Shown: positions 1-64,000, counted from the first letter of the stretch. The stretch: DNA of 64,000 nt from Spirochaetia bacterium (GCA_965208575.1 CBDBOV010000004.1:64001-128000), one strand, 5' to 3'. The notes: generated by a model from the sequence alone, not told the origin. Program-made: numbers and translations.

Positions 1-3000
1 ACGTCCGCGCAGCCATGCCACGAACGCCCGAGTTTCCCGCAGGCGCCAGAAACTGGGGATCTCCTCGTTCGCCATCTGTACCGGGACGTCATGCACCTCG
101 CAGAACGCCCGCACCGGAACCAGGTACTCCCACTCGCGCGCGATGACCGCGCACCGCGACCAGTCCCATTCCTGCGCCAGCTCACAGAGGCGCAGCAACT
201 CCGCCATGACGGTCCGCGCCTGGCCGACCGGATCGCCTCCGGCCGGCAGAATCTGAACCCGCCCGCGCGAGACCGGGTCCAGCGCCGCCCACGCTCCGCC
301 CGGCGGGTCCCCCTCGCGCGCGCGGTCCACACGGATGGGATTTGCCGCCTTCATGCGGTTCCGCGCAGGTTCGATCACCGCGTTGGCCGCCGTCACGATA
401 CGGGCGGTCGAACGGTAATTGGCGGTCAGGTAGACGGGCTTCGGCCCGTAGTCCGCCTCGAAGCGCCGGATGAACTCCACCGACGCTCCGTTGAATGAAT
501 AGATATTCTGATCGTCGTCGCCGACGGCGAACAGGGTGAGCTTGCCCGCGTCGTCTTCCAGCGTGCGGCCGGCCAGCGCCGAGATCAGCTCATACTGCTC
601 CAGAGCCACATCCTGGTATTCGTCGACGAGAATCCACCGGAAGCCGGCGAGCAGGCGCACGCGGCGCTCGTCCGCCTCCTCCTGCGACAGCTCCTCGCCG
701 CGGAGGAGCGCGACCGCACGGTGCATCACGTCCTTGAACGTCGCGTCGTCCGGGCGCTCCGACCGGCCCGTGAAGCTCTGCCCCGCCAACCGTATGGCAA
801 GCGCGTGGCAGGTGAGCACCGTCACGCCGCGCGCGTCGTCGCCGACCATCTCCGTGAGCCGGCGGCGGATATCGACGGCCGCGTGACGGTTGTAGGCCAG
901 TGCGAGGATGCCCGCCGCGTTCTCCCGTCTGACGCGGATCAGCCAAGCGATGCGGTGCACCAGCACGCGCGTCTTGCCCGAGCCGGGGCCAGCGAGGACC
1001 AGCACGTTGGTCCGTTCCCGCTCGTCGGCCACGATGCGCTGCTGGACCGGGTTCCCCAGGCTCTCGACGATGGCGCGCCAGGACGCGGGCGTCGTCTGCC
1101 GGCCGATCTCCCGGTCTCGACCAGGCAGCCAGCGGGCGAGAAACTTCTCCTCCGTGAGCGTGAAGTAGTCCATGGCCAGACGCACGGCCTCGCTCATGGT
1201 CGCGAGGCCGCGCTCGGCGAACTCCACCATGACGTGGACCTGCAGCACCTGTCCCTCGTAGTGAAGCGCGAGGGGCTCGAAGTCCGTCCTGGAGAACCCG
1301 CGCCGGTCCCGCTGCTCCAGCCGGATCGTCATCGCCGGGCGGAACACCGCCAGTCCCTTGTTGAGGCGGATCACCTCCAGTTCGTGGAGCCAGAGCAGGG
1401 CCCGGTCCAGCAGCTTGGCGGGGTTCCGGACTCTGGATTTCAGCATAAGATCGGACTCGATCGCCTGCAGGAGTTTCCCGAGCGTGGTCTCTGCCAGGAG
1501 ATCGGTGCCGCGGATTCCGGACGGAAGGCAGCTCAGGAGATGTGCCAGCAGCCGGCCGGCTGCATCGCGGCGTATGTCGGCGGTCTCTTGCAGCTTACCC
1601 CAGTTGCGATGCAGCGTGATCCATGCGGTCTCCGCGTCCCGCTTGCGCACCGTGAGGCTGCCCGCGGCGCCGTCGTCCTCGCCCCTGCCGTCGAAGGCGA
1701 TGCCCCGCACGATCCGGAACAATCGTTCCGGCAGCGGATCGACCAAACCCTGGTCCCGCAGCCCCTGGGCCGCGATACGCAGATGGAGTGACGAACTGTC
1801 TCCCTTGCCGAGGTCGGGAGCCGCCTCCTGCATGTGTTCGATAAGAGCGGTCTCCAAGGCAGCCGCCTCCTGGAGGCGTTTCCGCGACGAGCGGTCCACG
1901 CCGGTGTGGACGAACGCGGTCAGCGCCGTGTCGTTGCTGGCGATGCCGAACCGCTCCAGGTCGTACAGGGCGCCGCGCACCCGTTCCGGGCTCAGGCCCG
2001 AGATCGCCATCAGTTCGTCCGTGCTCACCCCCTCGTCGGCGTGCGCGCCGATCAGAGCTTCCGCGATCCGCAGGAGCTGCCTGCGATATGCTTCCGAGAT
2101 CCTTGCGCTGGTGAGCCGCCGTTTGGCCTCGTCGGCCGTGCTCACCCGGAGCGAGGACGGGAACACCTGCACGACATTCTCCTCGCGGGTGAGGAGTTGC
2201 GACTCCTCCAGCCAGGCGACGGCGGTCCGCACCCGGGTGTCGTCGGTCGCGGAGTCGCGTTCGAATGCTTTCTCCTCGTCCTCGCCGAGGATTTCGCCCG
2301 CGGTCGCCACCACGTCGCCGGCGAACCGCTTCTTCCGGTCGAGGTTGCGCAGGGCTCTCAGGATCCCGTGGATCTCCGCGCGGGTGAGGCGCGAGCGCGC
2401 CGACATGCCGAACTGCCGTTCGACATCGTCGGGCGCATAAAGTAGTACGCAACGGGCCGGGTCGCGGTCGCGCCCAGCGCGGCCAGCCTCTTGGAGATAG
2501 TTCTCCAGCGAGCCTGGTATGTCAGCGTGGACCACCAACCGCACGTCCGGCTTGTCGATCCCCATCCCGAAGGCGTTGGTGGCCGAGATCGCGCGCAGAT
2601 CGCCGGAAATGAAGCGCCGCTGCACCTCCTTCTTCGTTTCCGGAGACAGGCCCGCGTGGAACCGGTCCGCGGCGAGCCCCTTCAACTGAAGGTAGTCCGC
2701 GACGTCCTCGCTCTGCTGCCGCGTCGCACAGTAGACGATCGCGCCGCCCGGCGCGTCGGGCGGCAGATGAGACGCCAGAACCTGATGGATATCCGAGAAC
2801 TTCTCTCCTCCCGTGGTCGGGATCACCTCGAAGGTGAGATTGGCGCGTTCTGCACCGCCGTTGAACACGGCCAATTCGATGTCGAGTTGGTCCCGGAAGT
2901 GCCGGGCGATGTCCCCGACGACATCGGGTTTGGCGGTAGCGGTCAGGCACACGACCGGAGGTATCGGTCCGTCACCTGCTTGCTCGCGGATGAAGCGCCC

Positions 3001-4305
3001 CACATAGCGGTAGTCGGGCCGGAAGTCGTGGCCCCAGCGCGACAGGCAGTGCGCCTCGTCCAGCACCCAGCCGCCGATCTCGCGCTGGTCCAGAGCCCGC
3101 CGCACGGAGCGCGAACGCAGTTGCTCCGGCGCGATCAGCAGGATGCCGGCGTCTCCCAGCCGGATCCGGTCCAGGTCGTCGCCCCGCTCCGGCATCGACA
3201 ACAGGCCGTTGATGGTCACGCAGCAGCCAATGCCCCGCTGCTCCAGGCCAGCAACCTGGTCCGCCATCAGCGCGACCAGGGGCGATATCACGACCGTCAA
3301 CGCACCGGTCTTGTCGTAGCGCGAAAGCGCAGGGATCTGGTAGCAGAGCGACTTCCCGGTGCCGGTGGGGAGAATCCCGAGCACGTGCCGTCTCGCCATC
3401 GCCTCCTCGACGATGGCCTGCTGCATTGGCCTGCCGTCGGCATCCGGCGGTTCAGGACGAAAGCCGTCGTACCCGAACCAGCGTTTCAACTCCTTGCCCG
3501 CGTCATGGCGCTGCCGGCACCAACCGCAGGCCGGATCGGTGCAGGCAGTATCCCTGAGGCGGCGCACCAGTCGCCCCGCTTCCGGAAACTGGTGGCGCAC
3601 CCAGGGCGGCATCACCGAGTTGCCGCCCGCCACCGACAGCCATGCCAGGGCATAAGCCAGCGCCCAGCCGAGCTTAGCCCCCATCGCGATTACCTCGCTC
3701 GCTTGGGTGGTGCAAGCGGCACTCTCCAGTCTCCGGTCAATCGCCGCCATGGCCTCGGCCTGAGATGGACGGCGAACTCGCCGAGCCTGCCGGAAGAGTC
3801 GGTCCAGAGCGCGGTCCGCGCCGGTGTAATCCGGCGTGCACAACCAGTGCCATGCGGCGAGCAGATCCGGTGCGGCCTTGGCCAAGGCCTCGCGCTGGTC
3901 GCCGAAGAGTCTCAGCGCTATGCGGGAGTCGAGCTCGGGATCGTTCACTCGGCCACGTTTGAGACCGCCGTCCTGATAGTGTTTGATGAGGCTGTGGTAG
4001 GGGTTGCGGGGAAAGGCGAGCGGGCTTAGCCGCAACGTGTCAACCGCTGGCAGCTTGAGCAGCCGGAGGTCCGGCTTCGCCGCCGCCAGGTAGGGCAGGT
4101 CGAAGGCAATCAGATTGTGCCCCAGCACGACGGACGCGCCCTCGGCGAAGTCGTCGAGCCTCGCCAGAGCGGCGAACAGTCCGCCGCCGGAATGCACCAG
4201 GCTCCGGCCGGTGTCCGCTCGAACCGCCGCCAGGGTATGAATTCGGTTATCCTTGCCGATTTCCAGATCCAGCGAGAGGCAACGTGGTGCAGATTTCGTA
4301 TCCAC
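1..4305 (-). CDS. Large DEDD-exonuclease-like + RecQ (SF2) + UvrD (SF1) fusion helicase, 3' end outside the window
   Basis: Not in the ORF track; segments were translated by hand from GTG 4305, in frame to base 1. Motifs: CLSLDLE and VLGHNLIAFD (DEDD-like), HVLGILPTGTGKSLCYQIPA and LDEAHC (RecQ), NVLVLAGPGSGKTRVLVHRIA and WILVDEYQD (UvrD). Confidence 0.9.
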   Translation of the reverse strand, partial: MDTKSAPRCLSLDLEIGKDNRIHTLAAVRADTGRSLVHSGGGLFAALARLDDFAEGASVVLGHNLIAFDLPYLAAAKPDLRLLKLPAVDTLRLSPLAFPRNPYHSLIKHYQDGGLKRGRVNDPELDSRIALRLFGDQREALAKAAPDLLAAWHWLCTPDYTGADRALDRLFRQARRVRRPSQAEAMAAIDRRLESAACTTQASEVIAMGAKLGWALAYALAWLSVAGGNSVMPPWVRHQFPEAGRLVRRLRDTACTDPACGWCRQRHDAGKELKRWFGYDGFRPEPPDADGRPMQQAIVEEAMARRHVLGILPTGTGKSLCYQIPALSRYDKTGALTVVISPLVALMADQVAGLEQRGIGCCVTINGLLSMPERGDDLDRIRLGDAGILLIAPEQLRSRSVRRALDQREIGGWVLDEAHCLSRWGHDFRPDYRYVGRFIREQAGDGPIPPVVCLTATAKPDVVGDIARHFRDQLDIELAVFNGGAERANLTFEVIPTTGGEKFSDIHQVLASHLPPDAPGGAIVYCATRQQSEDVADYLQLKGLAADRFHAGLSPETKKEVQRRFISGDLRAISATNAFGMGIDKPDVRLVVHADIPGSLENYLQEAGRAGRDRDPARCVLLYAPDDVERQFGMSARSRLTRAEIHGILRALRNLDRKKRFAGDVVATAGEILGEDEEKAFERDSATDDTRVRTAVAWLEESQLLTREENVVQVFPSSLRVSTADEAKRRLTSARISEAYRRQLLRIAEALIGAHADEGVSTDELMAISGLSPERVRGALYDLERFGIASNDTALTAFVHTGVDRSSRKRLQEAAALETALIEHMQEAAPDLGKGDSSSLHLRIAAQGLRDQGLVDPLPERLFRIVRGIAFDGRGEDDGAAGSLTVRKRDAETAWITLHRNWGKLQETADIRRDAAGRLLAHLLSCLPSGIRGTDLLAETTLGKLLQAIESDLMLKSRVRNPAKLLDRALLWLHELEVIRLNKGLAVFRPAMTIRLEQRDRRGFSRTDFEPLALHYEGQVLQVHVMVEFAERGLATMSEAVRLAMDYFTLTEEKFLARWLPGRDREIGRQTTPASWRAIVESLGNPVQQRIVADERERTNVLVLAGPGSGKTRVLVHRIAWLIRVRRENAAGILALAYNRHAAVDIRRRLTEMVGDDARGVTVLTCHALAIRLAGQSFTGRSERPDDATFKDVMHRAVALLRGEELSQEEADERRVRLLAGFRWILVDEYQDVALEQYELISALAGRTLEDDAGKLTLFAVGDDDQNIYSFNGASVEFIRRFEADYGPKPVYLTANYRSTARIVTAANAVIEPARNRMKAANPIRVDRAREGDPPGGAWAALDPVSRGRVQILPAGGDPVGQARTVMAELLRLCELAQEWDWSRCAVIAREWEYLVPVRAFCEVHDVPVQMANEEIPSFWRLRETRAFVAWLRGR

Positions 4306-5011
4306 ACTGACCCACTCAGGTTGCAAGCGCCAAGCGCTCAACCTTGTTGCGGTGTACCTCCTTCTGTGTCCGAAAGATGCTTGCGTATGACCCCTGACTG
4401 GCGGGTCGTTTCAGGGACGCCCAAGCCGCAGGGCCTCGGGCAATCACGTCGCACCGGCAGTCCAGGATGGGGTGGGTTCTCACCGGCACAGCCCGACCCT
4501 ACTAGTACTGATCGTCAATCAGGTCCGCATCCCTGATGCATTTATGAACTGGTTGTCCGATGTAATCGAGCAGCATGGCGGGCAATTCCACGGGCCCGAC
4601 CTGGATACAAACTGAGAATCCGAGGCAGTCCTGGCTTGGAGAAATCGAAAAACATGCGCGCACCACTTGACGCGATTTTCAGGTCCCGTAGCGGCTCGCT
4701 ACGGCGTGCGGCGGACCTTCCGACTCTTTTTTGCCGAACGACTCGGCCTCCGTGGACGCGGCAGGCCCCGCTGAGCGGCTCTCCTGGCGCCGTCTCGCCG
4801 CCATCCAGGACTGCGCGGTGGCGCCGGCCGCGTTCGCCGGCCTGGAGCGTCACCTTGCCGCGTTTGAGTTGCTCCGGCGCCGCGCCGGGCCCGAGGTCAC
4901 GGTACATCCCGGTAGGCGATCAGGGTGAGGTTTTCGGCGATCGTCTGCGTACCGCGCTACGTGTTCGAGCCCTCGTTGACGCAACCGGTGCCGGGGTACT
5001 AGCATCCGGGT

Positions 5012-5893
5012 ATGGCTACCACCTACGCTGCGCCCGCGCTGACTCCCGCCGATGCGGTCGCGGCGAAGCGTCTCCGGCAGTTGCAGGATGAGGGTTTCTG
5101 CATCGTTCCCGACATGGCGCCGCCGTCGCTCATCGAGCACACCCGCGCCTGTGCCGAACGGGCCATCGCCACGCAGGACGAAGAGCGCCTCGCGCGCACC
5201 CGGTCGCCGGGGACGCTGATCGACTCCGACGGCTATCCGGAGCTGGCCGACCTGATCGGCAACCCTGTTGCGCTTGCCGAGTTGCACCGCATGGGCTTCA
5301 CGGACATCAAGTTCTGGAAGGCCGTCATCATCAGCAAGCCGCCCGGCGGGCCGCGCCTGTACTGGCACCAGGACTGCATGCTGTGGCAGGACCCGCGCTC
5401 CTACAGCGAGGTGCCGGGGAAGATCTTCCTGATGTACTACCTGGAGGACACCAGCCGCCACAATGGGTGCCTGCGCCTGATACCGGGCAGCCATCGCCGG
5501 CGGCTCGACCTGCACGACCTGGGCGTGGCCCACGAGGTGGACATCAACAGCATGGAGAACTCCGCCGATCCGCGCTTCCTGGACCACGAGGGGGAGGTGG
5601 ACGTGCCAGTGCGGGCCGGCGACCTGGTGGTTGGCGATGCGCGCATGTTCCACGCCGCGCACAGCAACGAGTCGGACCAGCGCCGCACCGTCATCACCAT
5701 CTGGTTCTACCCGCTGTTCGGCGCGCTCCTGGAGCCGGTGCAGAGCTATTACCACAGCGAGATGCACCGCAAGCACGCCGAGTGGCCGGCGGACGCGCTG
5801 GCCAAGATCGCTCCGCTGATCCCGCGCTACGCGGGCGGCGAGCCGCCGATGGAGATTCACCGCACCCCCGACGCGCGCCTGCGCGCCGGCTGA
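5012..5893 (+). CDS. Phytanoyl-CoA dioxygenase (PhyH) family Fe(II)/2OG dioxygenase
   Basis: Motifs SKPPGGPRLYWHQD, NGCLRLIPGSH and AGDLVVGDARMFHAAHSN...RR. Confidence 0.9.
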   Translation: MATTYAAPALTPADAVAAKRLRQLQDEGFCIVPDMAPPSLIEHTRACAERAIATQDEERLARTRSPGTLIDSDGYPELADLIGNPVALAELHRMGFTDIKFWKAVIISKPPGGPRLYWHQDCMLWQDPRSYSEVPGKIFLMYYLEDTSRHNGCLRLIPGSHRRRLDLHDLGVAHEVDINSMENSADPRFLDHEGEVDVPVRAGDLVVGDARMFHAAHSNESDQRRTVITIWFYPLFGALLEPVQSYYHSEMHRKHAEWPADALAKIAPLIPRYAGGEPPMEIHRTPDARLRAG

Positions 5894-6002
5894 AGGCAGG
5901 CGCACGCCTCGCAGCGCCGCTCACGTTGCTCCGGAACGCGACGTTGCGGGCGTATTTCAAGAGGTGGATTCGCGGGAGTAGGGCAGGCTAACCTGCGCCA
6001 CC

Positions 6003-6653
6003 GTGATCGAGTTCCCTCCGTCGCGAGCCCCGCGGTTCGCGTTCGCCGACACCCTCGCGGAGCAGGAAGAGCAGCTCCGGGGCAATCCGCTACGCTCCGC
6101 CCACCGGCACGTCGGCCGCACCGTGGTCACGCCGAACCGGGAGATCGTGCTCGATGACATCCGCGGCGACGCGATCGAGCTGAGCATCGAGGTCGACCCG
6201 AAGCACTCGTCTTTGTTCGAGGTCGACGTCCTGCGGTCCCCCGGCAAGGAGGAGTACACCCGCATCTGCCTCTACCACCGGCGAGGTCTCAAGTACCGGG
6301 AACCGTTGCCGGAAGACGTCGGCGCCAACTTGGTGATGTCCACGGCCCTGTCGACCGTGGCGCGGTACGAGAGCGTCATCACCATCGACAACTCGTGCTC
6401 CTCGACCTTGCCCGACGCCCTGTCGCGGCCGCCCGAGTCGGCCCCGGTGCTCATCGAGCCCGGCGAACCGGTACACCTGCGCATCTTCGTCGACCGCAGC
6501 GTGGTCGAAGTGTTCGTCAACGGCAGACAGTGCGTCGCAGTCCGCGTCTACCCGGGCCGCCCCGACAGCAAGGGCGTCTCCCTCATCTCCCGCGGCCAGG
6601 AGTCCCTGGTCCACTCCCTGGACTGCTGGCAAATGACCAGCATCTACGAGTGA
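6003..6653 (+). pseudogene. GH32 glycoside hydrolase lacking its catalytic beta-propeller (N-terminal stub + C-terminal beta-sandwich)
   Basis: C-terminal LRIFVDRSVVEVFVNG...RVYP is the GH32 C-domain signature. No NDPNG, RDP or EC motifs; only 216 aa. Confidence 0.7.
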
Positions 6654-6672
6654 GGACGGGCAAAGCCGTTGG

Positions 6673-7701
6673 TCAGTGCAGGGTTATGGTTTCACCCGTT
6701 CGGGCGGATTGCAGGATGGCGTGGGAGACTTGTAGCGCCTTGTGGCCATCCGTCACGGAGGCGAGGGGTTTGCGTCCTGTGGCGATCGATTCGATGAAAT
6801 CGTCGGTCTGGCGGCGGTAGGACTGGTCGTCGAGGTCGTCCTGCAGCATCTCGACGACTTCGAACTCGTCGTCGTCGGTCTTGCGGTGGAACTCGCGGCT
6901 GCACCAGATGCCGTTGTTGCCGAGCGCGGTGCCCGACACGAACGCCGTGCCGCGTGTGCCGAGCACGCCGCGGCTGTTGAAGCCGATGCGGCTCGACCAG
7001 CTCGCGTTGATCACCGCCGAGGCGCCGCTGCGCAACCGCAGCAGTACGTGCGCATTGTTGTCGAAGCCGTCCAGGTCGGTGGCGGTGCTGAAGGTGACGC
7101 CGCTGACCGCCGCGACCTCGTCGGCCATGATCCAGCGCACCAGGTCGATGTCGTGCGACAGCGACTCCACCGTCATGCCGCACAGCGTGGCCGGGTCGGT
7201 GCGCCAGTTGTTGCCGCGCGCCGTCCCGAGTGCGCCGGCGCCCATGCCGAAGCGCTGGCACCAGAAGTGGTGCAGCCTGCCGAGCGAGCCTCCCCGCGCG
7301 GTGTCGTGGAGACGCCGGTAGCCGGTCCGGTACCGCTGGTTGAAGCCCATCACCGCCCCAACGTCCTGGCGCTCCGCCGCTTCGACAATCGCCGCGCCGT
7401 CGTCCTCGGTGACGGCGAGCGGTTTCTCGCAGAACACGTGCTTTCCCGCGGCGATCGCCGGCACGGCGTACTCGCGGCGGAACCCCGGCGGGGTAAGAAC
7501 GTACACGGCATCGCACCGCTCCAGCGCCGGGGCGAGGCAGTCGAACGGCTCACCGCCCCAGCGCGCCGCAAACCGCTCGCGCCGTTCGCGGTCAATGTCG
7601 ACCGCCGCCACGATTTCGGCGTCGCGGTTCTCTGCCAGCGCGAGACCGTGCTGCCGGGCGATTCCGCCGGTACCGACCACCGCGATCCTGACCTGCGCCA
7701 T
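6673..7701 (-). CDS. Gfo/Idh/MocA family oxidoreductase
   Basis: MAQVRIAVVGTGGIA, AGKHVFCEKP and GFNQRY; ATG at 7701 chosen as start. Confidence 0.9.
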   Translation of the reverse strand: MAQVRIAVVGTGGIARQHGLALAENRDAEIVAAVDIDRERRERFAARWGGEPFDCLAPALERCDAVYVLTPPGFRREYAVPAIAAGKHVFCEKPLAVTEDDGAAIVEAAERQDVGAVMGFNQRYRTGYRRLHDTARGGSLGRLHHFWCQRFGMGAGALGTARGNNWRTDPATLCGMTVESLSHDIDLVRWIMADEVAAVSGVTFSTATDLDGFDNNAHVLLRLRSGASAVINASWSSRIGFNSRGVLGTRGTAFVSGTALGNNGIWCSREFHRKTDDDEFEVVEMLQDDLDDQSYRRQTDDFIESIATGRKPLASVTDGHKALQVSHAILQSARTGETITLH

Positions 7702-9307
7702 GATGCGGACTGTCCACCGGATGGCCGTGCAGCGGCAAGGGGCGCCGGTCTTCGTGATCTGCATCGGCTTCGGCGCAGCCGATCAGCGTGTTTCCGCGGC
7801 TGTTCAGGACAGGGGTGGGACGGGAAGAGATCCGAACGCGTAGATTGGAGTTAACGGTCCGGATATGAAATAAGTGTACTATTAGCGGCAGGTACTCGAA
7901 AAACTTATAAATTTGAATTATTGTTAGGAAGGTCTGTCTCCTTGAGGCGTCCTGTGTCGGAAACAATGGTGAGATTGAGATCATCGTACTCTCTTCCCTT
8001 CGGCTTGGGTCGCGCCGGTCTGGTGCTGCTCCTGCTCCTCGCGCTCGCGGGGTGTGCGGGGATGGAATCCCGTTCGCCCACGCCCGTGGTCACCATCGAA
8101 TGGGAGGCGAAGCGGGTAGCCGCGGGCAGTCCGGTGCACTTCCTGGTCCGGGCAGCACCGGCCCCGCGGGCGGCCCTGACCATCGGGGTCAAGATCACCG
8201 CCTCCGGCTGCGAGCTTACGCATGCGCCGAGGTCGGTGACGATCGTCGCGGGCGAGTCGCTCGCCATGCTGATGGTGACGACCGGCACCCAGGTCGGCGA
8301 CGCGGGTTGCGTGGTCACCGCCGCGATCGCCGGCGGCGCGGGCTACCGGAAGAGCGATGGAGACGCCGCGTCGGCCAGCGCCACCGTGACGCCGGAGCAG
8401 ACTCGGGAGCCTCGGGCGCCGATGCTGCCGGTGGTGACCATCATGGAGACCGCCAAGTCGGTAGCGGAGGGCAGCCCGGTGTCGTTCACGCTGACCGCGA
8501 CGCCGCCACCGGCGTCCGACTTGCCGGTCACCGTGCGCTGGTCGGAGATTGGCTCGTTCCTGCCGCCGAGCCCTCCGGAGACGGTCACCATCCCGAGGAC
8601 CGGAACGGTGGAGTTGACGGAGACCATCCCCGACGACAGTGCGGACGAGGTAGACGGCTCGGTGACGGTCGCCGTCGAACCCGGCAGCGATTACAGGGTC
8701 GGTTCGCCGGGCTCGGCCACCGTGGCCGTCGCCGACAACGACCAAGCCCCGACCGGAGCGACGCCGTCGCCGCCGCCACCCACAACCGGGGAACCTCAAG
8801 GACCTCAAGGGGCGACAGGGCCGACCGTTTCGGTGGGCATCGCGGCAGACGCTTCGAGCGTGACCGAGGGTGAAACTGCATCGTTCACGGTGACCGCCGA
8901 TCCGGCGCCGCTGTCCGACCTGGTTGTCAAATTCTCAGTAGGTGCGGCTTACACAGTGGAAGAACCGATGCTCATGTTGGACGTAGGGTGGTTGGACAGC
9001 ATTTCGTTGACGGTCACGATCTCCGCATCGTCCAGCACGGCAACCTACAGCATAGGCACCCCCGATGACGGTAAGCCACAGAGGACAGCCTACGTGACCG
9101 TCACGGTGGCTCCGGGCACCGGCTACGTGGTCGACCCTCGTAGGCAATCTGCGCAAGTCTCACTGGTTCACAAGGCCTGATCGACCGCGCCTGCCGCGGG
9201 ACGGCGCGCCTTCGAGCGGGGTGTCCGGCCCCGCGCGGGGGCACCGACCGCGACCTTGATCTGCGCCATGATGCGGACTGTCCACCGGCTGGCCGTGCAG
9301 CGGCAAG
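7693..9307. repeat. 47-bp direct repeat (7693-7739 and 9261-9307, one mismatch) bracketing the Calx-beta gene
   Basis: ctgcgccatgatgcggactgtccaccgg(a/c)tggccgtgcagcggcaag is present at both positions. Confidence 0.9.
7966..9180 (+). CDS. Lipoprotein with three Calx-beta/Ig-like repeats and a Pro-rich linker (adhesin-like)
   Basis: Lipobox LLALAGC; repeats PVVTI..V.EG.P.SFTLTA.P.P.SDL.V and D.DGSVTV.V.PG..Y.V. AT-rich block upstream (7860-7930). Confidence 0.75.
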   Translation: MVRLRSSYSLPFGLGRAGLVLLLLLALAGCAGMESRSPTPVVTIEWEAKRVAAGSPVHFLVRAAPAPRAALTIGVKITASGCELTHAPRSVTIVAGESLAMLMVTTGTQVGDAGCVVTAAIAGGAGYRKSDGDAASASATVTPEQTREPRAPMLPVVTIMETAKSVAEGSPVSFTLTATPPPASDLPVTVRWSEIGSFLPPSPPETVTIPRTGTVELTETIPDDSADEVDGSVTVAVEPGSDYRVGSPGSATVAVADNDQAPTGATPSPPPPTTGEPQGPQGATGPTVSVGIAADASSVTEGETASFTVTADPAPLSDLVVKFSVGAAYTVEEPMLMLDVGWLDSISLTVTISASSSTATYSIGTPDDGKPQRTAYVTVTVAPGTGYVVDPRRQSAQVSLVHKA

Positions 9308-9377
9308 AGGCGGCGGCGTCGCATGGCCACGGCGAGCCGCAACCTGATAGCATCCGTGCGGAAGGGAGGAAAGAGCG

Positions 9378-10403
9378 ATGAGGTCGGTGATTTGCGTTCA
9401 CGAGCGCTTCGAACGAATGTGGCCGTTTGCGGCCGACTACTGGCACCGGCGCTGGCAGGAGAACGGCGGCTGCGAACTGTACCGCAGCGAGGAGGCGGAC
9501 GCCCGGATGCCGGCTCTGGTGCCGGACCCGGGCTCGGTGCAGCGGCTGGCCGTGCTCGGGTTTCCCGGCGACGCGCAGGACCTGGAGCCGTTCGCCGCCC
9601 TGGAGGAGTGCTACTACCAGCGCACCCGGGCATCGTCGGCAGACGGGATCGAGGCGGCGGAGGCGCGCGGCGTGCGCTTCATTCCGCACCGCCATGACCT
9701 GTACTGGGGGCAGTCGGTCGCCGAGGTCGGGCTGGGCCTGACGATCTGCGCGCTGCGGCGCATTCCACAGCGCTACACGGCGATGATGCAGGATCACGAG
9801 ACGTGGCGCTTCGTTCCGGAGGTGGGCCGGCCCGGCCAGCCGGGCGGTCAGATGTGCGACGACACGCGGTTCAGCAACGGCACCATCGCCGGCAAGCGGG
9901 TACGGGTTGCCGGCCTCGGCAACATCGGCGGCCGCTACGCATCCTGGTGCGGGGCGATGGGCGCCGAGGTGGCGGCGTGGGATCCGTTCGCGGCACAGGC
10001 CGCGTTCACGCTGGCCAAGGCGGAGCGCCGCTACGAGCTGCACGACCTGGTCAGCGACGCGCAGATATTCGCGCCCATGCTGCCGCCCACCGAGCAGACC
10101 TACCACATCATCACCGCCGAGCTGATCGACGCCCTGCCGCGCGGCTGCCTGGTGGTGCAGGTGACGCGCGCCTTCATCTGCGACCTGGACGCCCTCTACC
10201 GGCGCGTGCTGAACGACGAGCTGTCCCTGGCCGCTGACGTGTTCTCCGCCGCGCCGGGACGCCGGCAAGGCGAGCCGGTGCCGCTCGATTCACCCCTGCT
10301 CGGGCGCCACAACGTGGTGCACACGCCGCACATCGCCGGCCGCACGGTCGACGCCAACCACGCCTGGGTCGACGACATCATCTCCCGCTTCAAGGTTCGG
10401 TGA
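9378..10403 (+). CDS. D-isomer-specific 2-hydroxyacid dehydrogenase family (NAD-binding)
   Basis: GKRVRVAGLGNIGG, AADVF and NVVHTPHIAG; RBS GGAGG upstream. Confidence 0.85.
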   Translation: MRSVICVHERFERMWPFAADYWHRRWQENGGCELYRSEEADARMPALVPDPGSVQRLAVLGFPGDAQDLEPFAALEECYYQRTRASSADGIEAAEARGVRFIPHRHDLYWGQSVAEVGLGLTICALRRIPQRYTAMMQDHETWRFVPEVGRPGQPGGQMCDDTRFSNGTIAGKRVRVAGLGNIGGRYASWCGAMGAEVAAWDPFAAQAAFTLAKAERRYELHDLVSDAQIFAPMLPPTEQTYHIITAELIDALPRGCLVVQVTRAFICDLDALYRRVLNDELSLAADVFSAAPGRRQGEPVPLDSPLLGRHNVVHTPHIAGRTVDANHAWVDDIISRFKVR

Positions 10404-11335
10404 TGCCCGTGGCGACCGTTCCCGAGGTGACGAAGCTGCCCCACGAGACGGTTTCCGCCGACCTCCGGATACGCACCGGCGTGCTCAGCGACGCCGACCT
10501 GGATCTGTTCGCCGAGCAGGGTTACGTGGTGGTTCCGGACGCCGTTCCGGCCGCGAATCTGCGCGCCGTGGTGGAGCTGATATGGCGCTTCATGGAAGCT
10601 GACGAAGCGGACCCGGAAAGCTGGTATCGGATTGCGCCGCGCGAGGCAACCGGGGAAGCCGCCCCGATCTCGCGCGCAGGCATGGTGGAGGTCTACCAGC
10701 AGCAGGAGCTGTGGGACAATCGCCAGCACCCGCGCGTATACCAGGCGTTCGTGGACATCTGGCAGACCGAGCTCCTCTGGGTCACCCTCGACCGCGCCAA
10801 CATGAAGCCGCCGGTGCGCGACGACCGTCCCGCGTGGCAGCACGGCGGATTCATCCACTGGGACCTGGACACATTGCAGGACCCGATCCCGTGCGGTGTG
10901 CAAGGCGTCCTCTACCTCACCGACACCACCGCGGACCAGGGCGGCTTCCAGTGCGTGCCCGGCTTCCCCCGGCGCTTCTCCGAATGGGCCAGCACCCAGC
11001 CCCCCGACCGCGACGCGCGCTTCCCCGACCTGACCGGGCTGGAAGTGCAGTCGATTCCGGGACGGGCGGGGGACCTGTTGATCTGGAACTCGCTGCTGCC
11101 GCACGGCAACGGCGAGAACATCTCCGACCGCCCGCGCCTGGCGCAGTACATCTCCATGTTCCCGGCCGCGCGCGGCAGCGAGGAGGAGCGCCTCGGGCGC
11201 ATCGCCGCGTGGCGCGAGCAGCGCTCGGCGAGCGGCTGGCCGGGCGACCCGCGCAACTGGGAGCAGCGCCACGGCAAGCCCGCGAAGCTGGACCGCCTGG
11301 GCCGCCGGCTGCTGGGCCTGGATACCTGGAACTGA
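10403..11335 (+). CDS. Phytanoyl-CoA dioxygenase (PhyH) family protein
   Basis: FIHWD, VQGVLYLTDT...GGFQCVPG and GDLLIWNSLLPHGNGEN...PRLAQY; TGATG coupling to the upstream gene. Confidence 0.9.
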   Translation: MPVATVPEVTKLPHETVSADLRIRTGVLSDADLDLFAEQGYVVVPDAVPAANLRAVVELIWRFMEADEADPESWYRIAPREATGEAAPISRAGMVEVYQQQELWDNRQHPRVYQAFVDIWQTELLWVTLDRANMKPPVRDDRPAWQHGGFIHWDLDTLQDPIPCGVQGVLYLTDTTADQGGFQCVPGFPRRFSEWASTQPPDRDARFPDLTGLEVQSIPGRAGDLLIWNSLLPHGNGENISDRPRLAQYISMFPAARGSEEERLGRIAAWREQRSASGWPGDPRNWEQRHGKPAKLDRLGRRLLGLDTWN

Positions 11336-11356
11336 GCGGCGCTCCTTCCGGTTCCG

Positions 11357-12547
11357 CTACAGCAGGGACCGGAAACCGCGCTCGCGGCCGAACAGGATGC
11401 GGTTGGAGTCGTGGAAGTTGCGTGCCCCGCGCGAGGCGGTGCGGACCACGTAGATCAGGTCGTCGCCGTCGAACTGCCAATCCACGTACTGGTAGCCGGT
11501 GAGCCGCAGCGAGTCCTCCGGCAACAGCCCGCTGTCGTCTTCCATCAACCTCTTCACCACCCGCCACCGGCACAGGTTGTCCGACGCGCACAGCGCCATC
11601 ACGTTGCGCTGGCGCTGATGCAAGTGTACGCCGCTTTGCTGGGACGCCCGCCACCGCGACACCAGCCACTCCTGGTCCGGCACCACGTTGGACAGGGTCA
11701 GGTAGACACCCGTCACCGGATCGCGGCGCAGGGCGAACTTGGCCTTGCCGCCGGGATAGGAGATGAAGCCGCCGGCATGCCCCGCATCGGTCGACGGGTC
11801 GAAGCTCAGGCGCCGGCCGTCGTCTTCGATCCTGATCATCGCGGCGACGTCCTGCGCCAGCGGCTGCGCTTCGAAGGTCAACACGTCCCACAACTGACCG
11901 TCCGGCGCCGCTACCACGTTGCCTTCGCGCCAGCCGGGAAGGCTGACCTCGCCCCACGCACCGAGCGCCCACTCGGGCTGAAACGGCAGCTTGTTGCTCA
12001 TCCGCCAACTGGCGGCCTGCAGCAGGTCGGCGTCCACCGGCGCCGAGATCACGCACGCCTGGAAGCCGATTCCCCAGTGCATCGGGTTGCAGTCCTCGAA
12101 CGCGCGGTACAGGCGCCCCTCGTGCGCCAGCACCGCCACCGGCGCGCAGTGGTAGTTGGGCGGCGTGCGGTGCGGCCCGCCGGCAAACAGGAGCCCGCTG
12201 CCGGCGTCCTGCGGGTGCGTCCAGGTGAACCCGCCGTCGTCGCTACGCCGGATCACGATCGACCCGTACTGCTGCGACGTCCCGAACAGGTAGACCGCCC
12301 CGTCGTGCACGAACAGGCTGCTCCAGAAGGCGTTCATGACGTGGGTCACGTTGCACCAGTTCGCGCCGTCGTCCTGCGACCGGTACACGCTGGTCAGGCC
12401 CTGTTCGCCCTCGTGGTTGCGCGGGCAGCCGGTGCCGAAGTAGTCGTGGGTGGCGAGCAGCGCACCATCGGGCAGCCGCACGACACTGGGGCTGCCGAGG
12501 TAGGTGAGAGTCCGCTCCGGCTGAAACTTGATCTCGACGTGGGGCAT
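11357..12547 (-). CDS. Sialidase-like / BNR Asp-box beta-propeller protein
   Basis: Asp-boxes YRSQDDGANW and RRSDDGGFTW; YQYVDWQFDGDD near the C-terminus. Confidence 0.8.
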   Translation of the reverse strand: MPHVEIKFQPERTLTYLGSPSVVRLPDGALLATHDYFGTGCPRNHEGEQGLTSVYRSQDDGANWCNVTHVMNAFWSSLFVHDGAVYLFGTSQQYGSIVIRRSDDGGFTWTHPQDAGSGLLFAGGPHRTPPNYHCAPVAVLAHEGRLYRAFEDCNPMHWGIGFQACVISAPVDADLLQAASWRMSNKLPFQPEWALGAWGEVSLPGWREGNVVAAPDGQLWDVLTFEAQPLAQDVAAMIRIEDDGRRLSFDPSTDAGHAGGFISYPGGKAKFALRRDPVTGVYLTLSNVVPDQEWLVSRWRASQQSGVHLHQRQRNVMALCASDNLCRWRVVKRLMEDDSGLLPEDSLRLTGYQYVDWQFDGDDLIYVVRTASRGARNFHDSNRILFGRERGFRSLL

Positions 12548-12618
12548 GGCGCGCCATGATCGCACGTCGCCCGGCATCAACGCCATTCCCGCGCGGGTCG
12601 GCTGCACCGGAACAACTG

Positions 12619-12719
12619 CTGCTCGACCCGCGGCTGTGCGGCGGCGGCCGTCTCGGCGTCGATCGCGCTGCGCACGTGTAGCGCAGCCCGCTGATCGGTG
12701 GTCGTGAGACGGGCAGCCG
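12619..12719 (+). repeat. Orphan diverged copy of the 3' end and downstream flank of the DppC-type permease gene
   Basis: Aligns by eye with 19027-19130 (ctgctcgacccgcggct...ggcggcggccgtctcggcg..gatcgcgctgc...gtag...gatcggtgg.cgtgag.cgggcagccg). Confidence 0.8.
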
Positions 12720-12742
12720 AATGGCCGAACGAGGGTGCGCAG

Positions 12743-14500
12743 TTAGCGCCGCACCGCGTCGCAGTACACCAGCTCCCAGCCGTGGAACACCACGATCAGG
12801 CCGATGAAGCGCACCCCCGGGAACTGCCGCGCCAGCCGTTCGTCCGCCAGGTACCGCAGGAGCTGCGCCTGCGCTTCCTCGACCACCGTCGTGACCGCGG
12901 CCTGATCCGCCAACTCGGAACGCGCACGATACTTCAGCTCGATCAGGTAGCCGCGTTGCAGTTGCGGGTAGCGGGCCACCAGCGGCTCCAGCGCAATGTC
13001 CGCGTGTCCCTTTCCCAGTTCCGCCTCCGAGCGGAACACGTAGTAGTCGGCCACGCTCAGGTAGGCCGCCAGAAAGCCCTGTATTACCTTCTCGCCGGCG
13101 ATGTAGTCGCGGATTCCCGTCTGCCGCGCGATCGCCTCGCTCAGGAACTCCAACACGGGCCGCCATTCGCCCTCGGTCGCCATTCGAAGCATCAACTGCT
13201 CGAACCGGAACAGGTCGACCGAAAACACCTCCACGTCGCGGTAGGCGTCGCGCAGGTAGCCATACATCAGCCGCTTCACGGTCTGATTCGGGATCGCCAG
13301 CCGCGGCATCACCCCCTGCACGACACGGATGCTCAGCAGCCCGAAGTAGTGCATCAGGGACAGGAAGTTCTCCCGCTTGGTGAGGTCCTTGAGCGGAAAG
13401 CCGGGCTGGATTCGGGTGTCCACCTGCTCCTCGCCGATCACGTCGCGCAGCAGGTCGAAGTTGCCGTTGAGTTGCCGCCCGGTCACCAGCAGGTGGCGCA
13501 GCTTGCCGTAGTCGATGCGCACGTTGGTGTCGATCAGGTACTCCGGCACGTCACGGTTGGGCATCGAGTGCTTCAGGTAATAGAGCACCATGTCGGAGTT
13601 GTACAGATCTGTGTCGGCGGTTGTGGCGAAGCGGTAGCCATTGTACCACTCGCCCATGATGCCCATGGCGGTCGCGGGGTCCTGGTTGAACACGCCCAGG
13701 TTCCGGTAGGTCTCCACCAGGCGCCGCACCTCCGCCTCGGTGAAGCCGACCATCTCGTTGAAGTCGGGCTCCAGGCTGATGTTGGTGCCGATGTTGAAGC
13801 CGCTGGTGACGTCGTCCATGGTGATCGGCGACACGCCGGTGATGAACAGCCGCTCCAGGCCGCCGCCGCTGCGGTCGGCGCCGGACTTCAGGGTGGCGAA
13901 GAAGTTGCGGTAGAAGCCGCCGCCGTGGGTGAACGAGTGGTACGCCTCCGCGCCGTGGTACGCGAGCACGGTGTTGGCGAAGTTGTCGTACTCGTCGATC
14001 AGCACGTACACCGAGATGTCATGGTCGCCCGCGTACCGGAACAACATGCTGAGCTTGGTGGCGATGGAGGGCGGCTCCAGGATGCGCTGCAGCGCTGCGT
14101 CGGGAAACAGGTCGGGATGGCGCTCCAGCGTTCCCCGGAGTTCAATCAGGCAGTAGGCTTCGAACTCGCGCTCCAGGGTTTCCAGCTTGTCGTTGACCGC
14201 CGAGAAGTTGAAGCGCAGGGTGACGTAGCGGCTCTGTTCGCCGGTCGGCTCCCGGCCGATGTCGGTGCCGGCGAAGGTGGCCTCGAAGTCGCCCGCCCAG
14301 AAGCGGTCGTAGTAGTTCTCCAGCAAGGACACCCACATCGACTTGCCGAACCGGCGCGGGCGGATCAGAAGGGCGTAGCGCTCCTCCTCCAGGCGGCGCA
14401 GGAAGCGCGTCTTGTCGACGTACAGCCACCGGTTCAAGCGGATGCGCCTGAAGTCGGCCTCGCCGTAGGGAATGCGCGGGTGCGTGGATGGCGTGCTCAC
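12743..14500 (-). CDS. AAA-ATPase-like + PD-(D/E)XK nuclease protein (copy 1)
   Basis: IPYG..DF, YVDKT, RPRRFGKS (Walker A), LIDEYD (Walker B), FITGVSP; C-terminal SEAELGKGHADI...LIELKY. Confidence 0.9.
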   Translation of the reverse strand: MSTPSTHPRIPYGEADFRRIRLNRWLYVDKTRFLRRLEEERYALLIRPRRFGKSMWVSLLENYYDRFWAGDFEATFAGTDIGREPTGEQSRYVTLRFNFSAVNDKLETLEREFEAYCLIELRGTLERHPDLFPDAALQRILEPPSIATKLSMLFRYAGDHDISVYVLIDEYDNFANTVLAYHGAEAYHSFTHGGGFYRNFFATLKSGADRSGGGLERLFITGVSPITMDDVTSGFNIGTNISLEPDFNEMVGFTEAEVRRLVETYRNLGVFNQDPATAMGIMGEWYNGYRFATTADTDLYNSDMVLYYLKHSMPNRDVPEYLIDTNVRIDYGKLRHLLVTGRQLNGNFDLLRDVIGEEQVDTRIQPGFPLKDLTKRENFLSLMHYFGLLSIRVVQGVMPRLAIPNQTVKRLMYGYLRDAYRDVEVFSVDLFRFEQLMLRMATEGEWRPVLEFLSEAIARQTGIRDYIAGEKVIQGFLAAYLSVADYYVFRSEAELGKGHADIALEPLVARYPQLQRGYLIELKYRARSELADQAAVTTVVEEAQAQLLRYLADERLARQFPGVRFIGLIVVFHGWELVYCDAVRR

Positions 14501-15327
14501 TACTATAGCCTGAGGCAGGCTCCGGCACTGACTCTATCGTCTCCAAGGCGCGACGCGCAATGCAGCCGCCAGGGGCGGCACGGTCACCCCGTGACACGGA
14601 AGGCGATGGTCGGATGGTCGCGTCCCTCGAGTCCGCGTGCGATTGACACCTCGGGGCGGGCGTGAAACGATGAGCAAGGTAGGGACTGAACGGATGTGGA
14701 TCTTGCGCCATCACGACTCTCTGGCCAGTAACCGGAGGGCAGTGACGCAGCCGGTGCCCTCCCCGCAACTACTTGAATCGCAAGCAATAATCACTTCGGC
14801 TGAGCGCTCCGCGGCCTTCGTTTTCAGCTTCTGCGTAGCGGCCCGCTACCTGTGGCACCGCCTCGGTCCACGTTCGTTCAGCGGCCGCGGCAACGGTCCG
14901 GGAGCCCCGGCCGCTGAACCGCGGCGTCTTTTCCCGTCGCGCTGCTCGAATTCCTCAAATGCGCGCTCCAACGCACTGGACGCGCCCTCCCGGCGCAGTG
15001 TCGGAGCCGCGTCCTGGTGGCGTCGATTCTCCGCGGCCCGGGTACTCCCGGCCCGCGTGGCCGAACATATCCCCATCTACGCTTCACCGCTTCTACGCAG
15101 GCCGCATGACTCCGGCACCTCATGGGGCGCGAGCAAACACCCTGCCGGTTTTCCCGGCGCACGCGAGGTGCGAGCGATACTCCAAGAACCACACCCGCGC
15201 GCGGCGTGAACCCGGTGAGTCACACGGCGCGCGCGTCACCATCTGACTCCGCTGGCCGTCCGCGTTGCGGACGCAAGAGTAGCCAGGGAGCGGCACGTCG
15301 CTCCGCAATACTTCAAGAAATCAACAC

Positions 15328-17124
15328 ATGGAGTTGCGTATGACGTTTGTAAAGATTGGTACGACCTTCGCGGTTGCGTTGGTGCTGGTCCTGACCGCCA
15401 CCGGCCTCTGGGCGGCTGCCGCCGAGGAGGAGCCGGCCGCGGCGATGGAGAAGGAAATGGTGCTGGACCCCACCACCGGCAGGATGGTGACCGCGCCGGA
15501 GTATGGCGGGACCATAACCTACGTCAAGAAAGAATCGCCCTCGCATACTGACAAACATCTAAGTGGGGGTGTGGTAGCCGTCGGCCTGGTCGTAGAGAAG
15601 TTAGGTATCGGCGACTGGGCGACGCCCAGGGACCAATATGACTTCCCGACTATGGCCGCTCCAAATTACACGCGGGGGGCTCTGGCGGAAAGCTGGGAAA
15701 TGCCCGACGACAAAACCGTTATCGTCAAAGTCCGTCAGGGCGTTCATTGGCACGATAAGGAACCAATGAACGGTCGGGAGCTGACTGCCAACGATATCGT
15801 ATACAACTTTCACCGTACTCTGGGTCTGGGCAGCGGATTCACCGAACCCAGCGCTGCTTATAGTCTGTTGACCAAGGTGTCATTCGAATCCATAACGGCT
15901 ACCGACGAAGGGACCGTTGTTTTCAAGCTGAAGGAGCCAAATCTCCTGACGCTGATGGTTATTCTCGACGACTCCCTGGCAGTCATGTACCCCCCCGAGG
16001 TGATCAAGGAACACGGGGATGTAACGGATTGGAGGAACCTGGTTGGCACCGGTCCCTTTGAGCTTACTGACTGGACCGAGGGCAGCTCTATCACCTATAG
16101 TAAGAATCCAGACTACTGGGGTTACGACGAAAAATACCCGGAGAACCGCTTGCCGTATGTTGACACGTTAAGGGCTCTGATTATGCCTGAAGTGGCAACA
16201 CAACTGGCGGCAATGCGCACGGGCAAGGTTGATTACGTCGGGGTGGCCGGGGTAGCTCAGCTCAGGACTGTCGAGCAGGTAGAGAGCATCCAGCGGACCA
16301 ACCCCGAAGTCGAATTATGGCCGGTACGGTTTCGGTCGGATAATGGTTTTGCCATGAACACTCAGATAGAACCCTTTGACGACATCAGGGTGCGCAAGGC
16401 AATGAACATGGCACTGGACTTCGAGACAATCAACAATTCGTACTTCAAGGGTTTTGGAGATCCGATACCGCAAGGGCGGCTGGGCCGTTTCATGAAAGAC
16501 GGGTCCATCCCATTCGAAGAGTGGCCCGAAGAGCTCCGGAAGGGCCGCACGTATAACCCGGAAGGGGCCGAAGCGTTGCTTGATGCGGCCGGGTATCCTC
16601 GCGGAGCGGACGGCACCAGATTCAAGACCGTGTTGATGCACCTCGAGCGTTTCGATCTGAACTATGCAGAATTAGCCGCTTCGTACTGGAAGAACATTGG
16701 CGTTGACGTGGAGGTTGAAGTAACGCCAGCAGCTGCATGGGGTCCCAGAAGAACAGCTCAGGAATACGAAATGACCAGTAACGATACGGCGTATGCTGTT
16801 TCCATGCAGTGGGCGGTGTCAATCATGCGTGGGTTTACCACGGATGGTGTAAATAGCAACGTCAGCGACCCGACTTATGACGCCATGCATGCCGCAGCCG
16901 CAGCCGCGACCACCATCGAGGAGCGGGACATGCTGGTGCCAGACTTGGTCATGTACGCATTGGAGCAATACTGGACGATATATGGTCCGTTGCTTCCACA
17001 GTTTTCGGTGAACCAGCCGTGGCTCATAGGCTACAACGGTGAAATGATATTAAGCGGGGGGGAGGAAGTGATCTTCTCCCGCCTCTGGATTGATAGTGCG
17101 CTGAAGAAAGAAATGGGATTCTGA
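15328..17124 (+). CDS. ABC transporter substrate-binding protein, family 5 (peptide/nickel type)
   Basis: Signal peptide, PEYGGT, LAESWEMPD, VGTGPF, KNPDYW and PFDDIRVRKA. Confidence 0.92.
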   Translation: MELRMTFVKIGTTFAVALVLVLTATGLWAAAAEEEPAAAMEKEMVLDPTTGRMVTAPEYGGTITYVKKESPSHTDKHLSGGVVAVGLVVEKLGIGDWATPRDQYDFPTMAAPNYTRGALAESWEMPDDKTVIVKVRQGVHWHDKEPMNGRELTANDIVYNFHRTLGLGSGFTEPSAAYSLLTKVSFESITATDEGTVVFKLKEPNLLTLMVILDDSLAVMYPPEVIKEHGDVTDWRNLVGTGPFELTDWTEGSSITYSKNPDYWGYDEKYPENRLPYVDTLRALIMPEVATQLAAMRTGKVDYVGVAGVAQLRTVEQVESIQRTNPEVELWPVRFRSDNGFAMNTQIEPFDDIRVRKAMNMALDFETINNSYFKGFGDPIPQGRLGRFMKDGSIPFEEWPEELRKGRTYNPEGAEALLDAAGYPRGADGTRFKTVLMHLERFDLNYAELAASYWKNIGVDVEVEVTPAAAWGPRRTAQEYEMTSNDTAYAVSMQWAVSIMRGFTTDGVNSNVSDPTYDAMHAAAAAATTIEERDMLVPDLVMYALEQYWTIYGPLLPQFSVNQPWLIGYNGEMILSGGEEVIFSRLWIDSALKKEMGF

Positions 17125-17210
17125 GCCGACGGCTTCGCCGTTGGCGTTTTCGCGCTGCTTCTGCCTGCAGCGAAGGGCGCCGGGAGCCCTTGAGCTTCCC
17201 GGCGCCCTTC
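17125..17210 (+). terminator. Two intercistronic stem-loops after the SBP gene
   Basis: gccgacggc-ttc-gccgttggc followed by gttttc (17125-17151); gaagggcgccgggagc...gcttcccggcgcccttc (17172-17210). Confidence 0.6.
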
Positions 17211-17222
17211 TACCACGAAGAT

Positions 17223-18224
17223 ATGAGAGCCTACATCATCCGGCGCCTGCTGCTGGTCGTCCCGACCATGTTTATCTTGAGTATCCTGGTCTTTCTCTCG
17301 GTGCGCTTCATCCCAGGCGATGTCATAGACGTATTGGAGGCTCGGGTGCAGATCTACGTAGCGGGGGGGATTGACCGTGCAGCTCTCGAGCGTCGGCTGG
17401 GGTTGGATGTGTCTGTCTGGGTGCAGTATGGGCGCTGGATGGGAGCGTTGCCGACCCCTGACCGGGTTACCGGTGAGTCCCATTTCAGGGGTCTCCTCCA
17501 GGGCACCCTTGGCGAATCACTGTATGGCGGTTTGGCGGTAGAGGACAGGATACTGGGTAGACTGCCGGTCACCATCGAGCTTGGTTTGATGGCAATCCTC
17601 ATCGGGCTGGTGATCGCGCTGCCGGTCGGCATCTACTCGGCGATCCGCCAGGATTCGGTCGCCGACTTCCTGGGACGCTCGGTCGCCATCATCGGCCTGG
17701 CCACGCCCAACTTCTGGCTCGGCGTCATGGTCATGATCTACCCGGCCATCTGGTGGGGCTGGGCGCCACCGCTGGAACTGGTTGCCTTCACCGAAGACCC
17801 GGTGGGGAATCTGGCGGTGTTTTTCATCCCCAGCCTGATCCTGGGAACGGCCTCGGCCGCCGCCACTATGCGGATGACGCGCACCATGATGCTGGAGGTG
17901 CTGCGGCAGGATTTTGTCAGGACCGCCTGGGCAAAAGGTCTCAGGGAGCGGGCGGTGGTGATCCGGCACGCCGTCAAGAATGCCCTCATCCCGGTGGTGA
18001 CCCTGATCGGCCTGCAGTTGCCGATCCTGGTGGGGGGCGCCGTGATCATGGAGAACATCTTCAACCTGCCGGGGCTCGGGCGACTGCTGCTGAATGCCCT
18101 CAATGACCGAGACTACCCGATGGTCTCCGGCATCAACCTGTTGTTCGCCACCGGGGTGGTGGTGATCAATCTGCTCATCGACCTGGTCTACGGGCTCTTG
18201 GACCCGAGGGTCCGTTATGAGTGA
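17223..18224 (+). CDS. ABC transporter permease, DppB/OppB type
   Basis: MRAYIIRRLL, RTAWAKGL (EAA loop), IFNLPGLG and LDPRVRY. Confidence 0.92.
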   Translation: MRAYIIRRLLLVVPTMFILSILVFLSVRFIPGDVIDVLEARVQIYVAGGIDRAALERRLGLDVSVWVQYGRWMGALPTPDRVTGESHFRGLLQGTLGESLYGGLAVEDRILGRLPVTIELGLMAILIGLVIALPVGIYSAIRQDSVADFLGRSVAIIGLATPNFWLGVMVMIYPAIWWGWAPPLELVAFTEDPVGNLAVFFIPSLILGTASAAATMRMTRTMMLEVLRQDFVRTAWAKGLRERAVVIRHAVKNALIPVVTLIGLQLPILVGGAVIMENIFNLPGLGRLLLNALNDRDYPMVSGINLLFATGVVVINLLIDLVYGLLDPRVRYE

Positions 18225-19092
18225 CTTCTTTGTCAGGCTGGTCAAGGAGAAGCCGCTGAGCATCATCGCCGGGGTCGTCATCCTGCTGTTGATCCTGGTG
18301 GCGATCTTTGCCGACGTGCTGGCGCCTTACCCGCACGACGAAGTCAACATCGTGGACCGGATGCAGGCGCCCTCCAACCGGTACCTGTTGGGGACCGACC
18401 AGTTGGGGCGCGACCTGCTGAGCCGCCTCGTGTTCGGGGCCCGGATATCGCTGACCGTCGGTCTGGCGGCGACCACCGTCAACGTTGTGGTGGCGGTGCT
18501 GATCGGCGGCATCTCGGGATTCTTCGGCGGTCGACTGGACCTGGCGATGCAGCGCTTCGTCGACGCCTGGATGGCGTTCCCGGGGCTGCTGCTGTTGCTC
18601 ACCATCATGTCGCTGGTGGGACGGGGGTTGCCGCAGATCATCGTGGTGCTGGGGGTGACGGGCGGCATCGGCGGTTCGCGAGTGGTCCGCGGCGCGGTGA
18701 TCGGGGTAAAGGAGAATGCCTACTTTCAGGCGGCCGAGGCGATCGGCGGCACCCGGTGGAGAACCCTGATCCACCACGTCCTGCCCAACATCGCGGCTCC
18801 GGTGATCATCATTTTCACCATCAACGTGGGTGGCGTGATCATCAGCGAGGCTGCGCTGAGCTTTCTTGGATTTGGACTGCCGATCTCGGTGCCGAGCTGG
18901 GGTGGGATGCTGAGCCGGGAAGGGCGCGAGTTCATGGAGGTGGCGCCGCGGCTGGCGCTGTGGCCGGGGCTGTGCCTGACCGTTGTCGTGTACTGCCTGA
19001 ACATGTTCGGCGACGCCGTGCGCGACCTGCTCGACCCGCGGCTCCGGGGCGGCGGCGGCCGTCTCGGCGCCGATCGCGCTGCATCGGTGTAG
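18217..19092 (+). CDS. ABC transporter permease, DppC/OppC type
   Basis: LLGTDQLGRD, HVLPN, EAALSFLGFG, PSWGGML and GDAVRDLLDPR. Confidence 0.92.
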   Translation: MSDFFVRLVKEKPLSIIAGVVILLLILVAIFADVLAPYPHDEVNIVDRMQAPSNRYLLGTDQLGRDLLSRLVFGARISLTVGLAATTVNVVVAVLIGGISGFFGGRLDLAMQRFVDAWMAFPGLLLLLTIMSLVGRGLPQIIVVLGVTGGIGGSRVVRGAVIGVKENAYFQAAEAIGGTRWRTLIHHVLPNIAAPVIIIFTINVGGVIISEAALSFLGFGLPISVPSWGGMLSREGREFMEVAPRLALWPGLCLTVVVYCLNMFGDAVRDLLDPRLRGGGGRLGADRAASV

Positions 19093-19249
19093 AGTAGCCC
19101 GCCGATCGGTGGCCGTGAGGCGGGCAGCCGCGCGCTGTGTGTACGAGACGGTAGAGTGTAGCGCTGCTCACTCCTGGCAGTGATCGACGGTACCGTAACG
19201 CGTCCTGGTGTAGTTCCGTTCGGACTCGCCGCGCCACGGCGTCGGCGTG

Positions 19250-21007
19250 TCACCGCTGCACGGCGTCGCAGTACACCAGCTCCCAGCCGTGGAACACCAC
19301 GATCAGGCCGATGAAGCGCACCCCCGGGAACTGCCGCGCCAGCCGTTCGTCCTCAAGGTACCGCAGGAGCTGCTCCTGCGCCTCCCCGACCACCGTCGTA
19401 ACCGCGGCCTGATCCGCCGACGCGGAACGCGCGCGATACTTCAACTCGATCAGGTAGCCGCGCTGCAGTTGCGGGTAGCGGGCCACCAGCGGCTCCAGGC
19501 AGATGTCCGCATGTCCCTTTCCCAGTTCCGCCTCCGAGCGGAACACGTAGTAGTCGGCCACGCTCAGGTAGGCCGCCAGAAAGCCCTGTATTACCTTCTC
19601 GCCGGCGATGTAGTCGCGGATTCCCGTCTGCCGCGCGATCGCCGCGCTCAGGAACTCCAACACGGGCCGCCATTCGCCCTCGGTCGCCATCCGAAGCATC
19701 AACTGCTCGAACCGGAACAGGTCGACCGAAAACACCTCCACGTCGCGGTAGGCGTCGCGCAGGTAGCCATACATCAGCCGCTTCACGGTCTGGTTCGGGA
19801 TCGCCAGCCGCGGCATCACCCCCTCCACGACACGGATGCTCAGCAGCCCGAAGTAGTGCATCAGGGACAGGAAGTTCTCCCGCTTGGTGAGGTCCTGCAG
19901 CGGAAAGCCGGGCTGGATTCGGGTGTCCACCTGCTCCTCGGCGATCACGTCGCGCAGCAGGTCGAAGTTGCCGTTGAGTTGCCGCCCGGTCACCAGCAGG
20001 TGACGGAGCTTGCCATAGTCGATGCGCACGTTGGTATCGATCAGGTACGTCGGCACGCGCCGGTTCGGCATCGAGTGCTTCAGGTAGTAGAGCACCATGT
20101 CGGTGTTGTACAGGCCGGTCTCGGCTTCCTCGGCGAAGCGGTAGCCGTTGTACCACTCGCCCATGATGCCCATGGCGGTCGCCGGGTCCTGGTTGAACAC
20201 GCCCAGGTCCCGGTAGGTCTCGACCAGGTGACGCACCTCTTCCTCGGTGAAGCCGACCATCTCGTTGAAGTCCGGTTCCAGGCTGATGTTGGTGCCGATG
20301 TTGAAGCCGCTGGTCACGTCGTCCATGGTGACCGGCGACACGCCGGTGATGAACAGGCGCTCCAGACCGCCGCCGCTGCGGTCCGCGCCGCCCTTCAGGG
20401 TGGCGAAGAAGTTGCGGTAGAAGCCGCCGCCGTGGGTAAAGGAGTGGTACGCCTCCGCGCCGTGGTACGCCAGCACCGTGTTGGCGAAGTTGTCGTACTC
20501 GTCGATCAGCACGTACAGCGGGATCTCATGGTCGCCCGCGTATCGGAACAGCACCCCAAGCTTGGCGCTGATGGAGGGCGGCGTGAGGATCCGCTGCAGC
20601 ACCGCTTCGGGAAACAGGTCGGGATGCCGCTCCAGTGTCCCCTGCAGCTCCGTGTGGCAGTAGGTTTCGAACTCCCGCTCCAGCGTTTCCAGCTTGTCGT
20701 TGACCATCGAGAAGTTGAAGCGCAGGGTGACGTAGCGGCTCTGTTCCCCGGTCGGCTCCCGCCCGATGTCGGTGCCGGCGAAGGTGCCGTCGAAGTCGTC
20801 GGCCCAGAAGCGGTCGTAGTAGTTTTCCAGCAGCGAAACCCATAGCGACTTGCCGAACCGGCGCGGGCGGATCAGGAAGACGTAGTCCTCCCGCTCCAGG
20901 CGCCGCAGGAAGCGGGTCTTGTCGACGTACAGCCACCGGTTCCGGCGGATGCGCCTGAAGTCGGCCTGACCGTAGGGAATGCGCGGGTGCGTGGGTGGCG
21001 TGCTCAC
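19250..21007 (-). CDS. AAA-ATPase-like + PD-(D/E)XK nuclease protein (copy 2)
   Basis: 585 aa, same length and motifs as 12743-14500, with high visible identity. Confidence 0.9.
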   Translation of the reverse strand: MSTPPTHPRIPYGQADFRRIRRNRWLYVDKTRFLRRLEREDYVFLIRPRRFGKSLWVSLLENYYDRFWADDFDGTFAGTDIGREPTGEQSRYVTLRFNFSMVNDKLETLEREFETYCHTELQGTLERHPDLFPEAVLQRILTPPSISAKLGVLFRYAGDHEIPLYVLIDEYDNFANTVLAYHGAEAYHSFTHGGGFYRNFFATLKGGADRSGGGLERLFITGVSPVTMDDVTSGFNIGTNISLEPDFNEMVGFTEEEVRHLVETYRDLGVFNQDPATAMGIMGEWYNGYRFAEEAETGLYNTDMVLYYLKHSMPNRRVPTYLIDTNVRIDYGKLRHLLVTGRQLNGNFDLLRDVIAEEQVDTRIQPGFPLQDLTKRENFLSLMHYFGLLSIRVVEGVMPRLAIPNQTVKRLMYGYLRDAYRDVEVFSVDLFRFEQLMLRMATEGEWRPVLEFLSAAIARQTGIRDYIAGEKVIQGFLAAYLSVADYYVFRSEAELGKGHADICLEPLVARYPQLQRGYLIELKYRARSASADQAAVTTVVGEAQEQLLRYLEDERLARQFPGVRFIGLIVVFHGWELVYCDAVQR

Positions 21008-21114
21008 TACTATAGCCCGAGGCAGGCTCCGGCACTGACTCTATCGTCTCCAGGTGCGCCGCGCAACGGAGCCGCCACGGGGCGGCACGGTCACTCCGCG
21101 ACACGGAAGACAGA

Positions 21115-21717
21115 ATGGTCGGTATCTACTCGGCGATTCGCCAGGATACGGCCGCCGACTACCTGGGGCGCTCGGTCGCCATCATCGGCCTGGCCACGCC
21201 CAACTTCTGGCTCGGCATCATGGTCATGATCTACCCAGCCGTCTGGTGGGGCTGGGCGCCGCCGCTGGAGCTGGTTTCCTTCACCGAAGACCCGCTGGGG
21301 AATCTGGCGGTGTTCATCGTTCCCAGCCTGATTCTGGGCACGGCCGCGGCGGCCGCCACCATGCGGATGACGCGCACCATGATGCTGGAGGTGCTCAGGC
21401 AGGACTATATCCGCACCGCCTGGTCCAAGGGCCTGAAGGAGCTGGCCGTGGTGATCCGGCATGCCGTCCAGAATGCCCTTATCCCGGTGGTGTCCCTGGT
21501 CGGCCTGCAGTTGCCGATTCTGGTGGGGGGCGCCGTGATCATGGAGAACATCTTCAACCTGCCGGGGCTTGGCCGTCTCTTGCTGGATGCCCTCATTGAC
21601 CGAGACTACCCGATGGTCTCCGGCATCAACCTGTTCTTCGCCACCGGGGTGGTGGTGACCAACCTGCTCATCGACCTGGTCTACGCGGTCCTCGACCCGC
21701 GGATCCGTTATGAGTGA
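21115..21717 (+). pseudogene. 5'-truncated duplicate of the DppB-type permease
   Basis: Starts at VGIYSAIRQD, matching about 17625 onward of the full copy; the N-terminal 130 aa or so are missing. Confidence 0.85.
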
Positions 21718-22585
21718 CTTCTTTGTCAGGCTGGTCAAGGAGAAGCCGCTGAGCATCATCGCCGGGGTCGTCATCCTGCTGTTGATCCTGGTGGCGATCT
21801 TTGCCGACGTGCTGGCGCCTTACCCGCACGACGAAGTCAACATCGTGGACCGGATGCAGCCGCCCTCCAACCGGTACCTGTTGGGGACCGACCAGTTGGG
21901 GCGCGACCTGCTGAGCCGCCTCGTGTTCGGGGCCCGGATATCGCTGACCGTCGGTCTGGCGGCGACCACCGTCAACGTTGTGGTGGCGGTGCTGATCGGC
22001 GGCATCTCGGGATTCTTCGGCGGTCGACTGGACCTGGCGATGCAGCGCTTCGTCGACGCCTGGATGGCGTTCCCGGGGCTGCTGCTGTTGCTCACCATCA
22101 TGTCGCTGGTGGGGCGGGGGTTGCCGCAGATCATCGTGGTGCTGGGGGTGACGGGCGGCATCGGCGGTTCGCGAGTGGTCCGCGGCGCGGTGATCGGGGT
22201 AAAGGAGAATGCCTACTTTCAGGCGGCCGAGGCGATCGGCGGCACCCGGTGGCGAACCCTCATCCACCACGTCCTGCCCAACATCGCCGCCCCGGTGATC
22301 ATCATCTTCACCATCAACGTGGGCGGCGTGATCATCAGCGAGGCTGCGCTGAGCTTCCTGGGGTTCGGACTGCCGATCTCGGTGCCGAGCTGGGGCGGGA
22401 TGCTGAGCCGGGAAGGGCGCGAGTTCATGGAGGTGGCGCCGCGGCTGGCGCTGTGGCCGGGGCTGTGCCTGACGGTTGTCGTGTACTGCCTGAACATGTT
22501 CGGCGACGCGGTGCGCGACCTGCTCGACCCGCGGCTCCGGGGCGGCGGCGGCCGTCTGAGTGCCGATGCCGCGAGGTCGGTATAA
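21710..22585 (+). CDS. ABC transporter permease DppC type, near-identical duplicate of 18217-19092
   Basis: Protein differs at about one internal residue and in the last few residues. Confidence 0.92.
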   Translation: MSDFFVRLVKEKPLSIIAGVVILLLILVAIFADVLAPYPHDEVNIVDRMQPPSNRYLLGTDQLGRDLLSRLVFGARISLTVGLAATTVNVVVAVLIGGISGFFGGRLDLAMQRFVDAWMAFPGLLLLLTIMSLVGRGLPQIIVVLGVTGGIGGSRVVRGAVIGVKENAYFQAAEAIGGTRWRTLIHHVLPNIAAPVIIIFTINVGGVIISEAALSFLGFGLPISVPSWGGMLSREGREFMEVAPRLALWPGLCLTVVVYCLNMFGDAVRDLLDPRLRGGGGRLSADAARSV

Positions 22586-22647
22586 TTCAGTAGAGCCCGC
22601 ACGACGCCCGGCCGTGGGGCCATGCGCGGCCGTCGCAAGCGGCGGCG

Positions 22648-23886
22648 CTACCACGCGGTCAGCAGGAACTCGCGGATATGGAGGTGGCGGATGCCCTTGT
22701 GGCCGGCGCCGGTCACGGGATCCATCGAAACGACCATCTTGGGGTAGTTGTCCGGGATCTCGAGCAGGTTGCCGAACTCGCGCTTGTGGGTCGCCTCGTC
22801 GGCGAGAATGTAGGCGACCTGGACGTACAGGGTCTCCTCCAGACGTGTTGCCACGAAGTCGATTTCGCGGCGGTCGAGGCGGCCGGTGGACACCTGCCAG
22901 CCGCACACGCGCAGGTGATGGTAGACCAGGTTCTCAAGCACCTTCCCGATGTCTTGCTGAACGAACGGCTTCACGGCGTGGCGCAGCCCCAGATCCTCGA
23001 AGTAATACTTCTCACCGATCTCGAAGATGCGCCGCCCGACCACGTCCGCCCGGTGGACCTTGGCAAGGAAGCAGGCGTGGCACAGGTGCGCCAGGTATTC
23101 CAGCACGGCATTGGGCGAAATCCGTACGCGCTGCGACTTCAGGTAGTCGCTGATCCGCTTGGCGGTAACCACGCTGCCGACGCTGTCGGCCAGAAATCGG
23201 ACCAGCCGCTCCAGGAAGTCGATGTTGCGAATTCGGTACCGGGCAACGACATCCTTGAACAGAATCACATTATAGAGGTTGCCGAGATACTCGTAGACGA
23301 CGCGGTCGGTCAGTTCCAGGTCCACCAGGTGGGGGAGGCCCCCGTAGCGCATATAGCGCCGCAACGCATCATCGTTCTCTTCGAGCCGATGAAACGCGAG
23401 AAACTCACGGTAGGACAGGCCTTGCACCGGTACTTCGACGGCGCGTCCGGCCAGCAGCGTGGCGATGTCGCCGGACAGCATCTCGGCGTTGCTGCCGGTG
23501 CAGTAGATATCGAACCGTTTCTCCGCCGCCAGGCTGCGCAGTGCACGCGGCCAGTCGTCGATTTCCTGCACCTCGTCGATCAGGATGCATCCCCGGCGGG
23601 CCGATCCGAGATCCCTTGCGGTGCGGTCGAGAAGATCGGCGCGGGTCCGGATGTCGTCGAAAGCGGCCAGTTCCTTGTTGATATACAGAATGGGACACGC
23701 GGGGTCGCGCTTCCTGATCATGTCCACGACGTGGTAGAGCAGGTAGCTCTTGCCAACCCGCCGCTGGCCGACCAGCACCTTGATCACGTCCTTGCCTACC
23801 AGCGGATCGAGCCGCTCGACGTAGACCGAACGGGTAATGTAGCTCGGTATCTCGATTCTTCGCACGTCCCAGCCCTGAAGTTTCAT
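22648..23886 (-). CDS. AAA_14 family ATP-binding protein with DUF4143/PD-(D/E)XK-like C-terminus
   Basis: GQRRVGKS, ILIDEVQ, YCTGSN, KYYFEDLG and REIDFVA...YVQV. Confidence 0.9.
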   Translation of the reverse strand: MKLQGWDVRRIEIPSYITRSVYVERLDPLVGKDVIKVLVGQRRVGKSYLLYHVVDMIRKRDPACPILYINKELAAFDDIRTRADLLDRTARDLGSARRGCILIDEVQEIDDWPRALRSLAAEKRFDIYCTGSNAEMLSGDIATLLAGRAVEVPVQGLSYREFLAFHRLEENDDALRRYMRYGGLPHLVDLELTDRVVYEYLGNLYNVILFKDVVARYRIRNIDFLERLVRFLADSVGSVVTAKRISDYLKSQRVRISPNAVLEYLAHLCHACFLAKVHRADVVGRRIFEIGEKYYFEDLGLRHAVKPFVQQDIGKVLENLVYHHLRVCGWQVSTGRLDRREIDFVATRLEETLYVQVAYILADEATHKREFGNLLEIPDNYPKMVVSMDPVTGAGHKGIRHLHIREFLLTAW

Positions 23887-23951
23887 TATACCTGACAGAA
23901 TTGCAAAAAGATTGTCAAATAATCGTCATAATTAAATGTTATGCTCGCGTC

Positions 23952-26639
23952 ATGCCCACGCCTCCATCGGACCGTTTCCAGGCCCTGTCGCTGGACGAAG
24001 CATGCAACGCCGACCGCGCCTCGCTGCCCGATGACCTCGCCCCGCCGGCCGCCCTGGAGCGTGCCTTCGGCGCCCAGGCGTTGCGCGGCATGCCGTTCCT
24101 GCTCGGTTCGCCCGGCGCCGCCAACGTCGTGCTGGTGGCCGGCGAGCCGGCGACCATCGCTGCCGGAGGGCTGACCGCGCGCTACCTGGTCTTCGTGCAC
24201 TACGTGGCCGACCGGCCATCCAACTATCTGCCCGGCTTCGCCGACACCGATCGCGACGGTAACGACCTGGGCGATCACGTGGCGGACTACGTGCTGCACT
24301 ACGCCGACGGTTCCGAGCACATGCACCCGATCCGGCGCCGGTTTGCGATCCAGCAGGCGCGCGTCGGCTGGGGCGCCAGCCCGTTTGCCGCGGTGCCGCT
24401 GCTGGCCGACCAGGTGACGGCGTCGGCTGCCGAGGATCAGGCGGCGGGGCGCAGCCCGGCGGCATCGTACGGCCGCGGCGAGACCCGGCACGGTTCCGGG
24501 CGCGACGCCGGCCCGGGCGGCTGGCTGTACGCGCTGCCCAACCCGCATCCTGACCGGGCCATCGACGCGGTGGAGCTGCGGCCAGCGGGCGAGCCGTGCG
24601 TGGTGTACGGCATCGCCGCCACCGAGCTGACCGATCACCCGTTGCGCCCCGGCACCCGCCGCAAGCTGGTCGTGGACCTGGCGCCGGGAATGAGCTTCAA
24701 CGCCGCCGGCGAGGTGGAAGGCGTGGACATCGACCTTGGCACGGTGATCTCTGCCCGCCGCGCGTTCGACTACGACGCCGCGGAGTGGCGCTCCGGCCCT
24801 GCCAACGTGCAGCCGGCCCTCTCCGCCACCCGCGCGCTGGTGGAATACGCCGCCCATCCCGCCGCCCGGCTGTACCTGGGAGACCGAGCCGTTCCGTTGC
24901 CGGTCGAGGCGGCGGAGGCGTTCGGCACGGACCTGCCCGGCGAGGTGTCAAAGCCGTCCGGCGAGGTGTCAAAGCCGTCCGGCGAGGTGTCAAAGCCGTC
25001 CGGCGAGGTGTCAAAGCCGTCCGGCGAAGTCTCGGAGGCGTCGGGCGAGTCGGGAGCGTCGTACCTGTCAGCGGTCGTGGCTGCCGAGCGCCCGGTAAAG
25101 ATCACCGTCACCGAGCGCGGCTCGCCGCAGCCGGTGGCGGTGCGCCTGCACCTGCACGGTGCCGCCGGCGAGTACCTGCCGCCCAAGGGCAACCACCGCA
25201 CGGTCAACGGCAACTGGTTCGAGGACAACTACGGCGAGTTCGTCAACGGCCTCAACCAGTATGCCTACATACCGGGCGAGTGCGTGGCCGACCTGCCGCT
25301 CGGCGACGTGTACGTGGAGATCAGCCGCGGCTACGAGGTACGCCCGCTGCGCACCCGGGTCACCGTTACCCCGCGGACCGAGGAGCTGACCTTCGAGTTG
25401 GAGCGGGTGCTGCGCTGGCGCGAGCGCGGCTGGGTGACCGCCGACACCCACGTCCACTTCCTCAGCCCGCAGACCGCCTTGCTGGAGGGCGCCGCCGAGG
25501 GGGTGAACGTGGTCAACCTGCTGGCCAGCCAGTGGGGTGAGATGTTCAGCAACGTCTCCGACTTCGACGGCGCCACCACCCTGGGAGCGCGCGACTTCGG
25601 CGGCAGCGGCGAGTTCCTGGTGCGGGTGGGTACCGAGAACCGCATGCAGGTGCTCGGCCACATCTCCCTGCTCGGCTACGCCGGCGCCATGATCCACCCA
25701 CTGTGCACGGGCGGGCCGTCTGAGTCGGCGATCGGCGACCCGCAGGAGGTGACCATGGCCGACTGGGCCACCCGCTGCCTGCAGCAGGGCGGGCTGGTGG
25801 TGATGCCGCACGCGCCCAACCCGCAGTGCGAGCGCGCCGCCGACATCGTGCTCGGCGTGGTGGACGCGATGGAGATGATGACCTTCAACCCGTGCGACTG
25901 GCAGCTCAACCCGTACGGCATCGCCGACTGGTACCGTTACCTCAACCTCGGCTACCGCCTGCCGGTGGTGGGCGGCTCCGACAAGATGGCGGCCGCCTCC
26001 CAGTTGGGCGGCGTGCGCACCTACACCCAGCTCGGCGAGCTCGAGTTCACCTACGACAACTGGATGGCGGCGCTGCGCGCGGGCAACACCTTCGTCACCG
26101 TGGGGCCGCTCGCCGAGCTGACCGTGGAGGGCAGGGCGCCCGGCGCCACCGTGGACCTGCCTCCCGGCGGCGGCACGGTCAACGTGGAATGGCGCGTGGA
26201 GTCGGTCAGCGTGCCGATCTCGAAGGTGGAAGTGATCTTCGGCGGCGTGGTGGCGGAAGAGGTCGGCGGCGGCGCGCTGTCCCTCTCGGGCAGTGCATCC
26301 GTGCGCGTCGAGCATTCCTCCTGGCTCGCCCTGCGCGTGCGCGGCAGCTACCGCGACGAGCACCCGCAGGACATCGCCGCCCACACCAGCGCGGTGCAGG
26401 TCAGGGTAGGAGGTGCACGCCCGTTCTCGGCCCCCGACGCCGGTTTGATACTCGACCAGATCGAGGGTGCCCTGGCCTACGTCGACACCATCGCCCCACG
26501 CCCCGACGCCCAGCGCTACCGCCAGCTCCGCGCCACCCTCGAGCGCGCCTGGAACCGCCTCCACCAGACCATGCACCGCCACGGCGTGTTCCACCAGCAC
26601 ACCCCATTGCACGACCACGCCTCCCACCACGAGCATTGA
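23952..26639 (+). CDS. CehA/McbA-family (PHP-like) metallohydrolase
   Basis: GWVTADTHVHF, WYRYLNLGYRLPVVGGSD and AAHTSAV; His-rich tail. Confidence 0.8.
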   Translation: MPTPPSDRFQALSLDEACNADRASLPDDLAPPAALERAFGAQALRGMPFLLGSPGAANVVLVAGEPATIAAGGLTARYLVFVHYVADRPSNYLPGFADTDRDGNDLGDHVADYVLHYADGSEHMHPIRRRFAIQQARVGWGASPFAAVPLLADQVTASAAEDQAAGRSPAASYGRGETRHGSGRDAGPGGWLYALPNPHPDRAIDAVELRPAGEPCVVYGIAATELTDHPLRPGTRRKLVVDLAPGMSFNAAGEVEGVDIDLGTVISARRAFDYDAAEWRSGPANVQPALSATRALVEYAAHPAARLYLGDRAVPLPVEAAEAFGTDLPGEVSKPSGEVSKPSGEVSKPSGEVSKPSGEVSEASGESGASYLSAVVAAERPVKITVTERGSPQPVAVRLHLHGAAGEYLPPKGNHRTVNGNWFEDNYGEFVNGLNQYAYIPGECVADLPLGDVYVEISRGYEVRPLRTRVTVTPRTEELTFELERVLRWRERGWVTADTHVHFLSPQTALLEGAAEGVNVVNLLASQWGEMFSNVSDFDGATTLGARDFGGSGEFLVRVGTENRMQVLGHISLLGYAGAMIHPLCTGGPSESAIGDPQEVTMADWATRCLQQGGLVVMPHAPNPQCERAADIVLGVVDAMEMMTFNPCDWQLNPYGIADWYRYLNLGYRLPVVGGSDKMAAASQLGGVRTYTQLGELEFTYDNWMAALRAGNTFVTVGPLAELTVEGRAPGATVDLPPGGGTVNVEWRVESVSVPISKVEVIFGGVVAEEVGGGALSLSGSASVRVEHSSWLALRVRGSYRDEHPQDIAAHTSAVQVRVGGARPFSAPDAGLILDQIEGALAYVDTIAPRPDAQRYRQLRATLERAWNRLHQTMHRHGVFHQHTPLHDHASHHEH
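24937..25041 (+). repeat. In-frame 21-bp tandem repeat (4 perfect + 1 degenerate) encoding (GEVSKPS)n
   Basis: ccggcgaggtgtcaaagccgt x4, then ccggcgaagtctcggaggcgt. Confidence 0.95.
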
Positions 26640-26714
26640 CGCATGGTCGACGCATGGTCATTGTGGCACGCGATGTGGTCGTGAGGTTACAGTTGTGAAA
26701 CGAGGGAGAGCGTG

Positions 26715-27555
26715 ATGGGATTCTGGAAGGACGTCTACCGTTTGCGAGCGGAAGGTGCGATTCCTCGGATATGGAAGCGCTCAGACCTTAAGGAAAGACT
26801 GAACTACGCGTCGAATACCATCGGCACCGAGCCGTCGAATTTTAGTTTAGAACGGGATGGACCGGGAATCGGTTATTTGGTGATGAAGGGTAGTGAGCCA
26901 AGGGCTTGGCGTCTCGGAGGTGGCAGCTTTGTGCTCATTGAAGATCCGGGCGATGACGAAGAAACGAGGCACGCAAGCCGAGTATGCGCGAACGAGCTCG
27001 CTCGCGATCTGAGGAACCGCAGAAAACAGGTTCAGAGGGATCCTGACGATCTCAATGCGCCGCCACATCCGATCAGGATCTGCCTAACCGAGGCTGAGTG
27101 TCGTTCCATCAAGGAACTCCGTACTACTGAGAAGAAGGCAGACTGGTTGGTTCGAAAACTTCTTCGAGAGAAATATGGTGCTTCAGCGAGCATCGAGGAA
27201 GATCGCAACGGCGCCGATATCAGGGTTTCGCTTGGGGGCAGGACAGAGACGATTGAGATAAAGGGCACCAGGAGCGCCGGGATTGCGTTGGCTCAGTTGA
27301 AGGTCTCTAGCCGACGGTCTCACCATCTGCTGACGACCAGGAGAGCACGGATGTATCGGGTAGTGGATGTCAACAGCGCCGCTCCGCGCATATATCCTCG
27401 AACACGGAGTACACTACCGGCTGGATCCCGAACCTCGTTGGGCGGCAAAGTCGGTGTCGAGGCGGGCGAACAAGTATCCCCTGCGGGGTGCTCGCTATCG
27501 CCTTGTTCGTCCCTTCGATCCCGTTGCCGAGGATGAATGGGCTGTTGGCAAGTGA
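26715..27555 (+). pseudogene. Frameshifted DUF3883/NOV-C-like PD-(D/E)XK nuclease with an antitoxin-like C-terminal tail
   Basis: GADIRV...TIEIKGT motif. The frame switches at ATATAT (27390-27395) to ILEHGVHYRLDPEPRWA...YPLRGARYRLVRPFDPVAEDEWAVGK, whose TGA overlaps the VapC GTG. Confidence 0.6.
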
Positions 27556-27944
27556 TCGTGGTCGACGCGCACGTATGGGTGTGGTGGACGCTCGACACTG
27601 AACGGTTGAGTGTTGCCCAGCGTGACGCCATCAGCCGCAATGAAGACGATCTGATCGGTGTAAGCGCCATCTCCTGTTGGGAGGTGGCGAAACTGCATGA
27701 GTATGGAAGAATCGAGCTTCCCGCTGAACTGCCGGAATGGGTCTCTACGGCGCTTGCCTATCCGGGAGTGACACTCTTGGAGTTGACGCCGGAGGTCGCC
27801 ATCGAGTCGACTCGCCTTCCGGGATCGTTTCATCGCGACCCGGCCGATCAGATCATCGTCGCAACCGCTCGAATACACGATTGCGATCTGGTCACTTCGG
27901 ACGACAAGATCGTAGAGTACCCGCACGTCCGGACTGTTTTATAG
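27552..27944 (+). CDS. vapC: PIN-domain toxin (VapC family)
   Basis: MIVVDAHVWVWW, VSAISCWEV, HRDPADQIIVATA and LVTSD. Confidence 0.92.
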   Translation: MIVVDAHVWVWWTLDTERLSVAQRDAISRNEDDLIGVSAISCWEVAKLHEYGRIELPAELPEWVSTALAYPGVTLLELTPEVAIESTRLPGSFHRDPADQIIVATARIHDCDLVTSDDKIVEYPHVRTVL

Positions 27945-27950
27945 GTGTGC

Positions 27951-28065
27951 ATGCGTTGAGGCAGAAGATTCTGGTGCTGTTCCTGCACAGCTCCGACCTC
28001 AACAGCCGGGTAGTGGCTTGGTCGCTGTACGACGGCACCGCCGCGCGGGAGGATACGTCGGCTAC
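27951..28065 (+). pseudogene. 5' fragment of a small hypothetical protein
   Basis: RQKILVLFLHSSDLNSRVVAWSLYDGT looks like a coding N-terminus, then degenerates. Confidence 0.35.
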
Positions 28066-28167
28066 TTCCTGGGCGCCTGGAGAACCAACCCGCCACCGGC
28101 ACCGCGTCAACCTTCACCAGCGTTAGCTGACCGTATCTTGCCCTCCCATGGGTGGATCACCGCCACA

Positions 28168-28440
28168 TCAGGAATCTTCGATGAACGGGATCAACCGCGC
28201 CGGTTCGCGACGATCCGGAGCCTTGAGGTTCGCGCCGTGAGGTATGTTTTCGACCAACCAGCGGCCCATGGGTTCGGCTGGTTTCGACTTGGCATTCCAG
28301 AGCTCGGCAGGCACGACCACAAACGATTTCCTCACGCCGATACGCTGAGGGCCCTCTTCTTCGTAGCGGCGCAGTAGCTCGGACAACCGGGCCTTTGCGT
28401 CGGCAACCGTCCAGATGTGGCTCGCAGGGCGATGGTTCAC
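28168..28440 (-). CDS. Phd/YefM-like antitoxin (orphan)
   Basis: WTVADAKARLSELLRR..EEGPQRIG..KSFVVVP; GGAGG upstream of GTG 28440. Confidence 0.8.
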   Translation of the reverse strand: MNHRPASHIWTVADAKARLSELLRRYEEEGPQRIGVRKSFVVVPAELWNAKSKPAEPMGRWLVENIPHGANLKAPDRREPARLIPFIEDS

Positions 28441-28503
28441 GGGCTTCTTCAACCTCCAATGTAGTCCATCATGGACCATATTATGCATGCAAGCAGCGTT
28501 GGC

Positions 28504-29941
28504 GGGTGCGAACGCCGAAAGCGGTAGCAAATCATTGACTCTGAGGCGGAAAAAAGGTCTACCTACCCCACGACACCACACCATGGGGAGGTAGACCATG
28601 AATACGGAAGGACTTATAACGGCCGCCGAGGGCCTTGTCAAGGAGTTGCAAGGGCGCATCAACGGCGGCCGGATGGATCTCCAGGAGGCGGAAGCCAAGA
28701 TCCTTGAGATGGTGAACTGGATCGGCGACGAGATGGTGCAGGAAGTGGTAGCCGGACTCGCGGAGCCGACATCCGCCAACCAGATCACGGTTGGCGGTGA
28801 GGTGGCAGTGTTCGAGCGGGTGCGTAACCTGCGGTTCATCAACCGCTTCGGCGAAGAAGTGGTGCACCCGCGGCGCTGCTACCGGTACCGGCACCGGAGC
28901 GGAGGCGTGGCGCCGCTGGATGTGAAGCTGGGGATCGACGGGTGCTTCGGATTCTCACCGCTGATGACGTACCTGATCTGCATGCTGGGCGCGGATGAGT
29001 CGTATGCCGGTGCAGCGGCAAAACTGGAGGCGATGCTCGGGTTCAAGGTGAGCTCGACGGCGGTGCAGCGCACTACCGAGAAGACGGGAGAGCGGATACC
29101 CGATACCCCCGACGATCTAATTGATGAGCAGCGTCAGCGGCAGCCATGTTCCCTGATGGTGGTCGAGGTAGACGGAACGACGAGCCCGCAGATCACGGAG
29201 CAGGAAGGGATTACTGGTCTTGCCAGCCTCCGGGCGCCGACCTGTTACAAGGAGTGCAACCTGATAGTCATCGAGAAGCACGATGATGGCAAGGTGATCG
29301 ACCGCTGGACCGGAGGACGCTATGGACCACGCGGTGAGTTTGCCGGCTACGCCGAGCAGGCTGGACTGCGAATGGGCTTCCTGGACGCTCCACGAACGCT
29401 GTTCCTCGGTGATGGTGCACACCACAACTGGGAACTGCAGCAGACCCACTTCCCCGGCGCGATACCGATCCTGGACTACTACCACGCGGCTGAGCACCTC
29501 GCCGATTACTGCAAGCTGCTGTCTGCTACGCTACGCGATGCCGTCGAGCGCAGCTTGTCCACGATGATGTGGGAAGGCGAGGTGCTGCAGATGATCCACG
29601 AGATGAAGCGTTCACTGTCGAAGGTCACCGATACTGACGAAGCGTGGAAGCAGATCAACTACTTCACGAACAACCAGGACCGTATGGACTATGCCCGTTA
29701 CCGCGATCTCGGGTGGCCGATCGGCAGTGGCTTGGTCGAAGGGCAGTGCAAATTGGTTGTCGGTCGACGCTTCAAGGGCAACGGGATGAGATGGCGACCG
29801 CACGACAACCGCTGCGTGCTACGCACCCGTCTGGCTCTGCTCAACGGCGACCTCAAGCGCTATTTCAGTCCTCCTGACGACTGCGAGATCAAAGCGGCCT
29901 GATCGTGTCAACCCCTGTTACCGCTTTTGGCATTGGCACCC
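28504..29941 (+). mobile_element. Complete ISKra4-type insertion sequence
   Basis: Imperfect IRs gggtgcgaacgccgaaagcggtagc / gggtgccaatgccaaaagcggtaac; 9-bp direct repeat AGCGTTGGC at 28495-28503 and 29942-29950. Confidence 0.9.
28598..29902 (+). CDS. ISKra4-family (UPF0236) DDE transposase
   Basis: VEVDG, FLGDGA..NW, ILDYYHA and RMDY..YR..GWPIGSGLVEGQCK..RFKGNGMRW. Confidence 0.9.
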   Translation: MNTEGLITAAEGLVKELQGRINGGRMDLQEAEAKILEMVNWIGDEMVQEVVAGLAEPTSANQITVGGEVAVFERVRNLRFINRFGEEVVHPRRCYRYRHRSGGVAPLDVKLGIDGCFGFSPLMTYLICMLGADESYAGAAAKLEAMLGFKVSSTAVQRTTEKTGERIPDTPDDLIDEQRQRQPCSLMVVEVDGTTSPQITEQEGITGLASLRAPTCYKECNLIVIEKHDDGKVIDRWTGGRYGPRGEFAGYAEQAGLRMGFLDAPRTLFLGDGAHHNWELQQTHFPGAIPILDYYHAAEHLADYCKLLSATLRDAVERSLSTMMWEGEVLQMIHEMKRSLSKVTDTDEAWKQINYFTNNQDRMDYARYRDLGWPIGSGLVEGQCKLVVGRRFKGNGMRWRPHDNRCVLRTRLALLNGDLKRYFSPPDDCEIKAA

Positions 29942-29959
29942 AGCGTTGGCCACGAAGGG

Positions 29960-30767
29960 TCAGAGGCCGAGGCGTTGGTATTGGCAGTCGGGGGCTTCGA
30001 CGGCGGCGAGATGGTCGCGCAGGAAGGTGGCCATGCGCTCCTCCAGGGCGGGGTCGCGGAGCGCGTGCTGTTGGCCGGGGTCGGTTTCGCCGTCGAACAG
30101 CAGGTTGAAGTCGGGGGCGTCCAGCGCCGCCTCCGAGGGTTGCCGCCAGCGTAGCTGCGCGTAGCCACGTTGGCTCGGGTACCTGAGAAAGTAGCCGTAT
30201 TCCACGTCCGGCCGGTTCACCGCCAGGAAGTCCTGGCTGCCGCGCGGCATCATCGTGTGATGGTGCACCCAGCTCTCGGGCAGTGCCTGCCGGAAGTATC
30301 GGTAATGGCCGTCGGTCAGGCACACGTCCTTGCCGAAGCCGCCGTACAGCACCGCCTCGTGGTGGTCGGCGTCGGCGGCCAGGAGGTGGCACAGCGAGCG
30401 GCCCTGCACCTGTGCCGGCGTCGCCATGCCGTGCAGCTCCAGGAAGGTGGGCATCAGGTCGATGGTGGTGGTCAGGGCGTGCCGTACCCGGCGCCCGCCG
30501 GCGGCGCCCGGCGCGCACACGATCAACGGGATGTGCGCCAGTTCATCGTACAGCGCCATCTGCATCTTGCCCCAGTAGCCGCGCTCGCCGAGGATGTGGC
30601 CGTGGTCGGTGGTCAGCACCACCACGGTGTCGTCCCACATGCCGTGCTCGTCCAGCTTGTCGAGCAGCTTGCCGAGCCAGTGGTCGGCCATGGTCAGCGC
30701 GCCGCCGTAGCAGGCGCGGATGTGGCGCACCGTCTGCTCGTCGTCCAACTCCGGGTCGAGGCGCCCG
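29960..30767 (-). pseudogene. Sulfatase, C-terminal part (interrupted by the transposon at 30768-34927)
   Basis: YGRLDPE...DHWLGKLLD, VVVLTTDHG, HIPLIV, TIDLMPT and LFD..TDPGQ. Confidence 0.9.
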
Positions 30768-30917
30768 TAACCACGGGCACGAAATTCGAGGTGGTTGACC
30801 GAGGAATCTGGGCACGGTAGGAGCTGGGAAAAAGAAAAGCCCCTCCGGGAGCTTGCAAAGAAGCCCCGGAGGGTGCCTCCTTCTCTGTGGAAAACAAACG
30901 GAGAGGAGGTGGCACCT

Positions 30918-31472
30918 TTGTGGCACAAGTTGCTGCGAGACGCAAGGTTGCATCAAGTACTGCTGGAGGCGGACCGGGAGATCGCGAGCGAGACGCGAGC
31001 GAAGGGGTGCCCGGCGTGCGGCGGTCGGCTGCACGTGGCGACCTACGAACGCAAGCCGCGCAGCGGAGTGCAGCTGCCGGCGGAGTACGACAAACGGTTC
31101 AGTTTCTGTTGCGCGAAAGACGGGTGCCGGAAACGGGTGACGCCGGCGTCGCTGCGGTTTCTGGGGCGGCGTGTGTACTTGGGACTGATCGTGGTGCTGG
31201 TACCGGTGTTGCGGCATGGGCCGAGCCCGACGCGGGTACGGCGGTTGCGAGAACTGGTGGGGGTGAGCCGGCGCACGGTGGAGCGCTGGTGCCGGTGGTG
31301 GAGGAGCGAGTTCGTGCAGACGCCGTTCTGGCGGCTGGCGCAGGGAGAGTTCGCGGAACCGGTGGCGCCCGAAGAGCTGCCGAGTTCCCTGCTGCAGGGG
31401 TTCGGCGGTGATGACGAGAGCAAGCTGGTGGGCGCGCTGAGATTCCTGGGACCGCTGAGCGGGACGGCATAA
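30918..31472 (+). CDS. Transposon accessory protein with Zn-ribbon and HTH
   Basis: CPACGG...FSFCCAKDGCRKR; HTH-like RLRELVGVSRRTVERW; GGAGG before TTG 30918. Confidence 0.75.
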   Translation: MWHKLLRDARLHQVLLEADREIASETRAKGCPACGGRLHVATYERKPRSGVQLPAEYDKRFSFCCAKDGCRKRVTPASLRFLGRRVYLGLIVVLVPVLRHGPSPTRVRRLRELVGVSRRTVERWCRWWRSEFVQTPFWRLAQGEFAEPVAPEELPSSLLQGFGGDDESKLVGALRFLGPLSGTA

Positions 31473-31580
31473 GGAGCAACATTTCTGCGGGGCGGGGGCA
31501 ATCCGCAGAAGTTGGCCGTCGGCGGCTTTGGAGCAGGCGGCTACGGTAGCGCATATCCGACGGAACGGAGGGCGTTACCG

Positions 31581-33047
31581 ATGAGCGAGAGGACAGAGTC
31601 CGGGGTGCACGAACGCTGGGCACATTTTCGGTTCGCGGTGGTTGGCAGGCTGCTGGCAGCACCGCCGGCGCGGGGCCAACTGCGTGCGGAACTGGAGCGG
31701 CTGGCGGCGCGCACCTGGAAGCACCCGGTGACCGGCAAGCCGACGCGGTTCGCCTACGCCACCATCGAACGCTGGTACCTGGTGGCGCGCAACGCCGGTC
31801 AGGATCCGGTGGCGGCGCTACGGCGCAAGGTGCGCAAGGACGCCGGTCGGCAGAGAACGATGGCAGACGAACTGCGGCGAGCGGTGCGGGCTCAGTATCG
31901 AGAGCACCCGAGTTGGAGCGCGCAGTTGCACTACGACAACCTGGTGACGCTGGCCGAGAGCAACCGCGAGCTGAGGCCGGTGCCGTCCTATTGGACCGTG
32001 CGACGGTTCATGAAGGCGCACGGCCTGGCGCGACGCCCGCGGCGCGGCGCCCGCAACACGGTCGGCGCCGAGCGTGCCGCGGCGCGCCTGGAGGAGCGCG
32101 AGGTGCGCAGCTACGAAGTCGAATACGTCGGCGGTTTGTGGCACTGGGACTACCATCACGGCTCCCTGAAGGTGGTGACCGCGCAAGGCGAGTGGGAGAG
32201 GCCGCTGATGTTCGGCGTGCTGGACGACCGCTCGCGCCTTGCCTGCCACGTGCAATGGTATCTGGGCGAGACCGCGGAGAACACGGCGCACGGACTGATG
32301 CAGGCGTTCGCCAAGCGTGGCCTGCCGCGCGCCGGCATGAGTGACAACGGCGGTGCGATGACGGCGGCTGAGATCGTCGAGGGACTGCCCCGATTGGGCA
32401 TCGTGCATGAGACCACGCTGCCCTACAGCCCCTACCAGAACGGCAAGCAGGAAGCGTTCTGGGGCCAAGTCGAGGGGCGACTGCTGGCGATGCTTGAAGG
32501 CGTCGGGGACCTGAGCCTGGCGCTGCTGAACGAGGCCACCCAGGCGTGGGTGGAACGGGAATACAACCGCAAACGGCATGCCGAGACCGGGCAAACGCCG
32601 GCGGCACGCTGGCTGGCGGGCCCGGAGGTATTGCGCGCGGCGCCCGCCAGTGCGGCGTTGCGGATCGCCTTCACGCGCGCCGCGACCCGCACCCTGCGGC
32701 GCAGCGACGCCACGGTTTCAATCGAGGGCCGCCGCTTCGAGGTGCCCAACCGCTACCGGCACCTGCGGCGCATCGCGGTGCGCTATGCCGCCTGGGATCT
32801 CACTACCGTGCATCAGGTCGACGAGCACACCGGCACCGTGCTGTGCCGCCTGTACCCGCAGGACAAAACCAGCAACGCCAGTGGCCTGCGCCGCGCGCTC
32901 GAGCCGGTCTCCGACGAACCGCCCGCACCACCGGCTGCGCCGGCGACCCGGATGGCGCCGCTGCTTGCCAAACTGATCGCCGAACGCGCCGCCAGCGGCC
33001 TGCCGCCGGCCTATCTGCCCAAGGACGAACAAGGAGCCGCCCAATGA
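31581..33047 (+). CDS. DDE integrase-core transposase (IS481/Mu-like, with Mu C-terminal-like domain)
   Basis: LWHWDYHH, GVLDDRSR, SDNGGAM, PYSPYQNGKQE and EYNRKRH.ETGQTP. Confidence 0.9.
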   Translation: MSERTESGVHERWAHFRFAVVGRLLAAPPARGQLRAELERLAARTWKHPVTGKPTRFAYATIERWYLVARNAGQDPVAALRRKVRKDAGRQRTMADELRRAVRAQYREHPSWSAQLHYDNLVTLAESNRELRPVPSYWTVRRFMKAHGLARRPRRGARNTVGAERAAARLEEREVRSYEVEYVGGLWHWDYHHGSLKVVTAQGEWERPLMFGVLDDRSRLACHVQWYLGETAENTAHGLMQAFAKRGLPRAGMSDNGGAMTAAEIVEGLPRLGIVHETTLPYSPYQNGKQEAFWGQVEGRLLAMLEGVGDLSLALLNEATQAWVEREYNRKRHAETGQTPAARWLAGPEVLRAAPASAALRIAFTRAATRTLRRSDATVSIEGRRFEVPNRYRHLRRIAVRYAAWDLTTVHQVDEHTGTVLCRLYPQDKTSNASGLRRALEPVSDEPPAPPAAPATRMAPLLAKLIAERAASGLPPAYLPKDEQGAAQ

Positions 33048-33883
33048 ACCGAAAGCTGTTGTCTCTCTACGGTCTGAAATGGAACCCGTTTGGTCCCGAC
33101 GTGCCGACCGAGGCGCTGCATGTCAGCCCCGCCGTCGAGTCCTTCTGCTGGCGCATCGCGCAGCTCTCCGGCGAAGGCGGCTTTGCGCTCGTCACCGGCA
33201 GTCCCGGCACCGGCAAGTCGGTCACCCTGCGCATTCTCGCTGACCGGCTCATGGCTCAGCGCGACGTCAAGGTCGGCGTCCTGTCCCGGCCACAGGCTGG
33301 CCTGCATGACTTCTACCGCGAGATGGGCGACCTGTTCGGCGTCGAGTTGCGACCCCACAACCGCTGGGCCGGCGCCAAGCTCCTGCGCAATCGCTGGCAG
33401 ACCCATATCGACTCTGCTCTGCTGCGTCCTGTCCTGCTCGTCGATGAGGCGCAGGAGACCGCGCCGTCGGTGTTGAATGAACTGCGCCTGCTGTGCCAGG
33501 CACAACTCGACTCCCATCTCCTGCTCACCGTCATCCTGGCCGGCGACCGCCGCCTCAGCCAGCGCCTGGAGGCGGAGGAACTGCTGCCCCTGGACAGCCG
33601 TATCAGGGTCCGCCTCTCATTGTCTCGCGCCAGCTCCGAACAACTGCTCGCCTGCCTCCGCCATGCCCTCTCCAAGGCCGGCGCGGCGCCGCTCATCACC
33701 CCTGAACTATGCGCAACCCTGTGTGACCACGCAGCCGGCAACTATCGCGCTCTGTTCAACATGGCCGGCGAGTTGCTGGCCGTCGCCGCACACCATGACC
33801 TCGACCGTCTTGATGAGAACCTGTTCCTGGAGACCTTCGCGGCGCCTCCCTCCGACGCCGACGGCGCCGGGCGCTGGCGATGA
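33044..33883 (+). CDS. ExeA/GspA-like AAA ATPase (TnsC/MuB-like regulator)
   Basis: YGLKWNPF, GSPGTGKS, LLVDEAQ and VILAG; ATGA coupling to the transposase. Confidence 0.88.
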   Translation: MNRKLLSLYGLKWNPFGPDVPTEALHVSPAVESFCWRIAQLSGEGGFALVTGSPGTGKSVTLRILADRLMAQRDVKVGVLSRPQAGLHDFYREMGDLFGVELRPHNRWAGAKLLRNRWQTHIDSALLRPVLLVDEAQETAPSVLNELRLLCQAQLDSHLLLTVILAGDRRLSQRLEAEELLPLDSRIRVRLSLSRASSEQLLACLRHALSKAGAAPLITPELCATLCDHAAGNYRALFNMAGELLAVAAHHDLDRLDENLFLETFAAPPSDADGAGRWR

Positions 33884-34851
33884 ACCTCCTCCCCGTCGTC
33901 CCCGCCCATCGCCTCGCCGTCCGCCCCGAGCAGCACCGCTGGCTGGTCACCGGTCTCTGGGCCGAGCAGGCGGTGGGTATTGTCGGAGGCGAGCCCAAGT
34001 CCTATAAATCATTCCTGGCTCTCGACCTCGCCGTCGCCGTCGCGGCCGGCTCCCCGTGCCTGCGCCGCTTCCCCGTGCCCACCCCAGGTCGCGTCCTGCT
34101 CTACGCCGCTGAGGACGCCCTCGAGGTCGTCCGTCTCCGCCTCGACGGCATCTGCGGCGCCGCAGGCGTCCCCCTCCGCGGCCTCGACCTCCAGGTCATC
34201 ACCGCCCCCTCCCTCCGCCTTGATCTGCCCGCCGATCGCCTCCGCCTCGAACACACCGTCGCCTCTCTGGGGCCGCGCCTGCTCATCCTCGATCCCTTCG
34301 TCCGACTGCATTGCGGCGATGAAAACTCGGCCGCCGAGGTCGCTCCCTTGCTCGCCTTTCTGCGCCATCTCCAGCGTCAACATCATCTCGCCGTCGTCGT
34401 CGTCCATCACGCCAAGAAGGGCGCCGGCCGCCTCCGCGACGGCCAGGCTCTGCGCGGCTCTTCGGAGTTCCACGCCTGGGGCGACTGCAACCTCTTTCTC
34501 CGCCGTCACCGCGATGATCTCACTCTCTCCGTCGAGCATCGCGCTGCTCCTTCTCCTGACCCGATCCCGCTCACCCTCTCCGCCGACGGTGACGCGCTCG
34601 CCTTGGCCGTCACCGACCGCACCGCTCTCACCAACCCTTCCTCGATGTCACTCGATGACCGCATCACCGCCGTTCTCGCCGATTCCGCCGCTCCCCTCCC
34701 CGTCGCACAACTGCGCCCACTCTGCCGCGTCCGCAACGCCACCCTTTACCGCCGTCTCGCTGCACTCTGCCGCGACGGCATTCTCGTCAAGTCGACCGCC
34801 GGCTACCGCCTCGCTTCTCCACCGGCCGCTACCGCTTCCCGTCCCCTCTAG
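33880..34851 (+). CDS. AAA_25 / RepA-like RecA-fold helicase with C-terminal wHTH
   Basis: GGEPKSYKS, VLLYAAED, LLILDP, DENS, VVVHHAKK and LRGSSEF; ATGA coupling. Confidence 0.85.
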   Translation: MNLLPVVPAHRLAVRPEQHRWLVTGLWAEQAVGIVGGEPKSYKSFLALDLAVAVAAGSPCLRRFPVPTPGRVLLYAAEDALEVVRLRLDGICGAAGVPLRGLDLQVITAPSLRLDLPADRLRLEHTVASLGPRLLILDPFVRLHCGDENSAAEVAPLLAFLRHLQRQHHLAVVVVHHAKKGAGRLRDGQALRGSSEFHAWGDCNLFLRRHRDDLTLSVEHRAAPSPDPIPLTLSADGDALALAVTDRTALTNPSSMSLDDRITAVLADSAAPLPVAQLRPLCRVRNATLYRRLAALCRDGILVKSTAGYRLASPPAATASRPL

Positions 34852-34927
34852 GCCGCCCGGGAACGGCATTCGGGAACACCATCAATTTCCGTGCTCACCA
34901 CCCCATCCATGAGCGCGCTCACGCTCA

Positions 34928-35599
34928 CCCGTACAGCGGCCAGGTGAAGTGGTAGCGGTCCCACGAGTCGCCGTATTGCTCGCGGTAGCGCGCCGGGCAG
35001 TCGAACGGCTCGTGCGGGTCGAACACCTCCAGGTGCAGGTGCCAGTCCCGGGCGTCGTGGTTGCGGTCGATGAAGTCGATGGCGCGCGCGAAGCACTGCG
35101 GCGTCGAGTAGTCCTCGTCACGCTCCATGGGTGCCCAGGTCTGGTTGCGCCAGTAGCCCCAGCGGCACGGCCCCTCCAGGCCGCGCGCCCCCTCCGGCTT
35201 GGCCGGCTCCTGCACCAGCGGCCGCCAAGTGTCGCCCTCCTGCCCGCGCACGAACTCCCACGAGCTGTAGATGGTGTTGTAGCCCTCGCCGCCGGAGTGG
35301 AAGTAGTGGTAGTGGTCGGTGATCATGTGGCTGTACACGCCGCGCCGCTCGCGCAGCATGGCCGGCAGGCACTCGTCCCACGGCTGCACCGGGCTCCACG
35401 GCGTCTCCAGGAAGTTGACCCGCCCGGTCAGCATCTCGCGCCGCGCCGGCATGCACGGCAGCGAGCCGGCGAAGTGGTTGTCGAATACCGTCCCCCGTTC
35501 CGCCAGCCGGTCGATGTTGGGCGTGATGGCGAACTCGTTCCCGTAGCAGCGCAGGTAATGCCGGTTCAGCGAATCCATGATGATGAAGATCGTTCTCAC
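34928..35599 (-). pseudogene. Sulfatase, N-terminal part
   Basis: IIMDSLNR, TPNIDRLA, formylglycine motif CMPAR and FDPHEPF; ends at a TGA supplied by the transposon end. Confidence 0.9.
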
Positions 35600-35766
35600 G
35601 TTGTGGTCCTCGTGGGCGGATGACTCCGGTCCGCCGCAGCGTGTCGGCTGTCCGCCGGCGCCGTGCGGTGCGGCGCGCCATGATTAGCGGCGGAGCGCAT
35701 TATGCCATACACTGTCCGCAACTGACCGCACGCGACGTACGCGCGCTGTGGCGAGGAGGCATAGGA

Positions 35767-37839
35767 ATGACGAAACGGATCGCGATTCGGGTGCCCGTGG
35801 CGGCGGCCCTGGTGGCGCTGGCGGCGGCAGCAGCCTTCGCCGGCGGCGCCGACGAGGGCACGCAGGCGGCGGGCGAAGCCGTTGGCGGAACGCTGGCGGC
35901 GGGGGCCGGCATGACCTTCGACCACGAGTGGGACTCGCTGCGCACGTTCGTGACGGTGTCCGAGTACGCCACCCAGACCGGCAACGCCGTGGGCGAGTAC
36001 CATGAAGCACCGGAGCTGGCGGCGCGGGTAGCGGAGGGATCGCTGCCGCCGGTCGCGGACCGGTTGCCCGACGATCCGGCGCTGGTGGTGCCCTACCACG
36101 AGATCGGCCAGTACGGCGGCACCGCGTTCATCGGCCGCATGAGCCGGCTGAACTGGTCCGACGCACAGATGATAGGTATCAGCTACGAACCGGTCACGCG
36201 GCTCGCCTCCGACCACCGCTCGGTGGTGTGCAACGTGTGCGCGGCGTGGGAGATGAGCGACGACGCGCAGACCGTGACCATCCACCTGCGGCCCGGCATG
36301 CACTGGTCGGACGGCGACGGCTTCGACGCCGACGACATCATGTTCTGGTACCAGGACGTGATGCTCAACGAAGAGCTGACCCCGCGCCAGCCACGCCGCT
36401 GGGCTCCCGGCGGCAGCTTCGTGCAGGTGGAGAAGGTGGGCGACCACACCGTGACCCTGAACTTCGCGGCGCCGTTTCCCAACTGGGCGCCGTCGATGGC
36501 CACCACCATGGGCGGCGACATGCTGCTGCCGCGCCACTACCTGGAGGGCTTCCACGCCGACTACACCGACCGCGCGAAGCTGGAGGAGCGTGCCAAGGAG
36601 GAGGGTTTCGAGTCGTGGACCAAGTTCTTCGGCCAGACCAAGCAGTCCTGGGCCACCATCGTGCCGCGCTACAATCCCGAACTGCCCACAATCCTGCCGT
36701 TCCATCTCACCGAGTACGCCACCGACGTCTCGCAGTGGCAGCGCAATCCCTACTACTGGAAGGTGGACCCGGCCGGCAACCAGCTCCCCTACATGGAACG
36801 CATCGTGGTCACCAACGTCGAGGACCTGGAGGTGTGGAACGGCAAGACCCTGGCCGGCGAGTATACCATGAGCGGCTTCCTCACCTCGGTGGAGGACTTC
36901 GCCCTGTTCAAGGAGAACGAGGAGGACGGCGACTACCGGGTGATCAACTGGCCCACCGCGTTCGCGGCCGCGGTCAACTACGAGCCCAACCTCACCGCTC
37001 CCGACATGGACCTGCGCCCCATCTTCCAGGACGTGCGATTCCGCCGCGCCCTGTCGCTGGCGATCAACCGCGACGAGATCAACCAGGTGGTGTTCTTCGG
37101 CCTTGGCGAGCCGGCGCAGATGACCCTGCTGCCCACCTCCAAGTACTACGAGGAGAGCTTCGCGCAGTCGTGGGCGCAGTACGACCCCGACGCCGCCAAC
37201 GCGTTGCTGGACGAGATGGGGCTGGAGTGGGACGCGCGCAACGAGCACCGGCTGCTGCCGAACGGCAAGCGGCTCTCCTTCGCCGTCGAGTACATCAACG
37301 TGGAGACGCCCAAGACGCGCGTCTCGGAGTTGGTGGCCGAGCACTGGGCGGCGATCGGCGTGGAGGCGATCCTCAAGGAGGAGGGGCGGCGGCTGGTCAA
37401 CGAGCGGGTGGCCGCCAACCAGATCTCCTTCAGCCTCGCGCACGGTTTCGGCAGCAACGATCTGCACTTCGAGTCGGGGCGTATGCAGTGGTTCGTGCCC
37501 ACCTCGGTGGGTTGGGCCAATCCGTGGGCCGTGGAGTGGGGGCGCTGGTACCAGTCCGGCGGCGCCGAGGGCGAGGAGCCTCCGGCCGAGATCCAGGAGC
37601 TGCAGCGGCTGCGCGACCAGTTCCTGATCGAGCCGGACGAGGCGGAAAGGATCCGCATCGGCAAGCAGATCCTGCAGTCGCAGGCGGACAACCTGTGGAC
37701 CATCGGCACGGTGCGCCTGATCCCGCAGCCACTGGTGATCAAGAACCGCGTCGGCAACTTTCCCGAGCGCGGGCTGTGGGGCTACAGCGTGATCTGGACC
37801 TTCCCGCACCATCCCGAGCAGTTCTACCTCAAGCAGTAG
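35767..37839 (+). CDS. ABC transporter substrate-binding protein, family 5
   Basis: Signal peptide, EAPELA..V..GSLPPVADRLP, RNPYYWKVDPAGNQLPY and RFRRALSLAINR; RBS GAGGAGG. Confidence 0.92.
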   Translation: MTKRIAIRVPVAAALVALAAAAAFAGGADEGTQAAGEAVGGTLAAGAGMTFDHEWDSLRTFVTVSEYATQTGNAVGEYHEAPELAARVAEGSLPPVADRLPDDPALVVPYHEIGQYGGTAFIGRMSRLNWSDAQMIGISYEPVTRLASDHRSVVCNVCAAWEMSDDAQTVTIHLRPGMHWSDGDGFDADDIMFWYQDVMLNEELTPRQPRRWAPGGSFVQVEKVGDHTVTLNFAAPFPNWAPSMATTMGGDMLLPRHYLEGFHADYTDRAKLEERAKEEGFESWTKFFGQTKQSWATIVPRYNPELPTILPFHLTEYATDVSQWQRNPYYWKVDPAGNQLPYMERIVVTNVEDLEVWNGKTLAGEYTMSGFLTSVEDFALFKENEEDGDYRVINWPTAFAAAVNYEPNLTAPDMDLRPIFQDVRFRRALSLAINRDEINQVVFFGLGEPAQMTLLPTSKYYEESFAQSWAQYDPDAANALLDEMGLEWDARNEHRLLPNGKRLSFAVEYINVETPKTRVSELVAEHWAAIGVEAILKEEGRRLVNERVAANQISFSLAHGFGSNDLHFESGRMQWFVPTSVGWANPWAVEWGRWYQSGGAEGEEPPAEIQELQRLRDQFLIEPDEAERIRIGKQILQSQADNLWTIGTVRLIPQPLVIKNRVGNFPERGLWGYSVIWTFPHHPEQFYLKQ

Positions 37840-37905
37840 CGCTGCCCGGAGCCGCCGGCGGCTCCCGGGCCGCTTCCGGGACCGCCGGCGCGGGTTGAGA
37901 GAGCG

Positions 37906-38901
37906 ATGGCCGCTTACGTCGTCCGGCGGGTGATCTACGCCGTGGTCACGCTGCTGGTGATCTCGGTGGTAGCATACGTCATCATCCAGTTGCCGCCCGG
38001 CGACTATCTCACTTCCTACATCATGCGCCTGGAGATGCAGGGCGGCGAGGTGACCGACGCCGAGGTGGAGACCCTGAAGCGCGAGTACGGCTTCGACCTG
38101 CCGCCGCACCTGCGCTACTTCAAGTGGATGGCCAACCTGCTGCGCGGCGACCTCGGGCGATCCTTCTTCTACAACCGGCCGGTGCTGGAGCTGCTCGCCG
38201 AGCGGCTGCCGCTGAGCCTCCTGGTGTCGTTGCTGGCGCTGCTGTTCACCTACTTGGTGTCGATCCCGGTCGGCATCTACTCCGCCACCCACCAGTACTC
38301 GCTGTGGGACTACACGCTGAGCCTCGTCGGCTTCGTCGGTCTGGCCACGCCCAATTTCATCCTCGCCCTGCTGTTGATGTTCTTCTTTTTCAAGACCTTC
38401 GGCCTCAGCATCGGCGGCCTGTTCTCGCCCGAGTACCTGCTGGAGCCGTGGAGCTGGGGCAAGTTCGTGGATCTGCTCAAGCATCTGCCGGTGCCGGTGA
38501 TCGTGATCGGCACCGCCGGCACCGCCGGCCTGATCCGGGTAATGCGCGGACTGATGCTGGACGAGATGGCCAAGCAGTATGTGGTCACTGCCCGCGCCAA
38601 GGGGGTGGCGGAGCGGCGCCTGCTGTTCAAGTACCCGGTACGGGTTTCGCTGAACCCGATAGTCAGCACCATCGGCTGGACGCTGCCGGCGATCGTGTCG
38701 GGGCAGACCATCACCGCCATCGTGCTCAGCCTGCCCACGGTGGGACCGCTGCTGCTGGAAGCGCTGGTCAACGAGGACATCATCCTGGCCGGCAGCGTGG
38801 TGATGATCCTCAGCTTCCTGACCGTGCTCGGTACGCTGCTGTCCGACCTGCTGCTGGTGGTGCTGGACCCGCGCATCCGCTTCGAGGGCGGCAGCCGCTG
38901 A
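37906..38901 (+). CDS. ABC permease, DppB type
   Basis: IIQLPPGDY, GDLGRS, TARAKG and LDPRIR. Confidence 0.92.
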   Translation: MAAYVVRRVIYAVVTLLVISVVAYVIIQLPPGDYLTSYIMRLEMQGGEVTDAEVETLKREYGFDLPPHLRYFKWMANLLRGDLGRSFFYNRPVLELLAERLPLSLLVSLLALLFTYLVSIPVGIYSATHQYSLWDYTLSLVGFVGLATPNFILALLLMFFFFKTFGLSIGGLFSPEYLLEPWSWGKFVDLLKHLPVPVIVIGTAGTAGLIRVMRGLMLDEMAKQYVVTARAKGVAERRLLFKYPVRVSLNPIVSTIGWTLPAIVSGQTITAIVLSLPTVGPLLLEALVNEDIILAGSVVMILSFLTVLGTLLSDLLLVVLDPRIRFEGGSR

Positions 38902-38920
38902 TGCGTCCGGGGACGGGGTC

Positions 38921-40051
38921 GTGAGGCTCCGCACCACCGCCCGCGCCGGGGCGGCGGCACCGTCGGCGAGCGAGCGCTACTACCTGGCCTCGCAGTGGCA
39001 GCTCGCCTGGCGCAAGCTGATCCGCCACCGGCTGGCGCTGGTGGGAGGCGGCGTGCTGCTTCTGCTGTACGTGGCGGCGCTGTTCGCCGGGTTCGTCGCG
39101 CCCTACGGCCCGTTCACCCGCAACAACGACTTCATCAACGCACCGCCGACTCGGCTGCGCTTCCTGTCCGAGGATGGGCTGCACCTGCGTCCGTTCGTGT
39201 ACGCCGTGCGCGGCGAGGTCGACATGGAGTCGCTGCGCCGGCTCTACGCGGAGGACACCTCGCGCCGCTATCCGCTGTCCCTACTGGTGCGCGGCGAGCC
39301 GTACCGGCTGTTGGGGTTGATCGAGACCGACCGCCGCCTGTTCGGGGTGGAGGCGCCGGGCGTGATCTACCTGTTCGGCACCGACGACCTGGGCCGCGAC
39401 ATGTTCGCCCGCGTGCTGCACGCCGGCCGCATCTCGCTGTCGATCGGCCTCCTGGGGGTCGCGTTCAGCTTCGTGCTCGGCCTGCTGTTCGGTGGCCTGT
39501 CCGGCTATTACGGCGGCGCCGTCGACCTGGTGATCCAGCGCGTGGTGGAGTTCCTGATCAGCATCCCGCAGATCCCGCTGTGGATGGCGTTGAGCGCCGC
39601 GCTGCCGGCCAACTGGCCGCCGCTCCGGGTCTACTTCGGCATCACGCTGATTCTGTCGATCGTCGGCTGGACCGGCCTGGCGCGGGTGGTTCGCGGCAAG
39701 CTGCTGGAGCTGCGCGAGAGCGACTTCGTGATGGCCGCACGGGTGGCCGGCGCGCTGGACGGCGCCATCATTCGTCGCCACCTGCTACCGTCGTTCATGA
39801 GCTACCTCATTGTCAGCCTCACCCTGGCGGTGCCCGGCATGATCCTGGGCGAGACCGCGCTGAGCTTCCTGGGCCTGGGTCTGCGGCCGCCGGTAGTGAG
39901 CTGGGGCGTGCTGCTACAGAAGGCGCAGAACCTGCGCACCGTGGCGCTGCACCCCTGGCTGCTGATCCCGGCCGGCTTCGTGGTCGTCACGGTGCTGGCC
40001 TTCAACTTCCTCGGCGACGGCCTGCGCGACGCCGCCGATCCTTACAAGTAG
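38921..40051 (+). CDS. ABC permease, DppC type
   Basis: FGTDDLGRD, HLLPSF, ETALSFLGLG and GDGLRDAADP. Confidence 0.92.
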   Translation: MRLRTTARAGAAAPSASERYYLASQWQLAWRKLIRHRLALVGGGVLLLLYVAALFAGFVAPYGPFTRNNDFINAPPTRLRFLSEDGLHLRPFVYAVRGEVDMESLRRLYAEDTSRRYPLSLLVRGEPYRLLGLIETDRRLFGVEAPGVIYLFGTDDLGRDMFARVLHAGRISLSIGLLGVAFSFVLGLLFGGLSGYYGGAVDLVIQRVVEFLISIPQIPLWMALSAALPANWPPLRVYFGITLILSIVGWTGLARVVRGKLLELRESDFVMAARVAGALDGAIIRRHLLPSFMSYLIVSLTLAVPGMILGETALSFLGLGLRPPVVSWGVLLQKAQNLRTVALHPWLLIPAGFVVVTVLAFNFLGDGLRDAADPYK

Positions 40052-40156
40052 TACAAGCCCGGCAAGGACGGTGCCGAGCTTGGCGGCCGCAACGATGGGT
40101 GCTATTGTTGGTGAACACGGCTGAGAGATGGTTACCCTCGGGCCGTGCACTTAGGC

Positions 40157-42157
40157 ATGTCAGGAACGAGGACAACCTCTCCAGCCAATACAAGTGGTCT
40201 ACCGATTTCTCTGGAGGACCTGGTCCACGCCAAGTCTGTTGAGGACAATCGGCGAGAGTTCAAGGCAGCTTGGAACCCTGCGACCCAGACGGCGGTCGTG
40301 CGCACGATCTGCGCCTTCGCCAACGACTTGTTGAACCTCAATGGTGGCTATGTACTGCTTGGGATCGAGACCGACGAGTTCGGCAGACCTGTGCTCCCGC
40401 CCCGAGGCTTGGAAGACGTGGACCTTGACAGGGTGCAGCGCGAACTGCGCGGCCAGTGTAAGCGAATCAACCCAAACTATTCGCCGCGCGTCTTCCCCAT
40501 GTCATTTGAAGATCGGTCGATTCTGGTAATCTGGTGTCCGGGAGGAGACAATCGTCCCTACGAAGCACCGAAGTCAGCAACGTCCGGTGAGCGCGCCTAC
40601 TACGTCCGTGAAGGGTCACAGACGGTCGTGGCCAAGGGTGCTCTCCTCTCTCAACTGCTCGACCAGGCTGCGAAGATTCCATTCGACGACCGGATCAACA
40701 GGTCGATGGGACTGGACGACGTTTCCGCCCGATTGGTGAAAGACTTTCTGGCGGACGTCGGGAGCGACATTGGTCGTACCGTTCCATTCAATCGCCACGT
40801 CTATTCGAGTATGCAACTTACCGCACCTCTCAATGGCGATGATGCGCCACGCAATGTCGCGATTCTGTTCTTTGTAGACGATCCCGACCGTGAGTTTCCG
40901 GGGGCGCAAATCGATGTGGTGCAGTTTGCGGATGACGCCGGCGGAAACCTCATCGAGGAGAAGACGATCCGCGGTCCGCTCCATCATCAGGTCAGGCAGA
41001 CTCTGACCTACCTGGAGTCTCTCGGCAGCACGATCATCGAAAAGATCCCGGGCCGAGCCGAGGTGGACCGGATGGTCACGTATCCCTATGAGGCGATCCG
41101 GGAAGCTGTGGTCAACGCCGTATATCACCGCTCCTATCAGGAGGTCGAGCCAACGAAGATCTACCTTTACCCGGACCGAATGGAGGTCACCAGCTATCCG
41201 GGCCCGGTTCGGGGAATCGAACTGCACCACTTTGCCGGCGGCGGAGCAATCCCGGCAGTGCCCGCTCGCAACCGGAGGATAGGCGGATTCCTCAAGGAGC
41301 TCAAACTCGCAGAGTCTCGAGGCACCGGCGTTCCCAAGATGCGCCGACACATGATCGAGAGCGGGTCATCGGATCCGCGCTTCGACTTCGACGAAGGGCG
41401 CACCTACTTCCGGGTGATCCTGCCCGTTCATCCCCGCTATCGGGTTATCCATGCGCTACGTGAGAGCGCATTGATGTGGGCTACGGGGAAGCGGAACGAC
41501 GCTCTCAACCACCTGTTGCGCGCGGCGGGAGATCAGCCGGGATCAGGTGCAGTCACTGGACAAGTGATTGAGTACGCCGGTGCCATGGACGATCTCGAAC
41601 TTGCCAGGGAGTACCTCGAACGTTTCGAGTCAGCAAGAGCCCGAACCGAAGGCTCGCTACCCTACTTGCGCTACGCAGCGGTCTTGTTGAATAGAGGCGA
41701 CAGCGAGGAAGCGCGGAAGTGGCTTCGCCGTATTCCGCCGGCGAGTGGGTACAGTGATCTTCTTGACGCGGCGATTCTGAGCAAGCGAGCGAGAAACTAC
41801 CGTGAGGCACACCGTATGTTCGAGCGGCTGTATGCCCGTGCGAACGACGACGCCAAGGTGGTACAGGAGTTCGCCCAGACCAAGCTTGCACTTGCGCGCG
41901 CCGCACACTATCGAGACTTGCCTACGAAGAAGAGGCTGAATCGACAGGGTGCGGAACTGCTCCGCAGAGCGATCCAGTTGACCGATGATCCGACGCGTAA
42001 GGCTTGGTGCTGGTTCGATCTCGCGCGAACAATCGCCTGGCTGCGTGAACCGGAGAGCGATGTCGAGCAGGCATACCTGCATGCGATGTCACTGAAGCCG
42101 AATGAAGACCGGTTTCGGGACTCCCACCGCCAGTGGCAGATCAGGCGAGGCCGGTAG
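40157..42157 (+). CDS. AlbA_2/Schlafen-like + HATPase_c_4 + TPR-like protein (putative defence)
   Basis: VEDNRREFK..W and TICAFAND..GGYVLLGI (AlbA_2); REAVVNAVYHRSY, RNRRIG..LKEL..AESRGTG (HATPase_c_4); helical repeats in the last ~230 aa; lower GC than the flanks. Confidence 0.8.
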   Translation: MSGTRTTSPANTSGLPISLEDLVHAKSVEDNRREFKAAWNPATQTAVVRTICAFANDLLNLNGGYVLLGIETDEFGRPVLPPRGLEDVDLDRVQRELRGQCKRINPNYSPRVFPMSFEDRSILVIWCPGGDNRPYEAPKSATSGERAYYVREGSQTVVAKGALLSQLLDQAAKIPFDDRINRSMGLDDVSARLVKDFLADVGSDIGRTVPFNRHVYSSMQLTAPLNGDDAPRNVAILFFVDDPDREFPGAQIDVVQFADDAGGNLIEEKTIRGPLHHQVRQTLTYLESLGSTIIEKIPGRAEVDRMVTYPYEAIREAVVNAVYHRSYQEVEPTKIYLYPDRMEVTSYPGPVRGIELHHFAGGGAIPAVPARNRRIGGFLKELKLAESRGTGVPKMRRHMIESGSSDPRFDFDEGRTYFRVILPVHPRYRVIHALRESALMWATGKRNDALNHLLRAAGDQPGSGAVTGQVIEYAGAMDDLELAREYLERFESARARTEGSLPYLRYAAVLLNRGDSEEARKWLRRIPPASGYSDLLDAAILSKRARNYREAHRMFERLYARANDDAKVVQEFAQTKLALARAAHYRDLPTKKRLNRQGAELLRRAIQLTDDPTRKAWCWFDLARTIAWLREPESDVEQAYLHAMSLKPNEDRFRDSHRQWQIRRGR

Positions 42158-42241
42158 AGTTGGCTGATTAGACCAGGGTGCTCAGGGGCCATCCGGTCAC
42201 CCCGCCTTGCTCAAAGCGACTCATTCCGGCTGAATATCGAC

Positions 42242-43600
42242 ATGGCGAAGCCGAAGGGGTGGTGGACGAGCCACCCGACTATTCTCACGGTAACGGTGGC
42301 GGGGTGCTGGGACTCGAACGGTGACGGGATCGGAGACTTCGAGGGTATCCGCCGCCATCTCGGCGAGCTCGTCGAAATGGGCATTTCCGGGCTGCGTTTC
42401 CAGCACGTGACGCGCTTCGGCGACGACTTCGAGTGGTTCGGGCTGGTGGCGCAGGACTGGTTCGACGTCGACCCGGTGTACGGCACCATGGCCGACTTCG
42501 ACCGGCTTGTCGCGGACTGCCGCGCGCGCGACGTGGCGCTCATGGTGATGGCCGTGCCCGAGTACCTGGGCTGGCGCCATCCCGACTACCTGGCGGCGCG
42601 CGATGCCCGTGCGGCGGGCCGCGACGATGCACGCATCGGCTGGTTTGGTTGGGAGGATGACGGCAGCGTGGCGCTGACCTGGAGCCATCCCGGACCCGAT
42701 CTCGCCAACGAGTCCTACGTGGATGCCTACCTGAAGCACGTGGCGTTCTGGATGGACAGGGGCATCTCCGGCTGGGACGTCGATGCGCCGAGCACCTGGC
42801 GCAACCTGAACCTGGGCGCGCTGCGTGCGATCACCGGCGTCGTCAAGGAGGGCGGCGGCTTCGTGACCAGCGAGAACCGGGCGCTGGAGCACGACCTCAT
42901 CCGCCAGGGCGAGTTCAACGCCGGCACCGGCATCCGCCGCACCCAGCTCTACAATGAGCTGGCGGCGATACTCGAAGGCGACGCGGACTACATTCGCCGC
43001 GGCATGGCGCGGCGGCGGCAGCTTATCGAGGCCGGCATGTTCCCGTTCCAGCAGTTCGGCGACGACATGTACGACCAGTACAGCGGCAAGAACCTGCCCT
43101 GGAAGCTGCAGATGTTCCGCCTGCAGGTGGCCTTCAACGCCGCGCTGCCCGACCAGGTGTGGGCGTTGGCCAACGCCATCGCCTTTCCTACCGAAGAGCT
43201 GCAGCCGCTGCCGTCGCTCGATTGCGTGTGCTGGGGACAGCTCGACCTGCCGGCCATCGAGCGCCAGAAGGCCGATCCGCACTCTCCGTTCGGCTTCTTC
43301 AAGCGCATGATGGCGCTGCGGGCACGCGAGAAGGCGCTGGCGATCGGGGACATGCAGGAGCTGCCCACCGACCTCCGAAAGCCGGTGTTTGCCGCGCTGC
43401 GCACCAGCGCGGACGGCACCGGACGTGCGGTGACCGTGTTCAACTTCAGCGCCCACCCGTGCCGGGTGCGGGTCAAGCTCGGCGTGGGTGTCACCGCGCT
43501 GCGCAATTACCTCAGCGACGAGGTGGTCCGACCCGAGGACGGAACCCTGACCCTGGACCTGGGCCGCTACGGATTCAAGCTGTTCCGCGTGGTCGAGTGA
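42242..43600 (+). CDS. Divergent GH13 (alpha-amylase family) glycosidase
   Basis: DSNGDGIGDF.GI, VDPVYGTMADFDRLV and FWMDRGISGWDVDA; C-terminal beta-sandwich. Confidence 0.75.
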   Translation: MAKPKGWWTSHPTILTVTVAGCWDSNGDGIGDFEGIRRHLGELVEMGISGLRFQHVTRFGDDFEWFGLVAQDWFDVDPVYGTMADFDRLVADCRARDVALMVMAVPEYLGWRHPDYLAARDARAAGRDDARIGWFGWEDDGSVALTWSHPGPDLANESYVDAYLKHVAFWMDRGISGWDVDAPSTWRNLNLGALRAITGVVKEGGGFVTSENRALEHDLIRQGEFNAGTGIRRTQLYNELAAILEGDADYIRRGMARRRQLIEAGMFPFQQFGDDMYDQYSGKNLPWKLQMFRLQVAFNAALPDQVWALANAIAFPTEELQPLPSLDCVCWGQLDLPAIERQKADPHSPFGFFKRMMALRAREKALAIGDMQELPTDLRKPVFAALRTSADGTGRAVTVFNFSAHPCRVRVKLGVGVTALRNYLSDEVVRPEDGTLTLDLGRYGFKLFRVVE

Positions 43601-43606
43601 CCGAGG

Positions 43607-44470
43607 CTATCCCTTGACGGCGCCCATGGTCATGCCGGCGATGAAGTAGCGCTGGAAGAACAGGAACACCAGCAGGGTCGGCAGGCTGGCCAGCAGCGAC
43701 AGCGCGCCCTGCACGCCCCAGGCCACCGTGTACTGGCCGCGCAGCGACACGATGCCGAGCATGATGGTGCGCTTGCTGTCGCTTTGCGTGAAGATCAGCG
43801 GCCACAGGAAGTCGTTCCAGATCCAGGTAAACTGCAGGGTGCCGAGCACTGCCAGCGCGGGCAGGCTGACCGGCAGCGCCACTCCGGTCAGCACGCGCCA
43901 CTCGCTGGCGCCTTCCACGATGGCCGCTTCGCGCAGCGCGGCCGGCACGGTGGCGAAGAAGTTGCGCATCAGCAGGGTGCAGATCGGGATGCCCATGGCG
44001 ATGTGCACGATGATCATCGGCCACAGCGTGTCGAGCAGGCGGATCCGGTTGAACAGCCGGAACAGCGGAATCAGGATGATCTGCGGCGGAAAGAACATCC
44101 CCGACACCATTACCAGGAACAGGATCTCGCTGCCCCGGAACGGCAGCTTCGAGAACACGTATCCGGCCAGAATGCCGAGCGCGATCGAGCCGGCGGTGGC
44201 GGGCGCGGTGACCAGGAACGTGTTGACGAAGTAGAACGTGACCGACGGGTGGGCGAGCGCCACCTGGAAGTTGGACAGGTCGAGGGTGCGCGGGATCGCC
44301 CACAGCGTGCCGAACGCGATGTCGCGCGTGCTCTTCAGGGCGCTCAGGATCACTCCCACGGTGGGGGTCAGGAACAGCACCGCCAGCAGCGTCAGGCACA
44401 CCAGCAGCACGCCGGTCGTGGCGGACAGCCGCCGGCGGCGCGGCGGCGCGGCGACCGCGGTGTCAGTCAT
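43607..44470 (-). CDS. Carbohydrate ABC permease (MalG type)
   Basis: EAAIVEGA, WNDFLWP and FQRYFIAGMTMGAVKG. Confidence 0.92.
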   Translation of the reverse strand: MTDTAVAAPPRRRRLSATTGVLLVCLTLLAVLFLTPTVGVILSALKSTRDIAFGTLWAIPRTLDLSNFQVALAHPSVTFYFVNTFLVTAPATAGSIALGILAGYVFSKLPFRGSEILFLVMVSGMFFPPQIILIPLFRLFNRIRLLDTLWPMIIVHIAMGIPICTLLMRNFFATVPAALREAAIVEGASEWRVLTGVALPVSLPALAVLGTLQFTWIWNDFLWPLIFTQSDSKRTIMLGIVSLRGQYTVAWGVQGALSLLASLPTLLVFLFFQRYFIAGMTMGAVKG

Positions 44471-45344
44471 ACAGTTCGTCCAGCTTCTTGAGCTGGCGGA
44501 AGTAGACGGCGATCACGCTCAGCGTCATCAGGAACAGGATCACCGAGATCGAGCTGCCGTAGCCGATCCGGTACTTCTTGAACGACTCGCTGTACATGTA
44601 CATCGCGAGCGTGTCGGAGGAGTGGAACGGTCCGCCTCCGGTCATGATGAACAGGATGTCGAACGCCTTCAGCGAGTTGATCACGCTCAGCGCCACCGCC
44701 ACCACGGTGGCCGGACGCAGCAGGGCCAGCACCACGTGGCGGATGCGCTGGCCGCGCGAGGCGCCTTCGATTTCGGCCGCCTCCAGCAGGTGGGTAGGAA
44801 TCGAGGTGAGGCCGGCCAGGAAGATCACCATCGCCAGTCCCATCTGCTGCCACGACCAGGCCACGATCACCGAGTAGAGGGCGGTCTCCGGCTCCGCCAG
44901 CCAGGCGAATGTGGGCGGCGTGCCGGTGACCGCCGTTATGGCGGCGTTGAGCAGGCCCCAGTCGGGCTGGTAGATCCAGATCCAGATCTGGCCCACCACC
45001 ACCGCGGCCAGGCAGATCGGCAGGTAGAACACCGACTTGAACGCCTTGGCGCCCGGCACCTGGGTGTCGAGCATCAGTGCCAGCGTCAGCCCGCCGGCGG
45101 TGGGCAGCACGATCGCCAGCGCGGTCCAGATCAGCGTGTTGATGGTGGCATTCCTGAACAGGCGGTCGGTCACCACCCCGGCGAAGTTGTCCAGCCCCAC
45201 GAACCGGTAGTCGCGGCTGAAGCCGTTCCAGTTCGTGAAGCTGTAGTAGAAGGTATCGAGCAGCGGCCAGATGACGAACACGCCGAACACCGCAACCGGC
45301 AGGAACAGCAGCGCGATCCGCCAGAACAGCTCTTTTTGCTTCAT
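44463..45344 (-). CDS. Carbohydrate ABC permease (MalF type)
   Basis: SFTNWNG, FVGLDNF, EAAEIEGA and MTGGGP. Confidence 0.92.
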   Translation of the reverse strand: MKQKELFWRIALLFLPVAVFGVFVIWPLLDTFYYSFTNWNGFSRDYRFVGLDNFAGVVTDRLFRNATINTLIWTALAIVLPTAGGLTLALMLDTQVPGAKAFKSVFYLPICLAAVVVGQIWIWIYQPDWGLLNAAITAVTGTPPTFAWLAEPETALYSVIVAWSWQQMGLAMVIFLAGLTSIPTHLLEAAEIEGASRGQRIRHVVLALLRPATVVAVALSVINSLKAFDILFIMTGGGPFHSSDTLAMYMYSESFKKYRIGYGSSISVILFLMTLSVIAVYFRQLKKLDELYD

Positions 45345-45410
45345 CCTCCGTCCGCCCGGAGAGCGCACCGCGCGGTGAGCGCGCGGCGTGGTGCTCTCCG
45401 CCTGGTGAGC

Positions 45411-46769
45411 CTACTGACTCTCGAACACCCCTCGGGCACCCTCTTCGGTGTCGGCCAGGTGCTGCATGTAGTCGCCCGGGCTGTCCATGAAGCGCGAGAA
45501 CATGTCCAGGCCGAACTCGGCCGCCGGCGGCGTGGTCGCCAGGTCGTAGTTGAAGGCAAACGTATCGGCGTTGCCGACCGCCTCCAGTGCCCGCTGCATC
45601 ACCGGCGTGTAGGTGCTGACGTCCACGTTGACGTTGGCCGACAGCGCGCCCTGGATCTGCGCCCACTTGGCCTGCACCTCGGCGTCGCTGGCCAGGAACG
45701 AGACCAGCGCTTCGGCGTTGGCCCGGTTGGGGGCGTTGGCCGAGATCAGCCAGCCGTCGACCGGCCCCACCACGGCGTTCGGGACGCCGGCGTCGATCGC
45801 CGGGAACTCGAAGAAGTCGTAGTCGTCGCCGGCCATCATGCCCTGGCCGTTCCAGTAGCCGGTAATCCAGGTGCCCATCAGCGTCATCGCCGCGTCGCCG
45901 CGCGCCACCTTGTCGGAGGCGTCGGTCCAGTCGTCGGCGTTGGCGTTGGGTGCGAAGTAGCCGGCGTCCACCAGATCTTTCCACAACTCCATGGCCCGCT
46001 GCACCTCGGGATCGGTGTAGGAGGCATCGCCCGCCATCAGGGCGGCTCGGTAGTCGGGTCCGGCGGTGCGCAGCAGCAGGTAGTCGAACCAGAACTGGCC
46101 CGGCCAACGCGCCTTGGTGCCGAGCGCGATCGGGGTGATGCCCTGCGACTTGAGGTTCTCGCACAGCGCCATGAACCCGTCCCAGTCGGCCGGGAATTCG
46201 GTGACCCCGGCTTCCGCCATCACCTTGGCGTTGTAGAACATGCCCGCGTAGTGGTAGCCGAACGGCACCAGGTGGCGGCTGCCGTCGTACATGGTGGCGC
46301 CGTCCGCCACCGACTTGGCTATCACGGCGTCCAGGCCATTGGCCGCCCACATGTCGTCGATTGCCGCGATGTTGCCGCCGTCGACCACGAACTGCGTGCG
46401 CGCCCCCGCCCAGTAGCTGAACACGTCCGGCAGGTTGCCGCCCGCGGCGCGGACCAGGATGCCGTCCTTGAAGTCCTCGTGCCCGATCGGGCTGTCGACC
46501 ACGGTGACCCCTGACTGCTCCTTGAAGCTACCGAAGATCTCCTCCAGGCCGGCGCGCCCGAGGTCGCCTCCGAAGTAGTGGGTAATGGTGACCTCCTGCG
46601 AGTCCATTCCCGCCTCTCCGGCCGGGCTGGCCCAGGCCAGGCTCGCGACCAGTCCCAGCGCGAGGATGAGTCCCCCCGCCCTGGTCGCCGTCGTAACCCG
46701 CGTGCCGCGGGTGCTGCAGGAACGCCGTGCAGCATTCGCCCCAGGGTAAAAAATGAAAGAGTGATACAT
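45411..46769 (-). CDS. Carbohydrate ABC substrate-binding protein (start codon uncertain)
   Basis: Hydrophobic signal, GNLPDVF, MFYNAKV and AAMTLMGTW. Confidence 0.88.
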   Translation of the reverse strand: MYHSFIFYPGANAARRSCSTRGTRVTTATRAGGLILALGLVASLAWASPAGEAGMDSQEVTITHYFGGDLGRAGLEEIFGSFKEQSGVTVVDSPIGHEDFKDGILVRAAGGNLPDVFSYWAGARTQFVVDGGNIAAIDDMWAANGLDAVIAKSVADGATMYDGSRHLVPFGYHYAGMFYNAKVMAEAGVTEFPADWDGFMALCENLKSQGITPIALGTKARWPGQFWFDYLLLRTAGPDYRAALMAGDASYTDPEVQRAMELWKDLVDAGYFAPNANADDWTDASDKVARGDAAMTLMGTWITGYWNGQGMMAGDDYDFFEFPAIDAGVPNAVVGPVDGWLISANAPNRANAEALVSFLASDAEVQAKWAQIQGALSANVNVDVSTYTPVMQRALEAVGNADTFAFNYDLATTPPAAEFGLDMFSRFMDSPGDYMQHLADTEEGARGVFESQ

Positions 46770-46893
46770 GAAGTACCTCCGTCCCGCTGTTATGGTACCG
46801 AAGCGGGGACGCTGTCAATGATACCGTAGCCTTGGCCGCGTTGGCGACGAAGTACGCGGTCAGCGAGGAACAACAAGAGGGAGGGTCTGAGTC

Positions 46894-47979
46894 TTGGACA
46901 CTATCGGGGTGGGCATAATCGGCACCGGCCGCATTTCCGACCTGCACGCCATCGAGTACCGGCGCAACCCGCACACCCGGATCGTCGCCCTGTGCGACCG
47001 GGACCGGGAGCTCGCGGCCGGCCGCCGGCGTGCGTGGGGGGTGCCCGGTGCGTTGATCACCACCGACTACCACGAACTTCTGGCGCAGGAGGCGGTCGAC
47101 CTGGTGGAGATTCTGCTGCCGCACCACCTGCACGCGGAGGCCGCGCTGGCGGCATTCGCCGCCGGCAAGGCGGTCTCGCTGCAAAAGCCGATGACCACCA
47201 CGCTCGCCGACGCGGACCGTCTGGTCGCGGCGGCCGAGCGGACCGGCGTTTCGTTTCGGGTGTTCGAGAACTTCATCTTCTACCCGCCGGTGATGCGCGC
47301 CAAGGAACTGGTGGACGCCGGCGCCATCGGCACGCCGCTGAGCATCCGCATCAAGAGCAACCCGGGCAGCCGCCAGTTCGCGTGGGACGTACCGCCCGGC
47401 GCGCAGGCGTGGCGCCAGAACCGCTCACAGTCGGGCGGCGGGCCGCTGGTGTTCGACGACGGCCACCACAAGTTCGCCCTGGCCCGGCACTTCATGGGGC
47501 CGCCGCAGGAGGTGCACGCGTGGATCGGATCGACGGTCGGGGAGGGCGGCTACCGGTTCGACGCCCCGGCCATGGTCTCGTTTCGCTTTTCCGGCGGGCG
47601 CGTCGGCAACCTGGAGGTGGTGTACTCGCCGGGACTGCAGGTCGACACCGAGCACTACGCGCAGGACGACCGCGTGGAGATCACCGGCACCGAGGGGGTG
47701 CTCCTGATCAACCGCGGCCACGGCCAGCTCGGCGACGTGGTGCCGCTGCAGCACTACCGGGACGGGCGCTGGACCGATCACCGGGACCTGGAAACCGGCT
47801 GGGAGCGCAGCTTCGTGCATGCCACGCGGCACGCGGTCGACGCGCTGCGCGCCGGCTCCCAGCCGCTCCTGTCCGGGCCCGAAGCCCGTGAAGTCTTGCG
47901 CTTCGCGCTCGCCGCCGAGGCGTCCGCCCGCCGCGGCGGCCCGGTGGCGGTCGACGACCACAATGCGGCGGCCGGGTAG
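46894..47979 (+). CDS. Gfo/Idh/MocA family oxidoreductase
   Basis: VGIIGTGRI, GKAVSLQKP and FDDGHH. Confidence 0.9.
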   Translation: MDTIGVGIIGTGRISDLHAIEYRRNPHTRIVALCDRDRELAAGRRRAWGVPGALITTDYHELLAQEAVDLVEILLPHHLHAEAALAAFAAGKAVSLQKPMTTTLADADRLVAAAERTGVSFRVFENFIFYPPVMRAKELVDAGAIGTPLSIRIKSNPGSRQFAWDVPPGAQAWRQNRSQSGGGPLVFDDGHHKFALARHFMGPPQEVHAWIGSTVGEGGYRFDAPAMVSFRFSGGRVGNLEVVYSPGLQVDTEHYAQDDRVEITGTEGVLLINRGHGQLGDVVPLQHYRDGRWTDHRDLETGWERSFVHATRHAVDALRAGSQPLLSGPEAREVLRFALAAEASARRGGPVAVDDHNAAAG

Positions 47980-48313
47980 CGTGCCACGGCTCGGCGCCGG
48001 TGTCCGCGCACCCGTGCCCGCGACAACCGCGGCTCGGGAGGTGGCGGCTCAGCCGGTCACCGCGAAGAACTGGAGGTGTATACTGACGTGGACCCGATAG
48101 GTTGGACAGTGGATGGGATATTGTAGAGTGCATCTCGTTCGTTGTCAACCCACCCTCCTGGTCGAGATGATCAGGCGGCGGTAATGGGGGTGGGGTCCGG
48201 GGAGGGGGTGAGCGAGCCTGTGGATATGTGGATACTTCGTCCCCACTGCTCGCGCTCCCGTTGGTCCTCGGATGCCCTTGCACCCCATGCCAACCGCCTG
48301 CCGTTCCTGTTCG

Positions 48314-49150
48314 CTACGCCACCTCCTGCTGTTGTTCCGCCACCCCGTCGCGGTACGCTTCCGCGGGCGTACGCCCGCCGAGCGCCGAGTGTGGTCGGGT
48401 CTCGTTGTAGAATGCCATCCACCCGTCGATCACCCGCTGCGCCTCGAAGCCATCCTCCAAATCGTGCAGGTATACCGACTCGTACTTCAGCGAGCGCCAC
48501 AACCGTTCGATGAATACGTTATCCAGACAACGACCGCGCCCGTCCATCGAGCACCGTATCCCGGTCGCCTCCAACTGGCCGGTGAACGCGATGCTGGTGA
48601 ACTGGCTGCCCTGATCGGTGTTGAAGATCTCGGGAATGCCGAAGTCTTCCAGAGCGTCCGCCAACGCCTCCAGGCAGAAGGAGGTGTCCATCGTGTTGGA
48701 CAGCCGCCAGGCCAACACCCGCCGGCTCGCCCAGTCCATGATCGCCACCAGGTACAGAAATCCTCCCTGCACCGGGATGTAGGTCAGGTCCGCGCACCAC
48801 ACCTGGTTCGGGCGCTCAATCGTAAGCCCTCGCAGCAGATACGGATACACCCGATGGTCCGGGTGCGCGACGCTGGTGCGTGGCTTGCGGTAGATCGCCT
48901 CCAGCCCCAACAGCCGCATCAGCCGCCGCACCCGGTGCCGACCGACCCGCTTTCCCTCGCGTGCCAGATGGCGCATCATCTGCCGGCTGCCGTAGAACGG
49001 ACATTCCAGATAAAGTTCGTCGATGCGGCGCATCAACGCGAGCGTGTCAGCGCTCTCGCCCACCGCTCGGTAGTACAGCGTCGACCGGTTCAGCCCGATC
49101 AGGCGGCACTGCCGGCTGATGCTCAGACCCTCGTGCTCGCGGTCGATCAT
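48314..49150 (-). CDS. IS3 transposase OrfB (rve)
   Basis: WCADLTY, IFNTDQGSQF and DNVFIERLWRSLKYE. Confidence 0.93.
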   Translation of the reverse strand: MIDREHEGLSISRQCRLIGLNRSTLYYRAVGESADTLALMRRIDELYLECPFYGSRQMMRHLAREGKRVGRHRVRRLMRLLGLEAIYRKPRTSVAHPDHRVYPYLLRGLTIERPNQVWCADLTYIPVQGGFLYLVAIMDWASRRVLAWRLSNTMDTSFCLEALADALEDFGIPEIFNTDQGSQFTSIAFTGQLEATGIRCSMDGRGRCLDNVFIERLWRSLKYESVYLHDLEDGFEAQRVIDGWMAFYNETRPHSALGGRTPAEAYRDGVAEQQQEVA

Positions 49151-49170
49151 CTCTCGTCGCTCGGCCCGGC

Positions 49171-49455
49171 TCAGCGCCCGAGCCCGCGTGCTAAAAAATC
49201 GCGCTCCACGGTCAACTCCCCGATCTTGGCATGCAGGTCGTGAATGGTCTCATCGTGCTCCTTCTGCCGCCGGCTCCGGCCGTCGGCGAACAGGTCCCGC
49301 AGACCGGTCTGAGCCTGCCGCTTCCAACTGCTGATCTGGTTCGGATGTATTTCGTGCTTGGCCGCGATCGCCTGGATCGTACGGTCTCCCCGCAGCGCCT
49401 CAATCACTACCTTCGCCTTGAACTCCGCTGTGAACCGACGCCTCTTCGTCGCCAT
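49171..49455 (-). CDS. IS3 transposase OrfA (HTH); -1 frameshift site T6A at 49192-49198
   Basis: RRRFTAEFKAKV..EAL and KIGELTVERDFL. Confidence 0.92.
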   Translation of the reverse strand: MATKRRRFTAEFKAKVVIEALRGDRTIQAIAAKHEIHPNQISSWKRQAQTGLRDLFADGRSRRQKEHDETIHDLHAKIGELTVERDFLARGLGR

Positions 49456-49615
49456 CTTGCTGGCCCTCCTCGTGGCCTTGGATACACTCTACCATACCGT
49501 CCGTTTTTCCGGGACCAGCTCATACCAAGGTCTGTCCCGGCTGCAGGGGGCACCACGTCGGCGCCCGGACTCAGGAACTTCACCACCTCCATAGTTGCAG
49601 CCGGAGGAATTGAAC

Positions 49616-50143
49616 ATGGAGAATCCTCAAAACGTATGTGATGAACAGCGGCTCATGAGGCGCTACGATTTTATAGTTGTGCCATTCGGTACGAGAGTCG
49701 ATGAAGAACACATTACTGTGTGGGCCGAGAATCGTGGTCGGGCGTTCACGATGGCGGTTTTTGCGTCGGAAGACCCTGCGAACGTGTGGACGGCTACGCT
49801 GATCAGAGATGGTGGCCAACCGGTTAACGTGGCTGATATTGAGGAAGTCTCTGTGGACGAGCGGTATATAACACCGATCCTTAGAAACAACGATTGCAAC
49901 CCAACTAGATACAGTGATGGACGCAATTATGTTGTGAGGCTGACATTATTTGGCTTAGCAGAAACTGACGAGATCGTGAAGGTTCGTCACCGTGCATTTG
50001 CCTTTACTGAGGCCGCTATACGCTCAATGACCCCCGATTCCGTTTGCCGCGCACAATTGGTGGCCGTCGCCACTAGTGCCCGTCGCGTGACGGACATCAA
50101 TCCAATGGAGAGATACGGCGGAATTACGACCGATTTGGTGTAG
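49616..50143 (+). CDS. Hypothetical protein, lower-GC cargo gene
   Basis: 175-codon ORF with GGAGG RBS; no recognisable motif. Confidence 0.55.
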   Translation: MENPQNVCDEQRLMRRYDFIVVPFGTRVDEEHITVWAENRGRAFTMAVFASEDPANVWTATLIRDGGQPVNVADIEEVSVDERYITPILRNNDCNPTRYSDGRNYVVRLTLFGLAETDEIVKVRHRAFAFTEAAIRSMTPDSVCRAQLVAVATSARRVTDINPMERYGGITTDLV

Positions 50144-50431
50144 TCCGGTCTTACATGACTTTCCTTGACCGAAACCTCGATCTTCGAATCACACAAGACT
50201 CGCTGCGAGCGACTCTCTGACATAGGACAACATAGGTTCGGCCTTGTCAGGTGGACAGGGACCGGATGACGATGCCAAGCGATCACAGACAGCGGGGTTG
50301 CCGGCAAGGAAGGAGGATTCCACGGGCCGGAGCTGGCGACAAAGCGGCAGGTAGCCGGATTCGCCGCCGCTGTACGGCCACCGTGTCGCATGTGCCGGCG
50401 GAGGCGGAGGAGCGGCGCTCCGGGCTTCGGC

Positions 50432-51202
50432 TCAGCCGCTCACTGTGAAGGAACTGGCGGTGTATACCAGGCCCTGGCCCGGCTGCAGGGGCACCACGTC
50501 GGTGCCGGGACTGAGGAACTTCACCTGCCGGGTCAGCTCCTCGATGTCGGCGGGCTGGCCGAGCGCCTCGCTGTAGTGACAGGGAATGACCACGTCGGCA
50601 CGGACCAGGCTGGCCGCGCGCGCTCCCTCCCGCACGCCCATGGTGAACTTGCCGCCGACCGGCAGGATCGCCACCTGCGGGCCGTACATCTGGCTGATCA
50701 ACTGCATGTCGCTGAACAGGCAGGTGTCGCCGGCGTCGTACACGGTGATGCCGTTGTCGTACGCCATCACGTAGCCGGCCACCGCCCCGCCGGTGTGGTA
50801 CAGCACCCCCTCCGGCAGCGGGCGCGGCAGCACGTGGTCGGACAGCGAGTGCGAGTGGTGCGCCTGGGTCATGGTGATCTCGACGTCTTCGATCGACGTC
50901 GTGCCGCCGGGATTGAGATGGTGCACGTTGTCGGCCGCCACGCCCACCTGCATCGCCACCTCGCACAGTTCATAGTGACCGACGAAGGCGGCACCCGTGC
51001 GCCGGCAGATCTCGTAGCAGTCGCCGATGTGGTCCACGTGGCCGTGGGTGGCGAGCACGATGTCCGCCCTGTCCACCTCGGCGGCGGCCATGGTGGCCGT
51101 GGGGTTGCCGTCGAGCCACGGGTCGAAGTAGCTGACCGTGCCGCGTTCCGACTCGAACCGGAACGAGGCGTGTCCGAGAAAGGTGATGGTGAGTTGTGCC
51201 AT
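50432..51202 (-). CDS. Metal-dependent hydrolase, MBL fold (UPF0173-like)
   Basis: TFLGHASF, THGHVDH, YDAGDT, LPVGG.FTM and IPCHY. Confidence 0.9.
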   Translation of the reverse strand: MAQLTITFLGHASFRFESERGTVSYFDPWLDGNPTATMAAAEVDRADIVLATHGHVDHIGDCYEICRRTGAAFVGHYELCEVAMQVGVAADNVHHLNPGGTTSIEDVEITMTQAHHSHSLSDHVLPRPLPEGVLYHTGGAVAGYVMAYDNGITVYDAGDTCLFSDMQLISQMYGPQVAILPVGGKFTMGVREGARAASLVRADVVIPCHYSEALGQPADIEELTRQVKFLSPGTDVVPLQPGQGLVYTASSFTVSG

Positions 51203-51234
51203 GGGGTAGTCCCTCCTGCTTGGCCAAGGTAGTG

Positions 51235-51606
51235 TCAGCGACGCTGGAACAGTTGCAGCAGCACGCCGCCGGGGCCGCGGAAGAACGCCAGCCGCAGTTC
51301 CCCGGGGGCGTCGAACGGCTCCTTCTCCAGCGTCACTCCCCGCTCGCGCAGGGCGGCCGCGGCGGCATCCACGTCGGCGACCCAAAACGACAGGTGATGG
51401 AACCCCGGCGCGACGCCCATCGCCTTCCGCGGCATCAGTTCCAGCGTGGCCGGTCCGGCGTGCAGCATTACGTAGTCTTCGTCGTCGGCACCGGTGCCGC
51501 TCGGAATGCGCTTGGCCACGGTCAGGCCGAGCACCTCGGTGTAGAACCGTTCCGCTTCGGCCACGCTGTCGACCACCACGGCCGCCTTGTGCAAGTCGCC
51601 GATCAT
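51235..51606 (-). CDS. VOC / glyoxalase family protein
   Basis: AERFYTEVLGL, HHLSFWVADVD and FFRGPGG. Confidence 0.85.
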   Translation of the reverse strand: MIGDLHKAAVVVDSVAEAERFYTEVLGLTVAKRIPSGTGADDEDYVMLHAGPATLELMPRKAMGVAPGFHHLSFWVADVDAAAAALRERGVTLEKEPFDAPGELRLAFFRGPGGVLLQLFQRR

Positions 51607-51918
51607 GGCCGGCAGTCTATCCCACATCGCCCCCGAGCGGCGAGCTTGCCGAAGTGCGCCTCCGGCGCTGCCGATGCGGGCGCGTGGGCGGCACGAGGGC
51701 GGCGGTCCGCGGTGGGCGCAGTGCCCCGGGAAGGCTATAGTCGGGCGTAATGCAGGTGTGTGAGTCAACGAGCGCCGGAGCGAGCGCATCGCGTCCGATG
51801 CGCGGTATGCAACGGCGTACGTCGCCTGCCGCAGCGTGGCAGGTAACGCGGGCGATCGTAGAACGGGTGTTCACTATGGAGCGCCGCCGGGCGAGCGGAT
51901 GGCGCCGGGGAGCGCGCC

Positions 51919-53130
51919 GTGCATGAGCTCGGTGTCGGCGCGGTAGGCTGCGGGGCGCGGGGAAGGCGCATACTGCAGCAGTTGCAAGCCACGGGCCGGG
52001 TGCGCATCGCCGCCCTGTACGATCCGGCGGACGACGCTGCCGCGCTTGCGCGGTCGGAACTTGCGCCCGGGCCGGAGCTGGTCGCCGGCTACCGGGAGGT
52101 GGTGGAGCGCGACGACGTCGACCTCGTGGTAGTCGCTTCGCCCGACCATGCCCACCGCGAGCCGGCGGTTGCCGCGTTCGAGCACGGCAAGCACGTGTTC
52201 TGCGAGAAGCCGATGGCGACCACCGTGGCAGACTGCCAGGCGATCTGGCACGCTGCGCGCGCCGCTGACCGGCACCTGTTTGTCGGCTTCGTGCTGCGCC
52301 ACGCGCCGTTCTACCGCGGCATCAAGGCGCGTATCGACCGCGGCGACCTGGGACGGGTGGTAAGCATCGAGGCAAACGAAAACCTGAGCGCCACCCAGGG
52401 AGCGTTTTTCCACCGCGACTGGCGCCGGTTCCGCAAGTTCACCGGCAGCTACCTGCTGGAGAAGTGCTGCCACGACCTCGACATTCTCACCTGGTTCGCC
52501 GGCGCACTGCCGCGCCGCGTGGCGTCGTTCGGCGGGCGGACGGTGTTCACCCCGCGCCCGTCCGCGCCGCTCTACTGCCGAGACTGCGACCTGGACTGCG
52601 CCCATCGCCTGCGCCTGGACGATCCGCCGCCGAAGCCCGCCGCTCGCGCCGAGATCGAGATGAATCACGGCCGCCGGCTCGACCTGTGCTGCTTCAACTC
52701 GGACAAGGACATCGTCGATCACCAAGTGGCGATTATCGAGTACGACAACGGCGTGCGCGCCACCTTTCACTCCAATCAGAACGGCGGCATGCCGAGCCGC
52801 CGCATGTACGTCGCGGGCGAGGCCGGCTGCATCGAGGGCGACCTGTACTGGGGCCACTTCCAGTATGCGCCGGTGGCCTGGTCGCCGCACTTCGAAGGCA
52901 GCGCGTGGCAACGGTCGAAGGTGGGCAACATCGGCCAGCATGGCGGCGGCGACGCACGGCAACTGGCCGCCTGCGTGGCCACGCTGCTGGACGGCGCGCC
53001 GCCGCCGGTGGGGGGACACGCCGGGCTGGTTGCCAGCGTCACCGCGCTGGCGATCGACGAGGCGCGGCTGCACGGCCGCGTGGTCGACCTGGGTGACCGC
53101 TGGCGCGGTCTGGGGCTGGCGGCTGCATGA
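51919..53130 (+). CDS. Gfo/Idh/MocA family oxidoreductase
   Basis: GAVGCGARG, GKHVFCEKP, LLEKCCHDLD and HGGGD. Confidence 0.9.
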   Translation: MHELGVGAVGCGARGRRILQQLQATGRVRIAALYDPADDAAALARSELAPGPELVAGYREVVERDDVDLVVVASPDHAHREPAVAAFEHGKHVFCEKPMATTVADCQAIWHAARAADRHLFVGFVLRHAPFYRGIKARIDRGDLGRVVSIEANENLSATQGAFFHRDWRRFRKFTGSYLLEKCCHDLDILTWFAGALPRRVASFGGRTVFTPRPSAPLYCRDCDLDCAHRLRLDDPPPKPAARAEIEMNHGRRLDLCCFNSDKDIVDHQVAIIEYDNGVRATFHSNQNGGMPSRRMYVAGEAGCIEGDLYWGHFQYAPVAWSPHFEGSAWQRSKVGNIGQHGGGDARQLAACVATLLDGAPPPVGGHAGLVASVTALAIDEARLHGRVVDLGDRWRGLGLAAA

Positions 53131-54746
53131 GCGCTGCCGCGCCGCCCGCGCAACGGCCCGAACGGCCCAACGTGCTGGTGTTCGTGACCGATCAGCAGCG
53201 TGCCGATTGGCTCGGCTGCGCCGGCAACGAGGTCCTGCACACGCCGCACATCGACCGCATCGCCGCCTCCGGGGTGCGCTTCTCGCGCGCCTACTGCGCC
53301 AATCCGGTGTGCATGCCGTCGCGCGCCACGCTGGTTACCGGTCTGCTGCCGAGCGACCACGGGGTGCGCGCGAACGGCATCAACCTGTCACCGCACGCGG
53401 TGGTGCTGCCGGAGATTCTGCGCCGCGCCGGCTACCGTACCGCGCTGGTGGGCAAGCCGCACTTTTCCTGCTGGTGGGCGACACCCGAGCGTACGCCCAA
53501 CATCGACTGCTACGATCCGGCCGCCCTGCCGGAGTCGCGCCACCTCTGGGACCGGCGCGTCGTAACCCGGCTGCCGGCGCCTTACTTCGGCTTCGAGGAG
53601 TCGGCGTTCGTCGGCGGCCACAGCGCGAGCGTGTTCGGCGAGTACCTGCACTGGCTCGAGGACCATCATCCGCACGCCGCGGCCGACATCGCCGCGCGCG
53701 CGAGCGTGCGTTCGAGCCTGCACCGCGAGAGCTACTATTCGCCGATTCCCGAGGAGCTGTATTACACCGAGTGGATCACCGAGCGCACCGTGCAGGCGAT
53801 CGACCGATGCAGCGGTGCAGCACCGTTCTTCCTGTGGTGTTCCTACCCCGACCCGCACCAGCCGTTCGGGCCGCCGGCCCCGTGGCACTCCCGCTACCAC
53901 GCGCACGACATGCCGCGCCCGGAGGCGTGGGACGACGACCGCTCCCTGATGCCTCCCCACCATCAGTTCGACTACTACGCGCACCGGGCGTGGGTGGCCG
54001 GCGGACCGGTACCGGCCGACGACCGCTCGCTGGCGCAGATTGCCGAGATGCGCGCCCTGGCCTACGGGATGATGGGGCTGGTCGACCGGGGGGTGGGGCG
54101 CATCCTCGATCACCTGCAGCACAACGGCCTGTTCGACAACACCATCGTGGTGTTCCTGTCCGACCATGGCGAGTTGATGGGCGACCACGGCATCCTGTTC
54201 AAGGGTCCGTACCACTACCAGGGCGTGCTGCGCGTGCCGCTGCTGGTGAGTTGGCCGGGAGGCGGGGTGCGCGCCGGCCACGCCGCCGGCGGCCTGGTCA
54301 GCCTGCTCGACCTGGTACCGACGCTGCTGGAGCTTACCGGCGTACCGTACCCCGAGGAGCCGTTCGACGACTGGCGCGGTCCCGAGGCGGCGCAGGCCGC
54401 CGGCGAGCGCAGCATGTACGATGGCGTGCCGCGGCTGCCGGGCAAGTCCCTGGTGCCGCTGCTGACCGGCGCGGCCGGCGCGGTGCAGGACGCGGTGCTG
54501 ATCGAGAACGACGAAGACTATCGCGCCGTGTCGCTGCGCACCCTGGTGGCCGACCACGCCATCTACACGCGCTATCGCGGCAACCGGCATGGCGAGTTGT
54601 TTGATCTGGCCGAGGATCCCGTGCAACGATTCAACCGCTGGGCCGACCCGGGCGCCGCCGCGCTGCGCAGCGAGATGGAGGGCCGGCTGCTGGACAAGAT
54701 CGTCGACACCCAGGCGCGCCACGTGCGCCACGTGGCGGTCGCATGA
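53127..54746 (+). CDS. Sulfatase
   Basis: RPNVLVFVTDQ, CMPSR, GKPH, SYPDPH and LSDHG. Confidence 0.92.
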   Translation: MSAAAPPAQRPERPNVLVFVTDQQRADWLGCAGNEVLHTPHIDRIAASGVRFSRAYCANPVCMPSRATLVTGLLPSDHGVRANGINLSPHAVVLPEILRRAGYRTALVGKPHFSCWWATPERTPNIDCYDPAALPESRHLWDRRVVTRLPAPYFGFEESAFVGGHSASVFGEYLHWLEDHHPHAAADIAARASVRSSLHRESYYSPIPEELYYTEWITERTVQAIDRCSGAAPFFLWCSYPDPHQPFGPPAPWHSRYHAHDMPRPEAWDDDRSLMPPHHQFDYYAHRAWVAGGPVPADDRSLAQIAEMRALAYGMMGLVDRGVGRILDHLQHNGLFDNTIVVFLSDHGELMGDHGILFKGPYHYQGVLRVPLLVSWPGGGVRAGHAAGGLVSLLDLVPTLLELTGVPYPEEPFDDWRGPEAAQAAGERSMYDGVPRLPGKSLVPLLTGAAGAVQDAVLIENDEDYRAVSLRTLVADHAIYTRYRGNRHGELFDLAEDPVQRFNRWADPGAAALRSEMEGRLLDKIVDTQARHVRHVAVA

Positions 54747-54766
54747 ACGATCACGGAGGCTGAGCG

Positions 54767-55555
54767 ATGGGAATTCGCGGAATCGGAATTGACGGGCGGG
54801 CCGCGCTGGTTACGGGGGCCGGACACGGCATAGGACGCGGGATTGCGTACGCGCTGGCACGCGAGGGGGCGCGCGTGGTGGTGAACTGGTCGCGCGACGA
54901 GGCGGCCGCCGCGCACACGGTGGGGCGCATCGCCGCCGCCGGCGGTCAGGCGGTCGCCGTCAAGGCGGACGTCGGCGACATCGACCAGTGCAAGGAGCTG
55001 GTACGCCGTTCCGAGGAGGCGTTCGGGCCGGTGGAGATCCTGATCAGCAACGCCGGCATCGGGCAGCCGCATCACATCGTCGATACGCCCGACGAGGAGT
55101 GGGAGCGGGTCATCAACGTCAACCTGCGCGCCACCTTCGCGCTGGCGCGGGCCGTCATGCCGTCGATGATCGAACACCGCTACGGGCGCGTGGTGACCAT
55201 CTCCTCCAATATCGGTTTCTTCGGCAAGGGCGGCGCGTCGTTCGCCACCTACGGCGCCTCCAAGGCGGGCCTGATCGCCCTCACCAAGGGCATCGCCCAC
55301 GAAGGCGCACCCTACATCACCGCCAACGCCATCGTGCCGGGCGGCACCAACCGGCAGACCGCCGACGAGCGCGGCGAACGGTGGCCGCCGCCGCCCGCCC
55401 ACGACGACAAGTTCTTTCTCGGCTGGCGGGTGCCGCTGAACCGCGTCGGCACCCCGGAGGACATCGCCGCCGCGGTGCTGTACTTCGTATCCGACGCCGG
55501 CTGCTACGTCACCGGCCAGTCGCTGCACGTCAGCGGCGGCTCGCTGATGCCGTAG
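54767..55555 (+). CDS. SDR family oxidoreductase (FabG-like)
   Basis: TGAGHGIG, SNAG and YGASK. Confidence 0.92.
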   Translation: MGIRGIGIDGRAALVTGAGHGIGRGIAYALAREGARVVVNWSRDEAAAAHTVGRIAAAGGQAVAVKADVGDIDQCKELVRRSEEAFGPVEILISNAGIGQPHHIVDTPDEEWERVINVNLRATFALARAVMPSMIEHRYGRVVTISSNIGFFGKGGASFATYGASKAGLIALTKGIAHEGAPYITANAIVPGGTNRQTADERGERWPPPPAHDDKFFLGWRVPLNRVGTPEDIAAAVLYFVSDAGCYVTGQSLHVSGGSLMP

Positions 55556-55676
55556 ACTCAGTCGGCCGCGGTCAAGTTGCGGCCACCGTCGCGCCGAGCG
55601 CCGCCCGGGTCGCGCGTGTTGTAGATGCCGCCGGCGGTTACGCAACGGGAGGCGGTCAGTTCTTCAAAGCCGGATG

Positions 55677-56483
55677 TCACGTGGCGGTTCCGGAGTCTTG
55701 GTCTCTCGCCCGCTTGAGCAGCTTGATCAGCGTCCCGCGCGCCTCGTCGGGGCTCTGCAGCGGCTCGGGAAATGCGACCCGCGCCAGGCGCGGGCCGCCG
55801 GAAGTGTGGGCGCGCAGGGTCACGCCGTACCGGTCGACCCCCACCATGGCGGCGCCCGTTGCGTCGTCGAGACCCGCCAGGGCGGTGACGTACAACAGGT
55901 TGGCGTCGGCGTGGTCGTCGTTCATGTGGCTGATGATGGCGCCGGCGTCCTGCGCCAGAGGGTCGACCGCCGCGTCGGCGTAGTCGTTCGCCGTGACCCA
56001 GCTCATGTGTCCGAAGCCGCCCACGAAGCGGCACTTCTCCACGTCGAGCCGCCAGAAACTGAAGTCCGAGAAGTCGACGTAGGAAGCTGCGTACGGGTGG
56101 CGTTCCAGGTACGCGTCGCGCGGGGCGGCCTGGTCTTCGGCGCACCGCAGCCTGCCCAACAGGGTCAGGCGGGCGCTGCCGAGCGGGTCGCCGTCGCGCG
56201 GCGCGGCCGCGGCGGCGAGCATGCTTGCCCGGTCGTCGCCGCGCGCATTGACGGTATGCTCGGCCAGCTCTGAGATCAACAGCAGTGGTGCCCCGCCGCC
56301 ATCCACGGCGTAGGAAACCACGCTCCCGTATGGGTAGCCGTCCGCGGTCAACGTGCACAGGGTGGCCTGCCGCTGTCCTGCGGTCAGCGTGCGCGACAGC
56401 TCTGCATCACTGGGAAACGATTCGGGTGTGCCGGCGATCGGCGGCCCGCGGCGGCCGCCGCCATGTTCACTCGGGCGTGCCAT
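55677..56483 (-). CDS. HugZ / PNPOx-like protein with DUF2470 domain
   Basis: GYPYGSVV, ISELAEHT.N, RFVGGFG and IISHMNDDH. Confidence 0.85.
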   Translation of the reverse strand: MARPSEHGGGRRGPPIAGTPESFPSDAELSRTLTAGQRQATLCTLTADGYPYGSVVSYAVDGGGAPLLLISELAEHTVNARGDDRASMLAAAAAPRDGDPLGSARLTLLGRLRCAEDQAAPRDAYLERHPYAASYVDFSDFSFWRLDVEKCRFVGGFGHMSWVTANDYADAAVDPLAQDAGAIISHMNDDHADANLLYVTALAGLDDATGAAMVGVDRYGVTLRAHTSGGPRLARVAFPEPLQSPDEARGTLIKLLKRARDQDSGTAT

Positions 56484-56687
56484 GTTCGCAGGGCAGAGTA
56501 GTGATCCGCCCGCCGCGTGTCGACAACAACGACCGCCGACGGTCGAACCGGCCGCACACCCGGGCAACAACTCGGCCCGGGGCGGCGTGGCGATGGAGGT
56601 GGCGTCCATTCCTATAGTGTTTCCCTTGATTTCGTCCACGGTCAGGAAGTTACTACATAAAATAAAAATAAAGAGCTATTCTGTCTC

Positions 56688-56716
56688 TTGACGTTTCACA
56701 TCATACCCCTTAAGGT
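56688..56716 (+). promoter_or_regulatory. Putative sigma70 promoter of the integrase, with AT-rich upstream tract
   Basis: TTGACG-17 bp-TAAGGT; GGTA(C/T) short repeats at 56713-56745 may be arm-type sites. Confidence 0.45.
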
Positions 56717-56777
56717 ACTATAGAAAGTGGTACCATAAGGTATGCCATACGTCTGATAGTTAGGAGGGTATCGAACT

Positions 56778-57956
56778 ATGAAGCGTCCGAAGCGACTTAG
56801 CGCCACCTTCGTCAGGACGGTCAATGTGCCAGGCCGTTACGGCGAAGGACGCGGCGGCTTTGGTCTTTCCCTACTGGTCAAGCCGCGAGCGGGTGGCGGA
56901 CTGTCGAAGGCTTGGGCTCAACGGTTACGTATCAACGGCAAGCCATGCAACTTCGGGCTCGGCACTTACCCAATTGTGACGCTCGCGGAAGCGCGTGCGA
57001 AAGCGTTGGAGAACGCCAGGGCCGTCGCGAAAGGGAGCGACCCCCGGAATCGACCTCACGTTCCTACATTCGAGCAGGCGGCTGAGAACGTGATCCGGCT
57101 CCACGAGCCGACGTGGCGCCTTGGCGGCGGTGCGCCCTCGGACAAAGTCTGGCGTTCTTCGCTGACGCGCCACGTCTTCCCACGGCTCGGAGCCAAGCTT
57201 GTGAGTGAAATCACGACTGCCGATGTGCTCAGTGTGCTGGTGCCGATCTGGCAGGCCAAGGCTGAGACGGCACGTCGGGTGAAGGGGCGCATCTCGACAA
57301 TCATGCGCTGGTGCATAGCGCATGGCCACATAGAGAATAACCCGGCGGGCGATGCCGTGGCCGCGGCATTGCCGAACAACCGTACCCCGCAAGCGCATCA
57401 CCGGGCTCTGGCTCACCATGATGTTGCCGGCGCGCTTGCCAAGGTGCGCGAGTCCGGCGCAAGTCGGGCCGCGAAGCTATTGTTTTCGTTCATCACGCTA
57501 ACAGCATCCCGATCTGGCGAGGCGCGCCTTGCCGATTGGTCAGAGGTCAACTTTGAGGGGCGCGTGTGGACCGTGCCGGGGGCGCGCATGAAGGCCAACC
57601 GAGATCACCGTGTGCCGCTCGCCACATCAGTGGTCGTGCTGCTGGCGGAGGCGCGGGAGCTGTCGGACGGCTCCGGGCTGCTGTTTCCGTCGCCCTCGGG
57701 GCAGCGGCCGCTAAGCAACAACACTTTGATAAAGCTTTGCCATGACCTACGGCTGGGATGTACACCGCACGGGATGAGGACCAGTTTCAGAACGTGGTGC
57801 GGCGAGACGGGGCAATCGCGGGAGCTGGCCGAGCAAGCGCTCGCACACGTCAACCCGAACAAGGTCGAGGTAGCATACATGCGAAGTGATCTGTTTGAGC
57901 GGCGACGGAACCTGATGGAGCAGTGGGCGGAATATATTGGGAGCTTATATACCTGA
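56778..57956 (+). CDS. P4-like tyrosine integrase (arm-binding + catalytic domains)
   Basis: GLGTYPIVTLAEAR, TASRSGE, MKANRDHRVPL, PHGMRTSFRTW and LAH..Y.RSDL. Confidence 0.93.
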   Translation: MKRPKRLSATFVRTVNVPGRYGEGRGGFGLSLLVKPRAGGGLSKAWAQRLRINGKPCNFGLGTYPIVTLAEARAKALENARAVAKGSDPRNRPHVPTFEQAAENVIRLHEPTWRLGGGAPSDKVWRSSLTRHVFPRLGAKLVSEITTADVLSVLVPIWQAKAETARRVKGRISTIMRWCIAHGHIENNPAGDAVAAALPNNRTPQAHHRALAHHDVAGALAKVRESGASRAAKLLFSFITLTASRSGEARLADWSEVNFEGRVWTVPGARMKANRDHRVPLATSVVVLLAEARELSDGSGLLFPSPSGQRPLSNNTLIKLCHDLRLGCTPHGMRTSFRTWCGETGQSRELAEQALAHVNPNKVEVAYMRSDLFERRRNLMEQWAEYIGSLYT

Positions 57957-58020
57957 GTGCCCAGGCCCTGGGAGGCCCGGCGGGACGATCTGCGTCCGCC
58001 GGGCCATGCGCCTCCTTCGG

Positions 58021-58455
58021 TTAGCTCAGATCGTCGATGTACGCTGCGACCTCGGCGGTGGCCACGTCGAAGGTTTCTTGCGCCTGCCGCGATGACACGC
58101 TCAGGTACTGTTTTATCTTCGGCGTTGCACACTCCTGGAGCTTCTGGGCGGCCTCTTGAAAAGTAAGGCCTTTCTGGTAGAGAAAACGGCGGATCACGGT
58201 GTCCGCGGTCATCTTCTCTAAGGAGAAAATGACCTTTGCCGAAACTGAGGCGCCCTCTTTCTCGCTCCAACTTGCTTCCACGGCGGCGTCGACTTTCGAC
58301 TTCACCTGTTTGTCGCTAAGTTCTTGGGCGCACCACGCGATCTCGTCGCGTACCACGCGCTCCAGGCGTTGCCTCTCGTCCTCGCAACCCATCAGAGCGA
58401 TGGCAAACGCCAGAGTCGCCATCGCGACGAATGGCGTCCTCCTGAAATTGATCAT
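58021..58455 (-). CDS. Hypothetical lipoprotein
   Basis: MINFRR + hydrophobic stretch + lipobox ALMGC. Confidence 0.6.
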   Translation of the reverse strand: MINFRRTPFVAMATLAFAIALMGCEDERQRLERVVRDEIAWCAQELSDKQVKSKVDAAVEASWSEKEGASVSAKVIFSLEKMTADTVIRRFLYQKGLTFQEAAQKLQECATPKIKQYLSVSSRQAQETFDVATAEVAAYIDDLS

Positions 58456-59104
58456 TCTGATCCTCCCGGTTGCGGCGGCTTGGTCTTGGTGGGTCCACCG
58501 CAACCCACCGTCCACGATACCATTGCGTGCCCGGTAGTCAAGCACTTGTCCTATAATCTTGCTAACCTCATTCTAAATAATGAGTTAGGGCAGAACAGCA
58601 GGAGGAGGCGCTTGTCACGACCTGCCGCGCTGTGGTTAGCTGCGGCTGCCATGAGCAAGAAGAAGGGGACCCAGGGAAAGGGCGAGCAGGGAGCTCAGCT
58701 GAAGAAGAACGTCAGGGGTGACTCTGTCCGACGATCTGCCGGACGTATCCAAGGTGGTCCAGCGCGCCGCATCAGGGGCCAACAGGTGCCATCACCGAAG
58801 CCGCTCCAGGGGCGAATAGGGTGTTGACGCCCGCGATCTGGTAGATGGGGATGCCGCGATCTGGTCGGCGATGATTCCCGGTGTCCGGTGTTATTCCCGA
58901 ATTGAGTGAGGTAGCCAAGTTCGCCTCATACATGCTGGACGGCGCCAGCGACGCACACAGAGGACCGACAATCTTCTTTCGGTTCGGGTTGGTGAAGGAG
59001 CAGAGCGCGGATCACCCTCAGTACGCGCCCTTGGGGTCCTGCCAAAATACGTCAATTCGGGAAAATCGGCCCGATTCGCTGACCAGAGCGCGGGCACTGA
59101 CAGC

Positions 59105-59220
59105 TACTTCGGCGGCAAGGAGAAGAACAAGCACTCGAACAAGAAGCTCCGCTTGGGCCGCGGGCGGTCGGCAAGACGGTGGTCGCTGCCGCGCGCGACC
59201 GCGAGACCAACCAGATCAGA
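59105..59220 (+). pseudogene. IS1595-family transposase remnant
   Basis: YFGGKEKNKHSNKKLRLGRG, then after a frameshift AVGKTVVAAARDRETNQIR, matching the segment after DETY in IS1595 transposases as recalled. Confidence 0.7.
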
Positions 59221-59238
59221 TCAGATCAGATCAGATCG
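59213..59238 (+). repeat. (CAGAT)5 microsatellite
   Basis: cagatcagatcagatcagatcagatc. Confidence 0.9.
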
Positions 59239-59786
59239 GCTCCGGTCAAGGTTCGGTGGGGTAGCCTTGCCGAGTTGGCTGACAAGGCGAGGGATAGGAA
59301 GCGTACCCTGCGACCGTAGCGGCGGCGCTTCACACAGGAGGAGTTCGACGAGCTGTGGACCCTGGGCGTCTCGCCCGAGGTCCTCGCACAGGCTGTGCTG
59401 AGCGCGCCCGGCAAGCCGCGCGGCGGCGTATCGAGGATCGGAGGTACAACCCAAATCCTCGCCTAAGGCCGTATCCCAAGGGTTGGAGACGGTCGAAGCC
59501 TGTAAGTGCCTTCCAGTACATCATTTATGAGTATGGTTGTGCTCCCCCACTTCCACAGGTCTGTTGCATCTCTATAAGAGAAGGCTGGCGTAAGTCCCTA
59601 CCTGCGCACGTGTTAGCGACTCTCCGGCGCGTAACGCGAGGATCAAGGTACAAGTTATGGGCTTGACGCCCCCGAGTCAAGCGCCGGCGCCGGGGCCACC
59701 CAGCGGGAGTTCGCGCTGGAGCTTGAGCCGTCGGCCTACGATGCCAGGCGTGGCGAACCCGTAGCCCTCCAGGATTTCATCGACCG

Positions 59787-60760
59787 TCAGTATCTCATGG
59801 CCGGGTATTCCAGCCCGCCCAGCTTAACGACACCGGCCTCGGCCACGAAACGCTTGAAATTACGTTCCTTGGCGGCGCTCAGCGGCTCCAGGACGATCAA
59901 CCCGGCCATGACCACCGCCAGTTCGTCTTCGAGCACGCCGCGTAGCTGCCTCAGCACGCCGATACCGATGTTCTTCCCGCCCTTCACTTCGATGATCATG
60001 GACTGAATGTCCGCGCCTTCGTACTCCGAGAAGTACAGGCGCCGTCGATCCCACCGTCCGCCGTCTTCTTGTTGGAGGCGAAACCGTGCACTCGCTCGAT
60101 TGCCCAGCACTAAAAGTGGTGCGTATCGCGCTGCCATAGCACGCGCGCACCTTCGATGGTCTCCGGTACGCCGTCGACCACGAAGTCGGTACCCTCCACC
60201 AGACCGCAGCGGTCTTCGAGCCGCGTCTGCTTCACCCGCTTGATGGCGTGCAACGCGATGTGTATGCCGATCCACTGGCGCCCCAGGTTGTTTGCCGCTT
60301 CCAATGTGGTGGCGCAACCGCAGAACGGGTCCAAAACAAGGTCTCCCGAATCGGTACACGACGAAATCAGACGCTCAAGCAACGCCACTGGTTTCTGCGT
60401 GGCGTAGCCCATACGCTCGGCTCTGTTTCAGCCCATAGTGGAAAGTCCAGGAACATCGGCAATTGTATCTTGAAGCGGCACCCCCTTAGCTTCCGACAGG
60501 TATCTTTTGAGTTTCGGCCATGCTCCGACTGTCTCCGGCCAGAATATCCGCCCGTCGTCGTCCATGGCGGGACAATTCATCAGGCGGCACCATCCAATGC
60601 CGGCCCTTGTCGGTAGGATCGAACCCTCGCCACGGTTGCCCGGTAGCGCCACGTCGTTCGCCGCTACCGGTCATGTCTCCGGTCCAATACAATCCGCGCC
60701 CGTCGTCATCGTTGTACCTGAAATAGCGCTCAATGTATGCCGGATCGTAGGGTTGCCGAA
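59787..60760 (-). pseudogene. Degraded DNA methyltransferase fused to an Mrr-like endonuclease domain
   Basis: Fragments in several frames: KRYLSEAKGVPLQD, GYATQKPVALLERLI, VLDPFCGCATT, DGGID..IIEVKGG. Internal stop and frameshifts; 5' part missing. Confidence 0.8.
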
Positions 60761-60932
60761 CGTTCGACCACTTGTGCCTGTTACCGGCCGCGCCAGTCTC
60801 GCCTGGCCGGCTACCGGAAGTGTCGCCACTTGCGCCACTTCCGGTACTTCACGATCAGCACGATAATCCCGACCACGAACGGCAGCGTTACTAGGTTCAC
60901 CCACTCCCAGCCCGGTATGACCAGCTTCACCA

Positions 60933-61340
60933 TTACTGAGGCTCGCTACTCGACCAATCCGTGAAACCGTGGATGCTGTGCCCGTCAGCGCAGTCCAGGT
61001 CCCATGGATCGCATCCCGCATCGAACGGCAGCGATACCCCTGGAGATGAGGATGGCGGCGGCGGTGGCGGTGGGTCTGGCGTGCATACGATCCGTTCGTA
61101 GGTCACCTTCTTGTGAGTCTTGACCCGAACCGTGGTCCAACAACAGCTCAGCGTCCCCGCCGGCCGTCCGCGCAGCAGGTCACTGAAAGTGCCCTTGGAG
61201 ACCGTGCACTTGTAGACTCGCCTGCTCTCTATCGTCGCACCCACTTCGACTCCTTCACGACTTTGCAGCCGGCGTACACCGTTACCGCGGCGAACAGCGC
61301 CATCTCCGCAACCATCACGAACGCAACCAGCCGCGGCGCT
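60933..61340 (-). other. Possible frameshifted small secreted Cys/Pro-rich protein
   Basis: A signal-like stretch (LVAFVMVAEMALFAAVTVYAGC) in one frame and a Cys-rich/poly-Pro segment in another. Confidence 0.3.
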
Positions 61341-61469
61341 ACCCGCCGAAGCACTGCCTTGCGAGGGGGAGCCAGCCTGGGGCGCATCTGCGTCGCGGCG
61401 TGTCAACCCCTTCGTCTGAGGAATTACGCGGAATAGCAACCAGAGGCTGATCGTGACGCGCTTCCCGGC

Positions 61470-62366
61470 TTATGCGAATGCGGGCAACTGCTGCTGTACT
61501 TCGATTGGCGAGAATCGGCGGTGGGAATCTTCCCAGTACCCACGGTCCTTCTCGACCGAGATCCACCTCCTGCCAAGTGATTCGGCGACCATACCGGTAG
61601 TGTTGGAGCCGGCAAACGGATCAACCACCAGATCTCCGGGATCGGTGCAGAAGCTGACAAAGAACCGTGGCAATTCGGCAGGGAATCTTGCCGGATGAAT
61701 CTTTCGCCCGTTCGCCTTCGCGCCGTTGATGTACTCACTGTTGCTCTCGTTGTTTCCGCATTGGAACAAGTTTGGAGGTATGGACCCGCCGTTATTGGAC
61801 GAGAAGGTCTGCCGAATGACGTGGCCGGAGGGTCTGGTCGTCTCGATTACGCCACGCGCTATAAGTCGTTCCATGTCTTTAGAATAGGAACGCAACACCT
61901 TCGCGTTGTTCGCCTTTGGAAATGCCTCCTTGCCGAGCCAGAAAATATACTCCACGGAATCCTTCACGCGGATACGGCGGACGTTCACCCATTCCGCAGG
62001 AGCAGGGAGCTTGGCCGGGTTGAACCAGAAGAATTCCTGGCACAGGTGGAACCCAATCTCCTCGCATAGATGCAACAACACCTTGAAATGATACAAGGAT
62101 CGTGTAGGAGCACCCGGCGTCCAAGCACCCCCAATGTTCAAAGCGAGGCTGCCGGTGGGCTTGAGCACCCGGAGTATCTGTTCGCAGAAAGGGCTGATCC
62201 AATCAACGTAGTCTTCCTGGTCTGCGTTCCCGTACTCCTTCTTGAAGTGCAGCGCATAGGGCGGCGACGTGACCACTAGGTCTACGGTGCTGCTTTCCAT
62301 ATCGGAGAGCACGTTGATCGCGTCGGCGCGGTGTGCGATCCCAAGACTGGTAGAGTAGGACGTCAC
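61470..62366 (-). CDS. Site-specific DNA methyltransferase, beta class (N4-C/N6-A, PvuII-like)
   Basis: VVTSPPY (motif IV) precedes HPARFP and VVDPFAGSNTT (motif I); GTGA coupling to the upstream gene. Confidence 0.92.
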   Translation of the reverse strand: MTSYSTSLGIAHRADAINVLSDMESSTVDLVVTSPPYALHFKKEYGNADQEDYVDWISPFCEQILRVLKPTGSLALNIGGAWTPGAPTRSLYHFKVLLHLCEEIGFHLCQEFFWFNPAKLPAPAEWVNVRRIRVKDSVEYIFWLGKEAFPKANNAKVLRSYSKDMERLIARGVIETTRPSGHVIRQTFSSNNGGSIPPNLFQCGNNESNSEYINGAKANGRKIHPARFPAELPRFFVSFCTDPGDLVVDPFAGSNTTGMVAESLGRRWISVEKDRGYWEDSHRRFSPIEVQQQLPAFA

Positions 62367-62980
62367 GATCCTTGCTCCAACAGGTCTCGTAGTGACCGAT
62401 ACCACGCCGGTGATAGCTCCTTCTTCGGCATCGGCACCCGCTGCATCGCTCGCAACTTCCCGGGGTGGGTTTGGTGTTCGAGCAGATCACTGGACCTGAT
62501 GAACAGGAAATCCGACCACCGCCCCGTCTTCTTTCCGAGACAAACGGCCAAAATGTCGAAGTACCCTACGTCGTAGAAACGGGTGCGGGGATCATCGTTT
62601 GATGTCCGTGTCTTCTGGACTTCGACCTTGTATGCTACCAGTTCGCCTTTCGTCCGGTAGCCTTGGTTCGCATCCCGAACCGTCTTGCACTCCACGGTGA
62701 GCTGGTCTCCGCCCAGGAGATTAATCGTACAATCGGGGTACCCGTCCCGGTCGTGCTCCTCGTAGCCTGCGATGGCCCCTTCTGATGTGAGCCGGCTAAG
62801 AATCTTGTCGAGATGAACTTCAGCGACCGCGCCTTCGAGGGCTACCCTGGCACGGAATCTACGGTTGATCGCATCCAGTAGTTCGGACGCGGTAAGGCCG
62901 TATCTCCTCTCTAGTTCATGAGATGGCTCGTTGGCGAGCGAGTCAGCAGGGCGCTTCTGTCCTTGGGGTCCGATGGGCAT
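62363..62980 (-). CDS. Putative type II restriction endonuclease, PD-(D/E)XK
   Basis: GAVAEVH, YPDCTI..VECK, VEVQKTR and FDILAVC; coupled to the MTase. Confidence 0.75.
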   Translation of the reverse strand: MPIGPQGQKRPADSLANEPSHELERRYGLTASELLDAINRRFRARVALEGAVAEVHLDKILSRLTSEGAIAGYEEHDRDGYPDCTINLLGGDQLTVECKTVRDANQGYRTKGELVAYKVEVQKTRTSNDDPRTRFYDVGYFDILAVCLGKKTGRWSDFLFIRSSDLLEHQTHPGKLRAMQRVPMPKKELSPAWYRSLRDLLEQGS

Positions 62981-63241
62981 GTGGCCTCCTATGCGTCCGA
63001 ATGTGCTATACCCCGCACCGATGGTGCCGTGACCGCAGCACCGCCCGGGCGAGCAGAACCGTATCCATGTCCAGCGGCTCCAACCAGGGACCCTCTCTTG
63101 GGTCGAGCTACTTGGTCTGCTTGGGGCGGGCTGCCTCTCGGTCGTGCTTCACCACGTCCACAGGGTAATCGAGCCGAGCGGTGGGTGACAACCCGCCCAA
63201 ATCGGCGCGTCAGGCGCCGCCTACGCGGCCCTGGCGGGCTC

Positions 63242-63901
63242 TCATCCCGGCCCACAGTCCTTGAGCGAAGGGTTGCCCAGCATCTGTCCATCACCGATCC
63301 CAACGACAGTCACACGGTCGCCTTTGCTCAGGGTCATCACGAAATCCTCATCTTTCGTCCGGCAAGCCACAGTGCTGAATCCCTCGGCTTCCAAGGAGAT
63401 GGTATACCCTCCGAATACTTCCTGTTCGTTGATGCTGAACACATAGCCCTCCACCTGCATCCACTTGCCCTTGAACAAACGGTTCCCGCGAGCCTCGTTT
63501 TCCCTGTAGGCAGCCGAAAGCTCTTCTGCGGTAACGCGCACTTCGATTTCTGTGGGCTTCTCTGGAGCCGACGCAGTCTTCTGCGGCCGGGGTCGGCTAT
63601 CCGACTCAGGAGCAAGGAGCCCGATCACCATGAATAGGACGAACAGAGACCCGAATGCGATCCCGACGATCGATAACGCGCGTCGGCAACCTTTCTTCTT
63701 CTCAGATGCGGGGTCGGCAGGGCTACTCACAAGGCCCCCGTCGCCCCTGGCGGACGAGGCCGATGAGGGCGTTCCGAATACGGTCGAAGCGATGAGCGGC
63801 AGAGGTGCCGATCCCAGGACCCGACATGCGACTGGTGGTGGCCATGTGGCGCCTCCTGTCGCCCGGCCCGCAAAGGTGCCGGGCTGGTTCGCAAGAGGCA
63901 C
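63242..63901 (-). CDS. Membrane-anchored OB-fold protein (tRNA_anti-like); start uncertain
   Basis: KKKGC + TM helix, VTAEELSAAYRENEARGNRLFKGK..VEG and LSKGDRVTVVG. Confidence 0.75.
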   Translation of the reverse strand: MPLANQPGTFAGRATGGATWPPPVACRVLGSAPLPLIASTVFGTPSSASSARGDGGLVSSPADPASEKKKGCRRALSIVGIAFGSLFVLFMVIGLLAPESDSRPRPQKTASAPEKPTEIEVRVTAEELSAAYRENEARGNRLFKGKWMQVEGYVFSINEQEVFGGYTISLEAEGFSTVACRTKDEDFVMTLSKGDRVTVVGIGDGQMLGNPSLKDCGPG

Positions 63902-64000
63902 TACGATCGCGCAGTTACTCTGAGGCCCTGATGTATTCGCGCCGCGTCCGGGTAGCTACTCCCTTCCGCTGGTGGCGCTGTTGTATTCGATCAGCAGCCC

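Follow-up and report, generated by a model that had tools for sequence, protein, structure and literature searches.

The 64,000-nucleotide stretch of Spirochaetia bacterium DNA analysed in this work, referred to below as the window, contains a recently mobile member of a large Tn6049-related transposon family, and uninterrupted alleles of its insertion site are present in other samples. Taken as a whole, our results are best explained by a Tn6049-related transposon whose fourth gene, g4, encodes a RepA-like ATPase that probably serves the copying of the element during transposition. We put the probability of this explanation at roughly 55%.

Insertion site, boundaries and other copies

The transposon is 4160 bp long (30768-34927, plus strand) and is inserted within a sulfatase gene on the minus strand, which it cuts into an N-terminal part (34928-35599) and a C-terminal part (29960-30769). 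Both parts match the Pfam Sulfatase domain (E 7e-23 and 5e-20, respectively). The sequence CCCGTA at 30764-30769 is found again at 34928-34933, and this target repeat, CCCG(TA), duplicates Tyr-Gly codons of the sulfatase gene. Contigs of runs X5, X6 and X7, which belong to three other metagenome studies, run from 30763/4 straight to 34928/9, omitting 4164 bases, and hold one copy of the repeat, with a junction position that is ambiguous by 5-6 letters. These joined contigs are the uninterrupted target site, and they confirm the clean direct repeat that the initial annotation had seen at the insert splitting the sulfatase gene; target duplications of 4, 5 or 6 bp each fit this insertion. The coverage of the element in X6 consists of scattered conserved parts and was not read as absence.

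The boundaries of the element were set by the split gene, the empty site and the homology of both tips to relatives. Alternative ends, namely a start at 30770, a surplus of 31 nt on the right and an ACCAC repeat, were ruled out by the copies in one MAG, the relative L009 and a solo left end. A search of 30600-35100 against Rfam gave nothing near threshold, the single match having an E value of 0.86.

X5 and X7 contain the element at 95-99% identity and at a depth exceeding that of the flanks. In the same genome as the window copy, a second copy (copy B, 67% identical) sits in a CARDB gene, whose diverged paralogue does not allow the exact duplication to be fixed, and a solo left end was found as well. 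The MAG mentioned above contains 19 loci, with identical ends in the copies compared. Duplications were 5 bp in L009 and in three MAG copies and 4 bp in two other MAG copies, while five of the 11 two-ended copies in this multi-copy MAG have no matching duplications. We considered swapped duplications as a sign of replicative intramolecular events and rejected them: the one exact 5-mer match between different copies, which pairs the left flank of L046 with the right flank of L027, is in the chance range, and recombination explains it equally. Neither a circle junction nor a figure-eight joint turned up in the assembled contigs.

Genes g1 to g3 and their relationship to known systems

The element carries four co-oriented ORFs on the plus strand, all of which are open in this copy. 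The g2/g3 and g3/g4 junctions are both ATGA (33044-33047 and 33880-33883). The description of a compact mobile element at these coordinates with four genes, the last three ATGA-coupled, and two different ATPases was therefore borne out by the ORFs, the Pfam matches and the empty site.

The first gene, g1 (30918-31472), encodes a Cys-rich, Zn-ribbon-like protein of about 184 aa with an HTH (weak match to Pfam HTH_28, E 0.0016). Its ORF is open from 30795, with a probable TTG start at 30918, and part of its atlas neighbours carry DUF6431. The second, g2 (31581-33047), encodes an rve DDE transposase of 488 aa (Pfam rve, E 2.9e-8) starting with ATG at 31581 in an ORF open from 31512; D190, D255 and E291 are invariant. 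The Pfam domains of g2 are rve, rve_3 and HTH_32 only, and no Mu-transposase C-terminal domain was detected with Pfam. Its profile matches retroviral integrases and TnsB (7e-7), the latter over residues 70-221 only, in the N-terminal DNA-binding region of TnsB. PHROG searches with the transposase/ATPase pair returned 'transposase' (5e-42) and 'DNA transposition protein' (phrog_296, 1e-18).

The third gene, g3 (33044-33883), whose start overlaps the stop of g2, encodes a MuB-like AAA_22 ATPase of 279 aa (Pfam AAA_22, E 3e-19). Searching its sequence against solved structures gave nothing significant, and the fold search alone was informative: the top Foldseek matches of the predicted model (pLDDT 82.7) were MuB filaments 8xvb and 8xvc (TM 0.68-0.72, E 2.6e-10), with 23% identity to MuB in the fold alignment. 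There was no IstB match in Pfam or Foldseek. A defence reading was dropped, the PADLOC result being a P-loop-level match of g3 to mad8 (5.8e-6) with none for g1, g2 or g4.

Tn6049 has the first three genes in the same order, with 37% identity for orf1 (g1 is 43% identical to the PsJN homologue), 50% over 95% of the length for the transposase and 57% for the gspA-like ATPase; the blastp E values against the Tn6049 proteins were 1e-29, 1e-156 and 8e-107 for g1, g2 and g3, respectively. This gene order is also found in L057 and L058. Like the window element, Tn6049 ends in short, imperfect TG...CA-type inverted repeats and has a hairpin between its left end and orf1. The description of Tn6049 excerpted from one report gives short imperfect inverted repeats and a 4 bp direct repeat (PMC4739549), and the transposition module is described in a passage of another as one that 'could not be categorized' (PMC6210171). 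The literature searched contained no published mechanism for Tn6049 and no description of an AAA_25-bearing form. Tn6049 occurs in Cupriavidus metallidurans CH34, in 12 copies, and on the P. aeruginosa plasmid pHS87a. Tn6049 also has four genes, so half of the layout that would have refuted the initial annotation exists in a known family, but the small fourth ORF, of 90 aa in pHS87a and 71 aa in PsJN, has in neither case any similarity to the AAA_25 gene g4. Tn6049 also differs in its length (3.5 kb), in the lack of a GGAA-repeat palindrome and in its tips, which read TGTGC... and not TGAGC... as in the clade of the window element.

The pairing of a DDE transposase with an AAA+ ATPase resembles Mu A/B, Tn7 TnsB/TnsC and Tn5053 TniA/TniB, and the fold of g3 is nearest to MuB. 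Duplications are 5 bp in several relatives and 4 bp in others, and the ends carry several subterminal sites, as in these systems. However, no Mu-transposase C-terminal domain was detected, the element has no TnsA, TniQ or resolvase, and it is far smaller than Mu. The best NCBIfam model for g2 was IS481 (NF033577), although its score of 113.1 bits is far below the cut-off of 224; the NCBI label of the Tn6049 transposase homologue is likewise IS481 family. IS481 elements consist of a single transposase gene and are about 1 kb long, whereas the window element has four genes, two of which encode ATPases. The element differs from IS21 in that g2 scores 39 bits against the IS21 model NF033546 (cut-off 160) and the ATPase is AAA_22/MuB-like. 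Judged by sequence homology, the family is not outside the known classes, since genes 1-3 are homologous to those of Tn6049 and include a Mu-like transposase/ATPase pair. The initial annotation had placed it outside the IS classes that it recognised, a claim contradicted by the Tn6049 identities, the IS481 label and the phage transposase and MuB matches.

The RepA-like ATPase gene g4

The start of g4 (33880-34851) overlaps the stop of g3. Its 323-aa product is an AAA_25 RecA-fold ATPase (Pfam AAA_25, E 7e-37) with a C-terminal winged helix. RSF1010 (IncQ) RepA is the best match of the ATPase domain in sequence (1g8y, E 1e-13) and comes first in the Foldseek search, followed by DnaB and RadA; the RadA helicases rank 6-7 and are weak in the sequence search. 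The earlier view of this gene as RepA-like is thus upheld. E78, D79, D138, H176, H177, K180, Q189 and R192 are invariant, and the invariant motifs include Walker B, the catalytic Glu/Asp and an RGSS that resembles an arginine finger. The P-loop sequence is GGEPK[C/S]xK[S/T]. In most members C, F, Y or L stands in place of the glycine that precedes the lysine (Y here), and ATP turnover by g4 is uncertain because of this replacement. From its sequence and predicted fold, g4 appears helicase-like, with a RecA-fold core and most helicase motifs kept and a deviant Walker A. It differs from RepA in this Walker A, in the winged helix, which RepA does not have, and in its setting in a transposon and not a plasmid replicon, without a RepC-like initiator. 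A tblastn search with g4 against 72,556 plasmid records gave no match.

Our analysis showed that g4 is a long-term, co-inherited component in most of the relatives sampled, the loci being either g4-seeded or the 80 nearest to the window transposase and therefore a biased sample. In 62 of the 69 g2-seeded metagenome loci that extend far enough for it to be seen, the gene follows g3. Wherever the ends could be defined (this copy, 11 copies of one MAG, and L009) it lies inside them, as the initial annotation had it, and contigs stopping at the shared right tip fit the same arrangement. Among 49 g4-seeded loci, 27 have all four genes in order, and no locus has another order. The pairwise identities of g4 correlate with those of g2 (r 0.91) and g3 (r 0.95), values reached by 0 of 999 permutations, and the mean identities are similar (0.67, 0.65 and 0.69). 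The gene is kept even in a distant branch whose g3 has no more than 27% identity. A DUF3991+Toprim gene comes after it in the MAG element, and a DnaG-type Zn-ribbon+Toprim gene in the distant L051. The fourth position varies within the family (none, a 70-130-aa ORF, or AAA_25), and g4-less forms occur at 3-4 places in the transposase tree. The three-gene and small-ORF relatives, including Tn6049, evidently transpose without g4, which is therefore not essential to the chemistry.

Terminal sequences, hairpins and palindrome

The element is bounded by short, imperfect inverted repeats (TG...CA type), and CCATCAA-like repeats lie subterminally. The left end (30768-30817, plus strand; tip TAACCACGGG) was defined by comparison with relatives, whose consensus is TGAGC..., and contains at about 30785-30794 a subterminal site that is the inverse of the CCATCAA-like sites of the right end. 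The right end (34879-34927, plus strand) has such sites at 34879-34886 and 34902-34910 and a tip reading ...CACGCTCA; its final GCTCA stands against the family left tip TGAGC. This layout is common to L008, L009, L011, L013, L019, L020 and the MAG copies. The left tip is TGAGC in most inspected relatives and in the solo left end of the same genome (91% identical), and TCAGC in copy B and L020. In the window copy it reads TAACC, off the consensus at two positions.

A GC-rich hairpin, terminator-like on the minus strand, lies at 30841-30873 (fold z -4.5 for the 100-nt region) and recurs, with different stem letters, in seven of 13 other displayed elements, including Tn6049. A second hairpin, predicted at 30876-30909 on the plus strand, pairs with the GGAGAGGAGG ribosome-binding site of g1; analogous pairings are found in copy B, L019, L020, L021, L024 and L031.

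Beside the right end, relatives carry a GGAA-repeat palindrome, with the last gene on one side of it and the transposase sites on the other. It usually follows g4, a regex matching it in 44 of 61 distinct loci (27 in the strict form). The strict regex found nothing in 210 kb of other element DNA, and neither form matches Tn6049, PsJN or the g4-less loci. The window copy has a decayed remnant at 34832-34877, recognised by comparison with relatives; its DNA fold has z +0.95, compared with -1.7 for L013 and values between -4.2 and -9.0 for three more relatives. The element had been called intact at first, which holds for its open genes but not for its left tip or this palindrome. The association of one winged-helix residue with the repeat variant is strong in the raw counts of 20/0/6/26, but with only three phylogenetically independent pairs it is not significant (p 0.5 or more), and it was not counted as support.

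Possible role of g4 in transposition

A replication role for g4 is plausible, and it is strengthened by the co-divergence of g4 with the core genes and by the primase-like neighbours in two lineages. In the mechanism that we propose, the transposase would bind the subterminal repeats and join the 3′ ends to the target across a 4-5 bp stagger, with the MuB-like ATPase capturing and presenting the target. Since the element is without a second-strand nuclease and a resolvase, it would have to be copied during transposition, either at a strand-transfer fork of the Mu type or by copy-out as in the IS3/IS481 type. The g4 protein would probably bind the palindrome via its winged helix and act as a helicase for copying, helped in two lineages by an element-encoded primase.

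Alternatively, g4 might be a non-helicase, DNA-binding regulatory NTPase on the right-end palindrome, controlling transposition (copy number, immunity, end choice) or repressing or terminating the operon. The deviant Walker A glycine in most members, the fused winged helix, the placing of the palindrome after the last gene and before the transposase sites, and the continued mobility of g4-less relatives all suit such a regulator. However, the catalytic residues, Walker B and RGSS are invariant, the nearest folds are ring helicases, and primase-like genes after g4 in two lineages are unexplained by a pure regulator; we regard this reading as rather unlikely. It has been less easy to give weight to a RadA/Sms-like branch-migration or repair helper, proposed because the element has no resolvase, that would speed cointegrate resolution or gap repair after strand transfer. 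The RadA fold matches, the absence of a resolvase or TnsA-like gene and the five MAG copies without matching duplications, as expected from recombination between copies, are consistent with it, but RepA and DnaB outscore RadA, host recombination explains the lost duplications equally, and a dedicated palindrome with primase neighbours points to initiation and not branch migration. Such a helper is improbable.

The variable fourth position and the scattered g4-less forms would also be expected if g4 and the palindrome were a passenger, a replication module captured from a plasmid or phage that can be swapped and has no bearing on transposition. This seems the least probable reading, as g4 diverged in step with g2 and g3 at equal mean identity, its translation is coupled to that of g3, it occurs in 62 of 69 loci, the distant branch included, and it has no match among the plasmid records. 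A copying role for g4 could be taken further, although only tentatively. The family may bring its own replication starter, a RepA-like helicase with its own DNA-binding domain that loads at an origin-like palindrome by the right end, with a primase in some lineages, to drive the copying step or a transient replication of an excised circle. Dependence on the host restart primosome would then be lower, and the family would be a helicase-based prokaryotic counterpart of 'self-synthesising' transposons, with Tn6049 as a reduced descendant without the module.

Implications

The family is abundant in metagenomes, with at least 579 transposase relatives in one metagenome scan, so pipelines likely mislabel its loci as an IS481 transposase plus unrelated ATPases. 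To our knowledge, the bacterial DDE transposons known to be copied during transposition (Mu, Tn3, IS3-type copy-out) borrow the host helicase and primase. Here a large family in many phyla retains, in step with its transposase, a helicase-like gene together with a matching palindrome and, in some cases, a primase. With such a family the hand-over from transposition to replication would be testable in a four-gene, 4-kb system, and the uncategorised Tn6049 would gain a place in a wider family.

Insertion site and gene layout

The 4160-bp transposon (window positions 30768–34927) separates two minus-strand parts of a sulfatase gene, at 34928–35599 and 29960–30769 (Pfam Sulfatase, E 7e-23 and 5e-20 for the parts), and a CCCGTA hexamer is found at both junctions (30764–30769 and 34928–34933). 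Four plus-strand ORFs lie inside. The ORF of g1 is open from 30795, with a probable TTG start at 30918 behind GGAGAGGAGG; its Cys-rich product had no Pfam family match beyond a weak one to HTH_28. It is followed by the DDE transposase gene g2 (31581–33047; rve, E 2.9e-8, and HTH_32), the ATPase gene g3 (33044–33883; AAA_22, E 3e-19) and g4 (33880–34851; AAA_25, E 7e-37), with an ATGA overlap at both the g2/g3 and g3/g4 junctions. The insert and its coordinates were correct in the initial annotation. Just downstream of the sulfatase remnant, a 434-aa ORF (28598–29902, plus strand) matches Pfam UPF0236 (E 6.5e-6), a transposase-associated family, and a second insertion sequence may adjoin the transposon locus there.

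Mobility and other copies

Contigs assembled from four public metagenome runs were compared with window positions 30300–35400. In contigs of X5, X6 and X7, runs from three studies that carry the label sponge or marine metagenome, 30763/30764 was joined straight to 34928/34929, with 4164 bases skipped and 5–6 letters ambiguous; the X6 contig extends 208 and 120 letters on either side of this joint. These contigs contain the empty target with a single repeat copy. The element is also found in X5 and X7, in contigs mostly 95–99% alike. Its summed contig depth exceeded that of the flank in both, but contig depth is a poor measure and shows presence only.

The genome of the window (6.5 Mb, 6 contigs) also proved to hold other copies. 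Copy B is 67% identical, possesses the same four genes in unchanged order, and interrupts a CARDB-repeat gene next to an intact paralogue of that gene; its g4 is broken by a frameshift that falls after the ATPase domain and ahead of the winged helix. These neighbouring paralogues (L006, G000:C5:638000–649000, at 997–2700 and at 7617–8816 / 2800–3408) are ~80% identical, the second being the one split by copy B. In addition, an 88-bp solo left end, 91% identical to the window copy, was found at G000:C6:138127–138214 (L007, about 4128–4215, minus strand). Its tip is the consensus TGAGC, its sequence stops within the loop of the first hairpin, and it represents what is left of a third copy. Among 400 other genomes sampled from the same phylum as the host, none yielded the transposase at E ≤1e-40. 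We conclude that the window transposon is a real, recently mobile insertion.

Relationship to Tn6049 and distribution of the family

When plasmids were searched by tblastn with g2, 158 records matched; in 21 of them (H1–H21) the identity was 49–54% over 95–99% of the query. These 21 include pMOL28 and pMOL30 of Cupriavidus metallidurans CH34 and pHS87a of Pseudomonas aeruginosa, the last of which carries Tn6049. Tn6049 is described as 3.5 kb long, carrying gspA and present in 12 copies in CH34 (PMC2864759), with a direct repeat of 4 bp and imperfect repeats of 12 bp (PMC4739549), and a passage in another source says of the transposition module of Tn6049 that it "could not be categorized" (PMC6210171). 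On pHS87a, 3517 bp lie between the published 12-nt repeats, with genes for orf1 (181 aa), a transposase annotated as IS481 family (479 aa), an AAA ATPase (277 aa) and an ORF of 90 aa. The first three are homologous to g1, g2 and g3 of the window (37%, 50% and 57% identical, respectively), so the earlier proposal of a family outside known classes does not hold. However, the fourth gene of Tn6049 is the 90-aa ORF, to which g4 shows no similarity. The window transposon is therefore an AAA_25-bearing form of the Tn6049 kind, which has been named but not studied; a literature search found no paper on this form.

Searching species-representative genomes with g4 yielded 49 loci in many phyla. The order g1-g2-g3-g4 was complete in 27 of the 49 and a differing order was seen in none; the remaining loci were cut by contig ends, truncated, or had g1 and g2 too distant to detect. 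At least 579 relatives came from a metagenome scan for which a transposase alignment served as seed, and the nearest 80 were kept. Among these 80, g4 directly followed g3 in 62 of the 69 loci in which g3 was complete and 300 nt or more lay beyond it. Four of the seven exceptions (L124, L129, L133 and L134) are three-gene elements ending right after g3, and the other three have a different 130-aa ORF (L136), a more distant AAA_25 gene (L132) or a disruption (L089). These samples are biased toward g4 and toward the window's transposase, respectively.

Most close relatives have a fifth gene, encoding a protein of ~160 aa with a SEC-C zinc motif and TPR (in L009, 2140–2634, minus strand, divergent from g1). 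It lies inside the left end in 45 of 49 metagenome loci with upstream room, and is absent from the window copy. One long-read alphaproteobacterial metagenome genome contains 19 loci (L027–L054) of a single element, full copies being 5192 bp; several of the loci are 5′-truncated at varying points and several are split by other insertions of 1.8–2.2 kb.

Distant plasmid relatives, with 28–31% transposase identity, keep the layout in part (L141, 3310–5290; L142, 3440–6326). In the Acidithiobacillus plasmid relative the DDE transposase comes after a DUF6431 protein; in the Kitasatospora one the order is HTH protein, DDE transposase, small ORF, ExeA-family ATPase. Since parts of the layout are kept there, the core arrangement extends well past the Tn6049 clade.

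Inheritance of g4

Pairwise identities across 52 elements were closely correlated (g2-g4, r 0.91; g2-g3, r 0.91; g3-g4, r 0.95; each value reached by 0 of 999 permutations), and the mean identities of the three proteins were similar (0.65, 0.67 and 0.69). From this matched divergence, g4 has been passed down together with the core genes, subject to comparable constraint. In a quick IQ-TREE analysis of 36 transposases, the six rows lacking g4 need four changes, and well-supported branches force at least three; a FastTree of 94 transposase rows was also built. Both outgroups are very long, so rooting, and with it a choice between loss and gain, is tentative; repeated loss is the simpler reading because the position of g4 never varies.

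A primase-like gene stands directly behind g4 in two separate lineages, as DUF3991+Toprim in the 19-locus genome (L031, 9093–9962) and as a DnaG-type Zn-ribbon+Toprim gene in L051 (8948–9907), a distant relative with only 27% identity in g3.

Ends and regulatory DNA

The tips in the 19-locus genome (TGAGCG... and ...CACGCTCA) are identical across seven aligned copies, and both end strings matched exactly in all 11 two-ended copies. The duplications flanking these 11 were of 5 bp in three, a 4-bp match in two and a 3-bp match in one, with none in five; one 5-mer flanks both L046, on its left, and L027, on its right. The complete element L009 has the tips TGAGCG.../...CATGCTCA and a 5-bp duplication, and the shared right tip is the exact stop point of several contigs. 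The left tip is TAACCACGGG in the window copy and TGAGCACGGG in the solo left end; most relatives inspected have TGAGC, and copy B and L020 have TCAGC. Placing the start at 30768 by homology would give the window copy a 4-bp duplication, as reported for Tn6049, though 5 or 6 bp would also fit.

The right end has a constant order of g4 stop, palindrome, two CCATCAA-like sites ~22 nt apart and the tip ...GCTCA. The palindrome has two or three (N)TTCC units before a loop near CTCTACAG and two or three GGAA(N) units after it. Of 61 distinct loci, 44 showed it downstream of g4 in a regex search (27 in the strict form), and several of the 17 misses carry variant loops by eye. A search of 210 kb of other element DNA with the strict form gave nothing, and neither form matched Tn6049, PsJN or the loci lacking g4. 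The window copy retains both CCATCAA-like sites and the right tip, but its palindrome is decayed (DNA fold z +0.95, versus −1.7 in L013, −4.2 in L015, −9.0 in L020 and −4.8 in L031).

Two hairpins lie between the left end and g1, one terminator-like and one pairing with the g1 ribosome-binding site. They occur in 7 and 6, respectively, of 13 other elements displayed, with differing stem letters, and probably represent the usual insulation of a transposase operon against outside transcription.

Proteins and proposed mechanism

The best NCBIfam match of g2 is the IS481 model, but its 113 bits fall short of the cut-off (224). The g2 profile matches the TnsB N-terminal region (7e-7) and retroviral integrase cores; g2 also matches phrog_310 'transposase' (5e-42), and D190, D255 and E291 are invariant. 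A C-terminal peptide, PLL ... GLPP..P (window about 32950–33040), is invariant in all nine aligned sequences including Tn6049, possibly as a motif to which the ATPase or a host factor docks. The closest structures to the AF2 model of g3 (pLDDT 82.7) are MuB filaments (8xvb and 8xvc; E 2.6e-10, TM 0.68–0.72, 23% identity), followed by ORC/Cdc6, and g3 matches phrog_296 'DNA transposition protein' (1e-18). The Atlas neighbours of g1 are unnamed clusters; DUF6431 occurs in 32–44% of members of some further clusters, which is a lead only.

The core would be Mu-like, with the transposase acting on the subterminal repeats, the MuB-like g3 acting on the target, and 3′ ends being transferred across a 4–5 bp stagger. 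With neither a second-strand nuclease nor a resolvase, movement would require the element to be copied.

Several roles for g4 can be considered. It might be a passenger module, a reading to be weighed against its shared inheritance with the core. It might be a RadA-like helper for repair or resolution; RadA appears among the matches of its AF2 model (pLDDT 81.8), with RepA ranked first (TM 0.74 on target) and DnaB next. Or it might be a non-helicase regulator acting on the palindrome: the C-terminal 60 residues resemble Z-alpha-type winged helices (E about 1e-3), and the glycine position ahead of the Walker A lysine is filled by C in most members, by F, Y or L in some and by G in only a few. 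This deviant P-loop, and the fact that elements lacking g4 still move, weaken a strong helicase reading. Yet the g4 profile matches RSF1010 RepA (E 1e-13), its PHROG matches correspond to the helicase portions of phage primase-helicases, and across 20 sequences its catalytic and arginine-finger-like residues do not vary. We judge it likeliest, with a tentative probability of about 0.3–0.4, that g4 would load at the palindrome and unwind DNA for the copying of the element.
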